A DNA stretch of 64,000 nt from Glaucostegus cemiculus (lineage: Eukaryota). Of the stretch, positions 1 to 64,000 are shown in pieces. Made by a program: the position numbers and the translations under genes. Numbering within the stretch: position 1 is the first letter of the stretch; each line of letters begins with the position of its first letter. The stretch lies in assembly GCA_976551045.1 (NCBI GenBank), contig CDPCPM010000120.1, positions 3,100,001-3,164,000 of the forward strand, read 5' to 3'. Under the pieces are notes generated by a model. It was not told the DNA's origin. It saw only the letters and a program-made list of their open reading frames with translations, and did not search any database.

Positions 1-138
1 GCAATCTGCCCCTGGCTGACAGCAGGGTGAGCATGGAGGACAATGCTCTGGGATAATTCCTTGGCGACGCATATGGAGGGGTTTTCTTATGTTCACGTGC
101 ACAAGGAATTGTGCAAGAAAGCGAGGCTTTCACTCAGA

Positions 139-182
139 GAAAGCCTCTGGGCCTTCTCAGTGCAGAAGGCCCAGAGGCTTTC
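139..182. repeat. Perfect 19 bp inverted repeat with 6 nt loop
   Basis: gaaagcctctgggccttct (139-157) / cagtgc / agaaggcccagaggctttc (164-182). Confidence 0.95.
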
Positions 183-349
183 CTTACCAATGAAGTACAT
201 TTCATTGTTGTGGCAGGGGTGTAAATGTGCAATGTAGTCACTGCTGCATACCCAACAGTGGGCACATCACTTGGTTGGGGAACTGTAACATACTTTCAGT
301 GTGAATGTAATTGATCCTTCAGTCTCAACTCGATCACATCATCCATAAC

Positions 350-794
350 AGTCATGCCTCCCCTCCACGGATTCTGCCTATAGCTCTCACAGGCACAGTA
401 AAGCAGCCAGCATAATCAGAGACCCCACTCCCCCCCCAGACATTCTCTCTTCTCCCCTCTCCCATCGAGCAGAAAATACAAAAGCCTGGAAGCACATACC
501 ACCAAGCTCAAGGACAGCTTCTATCCCACTGTTATAAGACTATTGAACACTTCCCAAGTACAGTAAGATGGACTCTTGACCTCACAATCTACTTTGTTAT
601 GACTTTGCACCTTGTTGTCTGCCTGCACTGCACTTTCTCTGTAGCTGTTACACTTTATTCTGCATTTTGTATTGTTTTACCTTGTACTACCTCAGTGCAC
701 TGTGTAATGAATTGATCTGTATGAACGGTATGCAAGGCAAGTTTTTCATTGTACTGAGGTACATGTGATAATAATAAACCGATTCCAATTCCAA
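350..794 (+). mobile_element. Rex1/Babar-type LINE, 5'-truncated 3' end
   Basis: Degenerate translation KAASIIRDP...HSLFSPLPSSRKYKSLEAHTTKLKDSFYPTVIRLLN, typical of the Rex1 C-terminus, then 3' UTR ending AATAATAAA and a short ccgattccaattccaat tail. Confidence 0.8.
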
Positions 795-3700
795 TGCATA
801 TGAATTTATATAGCCATTATTGCTGTTGGTAAGAGAGAGCAAGAGGTGTAGTAATAGAAATCATGGGAGATATACTGTATGGGAGGATGTGGGAATAATG
901 AAGATGATGTTCGGAAATCAAACAGTGAAAAACTAGTAGCACAACCAATGATCCAGTGCAGCTGAAGTTGGGAAAAGGCTGAGTACTGCCAGGAGTGCAG
1001 AATACCCAACCAGCCCATTGTTTCAACCTGAACTCCCTGTCACCAGCCACTTGAAATGCACACCCACGCCTGTTTTGAATGTGGCCTTCTGACCTGTTTC
1101 AAGATCACACCAATTCACTCATCTTTCTATTGACATTATTCAGTATGTTTAACAGTCAATACAATGTGATACATTTAGTATTTCAGATCTTGACTTAACC
1201 TTAATCAGTTTTAGTTTAATGCCAGCTACATCCTCTAGATGGTGTCAAAACACTGCGATGACATTTCCAGAATGCATCTGGGAATAATCCAGATTCTTGC
1301 AGTTTGATCAATCACTGGTCAATCCCACAATATTCTGCAGAAAAGGAACTGCTAATTAACCAACCCAATTGTCATGATAACACAAAATGCTGAAGGTACT
1401 CAGCAGGTCAGGCAGCATGCGTGGATTAAAGAAGCTTGTCAATTTTTGAAATTATTTTAGTTTAATAGCTTTGAAGTGATTTTGTGTTTATAATGAACTT
1501 TACTTAAATTGATTAATGATTTTTATTTTTTTAATCAGCTACAGAAATATTAATGGATTTTAAATGTCTCTAAAAGTCAGAGACTTTTAAAGAAACTTAA
1601 TTTCCTTGACAGCTTTGATACAAAACAAAGTTCCATCCCCAGCCCTTCAGCTTGGACCCTTTTAGAGAACCGTCAGGGTGTTCCAGGACAGAGCCTTGCC
1701 ACAATGCCTTGGACCTGTCACCACTAAGGGCTCACCATTTCCCAGCACACAGAGACCCAGTGTGATTCCATTGATTCCACCCACACATCTGTACCAGGTT
1801 AGTATGAAGAGAATATGGGGCAGGGGGGAGAGTGATGAGGTGCAGGGAAGAAGAGACGTGGGCAAGTCTGGGCACAGAGTCCAGACAGAAGACTGAATTC
1901 TGCACAACTTGGCCCATTCATTTGGGTCCTAACACCTGTTGAAGTAGAGCTGAGTCTTTCACCCAGTGCACTAAACCATGATTTCTGCTAATAGATCTCC
2001 CTTGCCCTAAAAGACCTAATTGTAAGTGCATGGTGTATAATTCTGTAAAATAATGATTCAAAATTAAGAAGGGTTTTGATATGTTGATGATATGGAAACT
2101 AAAATAAGGGTTTCTATCTACTCTTCCTCAGCAACCTTTGAAGGGTTGAGGATGTGTGAAGGTTGGTACTTAACACTGTGTATACGTAATTTAAACTGAG
2201 CCCTTTTAATTCACAAACTAGATTGCCAAAAGCAGACCAAGAGGGGAACTATGTTTGTAAGTAATGGGTAAAACAGGAGGGGAGATGGGATCCATACTTC
2301 CAAGTATAGCTCCAGAACAGAGGTTAATGAATGAATTAGTAACATACAGATTGTCTGTTACTACTCATGATTTTATTCCTCTAAATTGCAGCAAGCTTAA
2401 TAAACTGTGGCTGCATTAACATGGCTGGGATTTTATGATTTGTTTGAAGAACATAATGAAACACACTGCCAAAGACCTAGTGATCTATGTGGTGTGGATT
2501 GCCCCTTTTCTAATGTCAGTTCAAGGCGATGCCTGGTGTCCTTGTCTTCGAACAAGTCTGGCAGCCAATCAGATCAAAGAATTATCAAGGGCAGCAAATT
2601 AGGAAAGAGAATGCACAATTTGAATTAACTTTTTAAACACTTTGAGAAGCATTAATTACATGTTTAGACAAACATAAATAGTGCTAGAATAAGTTACAAA
2701 CAGCATGGTCTGTTGCTTAGGCTTGCATCACTGATGTCAGCTTTGGAATTTCCATATTAAATTTCAAAGTTGTTGTCAGTTTTATCGTATAATGATGGCA
2801 ATTGCTGAAATGTCTTATAATTTAAGAAGCATGATCACACTTGCCTTACGCACAATGGAGCTGAAATTTGGAGGCCATAAATAAAGTTTTAAAAAGAAGT
2901 TTAAAAAAAGATGTTGCTGCCTTCTCTTCCTCCAGTATGTTCAGTGCCACCAATTGGGGTGAATTTCTTGGCATATGAATAGTTCTGATGCTGAAAAAAT
3001 ACAAAACTATTCCAATACGATCAAAAAATAATCAACCTTTTAAAACATTGGAAAAACTACTAAAATGTAAAACCATTTAAATTCCAACAATTTTTAAAAA
3101 AACTTTAAACAAAAAAGAATACCTTAATCCCTTGCAGCTGTTCTTTTCTATAGAAATCAATGAAGAAGAACTTAGTGATCAACATTTGTTGAATGTATTC
3201 CCCAGCGCAGGCACCAGAGTATTGTTGCAACACCACGCTCTCCATGCGAAGTCTGATGTTTGAGTGCAGTTGGGAAACCATCAGTGAACAGCTGCCAGCA
3301 ACAACTGGACTTCCACAATGATACACGCACATGTGGAAATCCCAGAACCGCTGGCACTCATGTGGGGACTACTGGCAGTTCGAAGCAAAACTGATGGAAT
3401 TTCTCTGCAGATTCAGCAGAACGGTTTCACCATTATCACCATCATAAAATCTGAGGCCATCATCCTGGCCTTTTACCTTTGCCAATAGTTCAATGTGTAT
3501 TTGAAGCTTAACCTCCAACAAGTGGACTTGTGTAGCTAGCATCATACTGAGTGCTATCAGTTATTACAACTTGCAATGTGTTGGCACTTAAACCTGTTAA
3601 GCAGAAGCTATATATTTCTATCAGTGCACTATAGGTATTGGGAACTCTGGGCCAAGTATTTATGTCAGCTTCTTAAAAATTCACGCCATTTGCCCTTTCT

Positions 3701-4959
3701 GCCCGAGTCTAATTTTATTTCATCCTGCAACACTTACTATATGGCTTCCTCCTGAATCTCACTTTAAAACCCATTCCAAGGGACCTGGAATCTATTAAAG
3801 GTTAAAGCTGGCTGTAGAGTAGCAAAATTTGATGAAGTTTGCTGAATAATATTTTTAGAAGCTGAGAAAAAGTGCTGGTGATTCGGGAAGAGATTCTGTC
3901 TTTCAGTCAAGTTTTAAGGTACAAATCAGTTAAATGTTGCTTCTTTGTCCATGCAAGGCACTCTGGTTGATCTCAGTCCACTCTAACATGTCTTTGAATG
4001 TAAAAGAAAAACTTAAAGCACAAAATACATGGGAGAATGGCTCAAATTTTGTGACTATCCATGCTCATCAGTCAACAACGCACCAATCCTGAGTGCATCT
4101 ATTAGCAAGAACCATCTGAATGAAGCCTGCTGCAATGTCATTGAAGAGCATCAATGCATTGCAGAGCCTTCTGAACATAATTCCCATAGAAATGCTTAGT
4201 TAGCTTGTTAAATCACATCCATAGACTGATTGGGCTACCCAAGCTGTCAAATAGTATAAGAAGGTCCAAATTTCTTAAAACTATTAAAAATTAAATTTAC
4301 TCCTTAAATTATTTTAAATCTTTCAAAATGTTTTACATTTAATAGAATTGAAACATTAATACATTGGAAAACACAAAAGCAATTAAACAAATATAAATTA
4401 ATTCAATTAAATCAAATAATTGTAAATTACTCAAACCTAACTCTCTCCCTTGCAGCCATTCCTCTCGATTGAAATGAATAGGGTGGTCGACCCTGCGCCA
4501 GTTCGCAAATTTCCCAGTATACTTGCTAGAAACTGGGAAAAAAAAGTTGGAATATCATTCCCAGACTTTATTATGAGGACAACACCAGAGTGCAGTCAGA
4601 TCGGCATGGCAAGCATTGGCAAGAAAGTTCAGGATTTTCACATTCAAAAATACTTGGGAGTAATACCTTGCCATAGATTGTGTCAAAAAACATTACGTGC
4701 AGATATGTTGACATTTCTCAGTTAAGTACAGCCCATTAAATAAGGGGACCAAATTATTCAACTCTTCATAATCTTGTGTTATAAATATTATTGGTCTTTT
4801 AACATGCATATTTAGCTTACACATTGCTCACTACCTTGACAAAATATGAAGCAAAATACCTGCCTAATAGCCAGGTAATCTTTTTTTGTGACTGCTTATT
4901 CCAACATCTCCAATCTCCATCACAAACTCTATTTCTTAATAGTTAACTCTAATCCTCTT

Positions 4960-5670
4960 GTTTGCAATTGCCTGAAACTAAACCAGACAGTAAGCAACAT
5001 ATAACTTGCACTGTTGAGCTTTGGACTATGTTTCCATGACATCACTATGAATGCCTATTTTTACCCTGTTCCCGACTCTGCCAAGTTGCTGTTGCAACCT
5101 TTGTATGTGCCTTTGTTGGCTCCAGACTTTACCATTCCAAAGAACTTCGGGCCAGTTTCCTATGTACCATGAACTTGACATCATCTAAAACTGTTACTCA
5201 TGTGCAAATTCGCCCACTTGCCCATTTGTGACAAACAAGGTCTTCAGTGACTAAATCTTGCTCCCCACTAAGCAATGGCCTGATTTTGAAACATTCACTC
5301 TTGTTTTCAAATCCCAGTGTGGTCTTGCCCTCACTGAATCTGCAATCTCCTCCAGTTGTTTCACCTCTGAAATACTTGTTCTCCTCAAATTCTGGCTTCT
5401 GGATCAAACCAAAATTTAATCGCTCGACCATTGATAGCCATGTTATCAGCTGCCACGCCCTGAGCTCTATAACTCCCTTCCTAAAGCCCTCTGCCACTTC
5501 ATTTCTCTTTTCTCCTTTAATGCACCCACTAAAGCCTTCCACTTCCACGTTGGAATGTTTTGCTCATTTGACATCACACCCCCCATGTGTGACCCAACAA
5601 CAATCTTTGTTCGTTAACATTCCTGTGAAGTGCTGTGGGACAATTTGCTACAGCAGACTTTCCATATTAA
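4960..5670 (+). mobile_element. Degraded L2-like LINE 3' fragment
   Basis: tttgtatgtgcctttgttggctccagactttaccattcc resembles the L2 motif LVHAFVTSRLDYSN; downstream pyrimidine-rich segments and gaagtgctgtgggacaatttgctac resemble the L2 tail. Confidence 0.55.
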
Positions 5671-8600
5671 CATAAGTTATCATTGGAATTTATCAAGCTC
5701 AATAAAGAATGAAATCATAATGTATTTTTATCTGTTTATCTGATAGCAACAGTTAAAAAGTTATATTTTATGTAACACCTTGGTCTACCATACAACAATG
5801 CTTTAATAATTTGGTCACCCTTTAGTTTTCATAAGTAAACCAATAAGTCACATAAAACACATTGGAGCAGGGCTGTTTGTTTTGGTTTAACACTCAAAAC
5901 TGTCAAAAAACAATTATTTTGGTCAATTAAACATGCAAATGCTGCAGTACTCCCCGCACCATATATATCATGCTTTACAAAAGCAGAACTTGGTTCCACC
6001 CACGAACTTACAAATAGTTGGTTTGCTCATATTAATATTTTATTTTCCAATCATCCACACCAAGCAATAGGAGGCAGAGATTTTTCATTGGCCTAGAAGG
6101 TTTCCAGAAAACAGAAAGTTAATCAAAATTTGAAAAAATTATTCCTTATTCTTTGTCCTATAATAAAAATATATATTACCTCCAAAAACTATTTGGGTCC
6201 TGGATTTCTATCATGTTGCAGCCTGATGTTGAAAGAACTCATTTTGCTAGTCAACAAATTGCTGGTCAATTTCCACTAGTTTCCACCTCTCCTTATGGAG
6301 AACCATCCACTTAGCTCTATATTTGACAGATTATTTTATTTGCTGCATCTTTGTGCTTATGGATTTCTCCTGATTGCCAAGTTAGAGTAAGGTCCCTAGG
6401 ACAAGAGATGCCACAGGTCATGTTCCCCTCCCACAGCTGCAACATCACCATAATTACAGAGGTCACCCTGTTAAAAGGTGTATAGAGGGTTTTCACCAGG
6501 GTTCCAGAGAAGGAAAAATGATGCTGTGGGGCTGCCCGCATGGAATCTCCTTTTGCTGAGTCGGCTGAGGTTGGTGAAAATGAGGAATATTTAACATCAA
6601 AAGTGCTGCATTTAAGTAGCAATTATTTCATCTTAGAATGACTTTCTTCTGGCAATGTTTTGTTGGGCACTGAATTTAGACAGCTTAGATTTACTTCTAA
6701 TTATCTAATGGAATGTGAGACAACTGGAGATTTTGATCTCCCACCAACAAGCCAATTCAGTACTTCCTTATGCATTTAATACATTATGATAAAGGAGAAG
6801 AGAGGATGGAGAAAAGTGAGGCAACAGATAAGCAGAAAGCACTCCTCAGATTCAACCCTCTTCCTCACCCCATCTTGAATATACAGGGAATAAAGATCAG
6901 AAGACCCTAATGAGATCTGCATTTAGATAGAATGCACTTGGTTAATCTACGAGCTCCAGGAAACCAAAGACTGCATGTTGAGAAATGTTTGTCCTCTAAC
7001 CAGCGCTGCTGTTGGTCTTCCAAAAGAGAAGGGATCAGTACTAGTTCCCAGCCACTACCTAGGTGAGGCAGAAAGCTTCAGATTCCAACGAGGCTAATGC
7101 ACATTTCATTAAGGCAGTTTCCCGATGTTGCAAGAAGCCAGAGGTACAGACTCACGAGCCTGCTGACTTGTATCCCCTGATATCTTGTTGAACAAACCAA
7201 GCTACTCAAATGCTTTTGATAAAAGCATTCCTTTGCTGAAATCCTATTCCCAGATTTTTGCCTTTGAAGTTGGAAAAGAAGCAGGGAATCTGCCAGCTGC
7301 AATACAGATCACTCCTAACTCTTACCTATTTTCTGGAGAGAGGTCAGAATCCGCCCCCCTCCCCCTTTGTGTTAACAGGGGGATACAGAAGTTTATCAAT
7401 CAATGTGCACCCAGTTTTATTACTTAACGTTTGTGTTCTTTTCAACCTCTGATGCACTGTGAACAAATTCAATAGAGATCTGCTAATGTACTGAAAATCT
7501 GTGCATAATTCACACTATCTGAAACATTTTTCATGCCATTTTTTCCATCATGAATTTCTATTGCACTTTAGCGTTCTTGAGTATTGTACTAGCCTCTGAT
7601 TTTTTTCCCTCCCCCAGATGAATCCATAAACTAAATGGCATAATGGCTCTAAGAATTTTATCATTGCTTATTCCTGATTTTCTGAGTGCATCATGCAATC
7701 AGCTCCATCTTGGCCCTCCTGATTCTTTCAGAAGTCAATTGCTAAATATTCTGTTCAGATATGTATTGCATCTCTGTCAGTGTCTGCAAACATCTTTGTT
7801 CTTTGAATGGTGTTGGCTGTACCCTATCCAGCAGTATTCGATTGGGCAATATGTACTTCCTAGCTCTCTATCCAGGTACACTGTTCAGCTGTCCCATTTG
7901 GTTTGTTATTAGAAATGCCCTATTGAGGTTCATTTTCCCTTCCCTCAGCTGTTTCCAAATAGCACCATTGCTTGCTTAATAGAATCAATGTGTGTTATAT
8001 TCTTTTTGTCTCCTCCCTTGTCGGGTCATGTGCTTTAATAACCATTTCTATGATGGGACTTCTGTTTCCTCCTTAAAGGTTCTATTCTTGAGAACCTCAA
8101 ATCCCTGCCACAAGGGTGCAGAGAAGCCTTGTATGATCAGTGGTAGGAGCGCAACACTTTGTCAACTGCCTGCCCACTCACCTACCCCGTAAGTCACCTC
8201 CTGCCCCATCCGTTGGAAAGTCTGTAGTTCCTGCATTGGCTTCAATAGCCGCTCCAAAACTGGAGAGCAAGCAAGCCACCATCATTGCTGAGGGGCTACT
8301 TAAGAAAAAGAAGAAAGTTCTATTACAGTGTATGTTTGTAAGATCCAGTTCTTTGGGTGCATAATCTCTCTTTTAAAATGGTTGTTCTCTCTTTATATTT
8401 TGAATACCTGGTTTATTTTCTTGTGAATTACCTTGCCTTTTGTTTTACTAGCTTCCTATTATGCAGTGTTCCTTTATTTTTCTCTGTCTATTCTGTTTCT
8501 TCTCTCTATTCACCAACACAAACTCGAGGAATCCCATTGCACTCCAACTCCACACGTCCAACTTATCCAACACCCTCTTACATATTTCACACCTTCACCT

Positions 8601-9766
8601 GCTCAGTGGTCCTCCCTTCCTCTTCACTACTCAATCCCGACTCCTAGCTTTCTGCCTCACCCATTATAAGCACTACAACAATACTGCACTTCCTTATCAA
8701 ATAGTGTAGGGAACACTTCCACCTTCAGTGTTTGGCTGGAGAACAGTTCTATGTTTCCATAGACATGAAAAAATACTTGAGTTCTGAATGAACAAAGAGT
8801 CTACCAATTTTCCATCTCAGAAATGAAGATGAAAACTATTCTTCCACCATGAACCACTCACCCACTTCCTTGAACTGTCATAACCAATGCCACTGGCACT
8901 CATCTTGTAATAATGAAGAATGAGAAACATTTGTCCATATAGATGTATTTCCATTATAATTGTTTACATATACATTTTCCAATGTGACACAGTGACATCT
9001 AGAGATGGCCATTCAACATACATTTTGTCATCAGCATCCAAAAGGTTAAATAAGTTCTCCAAAGCTACTTGCATATATTTGTGTAAAACTACACTTACCA
9101 TCATTGTGCAATGATAAATTTCTGCTTGTTGAAGGCAATGAAAGGTTTAAAAATATCCTGCAATGCAAGATATGAAATAACAACCTGCCATCTGCTATTG
9201 GCAGACTAATCTCTGCCAGTCACAGGTAGAATTTAAAAGCTGGCCAAATTTTTTTTAAATGTCCAAACAGTCAGATGTATCACAGTCCCAGAAATAAACC
9301 AGCAATTTAAATAATGTTTTAAAAATCATTTTGGCATCTCTAGCTGGAATTTTAGTTAGCATAGATAGCAGGACCATTAGAATTTCACAGTGTAAGTGCT
9401 GAATGCAAATATGAGTTGCAATCATCACAGAGGTCAATTTGATTATGCAGATTTAACATTCAAAAGGAATTGATAAATTTACAGTTTAAAGGAATGCTAA
9501 ATGTATATTACAAAATGTATGAGTTTATGTCCTACTAAACAAATTTCATTTAATATCCTTAATAAAAAAATGAAATTAAACAGTTCTATGTAAGGTGCTA
9601 ATTGTGAAGATCAATTCTCACAATGTGTTGGTATATATAGATTCATGATTCTGTGAGCAAGGAAAAATGAAAATAAGTACCATCGTGGTCTGTGGCACAG
9701 AAAGATGCACACTGTGCATGTTTGCACTAGGTTATAGAAGAAGATTCTAATGGCCCCTCTAAATGC

Positions 9767-10008
9767 AATCTTCAGTTATATGAGGTAGTGCAGGCAGTGG
9801 ACCAGTCCTAGATTAAGAAAACTTCAACCAGAACTGGCAGGTCAAAGTATCGGATAGCCTGGAGTTGAAGAATCATCAGTGTGGTGAAATGAACATACCT
9901 ATCAACCACCACCTATATGTCAGGAGAGTTTTAATGGCCAGATTCAAATTGAGGTGATAATACATTGTAACCACCTTTACTCTTAATAGGTTTGTATAAT
10001 GGCACCCA
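9767..10008. repeat. Left arm of 242 bp inverted repeat (partner 11553-11794)
   Basis: Manual alignment to the reverse complement of 11553-11794 gives ~20 substitutions and no indels. Confidence 0.95.
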
Positions 10009-11552
10009 CTTACACATTTGAAATCTCAATGTTCTGCTTGGAGTTACAGGGAGAAATCGAAGTGCACACAATACAAGCTACTTTGAAAATTATGCTATTG
10101 TTTGTTATCGTTAACTTGTTGATTTGCTTTTTATCCTCCCGATTTTTTAAAATTAGCTAAACATGGGTTCATTGTTGAACCTCCTCTTATAAGCTAAATC
10201 TATAGTGAGGGGCTAAGACTAATTCATTTGTAAGTACATATTTTAAGTTATTTACAAAGAGTATGCACAGGACAAAAATGACCATAGCTTGAAGCCTAAA
10301 CATGTATTACTGCAAATTATTTGCAACTTTCCAGATTTGTGGAAATGGTAATATTCACTCAAAATCTCCTTTATCATATATTTGAGCCATGTGTAATGCA
10401 AAACTTTCTTTCCACCTAGTCCTTGTTTTCATCAGTTTATTGAGGAGATTAATAGCCCCAAAAACTTCACTAACTTAACAAAAAGTTCATTAATTCTCTT
10501 CAATCTGTGATATTCCCATCAGTATGTTTTAGGAATAAAAGAACATCTTTTCACTTGTGGTCATTCCACTGAAGTGCTGACATCCATGGTGCTGTGACAG
10601 ATGTAGAAATTGGACAATTGTGCAGAGGACAATATAACAAGGAATCAAACTGTGTTGTTTGCTTGTTTCTTTCTCTCTGCTTGACTAACTAGGTTTCACA
10701 ATTGCTGCAAAGGTCAAAGCCACAGCATGACAGGTTGCAATAGATGGGCCATAAAATATGTCCCTGGCTTAAGATGGTCTTTAAATTGTTGGTAGTTATT
10801 AAAACTGTATTATAATGGCATTGCTGATGATTTGTACTATACCAGTGGATGCAGGGTAGTTTGCTCAGGTAGGAGTCAACATATAAGCAGGCATTGAGAG
10901 CACAAAGTACAACTTGTTACATCAGCTGCTGCTTAAATCATGAAGCACAACATCTGTTAAGGGATCCAGTATAACATGAGGTGCCAGATAAAAAGCACAG
11001 TGTGATAGAGGATGTGAGTAAGAGGACAGTAGGAAAAGGGCATGAATGAAAATGCTGCAGTTTCATCTGAAAGAGCCGTCAATCTGTTAGTCATATTCAA
11101 CGATAATTAACTGTCCTTTCATTTGATTGAAAGACTGAATGGCAAACAGGATTTTTCAAAACACAAATCATGAGTGAAATAAACAACAAAAGTGTATGAA
11201 TGGAGGAAAGGGATTGAACACCAGAGACATTACATGGGAGCATATTTAGTGGTAGTTTCAAGTGTTTATAACTAAAAGATCTAAAACATAATTTTGAACT
11301 TTCAAAGTAGAATGACGATGGTGACTTCATCCATTTTCTGATTCTATGATTTTCCAACAGTCTTTCTAATTGGAGTTACAGATGGGGCCCTACCTAATCT
11401 GTGAGATGAACCTTAAAAATTGCAGTTCAGTTGTGTACAAATTTATAAAAAGTAATTGATTTTATTGAGTTAATTTCAGTGGCACATCAGTATTATATTC
11501 TCTTCTGAGGCTAACAGCTTCAGCTATATTTCTAAAGAGTTATAATGGTACA

Positions 11553-11794
11553 TGGGTGCCATTACACAAACCTATTAGGAGAAAAGGTGATTACAATGTA
11601 TTATCACCTCAGTTTGAATCTGGCCATTAAAACTCTCCTGACATTTAGGTGGTGGTTGATGGGTATGTTCATTTCACCACACAGCTGGTACTTCAACTCC
11701 AGCCTATGCGACACTTTGACCTGCCAGTTCTGGTTGAAGTCTTCTCAATCTATAACTGGTTCACTGCCTGCACTACCTCATACAACTGAAGATT
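11553..11794. repeat. Right arm of 242 bp inverted repeat (partner 9767-10008)
   Basis: Same manual alignment, ~92% identity. Confidence 0.95.
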
Positions 11795-12049
11795 TTGAAA
11801 GTTTGCCTTCAAATTACATCTGCATCATGTTTTACCTTCATGACAATTGTATTTTACTCCTGCTCTCAGGGTGGAGGATGAGTTGTTCTGTGGGTTTTGA
11901 GGTGCCTGATGAGGCCAGTATGGGAATTACGGACTCACCCACAGGTGAAGCAGCTGTCTGATGGGTGGTCGGGGGCCAGGTTGGAAGGCAGTCCACTCTT
12001 TGTTGATGCATATTATAGAATATAATATAGAGTTAATCCTGCAATAATG

Positions 12050-12272
12050 TTGCATTCTCATCAACTCCCCCTAGATTCTACCACTCACCTATATTAGAGA
12101 CAATTTACAGTGGACAATTAACCCTTTGATATGGAAGGAAACTGATGTACCAGGAGGAAACCCGTACCATCAAAGGGACAATGTGCAAACAGACAGACCC
12201 AAGTTCAGGATTGAACCCAGGTCTCTGGTGCTGTGTGGCTGCAGCTCTACCAGCTGTGCCACTGTGCTACCC
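12050..12272 (-). mobile_element. tRNA-derived V-SINE (HE1-like), degraded
   Basis: ggaaactgatgtaccaggaggaaaccc and aggattgaacccaggtctctggtgctgtg...ccactgtgctaccc are the reverse complement of the V-domain and tRNA-like head; homologous to the + strand copy near 50465. Confidence 0.7.
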
Positions 12273-12282
12273 CTTGCATGCT

Positions 12283-12990
12283 TCTGACGCATGTCTTCTT
12301 TGTGCAACTGATGCACAAACTCAAGGTTCTCAACGCCTTGCCATGTCCTTCTCTTCTACTTTGAGCAGCCCTGCTCCATGATTCCCAAATGTTCTCGGGG
12401 ATGTTTCATTTTTTTTCAAGGAGGCTGGTGCCTTCTGTCGAGCTGGTAATCTTTTCCCATGAAAGGAAGAAAGGGAACAGTTTTTGGAATCTGGTGTCAG
12501 GCATGCGAATGATGTGGCCTGCCCTAAGGAGCCAAGCAAATAGAATTAGGGCTGGGGGTGTTGGCCTGAGAGAGGACACTGACGTTGCTTCACTTACCCT
12601 TCCGGTGAACCAGAAGGATTTTGAGGAGGAAGCATTGCTTGTACCTTTCCAGCGTCTGAGGTCCCTGCTGTCTGTAATCTAAGTCTCAAAAGCATTTAGG
12701 AGGGCAGGGATCATTGATGCCTGATAGTCCATGAGTTTTGTGCCAAGTTTGAGATTTTATTCTTCTAACACCTTTTTAGTTCAATCAACCAAAGGCTGCA
12801 CTGGCATTTTGAAAGCAGTGGTAAATTTCATCATTGATGTCTGCATGCATGGAGAGCTGGCTCTTGAGAAAAGGGAAGTGGTCTTCATTTTCCAGCATTT
12901 CACAGTGAACCTTTATTGTCATTGGACAGTGGTTGGCAAGGGACATTTATCTTGCGAGTGATCAATGTAGGCTTATTTTGTCATGCCCTT
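12283..12990 (-). mobile_element. RTE-clade LINE reverse transcriptase C-terminal relic with stops and frameshifts
   Basis: Minus-strand peptides LENEDHFPFLKSQLSMHADINDEIYHCFQNASAAFG, NVSVLSQANTPS, GHIIRMPDTRF and HGKRLPARQK..ASLKK match RTE/BovB-like motifs. Confidence 0.85.
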
Positions 12991-13429
12991 CAGTGAACAA
13001 GACAGTAATGGTTTAGAGCTTGCCCTCCAAGCACCTGCAAATGCAAATATCACCCGTATACTTCACCTCAATTACTGAAGTTCAGGTGACCTTGGTTCTG
13101 GCCGTGGGTTGAACAATTTCCTGATGCTTCCACTTCTATTGAAGGTTTGTTGGAGATGAGGTGCAGAATGTGGTGGAAAAAACTATAGTAAGTGTCAATG
13201 CCCCAACACTTCTATTCAACACACTTCCTTTAGTGCAATGTTATATATTATGTTGAGGCATGGCTCTGTTCAAATCAGCAATATAACAATTTAGACACAG
13301 TCTTTTGGAACTTTGGTGAGACTACCTTAAAGAACTAGGTGATTTTTCTTTGTCTTCTTACATAAGGAAGGACTTATCCTTAAAGGAGGTTCATGATTGA
13401 TTCCTGGCATTTTTTTTTAATGGGGAGAT

Positions 13430-14135
13430 TTTCTGGCACCAAAAGCCTCATCCAAGCCTGATGGTCACAAAGAACTCCTGGCCAATACCCTACATTTTAC
13501 TCTCCAGAAACCAGACCAGCCAACACAACAAAAAGGGCAGGAAGCACTGAGCAAGTCAGGCAGCATGTGTGGAGAGAGGAACAAAGTTAACATTTCAGAT
13601 CGATGATCTTTGATCAGAATCTCCAGCAGTTTCAATTTTGATTTCAAATTTACAGCATCTACACTACTTTATTCTTGGATCATCTAAAGCTCTGGTGCCA
13701 TGTCCTAATGCCATGCCGTGCCAGGTCCCACAGCAGCTTCCAGCTACCCCTCAAGCCCTCTGGTTAATGAAAGGCAATGCAGGTCACCAATCAATGTCTC
13801 AGTTTTAAAAGTCCTATCGTTTTTTGTTTCCAAACCTCTCCATGGTCTCGGCCCTCCCTGCCTACATAATCCAGCCCCTTAGACTTCAGGAATATCAGCA
13901 GTCAAATTCTGCCCTTCTGAACAGCAAATGCTACAGCTGCCAAAGACCCTAAGATCTGGAATTCCCTCTCTCTCCTCTCCGCCTCTTTACTTAGTTTTCC
14001 TCCTTTGAGACTCTCTATAAATCCTTCTTCTTTGACGTGTGCTGTAATATCTCCATATAAAGCTTGGCATAAATTTCAATTTGATAATGGTCCACTGACA
14101 AACCATAAGACAGCAAGATACTAAGTAGGTGTATG
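13430..14135 (+). mobile_element. L2-like LINE fragment interrupted by a Penelope-type fold-back (13525-13670)
   Basis: L2-like segments (agcctcatccaagcc, gaactcctggcc, ccaaacctctccatggtctcggccctccctgcc, aagatctggaattccctc). Confidence 0.55.
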
Positions 14136-14169
14136 TTGCTGTTGAGAGTTTTACATTACTTGTATCCGT

Positions 14170-14500
14170 TTTTGCATTTAGAGGATTTAGAGATGATCTC
14201 AATGAAATTTGTCACATTATTTAGATGACTTGATGGTTTAGATGCTGAAATGTCAAGGGAGGCTGTTTCCTCTGACTGAAATGTCTAGAACTAGTTGGGG
14301 GTGAACCCTCGTGGGCTGAGATGAAGAGAAATTTCTTCACTCAGAAGGTGTGAATATTTGGAATTCTCTATCCCATGGGGGTTGAGAAGACATTGACGGG
14401 TGTTTGGGAATAAAGGAACCAGGGCAGAACAGTGGCAAAGACCCCCCAAAAAATCAGCCTGTATTGAATTGAATGATCAGCAGGTTCAAGAGGCCACTCT
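14170..14500 (+). mobile_element. CR1 LINE 3' end fragment
   Basis: gatgatctcaatgaa (GDLIE-like), ctgtttcctctg, gagatgaagagaaatttcttcactcagaaggtgtgaatatttggaattctct (EMKRNFFTQ.V..WNSL-like). Confidence 0.75.
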
Positions 14501-14957
14501 TATTTTGGTCTTGGTGGTAGAGGTATAAAATAATGTGAATTATCAAAACTAAATCTAGTTTCACATTTCCTTAATGTATCATTTCAAATTGAAAGAGATA
14601 TTAGACTGGAAAGAGTGAATTATCTGTTCAAAGGTTTTTTTTAGGCTGATTGAATGATAAATATCACTATTTAAATGCCATCATATAACATGAAGTCATA
14701 TTGTTCCTCCAAAGAGAAATATTTTGGTTCTCTATTTAAAGTTGCATATTATAGTTCAATGATATTCTTGTTCAAACCAATACTGCCTCAATAAATATAA
14801 TATGCACTAATTGCTCAAGATTTCAGCTTTGCAAAATTTAGTTAACCCCTGGTGGAGAGCTGTCAAATTTCACTCGGCTAAAAATTATAAAGAGATTATA
14901 TCTTCAGTGACAGGATTCAAAGTTTTCAAATTAAGCTTTAGCAAATCTGAAAGTCAA

Positions 14958-15130
14958 AGTAGATGCTGGCCAGGTCAGGCTGCATCTGCGGAGATCGAGC
15001 TGACATTTCAAACTAAAGGTCCTTCATTAGGACGCTACTCTGTTTCACTTTTCAAAGATCATTCCTGACCTGCTAAGTGCTCCAGTATTTTCTGCTTTTT
15101 ATTTCAGATTTCCAGCATCTGTGTTTTTGT
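14958..15130. mobile_element. Penelope-like terminal repeat fold-back relic
   Basis: caggtcaggctgcatctgcggaga faces cctgacctgctaagtgctccag...atttcagatttccagcatct. Same family as copies at 1381-1425, 13525-13670, 15560-15600, 49277-49745, 53190-53290, 60230-60315 and 62530-62650. Confidence 0.6.
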
Positions 15131-15632
15131 TTTCAATCCTGAAAGTTGAATGCGCTGAAGGACCAAAGCATTTCGTTCCATGTATATTCAAAGCACTGGT
15201 TCCTGGGCAACTGATTCTTGATGCATAGAAGCAGACACATACACCTGCTCTCTCTCTAAACTACATGGCAAATGTAAAATGCTCTCAGGAAACCAATGAG
15301 CGATGTGAGGACTTTTATAATATGGACCCGTATTAGTTATAGTCCAGAACCAAGGTGATGTGAGGTTATTTGCCCCATGGCTCCAGCCGCGTTTGGAACG
15401 AAGATTAAAAGTTAGCACTCGGGATGTAGCTCCTGGTCTGTGGCATATTAGCATCTGTTTTTTATTGTCATAAAAGTAAGGTAGTTGAAAGCACTGTCTT
15501 GAGTAAGATTAATTTATGTGCACATAAATGGACGAAGGAAGAATGAAAACTGATGAAAGCATTCAGTGGCCAGGCAGCATCTGTGGTGAGATAAACCAGC
15601 AGTTTCTCCATGCAGCAATTTGCCACCTGACG

Positions 15633-15761
15633 NNNNNNNNNNNNNNNNNNNNNNNNNNNNNNNNNNNNNNNNNNNNNNNNNNNNNNNNNNNNNNNNNNNN
15701 NNNNNNNNNNNNNNNNNNNNNNNNNNNNNNNNNNNNNNNNNNNNNNNNNNNNNNNNNNNNN
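15633..15761. other. Assembly gap (N run); further gaps at 32828-32967, 50654-50845 and 56180-56307
   Basis: Read directly. Confidence 1.
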
Positions 15762-15869
15762 ACAGCATTTTACTTTTGTTCACAGTGAACGAAGTTTATT
15801 TGGGAATGAAACGGAACAGTCGTACGCACAGAACAAGATCGCTCGGTCAGCGAGGCTGTCTCAAGAATG

Positions 15870-16060
15870 TCGATTGAATGATAATTACTGGCCAAGATAC
15901 CAATAGAGCCGTGAGACTTTTTGTTTCTTTACATCCAGCGCTCTGATTTAACAGCTCATCCAAAACAACACTGCAGCATTCCTTGCAATAATGCACTGAA
16001 GTGCCAGTCTAGATTACATGTTCAGATCTCGAGTGGGCTGTGTGAATGTTGGCTACCACG
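15870..16060 (-). mobile_element. Deu-domain SINE (SacSINE1/AmnSINE-like) relic
   Basis: tggccaagatacc...tttaacagctcatcc...ctgcagcattccttgc...gcactgaagtgccagtctagatt is the reverse complement of the conserved core seen at 46490-46800. Confidence 0.6.
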
Positions 16061-17594
16061 CCGATTTATTCAAAATAAGTGGTTGGAATAGTTAAAGTAC
16101 CAGGAAAACAATCTCAGGCATCACTTTATGAATTCATATCCAAATATAGTACAACATAATTTACAATAGATAAATTGTTCAACTCATTACATTTATCTTT
16201 GTTAAATTTGTGTGCTATTTCTCTATCCTGACTCAATCTGCCCAATTAATTTCCTCGGAAAGTTTCTCAGTCTGATTGCCCCATTAAATCCTCCATCCGA
16301 TATCTGCATCTCACTGGTGAGGGAGCAATTATACCACTCGCTGCATTTGGTAAAAATCTATTTGTCTTGGCCCGATAATCCCCATTTCCATTCCCAACCA
16401 ACTATCAGCCAGTTACCTTTTAAAGGTGTTAATTAAACGACCAGTAGTTGTTCTCTTTCGGAGCCTTCTCCATAACCCCTCGATCTCTAACCTTGTTTAA
16501 AAGTTGTGGTAATTTTCCATTTGCAAATCACTCCAGCACTTAAGGTCCGAAAATAAATAACTTCCTTTTTTATATTGTCTCGGCACTTGAAGGAATTGAG
16601 TGGCGAAACAGAGTTTTAAAATATTGAAAGATTAAACTTGCATTGTTGAATGAGGTTGCCGGTAATATCACGGTTACACATTAAATGAAGCGAATACCAT
16701 GTAACATTTTGACATTTCAGGACAGGACGCTGCAGGTGAAAAGCGGAGGTATTTGAAATATGTAGCTGATGACAACGGAGAATGGTAATTGCAGTCTTGG
16801 TTGTGATTTTGACATGACAATATTTCAATGACTATGAGAGTGACCTCGTGTCTGTTATTGTAAGTACGGCTCTTGTTCCAGGTTGATTGCATTTATAGCT
16901 TTAAAATACATTAAAATTTGTTCTGCCAAGATCATATGTTGTCCCGTTGTGTCAATGGTTCGTGTGCCCACTCGGACAAAGCATGGATTGAGTAATGTTG
17001 AGATTAGATTCTTAAATTTAATAACATGGGCTATACGTTCAGTGGGTTTTGGTATCAACACTAAACTTCATAAATATTAAAAAAATCGCGATTGATCTGT
17101 CACAAGTTGACTGCATGTGAATTGCACAGGAACACTTGTAAATGTTGTTTCTGGGAAGAGTGGCTGTTTAAACACTGACCAATGAAACCAGTCTTCTGGC
17201 TCACACTGGAGATTCCAAACTTGAGTTAGACTGTTAGCTACAGATTGCGGGAAATCGGTAGCAGAGGAGCATCGGCAAACAGGTTTCGGCCACGCATCGA
17301 GCCGTGTTCTCTCCCACCAGTCTCGAATGTTTCCTGAAAACGGCGGGGAGGCTGCACGCCGAGAGAGGTAAACTTTCGACAAGGCTCCCACTACAACCAG
17401 CTAACGAGCAGAGACAAACTTGTGTCAAGTGTAAAACCCAGCTACGGCTATTGCAACTCCATGCTTTGTCACACCGCTCCCAGATGGGACAGGGCTGTGT
17501 TGCTAAGTTTGGCAGAGCTGACCCGTACACGGCTTCTGTGTTTAGACTTTTGCACGGGGCCCCATCTTACAAAGATTGTTTCAGTGTCACTGGG

Positions 17595-17596
<2 letters not shown>

Positions 17597-17648
<52 letters not shown>
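17597..17648. repeat. (GT)26 microsatellite
   Basis: Read directly. Confidence 0.98.
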
Positions 17649-17652
<4 letters not shown>

Positions 17653-20600
17653 TGGGAGTGGGATGGGGGTAGGATCTATCCCTATTTTACAAAATATATA
17701 TATTAAGATAGTTCAATGGACAACGGGGGTAGGGTGAACATATATTGAACAATTTATATTGAGGTTAAACCAAACATTAGAATGTCCTTTACTGTCGGAT
17801 GATTATTTTTAATATCACGGATACATGGTGGAATTTCTGGCATTACTCCGACTTGATAACCACACACAAAAAAAAGTGAATTGCAAACTTGACAGTGGAT
17901 TCAAGGCCGCCTTTCGGAACAAGTTCTGCGTCAGGTTGGAGCTGTCCTGCTGTTGGTTCTTCTCCACTCGGCGCAAACTTTCTGGCCCATACTGCTTAGT
18001 AATGCCTCAGATAGCCGCGGAAGTGCGGAGTGCAATTACATTTGTAACTGCAGTTGGAAGTGGCCCAGGTTCCCGCTGAAAACCGGAAACCTACCTGGGA
18101 GGTGTTGTGGCCCAGAGTGTCAACACTGTCGCTCAAGCAGATTCCGTCAAGGCTGACGAGTTCTATCTCTTTGTGTGACAGGTGCTCATCGGGGAATGAA
18201 CTGGAGGACTAAACACGCAAGCAGATTTTCAAAAAAAGGTTTTTTTTTCTATATAAAAATTGTACAAAGAGACACGAATACAAATATAATTCTGGTAAAG
18301 GTGCAATGGGGAAATTGAAATTAAAATGAACAGATTTTTTTCAATTGAAGTATTAAAAGTAAGATTTTAAGTAATTGGATAATAGTTGTACATTTATTGA
18401 GAAGTCAGAGTATTCCCCTCAGTTTGTGGACACTGTAAAGAACGGAGATGCTGTCCGGGTCGGGGATATCACCAAAAGAATTGGAGGAATAGGGAGATTT
18501 TTTTTAACTTTCTGTAAGAAAAATGAAATTATGTTTTGCCCACCCTTTATATTTAATATAAAATCGCGAAGCAACGCGCATTCTCAATGTGTTGTGCTCA
18601 CTATCCCTCTTGTTTAACGCCGACGTTATAGACTCGATGCCTGAGATTTTCTGCAATGTTATCTCTGGAGAAGTTGGTCGCATTTCTTACAGTGAGTTGA
18701 GCAAAGACGCAATCTGCCACTTGGTGACACTAAAGTGGCGCGGAACAAAGGCTTCCGCCTTTACAAAGATCACAAGATGCGAGTGTTGCGATAAAGACCG
18801 ACTCAAGCTGCAAAACGGGTCGAAAATTATCCCGTTTGAAAATACGAATTTATCTGATATTTGTACCCTATTTTAATTACTTCTTGTGCTCTTGGTCTCC
18901 CGAAAAGGTGATCGACGGTTTTTAATCTCACCCCGAATGTGCAAAGCATCCATGTCCTCCCTCTCAGTGAGAAATGTTTCACATTCCAGAGCAGCAAACT
19001 GCAAACCTCGTCCTATGTTGTTGCTGGGTGCCGGCTCTTTCCCGCAAACGAATGACGTGCGGCAAAGTCCCAAATTTCACACGAACACAAATCAACCAGC
19101 GCTTACGGTGCAACATTTTGAACTGTTTAACGACACGTTTTTTGATTTAGATTTTAAAATTTTATGTATTTAAGACATCTGAAAGCTGTCCTTAAAAACT
19201 GCATTACGTGGGTACTTCTTGGGATTTCTAGTCTTGGAATATTTTGCGCAATGTACTTCGGGAGTTATAAAGTACATGGAAAAATAAAGTTCATTGCTCA
19301 CTTATCAACTACCTCTGACAGCTCTGTTGTCTAAATAAAACACATTACCATTTTAAAAAGTAAGGCCTGCTGGCAGATTTCGGGTGTTCATTGTTGCTAT
19401 CAGATAGGGCACAAATATTGTTCATGATGATGACCGCGGTAAATGTGGCGTCTTCTCGACTGTTGAATGCATTCGCCATTCTTTGCAAGAAGCAAAGACC
19501 TTTAAGTAGAAACATTGTTGGGGAGAACTGGAGCAGATTATTATCACACTGGGAAAGGCTTTGGTGTCTTTGCAACCCCATCACAAACAAGGCCTGCCAG
19601 AACCGGGCAGGTTAGATGAGTGTTGCCCACTTCCTGACTGGAAACATATAGCAGATTGTGATCCCACCTGGATGGGAGCGGGACTCCGTGTCACCTCCAC
19701 TCCAACCACTGCTGTCCAACCCAAAGACAAATTAAATATTCCCGAAATGGATATTTTTACCACGGGGGTGGGGTTTGGTGGGGGTGGGAATCTTGTAGAT
19801 ATAAACATTCATGATAACATGGCTCATTTATCCAACAAACCAATTGGTTATCAATGGGAATCTGATGATGCTGCCTTGCCGGCCCTGACAGCGAGTGGAT
19901 GCAAAGCTTCCGTGAATGGGATCACAACATATGATTTAATCCATATTTCCCCCCAAAGAATGAATATCTATATCCTATCCCCCAGCAGAGCTTTCAAGTC
20001 AACACGCTGCTTCAGTTTAAATCAATATACCGTTAATTCAGAAGCGCATTTGAATGAATTTGCAAAGAAGTCGCTCGCTCTTCAAACGACCATCGTTTCT
20101 TTCGGACTCGAGCTGAACGCATCGTTTTATGTTGATCCGCTGATCGCTCTCACAGAGCGCAACACAAACCAAAAAGAAGTTGAGGACACAAAGCGCCGCA
20201 AATGCAAGGATCGCACGGCACAGATCGGAGATTGTAATGATTATTCGAGTGATAGGCGCGCCCTAATTCATCAGCGGAAAATACGGGTCGATTTTGAGTT
20301 TACTGAACACTATTGAGCAAATGCGGGATTTTTACAGTTGGCAACAGTCGGATCCAGAAAGTAGTTTACTTTGTGTTCATTTGTTTCCACTCTGCTGACA
20401 AGGAAATCTGAAATGAGTTCCCATCAACCTTGGGAGTGGAAACTAAATTAATAACACATCAACCCCCATAGTGTAATCTACTTATTGCACTTGGAGAGGT
20501 TTCCAACTGAAAATGAACGGAGTCTGGTTGTTTTTCTTTTTCAGCCAAAGAAAATCCAGGGAAACCGCCTCATCTTGTTATCACACAAACGGGAGCGTGT

Positions 20601-23600
20601 TGTTTGTTTCGAACTACTGGCTCTTCTGAAACAAATGCTTAAAGGATCCCAAGAGTGTAATTTCATTCCGATAATGCTCGTCTTACAGTTGACAGCGTCG
20701 GCCACGGGTCGCAATGAAATTACAAGCTCCCGAGTTCTCAGCGCTTCTGAACATAGAGCGGAGTTTGGGGGGGGGGGCGGGGGCGGCCGATTTTTTTCGC
20801 ATTTGGGTCGATATTTTGGTGAGGGGCAAGAATTCTGGTAGGAGTCAAGAGTGCAGAGATAAACCCTATGACAGGTGCAGTGACATCAACGCCACCAGCG
20901 TATCCAGTGAGAACAAACAGTGAAAAATAACGACGGCCTGACAGCCCTATGACCGGGACTTGCTGTCCCGCCATTGCCCCGACCCCCACCTCCAGAGTTT
21001 ATACAATGAGGTGGGGAAATGGGATCAATGGTAGATTCAAGCAACGCAAATTTGGGCACTAAATTTTGTCGGCCCGCCCCACAACAACAAACGCTGTAAA
21101 GGGAAAAAGATGTTAACAAATGGAATGAGATTGCGACTTTCTAAATCCAAAACATGTATTTAGAGTAGAGTACAGCCCCGAAAAAAGAAATCCGATAATT
21201 GCCAGTCGCTACCCATGGGTCTGAGTAGTGGGCCTTTCATTGTTCTCCACCCCCACCCCCTCACACCACCCCCTCACCGGGCGAGCTTGCTCTGCTTTGC
21301 AGTCCCACGGGTACCCAAAGACTACGAATACCCAACAATAATTATTCGCCTTCTGAACCCAACACGCCGGCAAGCGAACTCCCGGGGGAGTTATCTCCAC
21401 CTCGGCAAATCAACTCCCAATCCCATATTCACACCAACATCGTTTGCTGATCAACGGCCAAGGTAGAACCCTGCCTGGGGTGCCATGATGTACAGAACAC
21501 GGGTGTAGACTGGGGGTGGTGGGCTGAGGGTGGGGGCAACCTGCGACCTTATTACTCTACACAAAAGTGTAAAAAAATAATAATTTGGAAGGAACTTGCA
21601 CTTATGTAGCACTGCTCACGAATTCGCCACGTCTCAACAAGTTGCATGCACCACACAGCGCAGTGCCTCCTTCATTGCAGTGCTTTGGGAAATTTGGGTC
21701 CAAATATTTACAACTTCATTTTCAATTAATTCAATAATTTACGAAGCGCATCGTTTGTTTTTAAAGCACAATTTCGATTCTGGCGCTGCTCAGTTCGTTC
21801 AGATAACTTGAGGCACCACATATATCCGGGCTCATATACTCAGTGAGTGCAAGTCTCATTAACATTATCCAATCTAACTATATGTACCTGATTGCTTTTA
21901 AATTAATGATGTAGAATGGAGTGTCGGCTAGTAACTGAGCAAAGGTACAAGCATGAGAACGAAAATGAGTGTGATGTAAGGCAGAAAGATACATTTAACA
22001 TGACAAATGTACCGACCGATGTCTAATGTCCCGAATAAGGACTGAAGGAGCAAAGTATTGGGGAATGTTGTTCCTCCTGCCTTCAAGCCATAATAACTCC
22101 ACTTCTGAGAATATGGTCAATCAATATGCACTAGTGATTTACTCGTTAGTGAGCAGCGCCGTCTCCGCCGTTAATGGGATTAAAGTGATATTCATGGTTA
22201 TCCACTCTTTCATCCTCTTCTGCCAGCGTTTTGTTGTAACTGTTTTGTGTGTTTTCTTACTTTGAAATAGAAATTTAAAATTAAACAACTGTGCGACATT
22301 TTGCATTTTTACATGCCTGGTGATATAAAAGTGAATATCAACCCTCCCACAAATGTTTATTTTCCATTATTTACCAATCAACGCTAGAGTTTTTTTCTGG
22401 GTTACTGAAGGCGAAAGGAGCTGTATTGGCATATTCTATGCTTTCCTGCTGATTCTGGAAACGATTTATTTTCCGTGGGCTTTAATGAACAATTTTCATG
22501 CTGTGGTTGCTAAGTAATGAACTGGCTCATCACAAATTTCAATACGACTGTTTAAATATTTTTGTTTCATATACACCGTCTACTTTTGCAAACTGTAAAT
22601 ATTTATGAAGCATCAAAGCTAATGTTATTACATATTAGCGGTATTTGGTATTTATCTCATATACAATACATTAGAGTTGAGACGCCAACCAGTGGAAACT
22701 CCAACTTGCGGCGAATAAATGTGAGGGTTTCCACTAGATGGCGTGCCTGTATTGTTTGCGAGCTGGATTTGGAGCCGTACCGCATCATATTGAACCTGAC
22801 TTCGCGACTAATTAAATACTCTTTGTTTCCATCGTTGAATCTTGGAGCGCTGTGCTAAAATCAAACATTGTTTTGCTAAAATGTTATACAACGCTTGCAA
22901 CGATCTCAGTCAACGCCACATATTGTCAAGAAGACATAGCTTAGCTACAATTACTGCATCAGCGTCCAATTTCGTCACCCTAAACCTCCATTTGACGGTT
23001 TTGGTCGCCCGTATAACGTTAAACTATTACCTAATTACACCACAGCAGATGATCAATATTGAAATTTCGTTATTGATATAAACAAACTCCAACTCGCTGT
23101 AAACAGTTACAAGGCAAATTTAAGTTTTATCTTTTAGCTTATCGAATAATAAGCAAGTTCCTAGATGCTATGTTTCATAGAATCCTAGTTTTTCATCCTA
23201 AATGACTCCGTCGATGATGTATGATAAGGTTGATTCATAGATTACGGAAATACAAACGTTTACACGCCACTTGGGAATAATAAAGGATATGAATTTGTTG
23301 AAAATGATGCGACATTGTCTATTGTAGCATTCGTGGGATGAACTGTTTTGGCGAAAGGCAATAGCGGCAGTAATCTGTAGTTAGTTGCAGTGCTTTGTTT
23401 ATGTTGTGTACTCTCAGCACAGACTGTAACCTTAGCGTGTCGAGACAAGCAGCTCATTTAGAAAATGTGCTGAGAACTGCCATAGGTAGATACAACAGAA
23501 AGCTTTGTCACCACCGCTCCGACAGTCACTGCGCTGCTGATAGAATTCACTCTAATATTGATGATTATTCATACTGGTCTTGTGAAAATTACATCAATAC

Positions 23601-26026
23601 GAACGAATCGCAAATGAGAAAATTATCAAAATCGCTTCTAAGTAAAATACTAAACTAATATGTTGCTGATATTGCTACAAAATTTTATTTCTTTATCTGT
23701 GTATTAAAATTGAAGCTTCGATTTCGGGGACAATAACTCATATTACAAAGCTGAACGGCTAAAAGGATATAGAAGTGTTCTATTCAGGCAATCTGTTTTG
23801 TGCCTCATTCCCGACTGATACTATTGAGTACTCATAAACAGCAAAGAAACAGAAAGCTGCTACGATGGGACACAGGGAGCCACGGGAGACGAGAACTGCG
23901 AGCGTGTGATCACAATTAATTTTCACACTTGATCGGCCAAGATATTGAAGTCATAACCATACAAAAATATTAAAGCATTCCCCTTCCTCTTTTAAAAGAT
24001 CGATTTTCACAACTGTTACTTCGAACAGTGGTATCAATTAAGTTCCACGAGAATTTGAAGAAGTAAGAATGGTTCAGTCAATACAACTGAAATAGTATTG
24101 TTTACATGGGGATTGATTTTTGTACCTAGTTTCTTTGTGCGGTCCTAGTGCCGTTTAAAATGCATGTAATATTGCGCTAGACAAGATGTTAAACAAGTAA
24201 TATTTAATATAGATTGGAAATATTTTAAGCTATATCGGAGTAATAGCAGTTTCCACATGTTTATTGAAACTTCTTTTGATCATAGTTTCCACGCAAGGAG
24301 ACATTTTGCAGATCCCTCCTCAAAAGAGTGCAGCGTTTTATTTAAAAAAAAGTATAAGCGTGAATAAACCGGATCATCTATTTCGTACGATTACATCGGG
24401 ATTTTATAGTAAATGGATTAGCGATTTTTCTTCGTGTGAAGCCCAATTGCATCATGTTGGGAAACGTCAAAGATATTTTTACCCGTTTAAATCCGATGCG
24501 TCACGCCAATTGCGATGGAAGTCAATATTTGAAATCATTTTGTTAACACGGCGCCTGCATAAGATCACCGGCTCATCATCGCTCTGTGTGCTGACGATAT
24601 CATCCGTGGCAGGAAACAGCAAATTGTAATGTTGCATTTGTCTTAGAGATGCAAACGCTGAGTTCCCATTAGAGCAAATTAAAACAAAAGATACGGATAA
24701 ATGATAACCAAAATATTTGGCACATAACGTCTTTATTTGAATACTTCGTAATATAAATTATATAAATATATAACATTCCCCACTTAAAGATAACAGCAGA
24801 AGTCTCATCCGTCGCGTATATTTCGCATTGGATTCGGTTAAACAATGCGAAATACAGCATATTTAGAGAAACAATTTAACTCTGAGCCTAACGTCGTTAG
24901 TCTGAATGCACGGGTCAATAATATTATTAATTATAGTTTATTTCCCTGAGAGACGGATTTCTTAGTTAATATTTCGCAGCCGCTGGGATAAATGTTTAAA
25001 AGATTGTGATAATGGAAAATTCAAAATCAACCACTTCGCCCTGTTATGGAGTGAGTGCAGGCTAACGGGGGAAATGAATATGTTCAGGTGAAAAAATGGC
25101 CCACATTTTGCCATATTGCATGGAAGCATTGTTGGAATCGCCCAATTTCCTAAGTGCCATATGTAAAAGATTTTTCCCCAAATCTCCATGTTCTTCGAAA
25201 TGTTTAACATTTAATTGATAATTGAGGGAAAAAAAATGTAATTCTTGCAAGACAGTGGCGGCCGGCTGCAAAATTCAAGACCTTAAATCAGTATCAACAG
25301 CAGTAAGTTGTTTTGATATTTGATCCTTTCGTGTAATCTTAGAAAAATACCACGATGCTGGCTAATTAGTAAATTATTCATCTGCATTACTTATTTTCCG
25401 AATTAGGCCCATATTATTTGTTTGACATCGCCAGATTCAGCACATTGCAAATAAGTTTCTCTCTTTCATCATTCACTTATATATTTTTTTCAGTGCCAAG
25501 ACCTTGTGCAGTGCAAATGCGTGATATATTATAGTGAATAACAAGCTGCGACGAAGAGTTACTCAACACCCCCACAATAAATGATTCAGTCTGATGAGGC
25601 GCGTTTATAGGGATTTAGAGATGTAAGGTCTGTGCACCAAGTAAATTCGGTGCTTCACAGCGATCGTTCGTCACCGACTAAATGCAGTGGTGCGATTTCG
25701 ATCTATGCACTTCGGGACGTGATATGAAGTATACTTCGCCACAGTAAAGAGACACATTCAAATTTTATGGACCACAATGTCACCATGCAAGCAATGCCTC
25801 GGTGATTTGTTGCATTCCGGCGATATTAAAATCAATTCAGCCCAATGCCGATTCCTTTGTTTAAGACGCTCCGCCGAAATTACTTAAATATTGTCTCGAT
25901 TTTAATTTTATTATTGAATACATTCAGTGATACCGAATTGCGTCAGTTACAGTAACTATTTACGCGGCGTCTTTGTTTGCGCGGGGTAACATTCAGATTC
26001 AAAGGTTCTCTTCTTGCTTTGAGTGC

Positions 26027-26028
<2 letters not shown>

Positions 26029-26068
<40 letters not shown>
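26029..26068. repeat. (GT)20 microsatellite
   Basis: Read directly. Confidence 0.98.
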
Positions 26069-26070
<2 letters not shown>

Positions 26071-29000
26071 CCCTGCAGTTTTCAAGAGAATTTCCCAGTG
26101 ACACAATGTTATGATGGAAAGATGCTGCAAATGACAGCACCGGTAAACGTTCATCTTAATCATCGGGCTCTTAATTTAGTTTGGTGCTGGTTTTTTTTGT
26201 GCTGAGCAGCCGCTGACAACCTACAGGGAGTTAATGAGTGACGAGGCATGGCTGCTGTACCAAATAACACTTTCCTGGTGCGAAGACCACTAACTGGGAA
26301 GTTTAGTTAACTACTGTTCTCGCAAACCTAATAATATAACCTGTAACAAAAACCCCAAGAAACATAAAGCACGCTAAATACAGAAACTTTCAATCACTAA
26401 TTATTAGCGCTTACAGTCAGTTAAGTGTGTGGTTAAGTTACTCTGATAAGAATTGAATCGCCCATGCCTCCAAAGCTCTCCCAACCAAAGGCCCGTTTCG
26501 ATCACTTGCATATAAAATGACAAACATTTGCCCGGGCCTCATTCACACGACTATATCTTTGTTCGGATTAAGAACATGTATATTTTTTACTTGTGAAATG
26601 AATAACCTTCACAACATTTAAGCGCAGTTCCCAAATATTCCAAATCAAATGCATCTCGATATTGCACCGCATTCATAATCATCATTTCTACTGTCCCGAT
26701 ACTTTATTCGGGACGTGCATGCTTCACTATTGAAATAATTCCAGGAGTGTCAGCTCTTAATCTAAATACAAAGTCTTCTATTTTTTCTAGAACAGGCCAG
26801 GCCAGTAAAGCTAATAATTATGAATCTTGATTGTAAATCCTGGGGTTGACTTTCCAACTTTATTTGACCATATTTACAAAACTAACATTTATTATACTAG
26901 CTTTAAATGCATGCAACAAATCTCCAGCATTTTGAATATGTATCATTTTTAAAAAGTCAGATCGTGTTTCAAGAAGTGCTTGCGGATACTGGAATGTCCA
27001 GTGACGGCCTGTGTTCCTGGGTCCCCCACCACACTGGGGGAAATGAAATACCCTGGAGTCCACTTCCACGTCAAGATCTCTTTTCATTGAAGGTCAAAGG
27101 TAAAATTCTGCAGCAGACACAAAAACAACATTAATTTAAAATAAACTTCATTTCCAAAACGTCAAAGCTTCATAAGAGAAACAAATAGTTACCGTTAAAA
27201 ATAAAGGCGTTTCTATAAATGTACTGTTTATTTAAAAAATGCGGTGCTAAACTTCCTTTCTTATTTGAGGGTCAAAGGGTGGGGGGAGGCGCTTGGACTT
27301 TGAATGCAATAATCATGCTTACAGGCAGCTCTTATTTTTTGTTTTCTTTTGTTGCAAATGTTTGTTAACATTTACGTTATTAGCTCTTGTTAATAATTAT
27401 TAATATTTTCCTTTAAAGTCTGTTATTTTTCATGGTAACTTCCATACGGTTATTTTGGCCTATACAGTGGTATTTAAATGAATTGCATATTCATTCTTCT
27501 AATTATCATCTATTTTTTTAAAAAAGTTTATTAGCTGCAAGCTTGTGATCCATTAAAACTGTAACAGCCATTTCCAAATGTGTAACCACTGGAGCAGATC
27601 GGAATCCCCAGAACAGATGATACCCTCTTTCTTCTTGGGCAAACTTTTGAAACTTAAATTATGTTAAACAAGCAAAATTGAAATATTGTAACACATCAGA
27701 ACAAGCACAACGTGCCTCGTTCTCTCGTTGCTCCAAAATCAGTGTGGAATACACATTTGTAAACGCCTCAAAATTGTTACACAGAAACGCTGATTTAAGT
27801 ACTGCTAAATCACAGCAACAACAGAGGTTCAATGCAAACAACAGCTGTGTCTATTTTTTAAAAACAATTCTATGACGACTTGTGCATATGAGCATGCAAT
27901 CAGCTAATCTCGTTTCTTTCGTGTTAATCAACACTTTCCTTCCTGCGTATCGTAGTACAAGGACTGTAGTTACCCCACATCAGTAAATGTTTATGTAACC
28001 TGTCCTTTCCCAGGAATCCAGTTACGCAAAATCATTTCATGCTACACTGAATAAGAAAACGAGCAGGGGTCATATTAGACTTTAAATATATACGGAGAAA
28101 ATAAGACTAGTTCACAATTTGCTTTATTTGAATACGTGCGCGCACCCACACATACACAACGTAGGGAACAATCTACGACCTTGCACAGATTTTACAGGTG
28201 ACCTTTTGGCCTCAGATTGTGTTTAAAAAAAAATCACATCGTGTTAAAATTGTGAAACCCGCTTGCCAACCTGTAAAACACAGTATACCTCAAAAAGGTC
28301 CATATATATAATTCATCTTAAATAATCTTAGGTTCTCCTCAAAGGTTTTGACTAATAAAAACGAATATATATAAATATAAAATATTATACATATTTCCAT
28401 ATCCGATTTGCCATGAAGCCCCAAAGCTCAAAGTAAAGATATTATTTTCACGATTATGCTCTTCGTCGTTTTGAATTGATGTTTAACATTGTGTTACAGG
28501 AATTCGAATAAAATGCACTGCTTTCTCTTGTGAAAGCGATACCAACGGCATCACTATGCGATATGGAGAAACACTGAGAGAATGCATGCTTTGATTTTAC
28601 TCCTGGTATATAACTGGGCTAGAATCCGAACTGCCTTTTATTTATCACATGTTTTACCACCAGAATGTAATCCGAAGACCCTGGCCGGCCGCTTGGTTCA
28701 GGAGTTCAGCGCACACAATGTCAGGCGATCTTCGTTTTGTTCTTTCCAGCCGTTTGTGTGGTTCGCGTCTAACTTCTTGACTCCTCTTGTCGTGTCCCTA
28801 TCGAAGGAAAGACCCCGACCCCAAAACAACCAGTAAAAACGCAATGTAAATGTCAATACTTTGCTAGGTCTTGCACCTGTAAGTGAGCTAGCTTGCAGCT
28901 CTGCGGCCGGGACAACTGCAAGGATTTGCACAATGACAAGCTAGTTTGTTTTTGCAAATATCCTAATCAATTCATAGCTAATATTTAAGACATGGAACAA

Positions 29001-29149
29001 AGGGTTACATAAAGTCAGGATGTTTTAAAGACACAACACCCGGGCCCGCCATTTAGTCGCTCGTTATTTGCAATAAGTGCAGAATTTGGATCTGGGATTT
29101 TATTGAATTTGAAGGAATTTAACATCAGGATCAGTCCAGAGCAGTCTGT

Positions 29150-30190
29150 CAGGGTGCACCATCCGCCATCATGTCTCCAAGATGAGAATCTGGGGGTGTG
29201 TGGGGTGGGGGGGGGGGATACCGGACCAGGTGGCGCAGATGTCAGCCCCCCAGCCCAGCGGGTATCGGGGGTGGGACCCCCGCTGACCAGCACTGGGAGG
29301 GGGGGGGGAGATCGGCCCAGCAGGTCGGGCCTCGCCCCAATCCCAGTCCGGCTCCCGAGACTTGCCCCAACCTCTGTTCCCACCAGCACCCTCCGATCCA
29401 CGGAGCCTGGCCATGCGGTTCGGTTCCTTGGCCTGGGGGTCCTGCCACCACCTCCCCCCCTCCCCCCTCAACCCTTGAGCCGGACCTGTGGCCCGGGAAC
29501 CTGTGTCCCTGGGCCCGGGAGGGGACGGGACGGGACAGTCGGAGCCTCGGCCGAGAGCCGTCCCAGAGCTCGCCATGAGCCATGGAGGGGTGGGGAGGGG
29601 GGGCAACTCCAGGCTCAGGGACATCAATCGCCGTCCCAGCCACAGGCTGAAGCGCACTGAAGGCGGCAGATTGACCGAGGTCGACCGAAGGAGGCGGCGG
29701 CATCGATCGGCCCGGAGCCCGGAGCAGCTCCAGGGATTTGTTTCTTTGCTTTGGGGACTGGGATCTCGCCCTCGGAGTTATAAAGTAGTACCGTGCCTCT
29801 CCCCAGCCCTCCTCTATTTTAATTCCCTTCCTTGAAAGGATAAACAAACTTCCAGCAAAAACATAAAAATATTGACGTACCGAACGCTATTATCCGGGCG
29901 GACGGTGAATGCGATGCATTTGTAGGGAGGGAGTGGAAGCGAAGGACGCAGAGAGCATGGGCCAAGACGCGGGGTGAGACGCCCTCCCCCTTTCCTCCTC
30001 GCTTCTCCCGCCCTTTCGCCGTATCCCTCCGCGGGACGCCGCGCTGATTGGCTGCGGGCCGTGCCGACGCACGGGCGCGGCGCGGGCTGTGATTGGGCAG
30101 CGAGTGAAAAGGTTGCGGCGAGGCTTTGGAGCGGAGCGCCCAGGGGCCGCGATGAATTGCAGCAAGCTGGCTCCGCTCGACGTGTTTTTT
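29150..30190 (+). promoter_or_regulatory. foxg1 promoter / CpG island
   Basis: Very GC- and CpG-rich stretch directly upstream of the CDS. Two reverse CCAAT boxes (ATTGG at 30047-30051 and 30092-30096), TATAAAG at 29779-29785, forkhead-type ATAAACA at 29840-29846 and CRE-like TGACGT at 29873. TSS cannot be fixed from sequence alone. Confidence 0.8.
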
Positions 30191-30228
30191 AAGAACATGA
30201 AGTAGTGGCTCTTTTTTTTTATTGCTAC

Positions 30229-30309
30229 ATGAGTTGCCAGCGCTGGCGATTGCGGTCCAACTGTGCTGCTGCAATTTTACCTGTGTGTGATGTTGGACAT
30301 GGGAGATAA
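30229..30309 (+). promoter_or_regulatory. Out-of-frame upstream ORF overlapping the foxg1 start (26 aa, [26 protein letters not shown])
   Basis: ATG at 30229 reads open to TAA at 30307-30309, out of frame with the CDS, and spans ATG 30290 and ATG 30299. Translation is not demonstrated. Confidence 0.6.
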
Positions 30310-31519
30310 GAAAGAAGTGAAAATGATTCCCAAATCATCGTTCAGCATAAACAGCCTGGTGCCCGAAGCGGTTCAGAGTGACACCCGTCACCGAGCTGCC
30401 CCCGAAGACGAGGACAAAAACATCCTGCCAGCCGTGGAGTCCAAGTCTGAAAACCTGCTCAGCAAAAGTGACGGCGCCTCGGCCGAGCCGCCCTGCGCCG
30501 AAGACAAGGACAAGCAGGAGGAGAAGAAGGCCGAGGGCAAGGAGGGCGACGGCGCCAAGGAAGGGGAGAAGAAAAACGGCAAATACGAGAAGCCGCCGTT
30601 CAGTTATAACGCGCTGATCATGATGGCAATCCGGCAGAGCCCGGAGAAGCGGCTGACGCTGAATGGCATCTACGAGTTCATCATGAAGAATTTCCCCTAC
30701 TACAGGGAGAACAAGCAAGGCTGGCAGAACTCGATCAGGCACAACTTGAGCCTCAACAAATGTTTCGTCAAAGTTCCTCGGCACTACGATGATCCCGGGA
30801 AGGGGAACTACTGGATGCTGGATCCGTCTAGTGACGACGTCTTTATAGGTGGCACCACGGGCAAACTTCGCAGGAGATCCACCACATCGAGAGCAAAGTT
30901 GGCTTTCAAGCGGGGAGCGCGCCTCACTTCGACCGGACTGACATTCATGGATCGGGCAGGTTCCTTATATTGGCCCGTCTCACCATTCCTGTCCCTCCAT
31001 CACCCCCGAGCCAGCAGTACACTAAGCTACAATGGAACCACCTCACCTTACCCCAGCCACCCGATGTCCTACAGCTCGGTGTTAACTCAGAACTCTCTGG
31101 CAAACAATCACTCATTTCCAACATCCAATGGGTTAAGTGTAGACAGACTTGTGAACGGAGAGATCCCTTATGCCACTCATCACCTCACGGCCGCGGCCGC
31201 CTTGGCTGCCTCGGTGCCGTGTGGTCTGTCAGTTCCGTGCTCGGGTACTTACTCGTTAAACCCCTGCTCGGTGAATCTGCTGGCAGGACAGACAAGTTAC
31301 TTTTTCCCTCACGTTCCTCACCCTTCAATGACTTCTCAAAGCAGCACTTCAATGACGGCCAGGACAGCGTCCTCGACGTCTCCACAGGCGCCTTCAACTC
31401 TCCCCTGTGAATCTCTAAGACCTTCTTTGCCAAGTTTCTCCACGGGACTTTCAGGAGGACTTTCTGATTACTTCACGCATCAAAACCAGGGGCCCTCTTC
31501 AAACCCTCTAATACACTAA
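30290..31519 (+). CDS. foxg1: Forkhead box protein G1, single coding exon, 409 aa
   Basis: Translation starts [29 protein letters not shown] (FOXG1 N-terminus with eh1-like FSINSLV). It has an intact forkhead domain ([79 protein letters not shown]), [10 protein letters not shown], the Groucho-binding LSVDRL and the C-terminal SSNPLIH*. First ATG is at 30290; the ORF track begins at an upstream GTG (30263). Confidence 0.99.
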
Positions 31520-32410
31520 CAAATCCCTTCGAAAAGACTGTAAGTTAACATTTTACACACATTTGCGTTGTAAATAATTCTCAAAATAAGAAGCCCAGGT
31601 ATTTTTATTCAAGTCCCCATTTTTTTGTCTGCATTTTGTCAAATCCCGTAGGGTTGTTTGTTTATTCAATTTCAGCAATGTGCAATTTGAGGCGGTTTAG
31701 ATAGGAAAGCCACTAGTTAAATTAATGTAGACTGTGTATTTAAAATGACTGCATTCCAACTAAGTTTAAATTAGGCAGGTCTGTTTCAATTGTTCCAACA
31801 AATTCCATGTTTGCAGTATTATAAGTTATCATGGCTTTGTTGCTGGCTGCTGATTTCAATATTAGCGGTAACACTTCTTTCTACGAAAATAATAAGTATA
31901 GTTTAATTTGTTCTTCATACATAACCTGACTTAAAACATGCCTAACCTTTCGGTCATTTTTTTCCCATTTGGTTACAAAATGGTTCATGTTTACTTTTAG
32001 ACCAAAGACGGGGCTAGAAATGCACTCCTTGTTTAAAAGAACAAGTACTTTGAAAATAATTCCTATTTCCAGTTTACAACACTGCCTGCAAAGAATCAGA
32101 AGGGGACAAAATTGATGAATGCCTTTAGTTTGTGTTGTGCATAATTCGATGTATGTGGTCACTAACAGGTCCCTTTTCATTTCTTTATGTAAATGTAGTG
32201 AAATGTGTAAACCTATTGTACTACAAAGATAAAATTTTGCGGACGTGTAACCTGTGTTGCTTAAATGCCTCATGAATTCCTTGAGTGATTGTTAATGTCG
32301 TCTCTAAATTTCATGATTGTGATATTGTGATCATATGCCCGTGTTGTCACTTAAAATGTTTACTATACAGAAGGCACCGAAATAAAAAAATAGGTTACAT
32401 TCAGAAACAT
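31520..32410 (+). other. foxg1 3' UTR with miRNA seed matches
   Basis: CAGTATTA (miR-200b/c/429 8mer, 31814-31821), TGTTTAC (miR-30, 31988-31994 and 32357-32363), ACCAAAGA (miR-9 8mer, 32001-32008), AATGCAC (miR-33-type, 32019-32025), CACTGCC (miR-34, 32080-32086). Confidence 0.75.
32381..32386 (+). terminator. Probable foxg1 polyadenylation signal AATAAA
   Basis: AATAAA ~860 nt after the stop codon, followed by a T/GT-rich tract (tcttgtccttttctttgtc, ~32417-32435). Confidence 0.7.
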
Positions 32411-35400
32411 TGACATCTTGTCCTTTTCTTTGTCATGACGAAATGCAATAGTTATCCACTGTAGTATTTTAAATGCATTCCTGATCCCACTCTGCAAGGG
32501 ACGAGAATCTACCAAAGCGACAAAGAATAGAAGCCAATTTTATCTAGGCCTAAATGATGCTGTTATAGTGATTCAAGTTTAACTTGAATGGTTGGTACAG
32601 TATTTAAGCTGAGCTCCAATTCAGTCACTACAGTCAAATTTTTGTAGCTGGAGAAAATAGTTGTTGAATATCGTGATATATAAATATGTCAAATTTTAGA
32701 AAAAAATATATCTTCAGGACAGTCTAATTTCCACCCAGTTCCACATAATATCCTTTAAATTGAGTGAGACGGCCATTTCTAAAACAAATAGCCCTTTCTA
32801 AATGTATTTCACTGTTGTGCAATTATTNNNNNNNNNNNNNNNNNNNNNNNNNNNNNNNNNNNNNNNNNNNNNNNNNNNNNNNNNNNNNNNNNNNNNNNNN
32901 NNNNNNNNNNNNNNNNNNNNNNNNNNNNNNNNNNNNNNNNNNNNNNNNNNNNNNNNNNNNNNNNNNNCCCAGAAGTATATATATTCCAACCAAAAAGGCA
33001 ATTTTGTTGTTTGTTTTTTTTGGAGTTGAGCGCCTAATTTGGTTTCAGTGAGCACATAGGCCTGTCGTTTCACAACAACACTTTAGATTTTATGTATCTT
33101 TTAAACACTCCGCAGACATCGAAAAATATATCAACAACCAAAACATCTCACAATATAGATTGTAAACATTTTAAAATTAAAGCTGATTCAAAGAAATGCT
33201 CCATAGGTTGACAGTACTTTAATGTTTGTTGTCAGTTATTCCTATGACCATGTTGTAATACAAAATGACAAATAATTTTCAAAACTACATTGGCCGGTGA
33301 AACCAAATGAACGTTAAAACCGCTGAATGCTGTGTATATTACTTGAACATTGAGAAATACATCAAACTCTAAATCACTCCATTTATGATAACCTCGTAAT
33401 GTGTACATCTGTAACTTAATTTAAGATTAAATTAATCTGTGCAATTATTGTGAACTACTAATTTCCGTTTTGGTATAGTCATCTGAAACCAGAACAGTTA
33501 AAGGATCATTATGGAAAGAAGGGAAATCTCGGAATATGCAACATTGCAAGAAAACTTCTGCTAACACATTTCCTGCAAATCCGATCCGCCTGTAGGCCTG
33601 CCTTATTTGTTCTTCTTGTACCGCATTAAAGATGCCCACGAGTAATACAATAAGGCCAGCGCCTCTTACAATAGGCCCGAAGGAAAACGAATCACTGCTC
33701 AAGATGTTATCGCTCCAATGTTAAGCGGGGTTATATGAAAGAAGGAAGTGTGTCTCCTGAATTAAATACAAGTACATTTATATGGAAAGGAAAACGATAG
33801 TTTACGAGGGGTTGTAGAAGGGATCTATTAGAATAAGAGCCATTACAACTACTAAAGAAACGTGAAGGTTCATTTACATAGTGGCAAGACGCAGTGACGT
33901 TGACTGTTATCTCTGCCTCTGACTAGTCGGAGAAACTATATCCCTCTTTCTCTCCTCAAAACCTGGGGCCCGAGCCCAGTAAATAAAGTTAACCTAACTG
34001 TTGATTATACGTTGTGTACAGCCTGTTTTGGAAAATGCATAGCTTCTTTATTCAGTGGTTGTTATTTTACCACATCACAGGTTAAAGGCCCTCGTGCATT
34101 TCAGATCTATGGTCCAATTAGAAATTTAACAAGTGTAACTTCGGAAAGAATTTGGATAAAAATGTACAGGTTTTTGTTCATAGTATGTAACTCTGCCGTT
34201 CTACGCAAAGAAAATCGGAATATTCTTCTGCATTTTGGAGGTGGGACGAAGAACTGAGGGGCAGTATCTTACATTTGGTAAGTGCACGGTTTCTCTATTG
34301 TTTTACTGAAATAATTCGGCGTGGGTTGCTAGTTTAGTTTGAAACGTTAGTATGTGCGAATTGTGACGCACAATCTTTATTTCAATGCTTTACTGGAAAT
34401 GTGGTTTAATTAGTCATTCGCATTATTCTAACATCATAATTATCACCATGACCAAAAAAAATAGTTGATTGAAAGATTAATTTTATAAGATAATATCATA
34501 CCCGTATTAAAAATTGCGTGGGTACACGTAGTATAAGTTATGCGAATAAGCACCAAAATACTTTCATGATTACTCCAAAGCGACCAGAAATTCTCAAGTT
34601 TTTACCAATATAGAATAACTTTGATTTATGATTAACAGAAGGACCGATACAGCAAACAAAAGTAACTCGTGCTTTAGATATCGCAATTGTGTTACTTCTC
34701 TATTGTCTGGTCGCTTTGGGTGTCGGCCGATAGGGAGGGGGAACGGATCGCGAGAGTATTTCTGTTCTCGAAAATGCTGGGCTGTGACTGAGCGGACAAC
34801 CAATATGAACACACAACCTCAGATCTCCAATTACCCTTACACTGAAGCATTTAGATCTGCCAACAGCGAAGTTTGGAGGATTACAGTCCATTTTAAAAAC
34901 GAAGCAGACATTTCTATGACACTTAGTTCTAAGTGTTAAAAATCAAATATTCCCCAATAACACACATCAACTGATCCATTCAAAATGAGATGGTTCAGAT
35001 GCATTCAAATGCATTTCAAATGCATGCATTTCTTTTCCAAATTCCCTACTTTGAAACAATTGGGCCAGTCCAAAAGTATATTATTGATACATTGTATCTG
35101 TAACCAGAAGTATATCTGGAGTGAAGTTGTGATTTTCACAGTCAAATTTTGATCAGAGAATTGCAAACCGGCCAACTTAATTTCAAAAACCATCATAAGT
35201 ATATCATTCCTTTAAACTTTTATTTGGTTCGGCTAAGTCAGTTTCCAGTCGTTTGGGAAATCTCAGACTGACCTTCTGGCAATGCGTGCCAGTTGCTATC
35301 ATGTCTTATAGAATGAGGCGACTCTGCAACGTTACTTGAAAGTATTGTGGACAGCTAATTATATCTGTTCAAATAATTCTACACTGAATCTGAATGATCT

Positions 35401-38400
35401 CAGAATGCAACCTGTACGACTGAGAAAATAATCTTATTTTTTGCCCATTTCATGTTCTCTTTGAACATTCAATTTTCAGTAGTATACGTTTCGCTGGTTT
35501 GCTTTTAACTACGTTTTCTCGTTCAACAAAAACGTTCTAAGAACAAACCAGAAATATTTGACTACTCAGAAAGGTTTTTGTTTGTTTGTCCGCTTATTTA
35601 ATGAGATATAGTAGGAATTGACTTCGATAAATCGGGGTGGAAATTTCGGTTCGACATGTTTAGGTCAAACGTGGTGTTTCCCGGGTTAGACAAGGGTGAA
35701 GGTGAAGATCATTCGAGGTTTAAAGGATGTGTGAATGGTGCCTAGGGTTCGCAGTTCTCATGCACTGTAAACCTTACCGGCCAAGCCTCACCGCAATTGC
35801 CTCGAAACAGATGGCACAGACACAGAAACCAGACTAAGAGTTGAGGTTCATTCCATAGTAGGTAGGTAACTAGTGAATAACAGTGCAATACCTGAAATAA
35901 ATCAACAAGAGAAATCAACCTTTTATTTATTCTGTCACAGCTAACGTGCTAAGCAACCAACTAATGATAAAAAGGGATCATTGTATTTCAAGTTGTATAA
36001 TTCTTTTTACAAACAGGATGCAATTATTTATTTTAAATTTGAAGTTTTAAACTAACTTTAGCTGTGGCGACGGCCATCGTTAAGGCATGTTTATACTCTA
36101 TTAATTAATATAAAGCGATTAAGAGCTACTTAATGCACTTAATTTGTGATCCATATATTGTTGAATAACGTTTTAACGTTGTCTTCCTATTTATGTCTTG
36201 GTATTAATCGTTAAATTGTGTATTATTATTAAATGTCGATGCAAATATTTTAGAGAACATTCGCGTTACAGGTTTCGGTGCGAGACAGTTGTTGTTACAC
36301 CAAAGAAAAACAAATCGAAAATATAGAATTGTTGACAAATTAAGTGGATCTACGTAATTACCAAAAGTGGCACATGCACTTGTTTCATTTCCCCAATATA
36401 CTGTTAAAATTGCATTACAGAAAAAAAACAATTACTTGATTTTTTAAAAATCTAATATCTATGTATAAACTGTCTTCTTTACTGAGTCCTGTATATAATC
36501 GTGTTGTAGAGACAACCCCCGCGTGTTGCATTTACATTTTCTTTATTGAAAATAAATCGTCTTGAATTTTAAAAGTTCTTACGATTTTATTTGAAATATG
36601 AATTCTCAATTTCATTTGAAATTATGTGGCCGTGCATGTTAGTTACTGCACCGCTGTAGAAAGCGAAGACCTGTGAATGTGCATCATTAATAATGTAAAA
36701 TGTATCACTTAGAATTAATTTCAAACGCTATGTTAGTGCAATAAAAACGTTCTGTATGTTAGCTGCAATTAAAATGTGGGTATTGCAATTTTTATCTCGT
36801 GGGATGAATATGGAAGCTTTTGGTGCACTGTGGACTGCGCTTATACTATAGACGTACAATACCTCCCATTTAACAATCTCGCCGTGAAGTTGAATTATTT
36901 GCTGCTTTGGGCGATTCCGTTAGGATACGCCATAAGTTCTAGTTTTGCATACTTTGTTTACAGCTGATTAACAGCAAAGTATAAAATATTGGATACACTA
37001 TTTTATACTGAAATAACGCAACGTTTTAATACGTGTTGTATAGTAATATTTAATGCTTTGTTTTCAGACTGCAAAACGGATTCGTTTTTCAAATTACTGT
37101 TTAGATCTACATAAACTATACAAGCATTTTTTATTTCTGATCATCTATACATACACAGTTTGCGAAATTATAACTTATCGTGTATATATTATCGTAACTA
37201 CAAATTAAAATGGATAGATAGTAATCATCTTGAAGATAACATTTTAACCCACATAAAAAAACATCAGCGGTTACCTTAACGAAATGAAGAAATGCATGAG
37301 CCCAAAGTGGTATATTCGCCCCTGTACTAAAACTAACGTATTTTGCATGTAATCTTACAAATGAAATATGTTTGAAAACGCATTTATTTGCACACATACA
37401 GTCCTAACAGTTAAATACTCCGTGTGATTATACCTAGACCAGACCTCGCGTGAGTGCCAGGACTTCAACGTTATTGACTGTGACAGCACTATTTGTTTGC
37501 GGTGTTTAATGTTGTTAGCTCAATATATACGCAGTGTATTTTCATTGTGTGCAAAATGCTTCTGTCATAGATATATTCGCATTTTCCCTGTTTTAAAATT
37601 CGAGGCGTTTTCACAAAAGAGTAAAATTGATATTTTCGGTATCACACGAGAGTTAGCAAAGATCTCAAGCCTTTCCAAGTCTTCACGTTGCACGATTAGC
37701 AGGAATAATCATGAATACAATTTGTAATGTAACGTACACTAGCTCTTTTTTTAAAAAAAATAGGGATTACGCCGTTAGGAGACAGATAAGTTTAGTTTCT
37801 TTGCTGTTTTGATTTTATCTTTGACAACTGCTAACCTTTTCAAAAATAGATTATGACCACAGTGAATGGTAGCGTGGGGGCGCTGTTGATAAAGCAATGA
37901 GACGCTAACAACAGGTCTCTTTCAATATCTCTTTTTTCTTCCTCTCGCTTTCCTTCACAGCTTGTGTCTGTGTTTCAAAAACATAATGCATGTATTCGAT
38001 TGTCTTTTCAACATTACGCATTTACACCACTATCGGCACCAAGCCGTCTCGCTTCTCACGGACTCCAACATTGTGGTATAAATTCAAACTCAGGAGTTCG
38101 ACTTGACTCCAAAGCCAGGACTAGACACAATTCCACTCGCCGAGAAGTAGATTCAGGTTTCAGACGTGCACTGATAAACTTTAGCGCCGATGGGAATGGA
38201 ATCCATCCCGCAGTATCGCTGCTATTCTAACAAGGCAATGATGGGTCGACACTCAGGAACCATTACACAGTTTGAACAACAGTTCAATATTACTCAAAAG
38301 AAGAATTCACATAAGTCACATGTCCAATTTTTCAACCAAAAATGTTCCCGGGATTCCCTTCAAATTTATTTAAATAAAACATATTAGTGTTATTTGGACA

Positions 38401-41400
38401 GCTGGAAGAATGCGAAAATACAAATCTTTGTGAGCAAACGTTTTGCTTTATAGAAATAGTGTTCAAAACTAGTTTCTACGCTTTGTATATATTCATTAAT
38501 CATTTGAAACTATTCGAGTTTTTGTTTATTTAATAGCAATAAAGATTTCTATATCATTTGAGAGTGTAAATATGTTTCGGCTATAATTTAAACACTTATC
38601 GGTACATATCGTTATATTTAATATTTCCAATTTTTGCATTTTCATTGACACTTAATATTTTGACATCTGGAATATCGTATGTCGTTCAGGCAATCGCATT
38701 TTCATCGTTTAAATATAATCATGCTGTCATTTTTCAACAATTCATTGTTCTTTTTTATGGATAAATTCTACTGAAAGCTCCATTTATATTCTTAACGAAG
38801 AGTTTTAAACGTTCACTAAATAGATTTTAAAGGTCGAATAACACTTAAGACACTGTGTAGTGTCACATGAAAATGTGCTTTAACGGTACTTCATAACTCA
38901 GACCGTCCCTAAATATTCAATGTTAGATTTTCTAAAATGGTCGACATAGGCGCATAAAACAAATACATTTAAAAGAATATATAGTAGAAAACAGTGGTTT
39001 TCAACATAGGGATCTGATTCTTTACAAAAACTATGAATGTAGGATTTGTCAAATTTCAGTGCACTGTCATACTCTAAATACAAAATTACAGAAATTAATG
39101 TATAAATGGAATTCAGCGTTTATGAATAAATTTAGTGAGGATTCACCCATTAAATGTGAAAGATTTTTTTAAAAATAATTAATCGTTCATCAGTCAGCTT
39201 TGCCAATGCCTAATTTTATTTCACCCAGGAATCCGCACCTTTATTGAACATGAAATGAGATTTGCGTGTGACTATAGCTGTACGCGACTTTTAAAACAAA
39301 AGAAAGAAGTCGAAGCAACACCACATGTCAGTATAGAAATATTCACACGCGGAGTCCATTTAGATAACCTTATACCAAAGGACACGCACACAAATATTCT
39401 GGCCGTTTTAGGAAACAAGTAGGAAAGTGGCTTATGTCCGTGGAGTGCACACTCCCTATATATACACTGTTTGTCATAATTCCGTATTTCAGGCATTAAG
39501 TGGGAAGTGAATGGAAGTTTATTTCTCTATAATATAACATCAACAATTGCCAGTTTCATTTAACATTATTTTGTTCTGATGAGTATCTGCGAGATACTTG
39601 AAGGTCAAGCGCTGAAGACTCAAGTGCAAGTGTGTACGTTACATCACGAATATTCCGAAAATAAAGTATCTAAACTAATAAAAACATTTTCCTTCATCAA
39701 ATTAAATATTCAAGAAGAACAATGAGACGTTTACAAGACTCTGTCGTGCAAAAGAGACAATGTCCTGAATGTTCCCATTGAAATGTCAAAACTGTTCATA
39801 TATGTCGTGGCTGCTGTTGAAGCTACGCAAAGTTCACACTTCAATATTTAATATAAAATGCTGGTAATTGCTTTAATAATTAGACTACACCTTGTCTTTC
39901 TGCATTAATAGTTGCTGCGTCATGCAATTTTCTGCAATAATTTTCTCTAATGACCCACCAATTCTCCTCTCAGTAAAATTAGTTTCTGATTATGTATAAC
40001 CAATTTTATTTTTCTTGGGAGCATTACACTTTCCGTTTCTTTTAAAAGAAATTCAAGTGTATTTCCAAGCTAATATGTTCCATAGTATGGAGATAAACAA
40101 AAGCTTTGTATTTTGCCATGACGGTTAACTTAAATATGAAATGATCCAAACGAGAGAAGCAAAATTAACCAAGTCCTCATAAGAGCTTCCCACGTTTTGA
40201 GTAATAGCAGCATTAAACATTATTGACATAGCGTAAATAAGAATTTACTACTCTGATTAGTTTATATGTTCAGGAAATGGAGAATGCACTCCTATGTAAT
40301 TACATTCTATAAGTCATTTGGGACTCGGTGGGGATTTATTTGCGGAAGCATGCAAGAAGGTTCGATTCTGAGTGGGAACTTAATGTGCATAAACCTTGGA
40401 CTGCTGCACACAATTGCAAATAACGTCGTTGAAAACACATTTACTTGCTCCAATCAAACGGATATTAAAAAAATACGGCTAAAATCATCGTTGAAAGTAG
40501 AATTATTTTGAGCACATTCATATCAAATACCTAATATAAATACCCATATGCGAGCTAACAATTTGAATTTGTAACTCATGATATTAAAATTATTATTGCA
40601 ATGCAAACCGCAACAAATTACATGCTCATGAAGTGGTGATCACATAGCCAAAAATAATAATACCTTTCTATTAAACTTATACTAAATTACGCATTCAGGT
40701 TGCTTAAAACATACGACTACTGAGACCGACTTATTTAAACTACGTGCGTAGGGCGATAAAACGACTGTTTCTAACAATAAGTAAACAAGTCAACCACACA
40801 TTTAAAATGAATCATTTATCAGGAACTGGTCACAAATTACACAGGCTTTGGTTTGTATTGATTTGTATGTTTATCTATTTATGAAATATTTTACGTAATT
40901 ACTTCCATAGTCATTGGCTTGCGTTAATACTACCGTATTGTTTTGAAACAAGCCTCTTATAATCGAAGGACCATGTCATAAATGTGTTTTAACTACTAAT
41001 TATATTGGTAGCAGCACCGTTAGATATGCGTTTAAAATATGAACAATATCGCTTTATTCTGGATGGACGATTTTAAAGCAGACAATTGAAATATTATGCA
41101 TTTCATATGAACCTTCTATAAGTGAATAATAAGAAACGCCGCTTTAAAGTATACACATGGTCTAAATCCAGAAACAATTGAAAAAGAGTACTTCTACTTG
41201 GAAAACTTGCAACTGTGGCAGTTGATAGTAAAGTTGATGCCATTTTCTGTGCTGTATTTGATGTCTGATCAGCAATCGGAAATCAGCATCATTTAAATTT
41301 AGTTCTGTTACTTTAAATACTTTGATTTTAGCGTTTAATTTAAACGCCAGTTATTAATTTTTACCAAAATTTTACTGATTTATAAATCGTTATTGCGATC

Positions 41401-44400
41401 ATATTTTTTCACAGAAACATTTATAACTAACTCTGGTGTCCTCCTGTAACATACTGAAGTAAAAAAAGTTTAACACCGACTAGCTTAAATTTTAAATATC
41501 CAGTAATTAGCTCTGATATTGTTCAGATCAAAATCAGAATATATAATTGAGAATATTCGACTGATAGCAGGTTGGAAGTATTGCGGATTTTGTGATGTTA
41601 TCTTTTATGGTAATTTATTCATAAGATATGTGCACCCAGTCAGATGTACTGGGCACCACAGATGCGCGCACACGCGCGCGCGTGATTCTCCTGGGCCGGT
41701 CCGACCTGAACAGTCCGAGCCCGCATGGGCAGCGCTGGTTGGAAGGACTGATCTTTTCTTTCTGCTGACTCGCCGGCCCAATAGCCTGAGCTAATGCTGA
41801 GGGCGTCGTGTGAATGAACTAGAAAACACTCGACAGGTCGTGAATAATCGTTTTAATGAGTGTGTAAAGCATGCGACGGGGTGCAGAGAGCTGTCGGGTT
41901 AAACAAACAACTTGTACCCTGATGTAATCCGATTGTTAAAGTGCAAAGTGGTGTCATTCCAGTTTTCCGTTCCGTTGGTTAAAACCAAGGCTCCAACACG
42001 CGGGAGTCCAATTGTCCCAATTAAAGAAAAATAACAATATTTTCTTAACTTGAGTGTGATCTTGTTTAATGTTAGTCTGTGGTTTAGCCAAGCATCAAGT
42101 CAGACAAAAAGGTGATTTGTGATCGCACTACGGTCTTTAATCAAAGTCCAAATTAACACATAGTATACTTCCAATCCATAGACGGCAAGAAATTGATATT
42201 GTTTTAATCAAAAGAGTGCGTATATTTAGTGTATTTTCTTTATCAAAGCAGTTGAGAGGGCGGTACAATGAAGATCCTTTGGCACCGGTGAAAAGCTTCA
42301 ATAGGTATATTTGATATTTTATATCCAGACGAAGTACGCGGTGAGAGGTTTTCAAACATTCACAATAAGGAAAACCTTGCTTTGGAGGTTGCTGGAGACA
42401 CACTCCCACAGAAATAAGTGCTTAAGTTCCACATAATCACGTGCTTCCAAAATGCAGCCCATGTGTGAAACTTCCGCAAAATTCGGGAGATTTTGTTCAC
42501 CGTGATGTGGTTCATTTCGAGACAATGAGAACGAAAATAAATACTTCCAATTAATTACAAGGATAAAATTAACCTAAATAAAATTAACCGATGCTTTTAA
42601 GCAATCCCTTTCGACACCACGTGTTTGTTGGAAATTGCCTTATGAGATATTGGTCAACTTTAAACTTTAAGATTGAAGAGAGGCGTGGCGGCCTTAGCGA
42701 GATTGCATACATTTTTTGGAACGTCATGTAACTACTAGAGAATTACGTTTAATGTTGGGAAAGGGGTAGTCTTTGCAAAGAATTTAATAATCTGTCGGCA
42801 TCAGCGTTAAAACATTAGCGGTCGAAAACGTAACATGTAAAAAAAACAAACTTGCAGGACATTGACACTGATATTAAAAGCGTAATAGCAGTTATTATTA
42901 TTCCACTATTTTTCATACTTCTTAACAACATTCTTTATGAAACAATCTGCATGCTTAGCTATTCAAGTACACTCAGTTAATTGCTATTAAATATATTTAT
43001 TTTGACATACATAATTCAAAAATAATACAAATATTATATTGCCGAGTGAACAGATCAGACAGAATTCCAGTAATTATACAGTACCGTAAAATCAGTCCCA
43101 GGAAATTGAAGATTTACGCGGTGTAGACAGTAAGTGTTATGTAACTTGTTTGTTCTGACGTTTCCAAAAGGAAAGTATGAGTAAAGTGGTATAATTATAA
43201 GGGCTGATATTTCGGAATTATTTCAGTTCGCATATCAACATTACGGGGGGAAAAACACTATATGCCTGCAAAGGCCAAAATCACGCTCATTTTTTAACAA
43301 CACTCCCACCCAATATTGCGTATTAATCTGGCTGTTTGTTTTCTCTGGTTTGCCGTGTAAGTAAAATGCACTAACATATGTTTACGACAATACAGCTGTG
43401 CTTTAAGAAACGTTTGTCTTGCTGAAGTGAAAACAGGTTACAGAAACAAAAACATTTACAACGTCAGAAGCAGGCGGTGACAATTCTTAACACGTCAACA
43501 GCAACCCGCGAGTTTCAGAGGCAAAAGGAAAATGGAAGTGTTCCCGTCAGATTTCTGTGTGACTACATGTTATGTAATTGAAAAGTGTTTCTCAAATCTA
43601 AACTTTAGAAGTAGGTCTCACGCCTGTTTACGGCATTAGAACAGCCGAATGTTTAGACAACGGATTGCAGTACAAATACGCGACTCATGTTACCGCCACC
43701 CCCGCCTTTATTGCTTTAAAATGAAGCCATTATTCGAATTCTAGCAATTTGCAAATAACACCTTCATCCATGTAAACTTTAATGCTCTCTCATATTGTAC
43801 GCGGATTAGCAAAAACAAATACAAGTGCTTAAGACCACATCAGGCTGCAGGAAATTACAAGTAAAAAGAAACGAAGGTGATTATTCCTGGTGTCGGATGG
43901 GTGCGCCGGGAGTATCCAGCCACACAAGTAGAGGACGTGAGGCGGCAGCCGAGCTCCGTTGCCGGGTTTGATGAATCCAACACTTATACTTCATCCGGCA
44001 GTCATAGCACACGAATCTGCGAATCTAGGTTCTTTCCAAAGTCACTGTACCCGCCCAGAGATATCTTCGCTCTCCCAGCAAAATTAAATATGTCCTTATA
44101 CCTACACTGGCGCTGTGATGATTAGGTGCAATGCTTTCGCTTGAAGGATATGGAAGTCATTGTCCGAGATGGTGTCATAGAAGCGAACTTAAGACAACAA
44201 GAAATGTTGTCCATAGAAAGGGTGAATGTGATGAATGAAATGCTGGTCATAGTGCACGCAGAAAATGTGACATCCATAGCATAGAGTGCTCTCTTATACA
44301 ATAAAAGCATGGTTCGGCGCCGTTACTTGTGGACGGTAAATAGCACCTCTCTGCCGGAGTAGGAATTGCTATTGTTAAACACGCTAAAGCAATTTTGTGT

Positions 44401-46484
44401 AAGATAAAGGAGAAAGGCCAGAGACATTCTTGAGATTGAATTTCTTTAAGTATTCCTTCTCGCAACAGTTCACTAGTTTTTGAAAATTACTGTATTAAAA
44501 GGAAACATTTTATCTAAAGTTCACAAGAGCAGCAGTTGAGGGTTTGCTGTCTCTTCCGTCCCATTTTCCAGACTTTACTGTGTACAAGATGTTTTAAGTG
44601 CCTTCCATATTTTTGATCTCGTTGTATAACAGCGAACTTTAACCTGAACTGAAGTAAAGATTGAATCCCGTTGTCGAATTGACATAATCAAACTTATACA
44701 CAAAAATACGCACGTCGATATCCATTTACTCACTTTTTTTCAGTTAGGAGTATTGACAGTTCTTTTTTTCCATTAAAAAAAATGTCGAAAATGTTTTAAG
44801 ATAGTTCGCTGCCAGCTCTGGGGGTAATCCGGCGATCTTCGAAGTACTGTTACAGTTTTGTGTAGCAGTTGCATTAACACATTTTGCATTAACTGCATTT
44901 TTTAAAAAAATAACATATTCCTTGATAAAATATGCATTGCCTCCCCATTTAAATTTGCTGAAATTAATCTTGCATTGTTTAGACGTTTCTTCAGATTATT
45001 TCTGTTGCTTTACCTAAAACAAGTTTAGCAATAATAACGTGATAATAGTGTATATCATATTTATTACTCGATAAACTGTAATTGTGTTGCGCTAGTAAAG
45101 GTTGCCACCAAAAGTATTTTGGCTTGTAACAGTGTAAATTATTTAGATCATCTTCCGAGATAGGATCACTGCAGGGAAACAGGCCATTCGGCCCAACTCG
45201 TTCACGCCGACTCGCCGTTCTCGTTCGTTAAATTCTGCATTAGCACAGGCACTTTTTGTTAATAATTTCCACTTACTTTACTATAAACAACGTGGTAACA
45301 TTGTTGGAGTACGTTTCACGTAGGCAATATTTTAATTTCGGTAAACTGATGTGGGTCAGTCATACTTTTCTCCCCGATTTAACAAAAACCCTTTGGGGGG
45401 AACAAAACAAACTTTGTGAATAAATATGCTCTTCGACGATACGAGTTTTCATTTGTACATAACGCTCTCGAAGTAGCTGTCGCTTATCTTTTTTAACACC
45501 ATTGTTGAAATTGACTGGAGTGAGGTCTTTACCGCTTTTGGCATACCTCGGTTAACATAATCTTCACAACCGCTTCAAAATTTTCACACAGAACATCAGC
45601 ATACTAATATTTTAGCACATTTCATTGAGAGTCTTTCAAATTTATAATTTTACTTATCAAAACACAGTTTCTTGACGTTTGCTTTGAAATTAACTGGCAT
45701 ATAATAGTCCCCAATTAACTGAGAATGTAAAATAGAGGTCTTTCACCTCGCTTCCCAATTGGTATGAAGGAAGCGTTCCACGACTCTTACCGTTAAGTTT
45801 GGCATTCATACAAAACACCTAATAACATTATAAAATATGCCACCTTGGTTGACGTTTCATTGCCCACACGTGATCAGTAATTGCTTTCAGGGATATTTTT
45901 AATCTGACTCTTCCGATGTAAACGTCAAAAGCAGTATATATTTAGGTATATATGTTGTGTGAGTTTGTGAACACTGCATTTCTAGCTTAATGAACAAAAT
46001 GTTTTTAAAAAGCCTTTGCGTGTTTGAACAAGAGGGGGCAAGACCTGGACATCATTAAGGTTCTCACGTAAATACACTTACATCCAAATTTACTTTATAT
46101 AATTAACTGTAGTTTCAGTTTTCGCTGCATCTCGATATTTTCTCGTTGCAAGTTTTTTTTTCCCCCCCAGGAATAAATAGAACAACAGGTACATTTACTG
46201 TCAGGCAATGGTGTTAACGCAGCTAAGCAGATCAAACAATAGCAAACTGTTGTTGGAAGTCTCCCCGTTGCTAACAAGTAGCGGAATAAGGGTAGGATTG
46301 TTTTTGCACTGAAAATCTATGACCATTATTTGACGCATATTTACTGCAGTAGTTGAATCTATTTGGTGAAAAAAAGCTTAATTTTGCAGTGATGTTTTTC
46401 AAAAAGGCTTTTTGAAAGTAATATTTTTTTATTATGTCCTTACATATGAAATGTTAAAAATCTTTGTTTTGCTCTAAGCACTTC

Positions 46485-46815
46485 AGTTCAAAAAATCTAG
46501 ACTGACAACTCAGTGCAGCATGGGAGGAATACTGCACTGTTGGAAGTGCTATATTTCAGATCAGATGATAAATCACATTGATGTAGCAACAATTTTGAAG
46601 AAGGGGAAGGGAAGTATCCCTGATGTCCTGGCCAATACCTATTGCTCAATTAACACTACTAAAATACATTATACAGACATTTTCACTTTGCTGCCTAGCA
46701 ATGCCCAAATTGGCTACCAGATTTCCTACATTACAAGGTGACTACCTTCCAGGAAGTACTTTATTAGTTATAAAGGATTTTGATGTGTCCTGAGACTGCG
46801 AAAGATATATCTTTG
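46485..46815 (+). mobile_element. Deu-domain SINE (SacSINE1/AmnSINE-like)
   Basis: aatctagactgacaactcagtgcagcatgggaggaatactgcactgttggaagtgct...tttcagat...gaagaagggg...ccctgatgtcctggccaata...aaattggctaccagatttcctacattacaa is the recognisable Deu core plus tail. Confidence 0.75.
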
Positions 46816-49276
46816 TTTTTCTTAAATCAGGTTAAGGTAACATAATTAAATCTGATCAACATAACAAGACATTACTGCTCAGTCCTTGTTTAATAAGTGA
46901 ATGCATCATTCAAATGTAACATTGAGTCAGAATAGTAAACGGCTAACCTTATGGCACCACTTTAAAAAAAAAAGTTTCCTTGTTAATTTTAAGAACACTT
47001 TTAAAGCTGAGATAATTTTAAACCTCTTCCTCTGGCACTGATTTTGGATGAGTTAGAATAGTGCTCTTTTACCTTAGGAATCTGGGGTCTGATAAAGCTT
47101 AGACAGATGGGATGATTCATCTCCACAATTTGCTGCTTCTTCAAGGGTGTAACTGAAACAACTTTGAGCTGTATTAACCCGGTTTTTATTGGATTTAAGT
47201 CGACTGCACAAAACTGTCTGTAATTTGGCACCAATTGCAGCTGATTGAGCAGTCTCACTCACATTGGCCACGTGGATGGTTTGATCTGTGGCAAATAAAA
47301 ATGTCAGTGAAATACTCAATAGGACAAGAAATACTTGGAGCCAGGCACAGAAAACACAACGGTTCCTATTCCTCCAGAAATATAAGGTATCCAACAGAAT
47401 GCTTCTCATTCTTCATAATTTGAAATTTCAATGGTTTTAAAATTAATAATATAAAGCAAAATTACTCATAGTTCAGTGACATAATAATATAGTATGAATT
47501 GGACAGGCAAATTTTGTTTTATTTTCAATGCATATTTCTGTTCTGAAATACTGAGCACTACATGGTATTCCATAATATAAAAAACAAACAAAACATTATT
47601 TAGATAGTACAGAGGATGAGACAGTCAATTTCATTTAAAAATGCACATTTTCTGTAGACAAAAAGGAAACTCTTTCCAATTTTATCAATGCAACTCATTT
47701 TTTCAAATACACACAAGATATAACAAATTAATGGACATATTTTCTTTTAATATGGATGATTACTAAGTTTATAGTTTGAAACAAAATAATTTTCCAATCC
47801 TGTAATGTTTAAAATAGCATTCTTGATGCTGAGAGATATATTGCAAAAACACAATGTTTAGTGCATTATTTTGATGTCCATTATTATTTTATATCTTCAC
47901 TACTGTATTTCTAAGCACGCAGATTGACAAACGATGTTGTTTCAGATGTAATTGTGGTACCTGCAGAAGATATGGCACAGTGTACAAAGTCAGGTGCTGT
48001 TGGGAGTTTCCAAAAAGCATATGAAATTGAAGTGCAGGTAAGGACAAGAACCTAAAGGTCTGTATTCTAGTCTTTTTGATCAAATGATAGATTTGGTTAT
48101 TCTGCCAAACAACTTGGTTGTATGGCCAATAAATGCTCATTGCTACATCAATATAATTTCATATTTTATATAAAAAGCTGATATGGGTTTCAAAAGCAAC
48201 ACCACACACGGTAATTTAAGTATATATTGTAGTGTTTGCTAATTACTTATGTGAGAATGTGTAGGCATCATTGAAAGATAGAGGATATTGAGTAAGTTAA
48301 AACCAACAATTACCTCATGCTTTAATTAACAATTTACTCCTTTTTTCTAGCACTGTGTCTTTGCATTCATACAATAAAACAATACCCTAGGCCTATATTT
48401 ACTAAAAATTGCATATTCACATTCTCCCTGCTTTGTGAATAAAGTGTGAGATCACACAAGCAAAGCTTTTGATGTGATTTATTAACATTGATTTAGAGTG
48501 TGATTAATTAAGAACACATGCACATTCAAGAATCTGCACACGCATAAAACTGCATGTACTATGCAAACAAATTAAGTATTCCCATTCAGACATTTGTAAT
48601 ATTTGACCTGATTAACTTTTCTTGCCTATTGTTCTCGTGTTATTACAATTGTAAAGTGCTTCGGGTACAGTTGAGTAAATCCATGTGAACAACTTACATT
48701 GTATAAGAGGGATATCCAATAATAATGACATATATACTTTAGGGAATGGTGATTGTGTTTTTTTTAAAAGGTAAAATTAAACAGTTGTTCTCATACTCAG
48801 TTTACACTGAGACTGTATTGGCACAAACCTGTATAGAGAAATTGTCTAGCAAGGTCAATTTTTAAATGATGAGCTAATGAAAATGGGATGCATTTCCCTG
48901 TGTTTTATTTGCTTTTTCTGTGCCTTATATTCCAACAACAGCCTACATTTGAATAGTTCCTTCAATACAATAAAGTGGCCAAAGGAATTTTATCAATCTA
49001 ACAAAGAAAAAACACAGATTATGTATTTATAATCATTAACTAACTCTCAATGCTTTGAGCAACCATGAAGAATTGCATCAGAGGCCATGTTATCTTCTGA
49101 TTTTCCTCATTCTTTTGGGAGAACTATTTATTTAGGTCTTTAAATCAAAATACCCTTCATAAGAACATTGCGCTCCTCTGGAATAATCCAGTTGAGGTTG
49201 AAACTCTCTAGCATATAGAATTAAACTTTGATTCCAATTCAACCATTGCACAAGACGTATGTTAAATACATATGGA

Positions 49277-49745
49277 AAATGCTGGAGATAATTGCTAAGT
49301 GAGGCAGCATCTATGGAGATAGAAACAGAGTTGACACTTTAAGTCTATGACCTTTCATCAGAACTGAGAAAACTTAGAGATCAAAGACTTGGCTTGGAGA
49401 AGCAAGGTTCTATGATATTTTTCCATGCTGTTTCTTCGAGTTTAAACATTATACTCTGTTTATCCAGTGCCCAGCGCAAATTCTGTTTAATTAATGCATA
49501 GCTATTTGATCAATTGAATTGTTCTTATTAGAATAGCATATATGGCATTGTAAATTATGACCTGAGGCATTTTATTGTGGCAGAAATAATCTTCACTGAA
49601 ATAAACTTATCAATGGAGTTTATTCTGATGAAGGATTAGAGGTCTGAAAAGATAATTGTTTCTCTTTCCATATATGCTGCCTGACCTACTGAGTGTCTCC
49701 AGACATCCCTGTCTTATTTCAGATTTCCAGCATCTACATTTTTTT
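49277..49745. mobile_element. Two Penelope-like terminal repeats in inverted orientation (49277-49370 minus, 49621-49745 plus)
   Basis: aaatgctggaga...gaggcagcatctatggagatagaaaca...tcatcagaa is mirrored by ttctgatga...tgtttctctttccatatatgctgcctgacc...ctccag. Confidence 0.65.
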
Positions 49746-50464
49746 TTGATTTAAAGGAGAATTGCTTATGGAGTTCAAATGCATATCAGCACTTGGAATT
49801 CTACATTTTTGTTGAATCTTTATTAATTACTTGCTTTCCAGTAATTACTGGTGCTAATTATTATTGGACGTGAAAGATAATCAATCAACTAAAACTTTTC
49901 TTTAAGTATCTCATCATTATGAAGTTGTAATAAACTGTTTTATATATATGTAGTTGATTCTCTTAACAAAATTATCATTTCGTTTCATGAAAATAAATGT
50001 TGATATTACTATGTCCCACTCTATCTTAATGCTTATTTTTCAAGCTACAAGGGAGTACTGTGCAGTAATTTAACAGGCTGCATCATTTCTTTTTTTGCAG
50101 CAAAGGTTCCAGCTAACAGAGAAGGAGACATTTATTTTCTATGGTATACTTCCTGCATATTATGATAGCATTATGGCAGAAACCTCTTTAGCATTGTATA
50201 GATTTAAATAAATTGTCAGTCTCTTGGAAGTAATCTGATGAATTGTTGCAAAAGAAATAGCATTAAGTTTTCCAGTTGATCCCCTGATGAATTCCTCACC
50301 AATTCTCAAAATGAGAGTTGCCAAGAGCATAATTCCGAACACAGAGAATTTTGTGAAAAGGACAAACTTCAATGGTAGGAACAAAAACACAGGCAATTTG
50401 TATGAAAACATAAGATTAGTAAAAATGAAGCAAGACAGGTAATAAAAAGGCAAAAAGGAAAGGT

Positions 50465-50950
50465 AGAGCTACTGCCTTATATCTCTAGCCCCTGGGTTTG
50501 AACCTTGGGTGTTGTCTGTGTCAGGTTTGTACATTATTGCTGTGACTGCATGGATTTCCCCTGGGTACTCCAGTTTCCTCTCATATCCCAATACATGTGG
50601 GTTGGTAGGTTAATTGGCTGTTGTAAATTCCCCCTAGTGTAGATGGGTGATAANNNNNNNNNNNNNNNNNNNNNNNNNNNNNNNNNNNNNNNNNNNNNNN
50701 NNNNNNNNNNNNNNNNNNNNNNNNNNNNNNNNNNNNNNNNNNNNNNNNNNNNNNNNNNNNNNNNNNNNNNNNNNNNNNNNNNNNNNNNNNNNNNNNNNNN
50801 NNNNNNNNNNNNNNNNNNNNNNNNNNNNNNNNNNNNNNNNNNNNNGCTAATGATCATGTGAGAGAGAATATGTTAAAGAGTAATTGATGCGTTTGCTCTG
50901 AGAATCAGCATCGATTCTATGGGCTGAATGAGCTCCTTCTGCATCAAAAT
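50465..50950 (+). mobile_element. V-SINE (HE1-like) spanning an assembly gap
   Basis: gtgactgcatggatttcccctgggtactccagtttcctctcatatccc...ggtaggttaattggctgttgtaaattccccctagtgtag (V-domain) and a CR1-type tail atgggctgaatgagctccttctg. Confidence 0.8.
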
Positions 50951-51074
50951 GGAACATCTGAAAAATATCTTAACCAAGTATACATATGTAGATAGTGCCT
51001 GTGGTTGGCTAGGATTCCATGTGCCCAGTTAGGCCTAACTGTAAAGAGCTGGGAAGAACCATTGTTAAAAAGAG

Positions 51075-51690
51075 AGACCATTACTCAAGAGGAAGAAAGG
51101 GAGAGATCAATTAAACACAGCCCATTCAAACCTGTCCAGTGCAAACTGTGTTTACTTCATAAGTAGTTGTTTAAATGACAGGGTTGGTCAAATTATTGGA
51201 AAGAATTCTGAATGACAGTACTAATCCTCATTTTGAAAGGCACAGATGAATGAAACACAACATGGAAAGATCTAATGATTAGATGTCGTACATTAGATGT
51301 CATCTAGCTGGATTTTAGCAAGGTTTTGACACATACACAGCTGGAGGACTGGTCAGAAAAACAAAGTCCACGGGATTTGAAGGAAACTGGAAAGGTCAAT
51401 CCAAAAATTGGCCCAGAGGCAAGTGCAAAGTGTAACGGTGGCTGAATGTTTTTGTGACTGAACCGCAGTTCTGTCAGCCTCAGTGTTTGGTCCTAATCTT
51501 TTCATGGTTTATGTAACTGAGTTAGACTTAAGTATTGGCATAAAGATTAAGAATATTGTAAATGAAATAAAAATTAGTCTGAAGTTTATAAGGGAAAGAA
51601 GACTAAAGATTGCACAGAGGTATCAATGGTCTGGTCAGATAGGTATAAAAGTAGCAGTCAAAGGAAGCAAAAAGACTAAGGGAATGCTAT
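51075..51690 (+). mobile_element. CR1 LINE reverse transcriptase relic
   Basis: Degenerate motifs LVKLLERIL, LDFSKVFD, GGLVRK, SVFGPNLFMVYVTELD (compare DFSKAFD, GRLVRK, SVLGPLLF.IYINDLD). Confidence 0.8.
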
Positions 51691-51714
51691 TATAATTTAT
51701 TAATTTTTTGGTGG

Positions 51715-52570
51715 TTTAAGGAGTCAGTAGCAAAGCTTGTGCTTAATGTCCATCCCCAATACATGTGGAGAAGGTGGTGCTGAGCTGTTGCCTTGAATTG
51801 CAGCAGTCCTTCTGGTGAAGGTGCTCCCACAGGGCTCTTGGGTAAAAAGTTCCAGGATTCAGACCCAGTGACAATGGTATACCTCCAAGTCAGAATGGTA
51901 TGTGATTGGAGGGGAACCTGCAGATGAATCAGAATCAGAATCAGAATCAGAATCAGTTTTATTGTCACAACCATATACATACATGGTACGCATAGGAGCG
52001 AGATACCGTCCTCCACAGGAACACGTCTCATAGAAAAGAATAACATAACAACCAACAGAGAGACACATACACACTGTATGTGTGGTGATGGTGGTGTTAC
52101 CTGCTGCCTTTATCCTTCTTTGTGGTACAGTTGTGAATTTGGGAAATGGTTAGAGTAGCTAGGCAAGTGACAACAGTGGGAACACACATTGCAGATGGTG
52201 GAGGGAATGAATGTTCACGATTTTGAATGGGGTGCCAATCAGGCAGGCAGCTTTGTTCTAAATGGTATTGAGCTTTTCAAGTCTTTTTGGAGCTGACCAT
52301 ATCCAGGTAAGTACAAGGTATTCCATTACCCTCCTGACAGGCTTTGTAGATGATGGAAAGGCTTTGGGCTGTCATGAAATGAGTCACATATCACAGCACA
52401 CCCAGAATACGACCTGCTCTTATAGCCACCTTATTTATGTGGCTGTTCCAACTGACTCTCTTATAGTGAGTTATTGATGCTGAGGGAGCTCAGTTATGAT
52501 CATGCCATTGAATGTCAAGGGCAGGTGGTTAGAGTTTCTCCTGTAAGAGTTGGGTTACCACCTGTCATTA
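51715..52570 (-). mobile_element. CR1/L2-group LINE 3' portion interrupted by a nested insertion at ~51926-52085
   Basis: gagaaggtggtg...gccttgaa...cagtccttctggtgaaggtgctcccaca...ttccaggattcagacccagtgacaat is the reverse complement of related + strand copies at 53390-53850 and 54730-54860. Confidence 0.65.
51926..52085 (-). mobile_element. Short non-LTR retroelement 3' end with (GAATCA)5 tail
   Basis: Hexamer repeat 51926-51956 followed by ttttattgtcac (reverse complement gtgacaataaaa), as in Rex1-type 3' ends. Confidence 0.65.
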
Positions 52571-53389
52571 CTGTTCTGCATATGTTAATCACTTGATACA
52601 TTGTATGAGTAGTGCAGAGGGAAAGGAGGATTCATGAAGTTACTGGGACATGTTGATAAGATAATTACTAAGGCAAGTGGGATTAGACCAGGTATCCCTT
52701 CTTTAGCTGGAATTAACTCAATGGTCCAAGTAGCCTCCATCTGTGCTACAAATGTCTATGATCCTTTGATGACATTAAGTTGCAACCAATCTGAACAAAT
52801 AAGTGTGAGGTTTCCAATAGAGAAGCAGACATCCAGAATTAAACAACGGTGTAGAAAAATAACTTCAAAGGAAGAGATAAACGAGTAACCATCAGGTTCT
52901 AAGAAGAATTATCAACTTTTATGGAATGTTTATGTAAAACATTATTCATAAAGTTATATATTGAGCTCACTCAGAAATAAAAATGTTCCCCTTTCCCCAC
53001 ACACCATTCTAATGGGATAGTAAGTGATGGAAGTTGTTAATAGGACTAGTAACCAATACTAATACACCAACAATTTGCATTTCCCACTGCAAACATCCAT
53101 CTCCTGACTTCACTGTAACCTTGGTCCAAAAATGGATAGAAGGATGACTACCCTTGATAATAAAGCAGCACTTGAGTGAATATAGCACCAGTTCTGATGA
53201 AGGACCTTCAACCTGAAAGATTATCTGGTTTCTTTTTCCATAGATGCTGCTTCACTGGCTGCATTCTTCCAGCATTTCTGATTTTGTTGTTGACTCAAGG
53301 AGCCCCAGAAAAGTGAAACCAGTCGGAATCTGAGGGTAATTCCACTGGCTAGAACCGTACCCAGCCTCATTAGCCACCTCTAAAAACAA

Positions 53390-53855
53390 CAAGACTGGAA
53401 TGGAAGCAATTCATCTAATCCCGAGAGACTGCCTAAGAAGCAGGAAGTAGATGGGGTACTCTTCATTTTCCTGGGTAAATGCAGCTCCAGCAATGCTCAA
53501 GCGTTTGACATAATCATTAATTAGGCAGTACGCTTTACTGGTATGCCATCTACTAACTTAAATATTGATAACTCACCACCAGCCTTTCCATTATTGTGCA
53601 TCATGAGGGCCGTCAACAAAAGGCATTGCACCCCTCACCACAGTTTGTTGACAGCACCTCCCAATATTGCAAACTCTACACCCAAAAAGCAAGGGCAGTC
53701 CTTGCATGGGAACATCTGCAAGTCCTCCTCAAAGTCTACTCTGATCTGGAAATACATTCCCAGTCCTTCATCGTTGCTGGATCAAAATCCTGGAACAACA
53801 TGCCTCACAATATGGTAAGAGAACCTTCATTATAAGAACTACATCAGTTCAAGAT
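53390..53855 (+). mobile_element. CR1/L2-group LINE 3' fragment
   Basis: gggtaaatgcagctccagcaatgctcaag...ttcatcgttgctggatcaaaatcctggaac...cagttcaag, homologous to the minus copy at 51715-52570. Confidence 0.6.
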
Positions 53856-53947
53856 CTGTACTTGAAAATCAGAAAATTGCAGATTCTGGAAATATGACAA
53901 AGAAATAGAGTGTGTTGAAAATATCACACACCATCCTGATTCACAAA

Positions 53948-54720
53948 AGAACATAAAGACATAGAATCAGAAATAGGCCATTGGGCCTTTTGTTCCATTA
54001 AATAAGTTCCTGGCTGATCTTTTACCTCAATGCCACCTTCCCGCAATAATCTTATATCCCTTGATTCCCTTAATATCTAAAAATCTATTAAATCATCTTG
54101 AATATACTGAGCAATTGAGCCTCTACAATTCTCTTGGGTAAAGACTTCCAAAGACTCAGTACCGTTTGGCTGAAAACAATTCTTTTCATCTCAGCCTTGG
54201 ATGGCCAACCTCTTACTCTGAGTTTATGACTCCTAGTTCCAGGCTGCCGGGCCAGGGGAAACATTGACTCTGCCTCCACCCTGTCAAGTCCCAAAGAATT
54301 TTGTAATTCTCAAAGAGATCATCACTTATTCCTGTCAACTTGAGGACGTAGGTTCTCGCTACTTAAACTTTTTTTCATATGATGAACTTGTTACCCCAGG
54401 AAGAGAGTTGGTTAAATTTAGTTGCACCCCCCTCTGTCACAAATGTTTCCTTCTTTGGGTATACAATAATCCATGTGTGGTGTCACCAAAGTCCCAAATA
54501 ATTGGAGCAAGACGTCTCTTGCTCTGGTACTCAAATCCTAAAAATACAGGCCAACATACTGTTTGCCCTTCACAATTGCTTGCTGTACCTGTAAGCTAAC
54601 ATTTAATGATTGTGTGTGCAGACATCTGAGTCACCCTGATACCTCTCAGTCTCCTACCATTAAAAAAAATCTTCCTTTCTACTTTATCTATCAAAGTGGT
54701 AGACCTCACATATCTCCAAA
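53948..54720 (-). mobile_element. CR1 LINE 3' end
   Basis: ORF 54088-54294 (GLDRVEAESMFPLARQPGTRSHKLRVRGWPSKAEMKRIVFSQTVLSLWKSLPKRIVEA) is a typical CR1 ORF2 C-terminus; tail at 53950-53990. Confidence 0.85.
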
Positions 54721-56345
54721 TGGAATTATATTACACTAGGTCAAAATTCTAGATCCTCCTACTTAACAGCACTCTGGGAATACCTTCATCTGAACCACCA
54801 CAGCAGGCCAATACAGCAACATCTCATCACCTTCTCAAAGGCAATCTGGGGTGGCAGTTCAATTAAATTCTTCATTGGTGCCAACAAATAATGAAATAAA
54901 GAACGAATGGCACTTTCAATGAACTACCTTTCCGAGAGCTGCAGCAGTCTGGGCTGATTGGCTGACAGAAAAAGTGAGGGCACTGACATAATGGCAATGG
55001 TGGGATTCACAAATACAGTTATCCTGAAAAAAGACACTGCAACTCCCTCTGTAACCCTAGCGATCTGCTGGAAGGTAGATTATGGGACTAGTGTGACATT
55101 CTCAAAACTCCTTCTATGTTGGTATCAAAAACCATGATGGTATCATTCTGAGCTTGGAATGCAGAAAGCTGTACTTCCACTTCAATACTCCAATGTTGGA
55201 TTGCTTCTTTCTGTGCTACATTTACCCAAGTCACCAGAGATTGCATGATATCTGGGTCAACACGTGTTGAAATGGAACCAGCCACTGCTTTATACTATGT
55301 CCTACACAAAGACACAAGCCAGGTTGGAGCTGGATTCATCCATGCTGCTTGACATTTCATGCAAACTTGGCCTTGGACTCCTTCTTTTATCTCTCCACCA
55401 TAGCCCTTGTCTGAATCCTCTGGAATAAAACTCATGTGTGGCCATAACTTGCAGGGACTGGGAACTTGCTACCCTACACTTGTCCTGGTATTTGTGCCTG
55501 ATGACTCATTATGAACAGATTCTGCCTCTAAACTACCCTCTACAGTATATAGAATGCTGGCACCTGAGTAGCTGAGCAACTGTCAAATCAAAGGATGGGC
55601 TGTTTACTTCTTCACTGTCTGGTGCACAAGTAGTCAGCACCTGACTAGACTTGAGTCCTTGCCTTCCCAAACACAAGAACGCAAATAATCTTTGTTATGT
55701 TGAGAAGAAGGGAACAGATAATATATGCATAATTAATCCATCTGAATTTTGTAGATATGAAGAGGTTATGGTCCGAAGAGGAAGTGGAACATGAGAAGGA
55801 GCATAAGACTTCTGCATATCATCTTGAAAGGTATCTGCTTCCCTGCTGGCCAAGGACTGTGGCAACGTAACAAGGATGCTACCACCCTCTGTTCGAGGCT
55901 GCTCAGTTGACCAACACAGTACTGTCAGTGATGTTGCTGGCACCAATTGTGCTGCCAGATACAAACGTTTTGGTGAGTGTACTGGAGTGTGTCTCTACAA
56001 TTTCTCAGCTGTGACTGATTAACTGGAAGTAGATGTGAAAATGCAATCTGTGGTTGGAAGTGTAAAAGGTTATCCCTGGGTGGAAGAGAGTGCTGGAGTA
56101 ACAGGAAGTCTATCAGGATAGAAACGGGACAAATCAATGCTAAGCAGGAGTCACGAATGTTAGAAGTTGTTGATAGCTANNNNNNNNNNNNNNNNNNNNN
56201 NNNNNNNNNNNNNNNNNNNNNNNNNNNNNNNNNNNNNNNNNNNNNNNNNNNNNNNNNNNNNNNNNNNNNNNNNNNNNNNNNNNNNNNNNNNNNNNNNNNN
56301 NNNNNNNAAGATAGGACCTTTCTGATATTTTAGTTGTCCTTGGCT

Positions 56346-56530
56346 TCATGTGTAACATCACTGCACTTTTTCCAGCATAGTGCCTGGGATCTTTTGTTGT
56401 CTTTGTCAGCCACCTCCTCCTACTGGCATTTCATAACAGATCGAGAAACATTCCTGGGTCCTTCAGCAGAGAAGAGCTCTCTCCTTCTCTCCAGTTAAGG
56501 CATTCAGATCAGCATGCATAAAAGAAGTGC
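56346..56530 (-). mobile_element. Myb/SANT-like domain relic of a PIF/Harbinger DNA transposon; element probably extends to ~55000
   Basis: Minus-strand translation FMHADLNAL / LERRRELFSAEGPRNVSRSVMKCQ*EEVADKDNKRSQALCWKKCSDVTHEAK resembles the Harbinger ORF2 pattern RF...LE.L...ERRR.LF....WEEVA..VN.....QC.KK..D; contains a stop and a frameshift. Confidence 0.6.
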
Positions 56531-56854
56531 CCTTACTTCCTTATCTGCTTTGTTGTGGCTTGCTGCAACTCTGAAACCCCTGCCAATGTTGGTTGAAGGC
56601 AATGAACATAACTATTCAAGAGATATTATCATGGCTTCAGTGACCCTCACCTGCTCTGAGTAACTCCCAACATTAAACACTGTCAATATTAACTAATGTG
56701 TTACACAGAACAGTTGCCACTGGCCAGATACTGCATTTAAAACAATGTATTCAACAGATTTCTGGTGTAATCTGCGCTTGGCCAAAATTATGCCAGTTCT
56801 TCATACTTTGCAGTTCCAGCATGATCAGATTTCTCCCTTACTTTGATTTAGAGA

Positions 56855-57105
56855 TTGTCTGAGGAGTAAATATTAGCTAAGATGTCAGAAAGAACTCCCA
56901 TCTTCTTCTTTGAAATAATGTCATTGTATTTTTGCATCCACCTCAGAAGAAAGTAGAAGCTTGACTTAATGCTTCATCTGAACAATGGCATCTGTAGCAG
57001 TGCCAACAGTCTTGACTTCTTGCTGAAGTATTCAGTATGGGACTTGAACCCACAATCTTCTGATTCCAAGCCAAGAGGGCTGCTACCACTGCCCCACAGT
57101 TGATG
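56855..57105 (-). mobile_element. Deu-domain SINE relic
   Basis: taaatattagctaagatgtcagaaagaactccc...ctttgaaataatgtcat...ttaatgcttcatctgaa...gggacttgaacccacaatcttctgattc (reverse B-box and Deu core). Confidence 0.7.
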
Positions 57106-58209
57106 CAAAAACTAGAGAGAAAAAAAACAAAGCTTGCTGAAACATAAAAATTGGTTGCTCCACAGACAGGTTGAAGGTATGAGAAGGATGAAGTGGAATT
57201 GGAGGAACAAATTTCATGGGAACATAGATGAAGTTATTCTTAAAGAAACTGAGGAGGAGATAATCAATGCCATTACAGTGGAACAGGGAAATGAGATTGC
57301 AGCAGAGAGCAGGTTGGAATTGGTAATCATTTTGAGGGTTCAGAAGAATGGTGGCTCCACAACTGATGGTTAAGGATATCTGATGACTCTCCATTTGTTA
57401 GTTTTGCAGTTTGTAGATAGTGTTGTGGAGGCCAGCGTTTTAGTGATACTTGGCAATATCTAATGACTTGCATGGGAAAAACAGCAGTTTCTGTTGATTG
57501 TGTGACTTTGTAGAAGAGCAAATATTTTCAGTGTAAATTACTTCTTCCTTTAGATTCCCCATGAGAAGCTTTTAAAACATCTCCTACCTGTTAATTTTTT
57601 GTTTAGATTGCTATCCCAGTTGCTGTTGAGCCCTGACATTTCTGATTAGGAAGAAGTGAAGCTGTTTGTAGTACACATGTTGATGCCACCTTTATGATAA
57701 CAAATTTCATGGAAATCACGTCTTTACTGAGAATATGACTTAGCTCTAAAAACACAATAATCCTACCAAAATCTATAATTGACAAGATTTATATTTCACA
57801 TTTATAATTAATATCTAAAGCTCTATCTTTCCAGTTAACTTGTCTGGTGTGATATAAATTAAGTATTTATTGAAGATTTATTTAATTTTAGCACTGTAGA
57901 ACTCATAAATAACAATCATCTGTAAATTATCAGGTTTGCCTGATCATGCAATATAAGCACAGCTTTTAATCCTTCAATATTCTCCATTTAAAATTCACAA
58001 GTTTGAATGGGATTGCAAGCTTTGAAATCAAAACTGAGAAATAAAAGAAAGGTCTTCTTAAAAATTAATTGTGAAATTTAGAACCATGTACAAGCACCCT
58101 TTTTATTTATAACAAATTCCATTAGAACCTCTGATATAGAAAAAAAATCTCTGCCACTTTACAAAGGCTTCTTTAAAAAAAAATACTCATACTAACTCAG
58201 TAAAGGGTG

Positions 58210-58700
58210 ACCATAGATTTGGTCCAAGAAATGGATTTTAAGGGTCTTAAAGGGAGGTCATAAAAATGGAAAAGAAAGGAATTCTGCAGCATAGGACCTT
58301 CATGGGACTGAAGGCACTGTTGAGATTTGTGAACTAAAAAGAGATAGCTGACTCAGTCCTCTTGGCATCCTAAGTGGTATTTGGAGGTAAGAACTGGAGG
58401 GTCTACAGTAACAGAGGTCATAGACCTAAAGAAAATCATGATAATTGTTAAATTGAAACGCTGTGGAACATGGGACATGACAGGATATGGAGAGTGGAGT
58501 TTTGGATGAGCAAAAGTTGACATGGATTGGAGGATGCAAAGCATTTGGGGTGAAAAAGCTCACTTTAGGTTTGGATAGTTCAGCCTGAAACAATGACCAT
58601 AGAGGATGTTAGAATCAGTCATTGTGGAAGAGTTGTTGGTAGAAGCTGAAACTATAAGCTTTGGACTTATCAGTGTTCACCTGGTGCTGTAAGTCATCAC
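58210..58700 (-). mobile_element. Heavily degraded L2-like LINE fragment
   Basis: ggattttaagggtcttaaagggagg...ggaattctgcagcataggacc and tttggatgagcaaaagtt resemble the reverse complement of L2 3' sequence. Confidence 0.45.
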
Positions 58701-59139
58701 AACATAATACAAATAAAACATCTTAATTAAGAATTAGAGAAGTATCATGCCTAATCAATGCCACCTTTATGCCAATTATTTCTTTGGATGCCTCCATAAA
58801 AATTCTTGAATAATTTGTAAAAGCCTTGTTTTTTCAAAATATTTAATTCATAATTATTGGATATGCAGTTTATTACATTGCCTCTCCTAACAAATTATTT
58901 TCCCATTTTGGTTAATGACTCATTTCCATCTAGTTTATTAGGTAAGGTTTCTCATATCTATTAAACTAGGATTGATATTCATTTAAGAACAGTAATTGCA
59001 AATTAAAAACATATCAATTACAAATAAGCCATAATTATTTTAGTCTGTTTTAGTCATGGTTGAGGGATGAATGTTGAGCACCACACTGGAAGGAATTCCA
59101 AAATTAACACAACATTTTGGCTCCAATCAAAACGAATGG

Positions 59140-59163
59140 AACAACAACAACAACAACAACAAC
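59140..59163. repeat. (AAC)8 microsatellite
   Basis: Read directly. Confidence 0.95.
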
Positions 59164-59749
59164 AGAATAGTATGTCAAAAGGTGCTTTCACGGGGGAAGT
59201 TTTGGCAGGGCAGGTAGTATAACATTTATCCAGGTTGAGAGCATTCAGGAAAGCCACCAATGAACCAAGTTTGTGCTATCGTCAACATGCAAGCACAATC
59301 ATTTAGAATAAGATTGTAGATATTTACAATTGAACCAGAGATGTAAATAAGCCAGAATGGTGTACTGATAAGAAATTGGCTGATTAAACCGGTACAAATG
59401 AGTTAGACTGGCAATGTTAGGGATACCACAAGCTTTGTCAGAAAGTTACCCTCACCCTTGAAGTGAGCAGATATTCTGGAACCACGGGCAGAAAAGGGAG
59501 GCGATTGTTGATCCACGTGTAGAATCCCAGGGCAGAGGTGAAATAGAGGGAGTGCATTGATAAAGTATGACAAAATCCATAACCAGCCACAGTGACCTCC
59601 TCAGCAACTCCTTTATAAAATACTGAGTGGCGCAGAGTGTAGCCATAACCCAGCGGTTCCACCCTGGGGACTGCCAAGTGAAAAATGCACTGGTGAGAAT
59701 GAGATAGCCTATTACATCTACTTGGTTTGCTCACCATCTCCTATAGACT

Positions 59750-60200
59750 ACGACGTACTGGTGCCTGCCGACAGGACGCCGAATCTGTACTGTTGCACTG
59801 CGACAGAGCTGGCACCCCGCCCCGGGGGCAGCAGGGCCGAGCAAATACAGCGAGCGGCGCCAATGTGCAGACCAGGTGGGGAAGCCGTCTGCTTTCCAAG
59901 GCGCGCCGCGCTGCCGGTGATGGGGCGACCAGGGAGGGGCTGGAGGGCAACGGGAAAGCGCCGCCCTTCCAATGAAAGAAGTGAATCTGTTCTCAGAAAC
60001 TGCAACGTCAGTCGAGCCACGTTCGGTGAAAAGCCTGCTCCCGGGTAAACTTCGGGCGTCGGGCGGCCTCCCTGCCTCCCTCCTTCCCGCCGCCCGCCGG
60101 TGAGGCAGGTGGCTGAGCACGTGACTGGAGTTTGGCGAACAACTTACACTTACCAAACTTTGCCTCGTCGTTTGCTGCCTCTCACTTTGCTCGAGTGATG
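59750..60200. promoter_or_regulatory. Isolated CpG island, candidate promoter / first exon
   Basis: Abruptly GC- and CpG-rich within CpG-depleted DNA. CCAAT near 59859 and 59969, GGGCGG at 60061, ACGTCA near 60005, donor-like CCG|GTGAGG at 60097-60105. Confidence 0.55.
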
Positions 60201-60464
60201 AAGACCTAATGCAGAGTCTTAAAAGTCTGAACTTGGACCCGAAGTGGACCTGAATCGTTAATTCTTGTTTTCCTCTTCAAAGATGCCGCCCGACTTGCTG
60301 AATATTGCCAGCATTGCCTATACCTTTACCCAACAACTAGATTGTTAAATTGTACTGTCTGAACACTGGGCTTGATCTGAACACGTGTTGTTGTGAAGTG
60401 TAAGTAAACACACTATTTACACTGCTTTATTCAGTTGCTATTCAGATTTTATCTAAAGCAGTTA

Positions 60465-60617
60465 CTCTACTGTTATTGTTTTTACCTGTACTACATCAGT
60501 GCACTCTGTACTAACTCAATGTAACTGCACTGTGTAATGAATTGACCTGTACGATCGGTTTGTAAGACAAGCTTTTCACTGTACCTTGGTACAAGTGACA
60601 ATAATATACCAATACCG
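60465..60617 (+). mobile_element. Rex1-type LINE 3' UTR end
   Basis: tgcactgtgtaatgaattgacctgtacgatcggtttgtaagacaagcttttcactgtaccttggtacaagtgacaataat is homologous to 696-775. Confidence 0.8.
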
Positions 60618-60787
60618 AGTACCACAGAAGGAACCAGGGCAAATAAAAAGTGAAGCATTGAAGTTTATTACATTTTAGAAAATATGAGAGCTCAATTTCC
60701 TGTTGTTTTCTTTTTACATATCTGGTGCAGTATCTAATAATATGATATAACAGAGTGACTTGTTAAATGTTGATGTACTTTTTAGAT

Positions 60788-61068
60788 TGGTAGCCTGACA
60801 CCCTTTCAAAATTGCACTTTCCTTGCACCAGTATGTTTAGTTGTCAAGTCACAGTCACGTGGTAGTTAGTTCAGAGCTGTGAAATCTGTTCAGAATCCAC
60901 CCTATCACCTCATGGACTGTGTAGTAGTAACCCTTTCCAATGGTGTCATGAAAAATGTAGTGAGAATGAGATAACCTATTACATCTACTTGGTTTGCTCA
61001 CCATCTCCTGTAGACTAAGACGTACTGGTGCAAGGAAAGAACAATTTTAACAGAGTGTCTGGCAACCA
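60788..61068. mobile_element. MITE-like element (~281 bp) with ~53 bp imperfect terminal inverted repeats
   Basis: tggtagcctgacaccctttcaaaattgcactttccttgcaccagta pairs with tactggtgcaaggaaagaacaattttaacagagtgtctggcaacca, including a perfect 17 bp core. Confidence 0.75.
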
Positions 61069-61479
61069 CGAGCTTGGATTTGATTAGTGATGATGTTACC
61101 AAGCCAATACTTGTGATGAGTCTTGAAAACTCCACATGAGGTTCCTAGGCTTACTTCCTCTCGACCATGCACCACTGTACATCACCTCTGGTGGGTCTGT
61201 TTTGTGATCTGTGATGATGGGATTGGGTATGTTGGTTGTGAGGTATGAATATGTAAGGCTACAGCTTATGGTCTGCAAGGCAGCTTTCCCTATTTAAACA
61301 CTATCTTACTCAAGAAACAAACTTTGCAAGGTCACTGAACTGGGAGTGATGTTGTCATGTCCAAATTCAATGCATTGGTTAATACTAGGGGGCTTTTTTT
61401 TTCTTCGGTTTTCTTGTTCTGTTTTAACATCACAGTTTTGATACAACAGAAAGGCTTGCTTTTTCATTTTGGGGAGCAG

Positions 61480-61745
61480 TTGAGTGTCTTAATCTGGATC
61501 TGGTGTCAGCTAGATTTCTCTACCTGAAGGCAATATAGAACCAGATGCAAATTTAGGAATAATCTGGGACATGCCATGGTTACCATTACTGAGGTTAGAT
61601 TTTTTTTTGACATTCAGTATTATTTAATTAACAGATTTTAATTCTCCAGCTGCACAGGTGGGATACAAAGTTATGCTTCTGCATTGGTTGTCCAGATCTC
61701 TGAATCACTAGGCTGGAAACTTAACCACTGCATTGCCATTCCCTG
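61480..61745 (-). mobile_element. Degraded tRNA-derived SINE
   Basis: agatttctctacctgaagg...gaaccagatg...atggttaccattactgag...attctccagctgcacaggtgggat...ttaaccactgcattgcca, a SINE-like layout I recognise from shark genomes. Confidence 0.5.
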
Positions 61746-61754
61746 TGCAGGGCT

Positions 61755-62270
61755 GAAACATAAATGGAAATTAAAAAAGAGAACTGGTTGAAAAAAGATA
61801 TTGGCAGTTAAAATCAGGGAAAACCCTGAGGTGTTTTATAAATACATGAAGGGAAATAGATGACAAAAGAAAGAGTAGCACCATTAGAGACTAATCCTGT
61901 AATTTGACTGTGAAGGCTGAAGATATGTGCAGTTAGAAATGAATGTGTGTCATCCATCTTTATGGAAGAAGATTACACAATCATTGGCATTAAGGAGGAA
62001 AAAAATAAAGTATTGGAAACAATAAGGATAATATACTTAGGAGTTCAGCATGGTCCAGAGCCTTAAGGGAAAAATGTGAAAATTGTGCTGGCCAAAGTGG
62101 ATTACAATAAACGATAATCAGAGCCAGAGGTGTGCTGCCAAAGGATTGGAAAGTTGTTGATGTGTTAACTTTTGCTTAAAAAGGGATGGACCAAGAAATT
62201 TCAGCCCAAACTGCCCAGTTATCAGTCAGATTATTGCAAACAATTCTAATCAACAGAATAGAACATAGAA
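61755..62270 (+). mobile_element. CR1 LINE ORF2 internal relic; related 3' relic at ~62660-63075
   Basis: LAVKIRENPEVFYKYMKGNR*QKKE matches the CR1 pattern LA.KIKENPK.FY.Y.K.KR. Confidence 0.7.
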
Positions 62271-62275
62271 CAGTG

Positions 62276-62480
62276 CAGCACAGGAACAGGTCCTGTGGCC
62301 CAGGAAGTTATGCCAAACTACTTGAACTAGTAATTAAAAGCCTAACTAAACTAATCCCTTTTGCCAACACAATGTCCATATCCCTCTATTCTATGCACAT
62401 TCATGTGCCTACCCTAAGAGCCTTTTAAACACCTTTTATCATATTTGCATCCACTACCACCCTTGACAGCGCATTCCAGT
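62276..62480 (-). mobile_element. CR1/HER1-type LINE 3' tail nested in the older CR1 relic
   Basis: agaatagaacatagaacagtgcagcacaggaacagg...ggccc...catccactaccacccttgacagcgcattccag. Confidence 0.75.
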
Positions 62481-64000
62481 CAGGGAGGTCATCCTACTGA
62501 AGTATAAATAGTAGAAACCAAAAAATAAAACAAAAACTGCAAATGCTGGAAATGTGAAATAAAAACATAAAATGCTGGGAACATTCAGTAGGTCAAGCAG
62601 CATCTGTGGAAAGAGAAAGAGTTAACATTTCAGATTGAAAACCCTTCATATAAAATACCAGTTGGGTCAGAGTTGGAGCATCATGTACAATTTTCAAGAA
62701 TGATGTGAAAGCACGCAAGTTAAGAGGATCTAGAAGTAAATTACAATGATGTTGCTGGTGTAATAAAATACTGGTTATGAAGAGAGATTGGCTGGGCTAG
62801 AATTATCCGCTCTGGACCAAAGGAGACTGAGGGAAGATTCAGCTGAAGTTTAGGGAGGGTGAATAAGAAGAACCTGTTTCATTCAGCAGTCGATAACTTG
62901 GAAAGCAACAACTTAATTGGCACAAGGATTGGGAAGAGTCTCATCATGATGGGGACGGAGGAACTAGGAGGATGGAATGGCAAAACTGGAGGCATGGTGG
63001 GAAGAAGTACATCAAAATAGGTGTGGGAGCCTCTAAGCTTGTAATGGATATTTGTGGCCAGCTTATCTCCTGAGATCTAGAAAGGGAAGAATCAGGTGGA
63101 CCATGTGAAGGTAAAAACAGTGGAAATTAGTAATGACAGTTTCAATTTCCATATGAATGCAGGAAATAGCACCAATGCTGTTGTCGCTGTTTTCCATGAC
63201 ATCTTGCCACATTCTTTAAAAAAAATTGAACTGAAAGCAGCAATTCTTTTTTTTATCACTTTTGATTACTTAGAATACCAACTGTTTGAAGACTGCGATT
63301 GGATCGAGAAGATGTCTTTAATGGCTAATTTGTGATATTGTGCAGTAACTTGTAATTCTGTCATGTGTTGTTTTGAACAGGGAAAGATTCCAAGAAGAAT
63401 GAAATGAGAGCTTTGTGTAAATATTCAGCATCGATATAGAAAAAACACATATGAAGGAATGAGGTACCAGTTATCATTTAATTGCATTCTGATTTCATTC
63501 TCTACTCATTGTTAAATAAAGGTGGTAAATCTCAACTCCTACTTAGTGGGATTGCTGTTTCTTAAGTTTTTATGTATTATCTTAATCAATCTTCTTTATG
63601 TCAATTGATATTTTATTAAATGTGACTTTCCAAATACTGTATTGATTTTAACTTTGGATATAATCAAGTTTGGTAGGATGATGAACAGAAGGAAACACAC
63701 TGAGTTTAAGTCTTTCTATTTAATTCAATCTTTTTCCTGCTCAAGAGTCAATAGGAGTACTGCTGGTGGGTAGGTGTGGTAAATGGGGTGAGAGGTTGAC
63801 TCTCTGATGGACATAAGGGAACAGTCCCCAATATAAAGGTAGTGATAAGCAGAGAAAATGGGTTAATCTGCAAAGAGCGACTGATGGTAGAAGGGAGTAG
63901 GAAGGCTGGAGCTTCAGAAGCCCAGGGATTTCTTGGAATACCTTATGAAATGTTCCTTCTCTGACTAGTCTATTAGGAATCGTAGATGTGGTTAGAATTT

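Follow-up and report, generated by a model that had tools for sequence, protein, structure and literature searches.

The foxg1 locus

The window analyzed here is a stretch of 64,000 nt from Glaucostegus cemiculus (contig CDPCPM010000120.1, positions 3,100,001 to 3,164,000 of the forward strand), and all positions are given in window coordinates. It carries foxg1 as a single uninterrupted ORF of 409 aa on the plus strand (30290..31519), with methionine codons at residue 1 (Met1, 30290), residue 4 (Met4, 30299), and residue 12 (Met12, 30323). A Forkhead domain (PF00250) was detected in this ORF by domain search with an E value of 3.6e-40. The homologue search returned a 100% identical protein labelled Pristis pectinata FoxG1 (P0001), after which the closest FoxG1 matches come from sharks, skates, and chimaera. 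Met1 has G at -3 and T at +4, while Met4 has G at both positions, which is a strong initiation context.

A valine codon directly precedes Met1 (GTG-ATG, 30287-30292); it gives the G at -3 and a third-frame TGA overlapping the start. Valine was also found directly N-terminal of Met1 in all eight N-terminally extended FoxG1 homologues seen. The FoxG1 frame is stop-free for 19 codons 5' of Met1 (30233-30289) and contains a GTG at 30263 with A at -3. Annotated starts at the place matching the 30263 region occur in a skate-cluster entry (P0141) and probably in a salmonid-cluster entry (P0015), and a near-cognate N-terminal extension of FoxG1 from GTG 30263 is a possible candidate. In a skate-cluster entry, the final 24 nt of the leader are spaced as in the window.

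The 3'UTR contains motifs which we take to be seed matches of miR-200bc/429 (31814-31820 and 32598-32604) and of miR-9 (an 8mer at 32001-32008 and a 7mer at 32511-32517), and microRNA control of FoxG1 is known. An AATAAA is present at 32381, so the second pair of sites (32511 and 32598) may lie past the first poly(A) signal. Far from foxg1, a stop-free stretch of 268 codons on the plus strand (19510-20313) is possibly the remnant of a repeat element. Four runs of N with a total of 589 bases (15633-15761, 32828-32967, 50654-50845, and 56180-56307) interrupt the window, none of which touches foxg1 or its upstream ORFs.

Upstream ORFs in the foxg1 leader

An upstream ORF (uORF) of 26 codons, found in the ORF listing at 30229..30309 on the plus strand, overlaps the beginning of foxg1. 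Its start codon (uATG) at 30229 has the weak context tac-ATG-a and is located 61 nt 5' of Met1, out of frame with foxg1. The ORF reads over both Met1 and Met4 and terminates at a TAA (30307-30309), leaving 13 nt between this stop and Met12. With an AUG 5' of the coding sequence, a different frame, and a stop within the coding sequence, it is by definition an overlapping uORF. Direct reading of the sequence also gives a minimal uORF, Met-Lys-stop (ATG-AAG-TAG, 30197..30205, plus strand, context aac-ATG-a), 23 nt ahead of the overlapping uATG and 84 nt ahead of Met1. A sequence-only reading of this DNA had placed the uATG, Met1, Met4, the TAA, the 13-nt gap, and the minimal uORF, and all of these coordinates are right. 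A 17-codon ORF on the plus strand that begins at ATG 30152 and ends in the minimal uORF (30152..30205) was absent from that reading.

The minimal and the overlapping uORF are separated by a T9 run (30212..30220, plus strand), which is one nucleotide shorter in all four aligned runs from relatives, with both uORF frames unaffected. A near-cognate GTG at 30205 was considered as an extension of the uORF and discarded, since the shorter T run shifts its frame in all four. Among 2000 dinucleotide shuffles of the leader, 36-40% contained an overlapping out-of-frame uORF and 19-21% contained a uORF no longer than two codons. The mere presence of such uORFs is near the chance expectation, and the case depends on their conservation.

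A mammalian counterpart of the overlapping uORF

NM_005249 and NM_008241 are presumably the human and mouse FOXG1 accessions. The rows NM_005249_1 and NM_008241_1 are among the 204 conserved human-mouse uORF pairs of Crowe et al. 2006, where each encodes 64 aa and terminates in the FOXG1 start codons, the human row stopping at the last sense codon, before the stop codon itself (PMC1402274). Because the catalogue rows derive from RefSeq mRNAs, the mammalian uATG sits on annotated transcripts. The sequence-only reading had cited a human uORF whose N-terminal peptide agrees with the catalogue row (PMC1402274), which establishes that uORF as real.

The window uORF is the orthologue of this 64-codon uORF, with a common start, frame, and last residues. 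The distance from the uATG to Met1 is 61 nt in the window versus 175 nt in human and mouse, and the difference of 114 nt equals exactly 38 codons, an agreement in frame that comes from one window-mammal comparison and would be met by chance in one case out of three. Over the first 15 codons, 37 of 45 nt are identical between the window and human in a by-eye comparison, and 12 of 15 residues are identical between the window and macaque or human. The mammalian pair resembles the window uORF in the position of its start relative to the conserved block described below, in its frame, and in the last codons over FOXG1 codons 1-6. It differs in having 38 additional GC-rich codons, and in the text covered it appears as a catalogue row for human and mouse only (PMC1402274).

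A matching uORF peptide was also found in a macaque entry (P0067), with at most 37 of 42 nt compatible (shuffle p=0.005). This protein starts with the uORF peptide fused in frame to FOXG1, and is a singleton and the sole such protein among 2253 candidates. Aligned by eye, it follows the human frame and then undergoes a 1-nt shift in a C run. We rejected the in-frame fusion as a lineage trait on these grounds; it is probably an assembly or annotation error.

In contrast to its mere presence, the conservation of the uORF lies far beyond chance on these sequence comparisons. Since start, frame, and end are common to the window, human, and mouse, the overlapping uORF is probably older than the divergence of cartilaginous fishes from bony vertebrates, which took place about 450 million years ago. 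The human-mouse uORF has been catalogued since 2006 and is not new in mammals; what is added here is the depth of its conservation, together with evidence that selection probably acts on neither its peptide nor its stop. Our literature searches returned no study of the FOXG1 uORF and no report of such conservation depth, and no passage on a uORF was found in the covered parts of a FOXG1 review (PMC8780739).

Teleost leaders and wider searches

Teleost leaders were viewed indirectly, through N-terminally extended gene models and on the assumption that these represent contiguous genomic sequence. The guppy model (P0110) retains the block 30152-30187, with at most 30 of 36 nt compatible (p=0.005) and Ile at the place of ATG 30152. 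Both guppy (p=0.055) and halibut (P0102, p=0.035) retain a block that fits the minimal uORF, and an ATG is possible at that place. No ATG is possible in either model between -148/-145 and -52, whichever frame or codons are assumed. If the models are contiguous, the overlapping uATG looks lost in guppy and halibut, and some teleosts do without it. The claim of an ancient conserved uATG and frame, made in the sequence-only reading, is thus borne out by human and mouse, but not as a pan-vertebrate feature.

Anchors at the Gln-Leu-Cys motif were not significant in the other teleosts (medaka, p=0.095; snakehead, p=0.23), and no anchor was found in P0115; the frame shifts in medaka and snakehead are therefore hints only. 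The salmonid-cluster entry offers an anchor of only three residues (p=0.025). In the medaka entry (P0088), from a cluster of five members, a Met in frame with Met1 lies 96 nt ahead of it, which gives an extension of 32 aa. This Met could be the uATG homologue moved into frame, with the anchor at p=0.095 not significant.

A metagenome scan gave 182 FoxG-like stretches, of which 80 were kept, and the vertebrate start motif was found in none of the 81 loci considered. The leader motif had no match in viral contigs and none in plasmids. Its single prokaryote match, on a Paenibacillus contig, was taken as chance.

Nucleotide-level constraint of the promoter and leader

Alignment to related fish delimits a nearly invariant block on the plus strand (30123..30423), comprising proximal promoter or leader, the uORFs, and the first codons of foxg1. 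Four of the 20 matching runs were aligned, each from a different organism and three of them presumably RNA-derived, and the differences of runs X19 and X12 could not all be placed. None of the 40 substitution rows listed, out of 67, falls within 30123-30423. Run X20 has no substitution in 252 nt of the block versus 14 substitutions in the 161 nt flanking it (p=1e-6). In run X15, 32 of 38 differences were placed, all of them outside the block (Fisher p=5e-7, or 5e-3 if the six unplaced ones are all inside). About seven changes would be expected in the 106 non-ORF leader nucleotides of X15, and none was placed there. Apart from the T run noted above, which lacks one nucleotide in all four runs, the block contains no indel. 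The constraint is confined neither to the uORF nor to non-synonymous sites.

Two inverted CCAAT boxes (30047-30051 and 30092-30096, minus strand) were recognized by motif reading shortly upstream of the block, and no substitution row falls in either box among the 40 of 67 listed. CCAAT boxes usually lie at -60 to -100 from the transcription start. This spacing would place the transcription start near 30150-30195, and the overlapping uATG would therefore be within the mRNA, with the minimal uORF near its 5' end.

Because the whole block is nearly invariant, non-ORF bases included, the ATG could be passively carried along. The uORF would then be a passenger of a hyperconserved core-promoter or leader element made of transcription-factor, initiator, or RNA-binding-protein sites, and its weak ATG would have little translational effect. 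The distribution of changes in X20 and X15 and the nearby CCAAT boxes fit this explanation, as does guppy, which keeps conserved blocks without ATG 30152 or the overlapping uATG. Hyperconserved 5'UTRs are moreover a described class (Byeon et al., 10.1101/2020.06.29.165878). The foxg1 leader resembles that class in its near-invariant sequence of about 300 nt adjoining a developmental gene's start codon. It differs in that Foxg1 is unnamed in the main text and that the class is defined by a PhastCons element with a LOD of at least 500 that overlaps the annotated 5'UTR, whereas the invariance in the window refers to close relatives only (10.1101/2020.06.29.165878). Leader ATGs normally cost translation and are selected against (PMC1402274), while this one is kept in three distant species, and its frame is still open in mammals after lengthening by exactly 38 codons. 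Neither is there a sign of a structured element: the leader (30150-30340) folds no better than its shuffles (z=-1.3, with 20 of 200 shuffles as good), and has no match in Rfam. We regard a passenger uORF as the main rival of the brake proposed below, though as less probable.

Tests for selection on the uORF peptide

The sequence-only reading had suggested that the uORF may be conserved at the peptide level and may encode a micropeptide. For this comparison the human and mouse rows were aligned by eye and only the tallies were computed; the numbers are low and come from three species. Between the window and human, codons 1-15 contain eight differences in 45 nt, distributed 3/2/3 over the codon positions, and the six differing codons are three synonymous and three non-synonymous. 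Between human and mouse, codons 1-36 contain 12 differences (6/2/4), with eight non-synonymous and two synonymous codons, and the only differences in codons 1-21 are two non-synonymous changes. No excess at third positions was found in these small by-eye tallies, neither in 3 of 8 differences between the window and human (p=0.53) nor in 4 of 12 between human and mouse (p=0.61).

Conserved-peptide uORFs (CPuORFs) are judged by several features. Peptide similarity to a distant taxon is present here (the 12 of 15 residues shared with primate). An excess of synonymous changes is absent from the small counts of the three species, and neither the length (26 vs 64 aa) nor the C-terminus with its stop is conserved, the stop being impossible in 62 of the 106 homologues considered below. 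The C-terminal residues that the window and mammalian uORFs share fall in the overlap with the coding sequence, where the sole window-mammal change is silent for FoxG1 and not for the uORF. The uORF peptide has no Pfam family, and the search for stand-alone uORF peptides of 14-70 aa gave two candidates, neither at E<=10. Comparison of the peptide with the Atlas gave uninformative matches of at most 0.81.

A role of the peptide itself, either as a conserved peptide stalling ribosomes in cis or as a micropeptide, draws on the similarity of the first residues, on the synonymous half of the differing window-human codons, and on membership in the 204 pairs of Crowe et al., which as a pooled set show purifying selection (PMC1402274). 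It is countered by the codon-position tallies, by the two human-mouse changes in codons 1-21, by the unequal lengths, by a shared C-terminus that coincides with the coding overlap, and by the lack of any family or stand-alone relative in the searches. We consider such a role improbable. The suggestion of peptide-level conservation was not upheld: third positions show no excess, the uORF measures 26 vs 64 aa, and the near-invariance also covers non-ORF bases.

The uORF stop codon and Met12

Together, FoxG1 codon 6 (Asp) and the codon after it form the stop of the overlapping uORF. We examined residue 6 in the 120 homologues listed, of which 14 without the standard N-terminus were dropped and 106 were scored. 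Residue 6 is Glu in 62 of the 106, where this stop is impossible, and Asp in 44. The carriers of Glu6 include three named skates, the paddlefish, and most of the listed teleosts and amphibians. The Glu6 homologues could still have a uORF stop one codon away or nearby, depending on codon choice; with the codons of the window itself, the next uORF stop would be at 30379, beyond Met12.

These data bear on the proposal of the sequence-only reading that the uORF might favour re-initiation at Met12, from which a shorter FoxG1 isoform would be produced. The stop lies 13 nt short of Met12, and Met12 is present in all 106 homologues with the standard N-terminus. The conservation of Met12 is, however, accounted for by the FoxG1 protein itself, and the stop that makes the gap is impossible in the majority of homologues, including the three skates, where a neighbouring-codon stop is possible. 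According to Kozak, re-initiation after an ORF of 26-64 codons over only 13 nt is reportedly inefficient. Because this stop is impossible in 62 of the 106 and the mammalian uORF has 64 codons, Met12 re-initiation is unlikely as a conserved purpose. The proposal is weakened to the point that we hold it to be highly improbable.

A putative leaky-scanning brake on FoxG1 synthesis

The reading we favour on balance is that the uORF probably acts in cis as a leaky-scanning damper on FoxG1 synthesis. Scanning ribosomes that start at the weak uATG would traverse both Met1 and Met4 out of frame and be lost to FoxG1. Most ribosomes would scan past the uATG and initiate at Met1 or at Met4 with its strong context. 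Under this model the important features would be the start site and the out-of-frame overlap, whereas the peptide and the precise position of the stop would not count. Some ribosomes might escape the brake by way of the minimal uORF and re-initiate at Met1 or Met4, 84-93 nt further on, which requires a transcription start upstream of 30197. The anatomy of the ORFs, the orthology, the shared frame, and the nucleotide-level constraint are all seen in the sequence. The uATG and frame common to the window, human, and mouse, the annotated mammalian transcripts, and the spacing kept in a skate-cluster entry speak for the brake. The weak context of the uATG, the extension of the invariance to non-ORF bases, the single window-mammal comparison behind the shared frame, and the guppy and halibut models without a uATG argue against it. 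In the literature, overlapping uORFs are portrayed as strong inhibitors that prevent re-initiation (PMC13087467). For a dosage-sensitive gene such as FOXG1, whose deletions and duplications are both pathogenic (PMC8780739), a rheostat role is plausible.

Mouse Ptch1 (Fujii et al. 2017) is comparable as a developmental regulator with uAUGs in its leader, including one that overlaps the coding sequence, and deletion of its uORF cluster raises the protein (PMC5316868). The function is demonstrated for Ptch1, whereas the foxg1 case is known from sequence. Against a brake, the natively overlapping fourth uAUG of Ptch1 is dispensable for repression in mouse (PMC5316868).

The arrangement in the window is of the ATF4 type, with a short uORF1 (30197-30205) followed by an overlapping out-of-frame uORF2 (30229-30309). 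The leaders of ATF4 and ATF5 likewise have a very short first uORF and then a second one that crosses the main start in a different frame. The two uORFs are separated by roughly 90 nt in ATF4 and by 23 nt in the window, where the second uATG is moreover in a weak context. A gap of 23 nt would be better suited to skipping the decoy than to a stress switch, and we know of no stress response of FOXG1. A more far-reaching model would take the pair as an ATF4-like switch from the jawed-vertebrate ancestor, in which the two-codon uORF as shield and the overlapping uORF as decoy set the dose of FoxG1 and couple it to the state of the initiation factors in forebrain progenitors; this model is speculative and we think it unlikely. 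If it were true, the healthy allele in FOXG1 syndrome would yield more FOXG1 once the human uATG was blocked.

Published ORF catalogues were also searched. No match to a FOXG1 ORF was found in the supplements of Mackowiak 2015 (9 of 16 files), Sandmann 2023, Akirtava 2022, and Zhang 2017, which is not evidence against translation. The covered part of the Wang 2021 supplement contains FOXG1 in gene-level rows only. Term searches for FOXG1 also came up empty in the main text of the preprints by Takahashi, Byeon, and Chothani, of the 5ULTRA paper, and of Fujii 2017.

An upstream start that represses translation and has persisted in both cartilaginous fish and mammals would, if real, be a specific control point of FoxG1 synthesis and a candidate target for raising the protein made from an intact allele.
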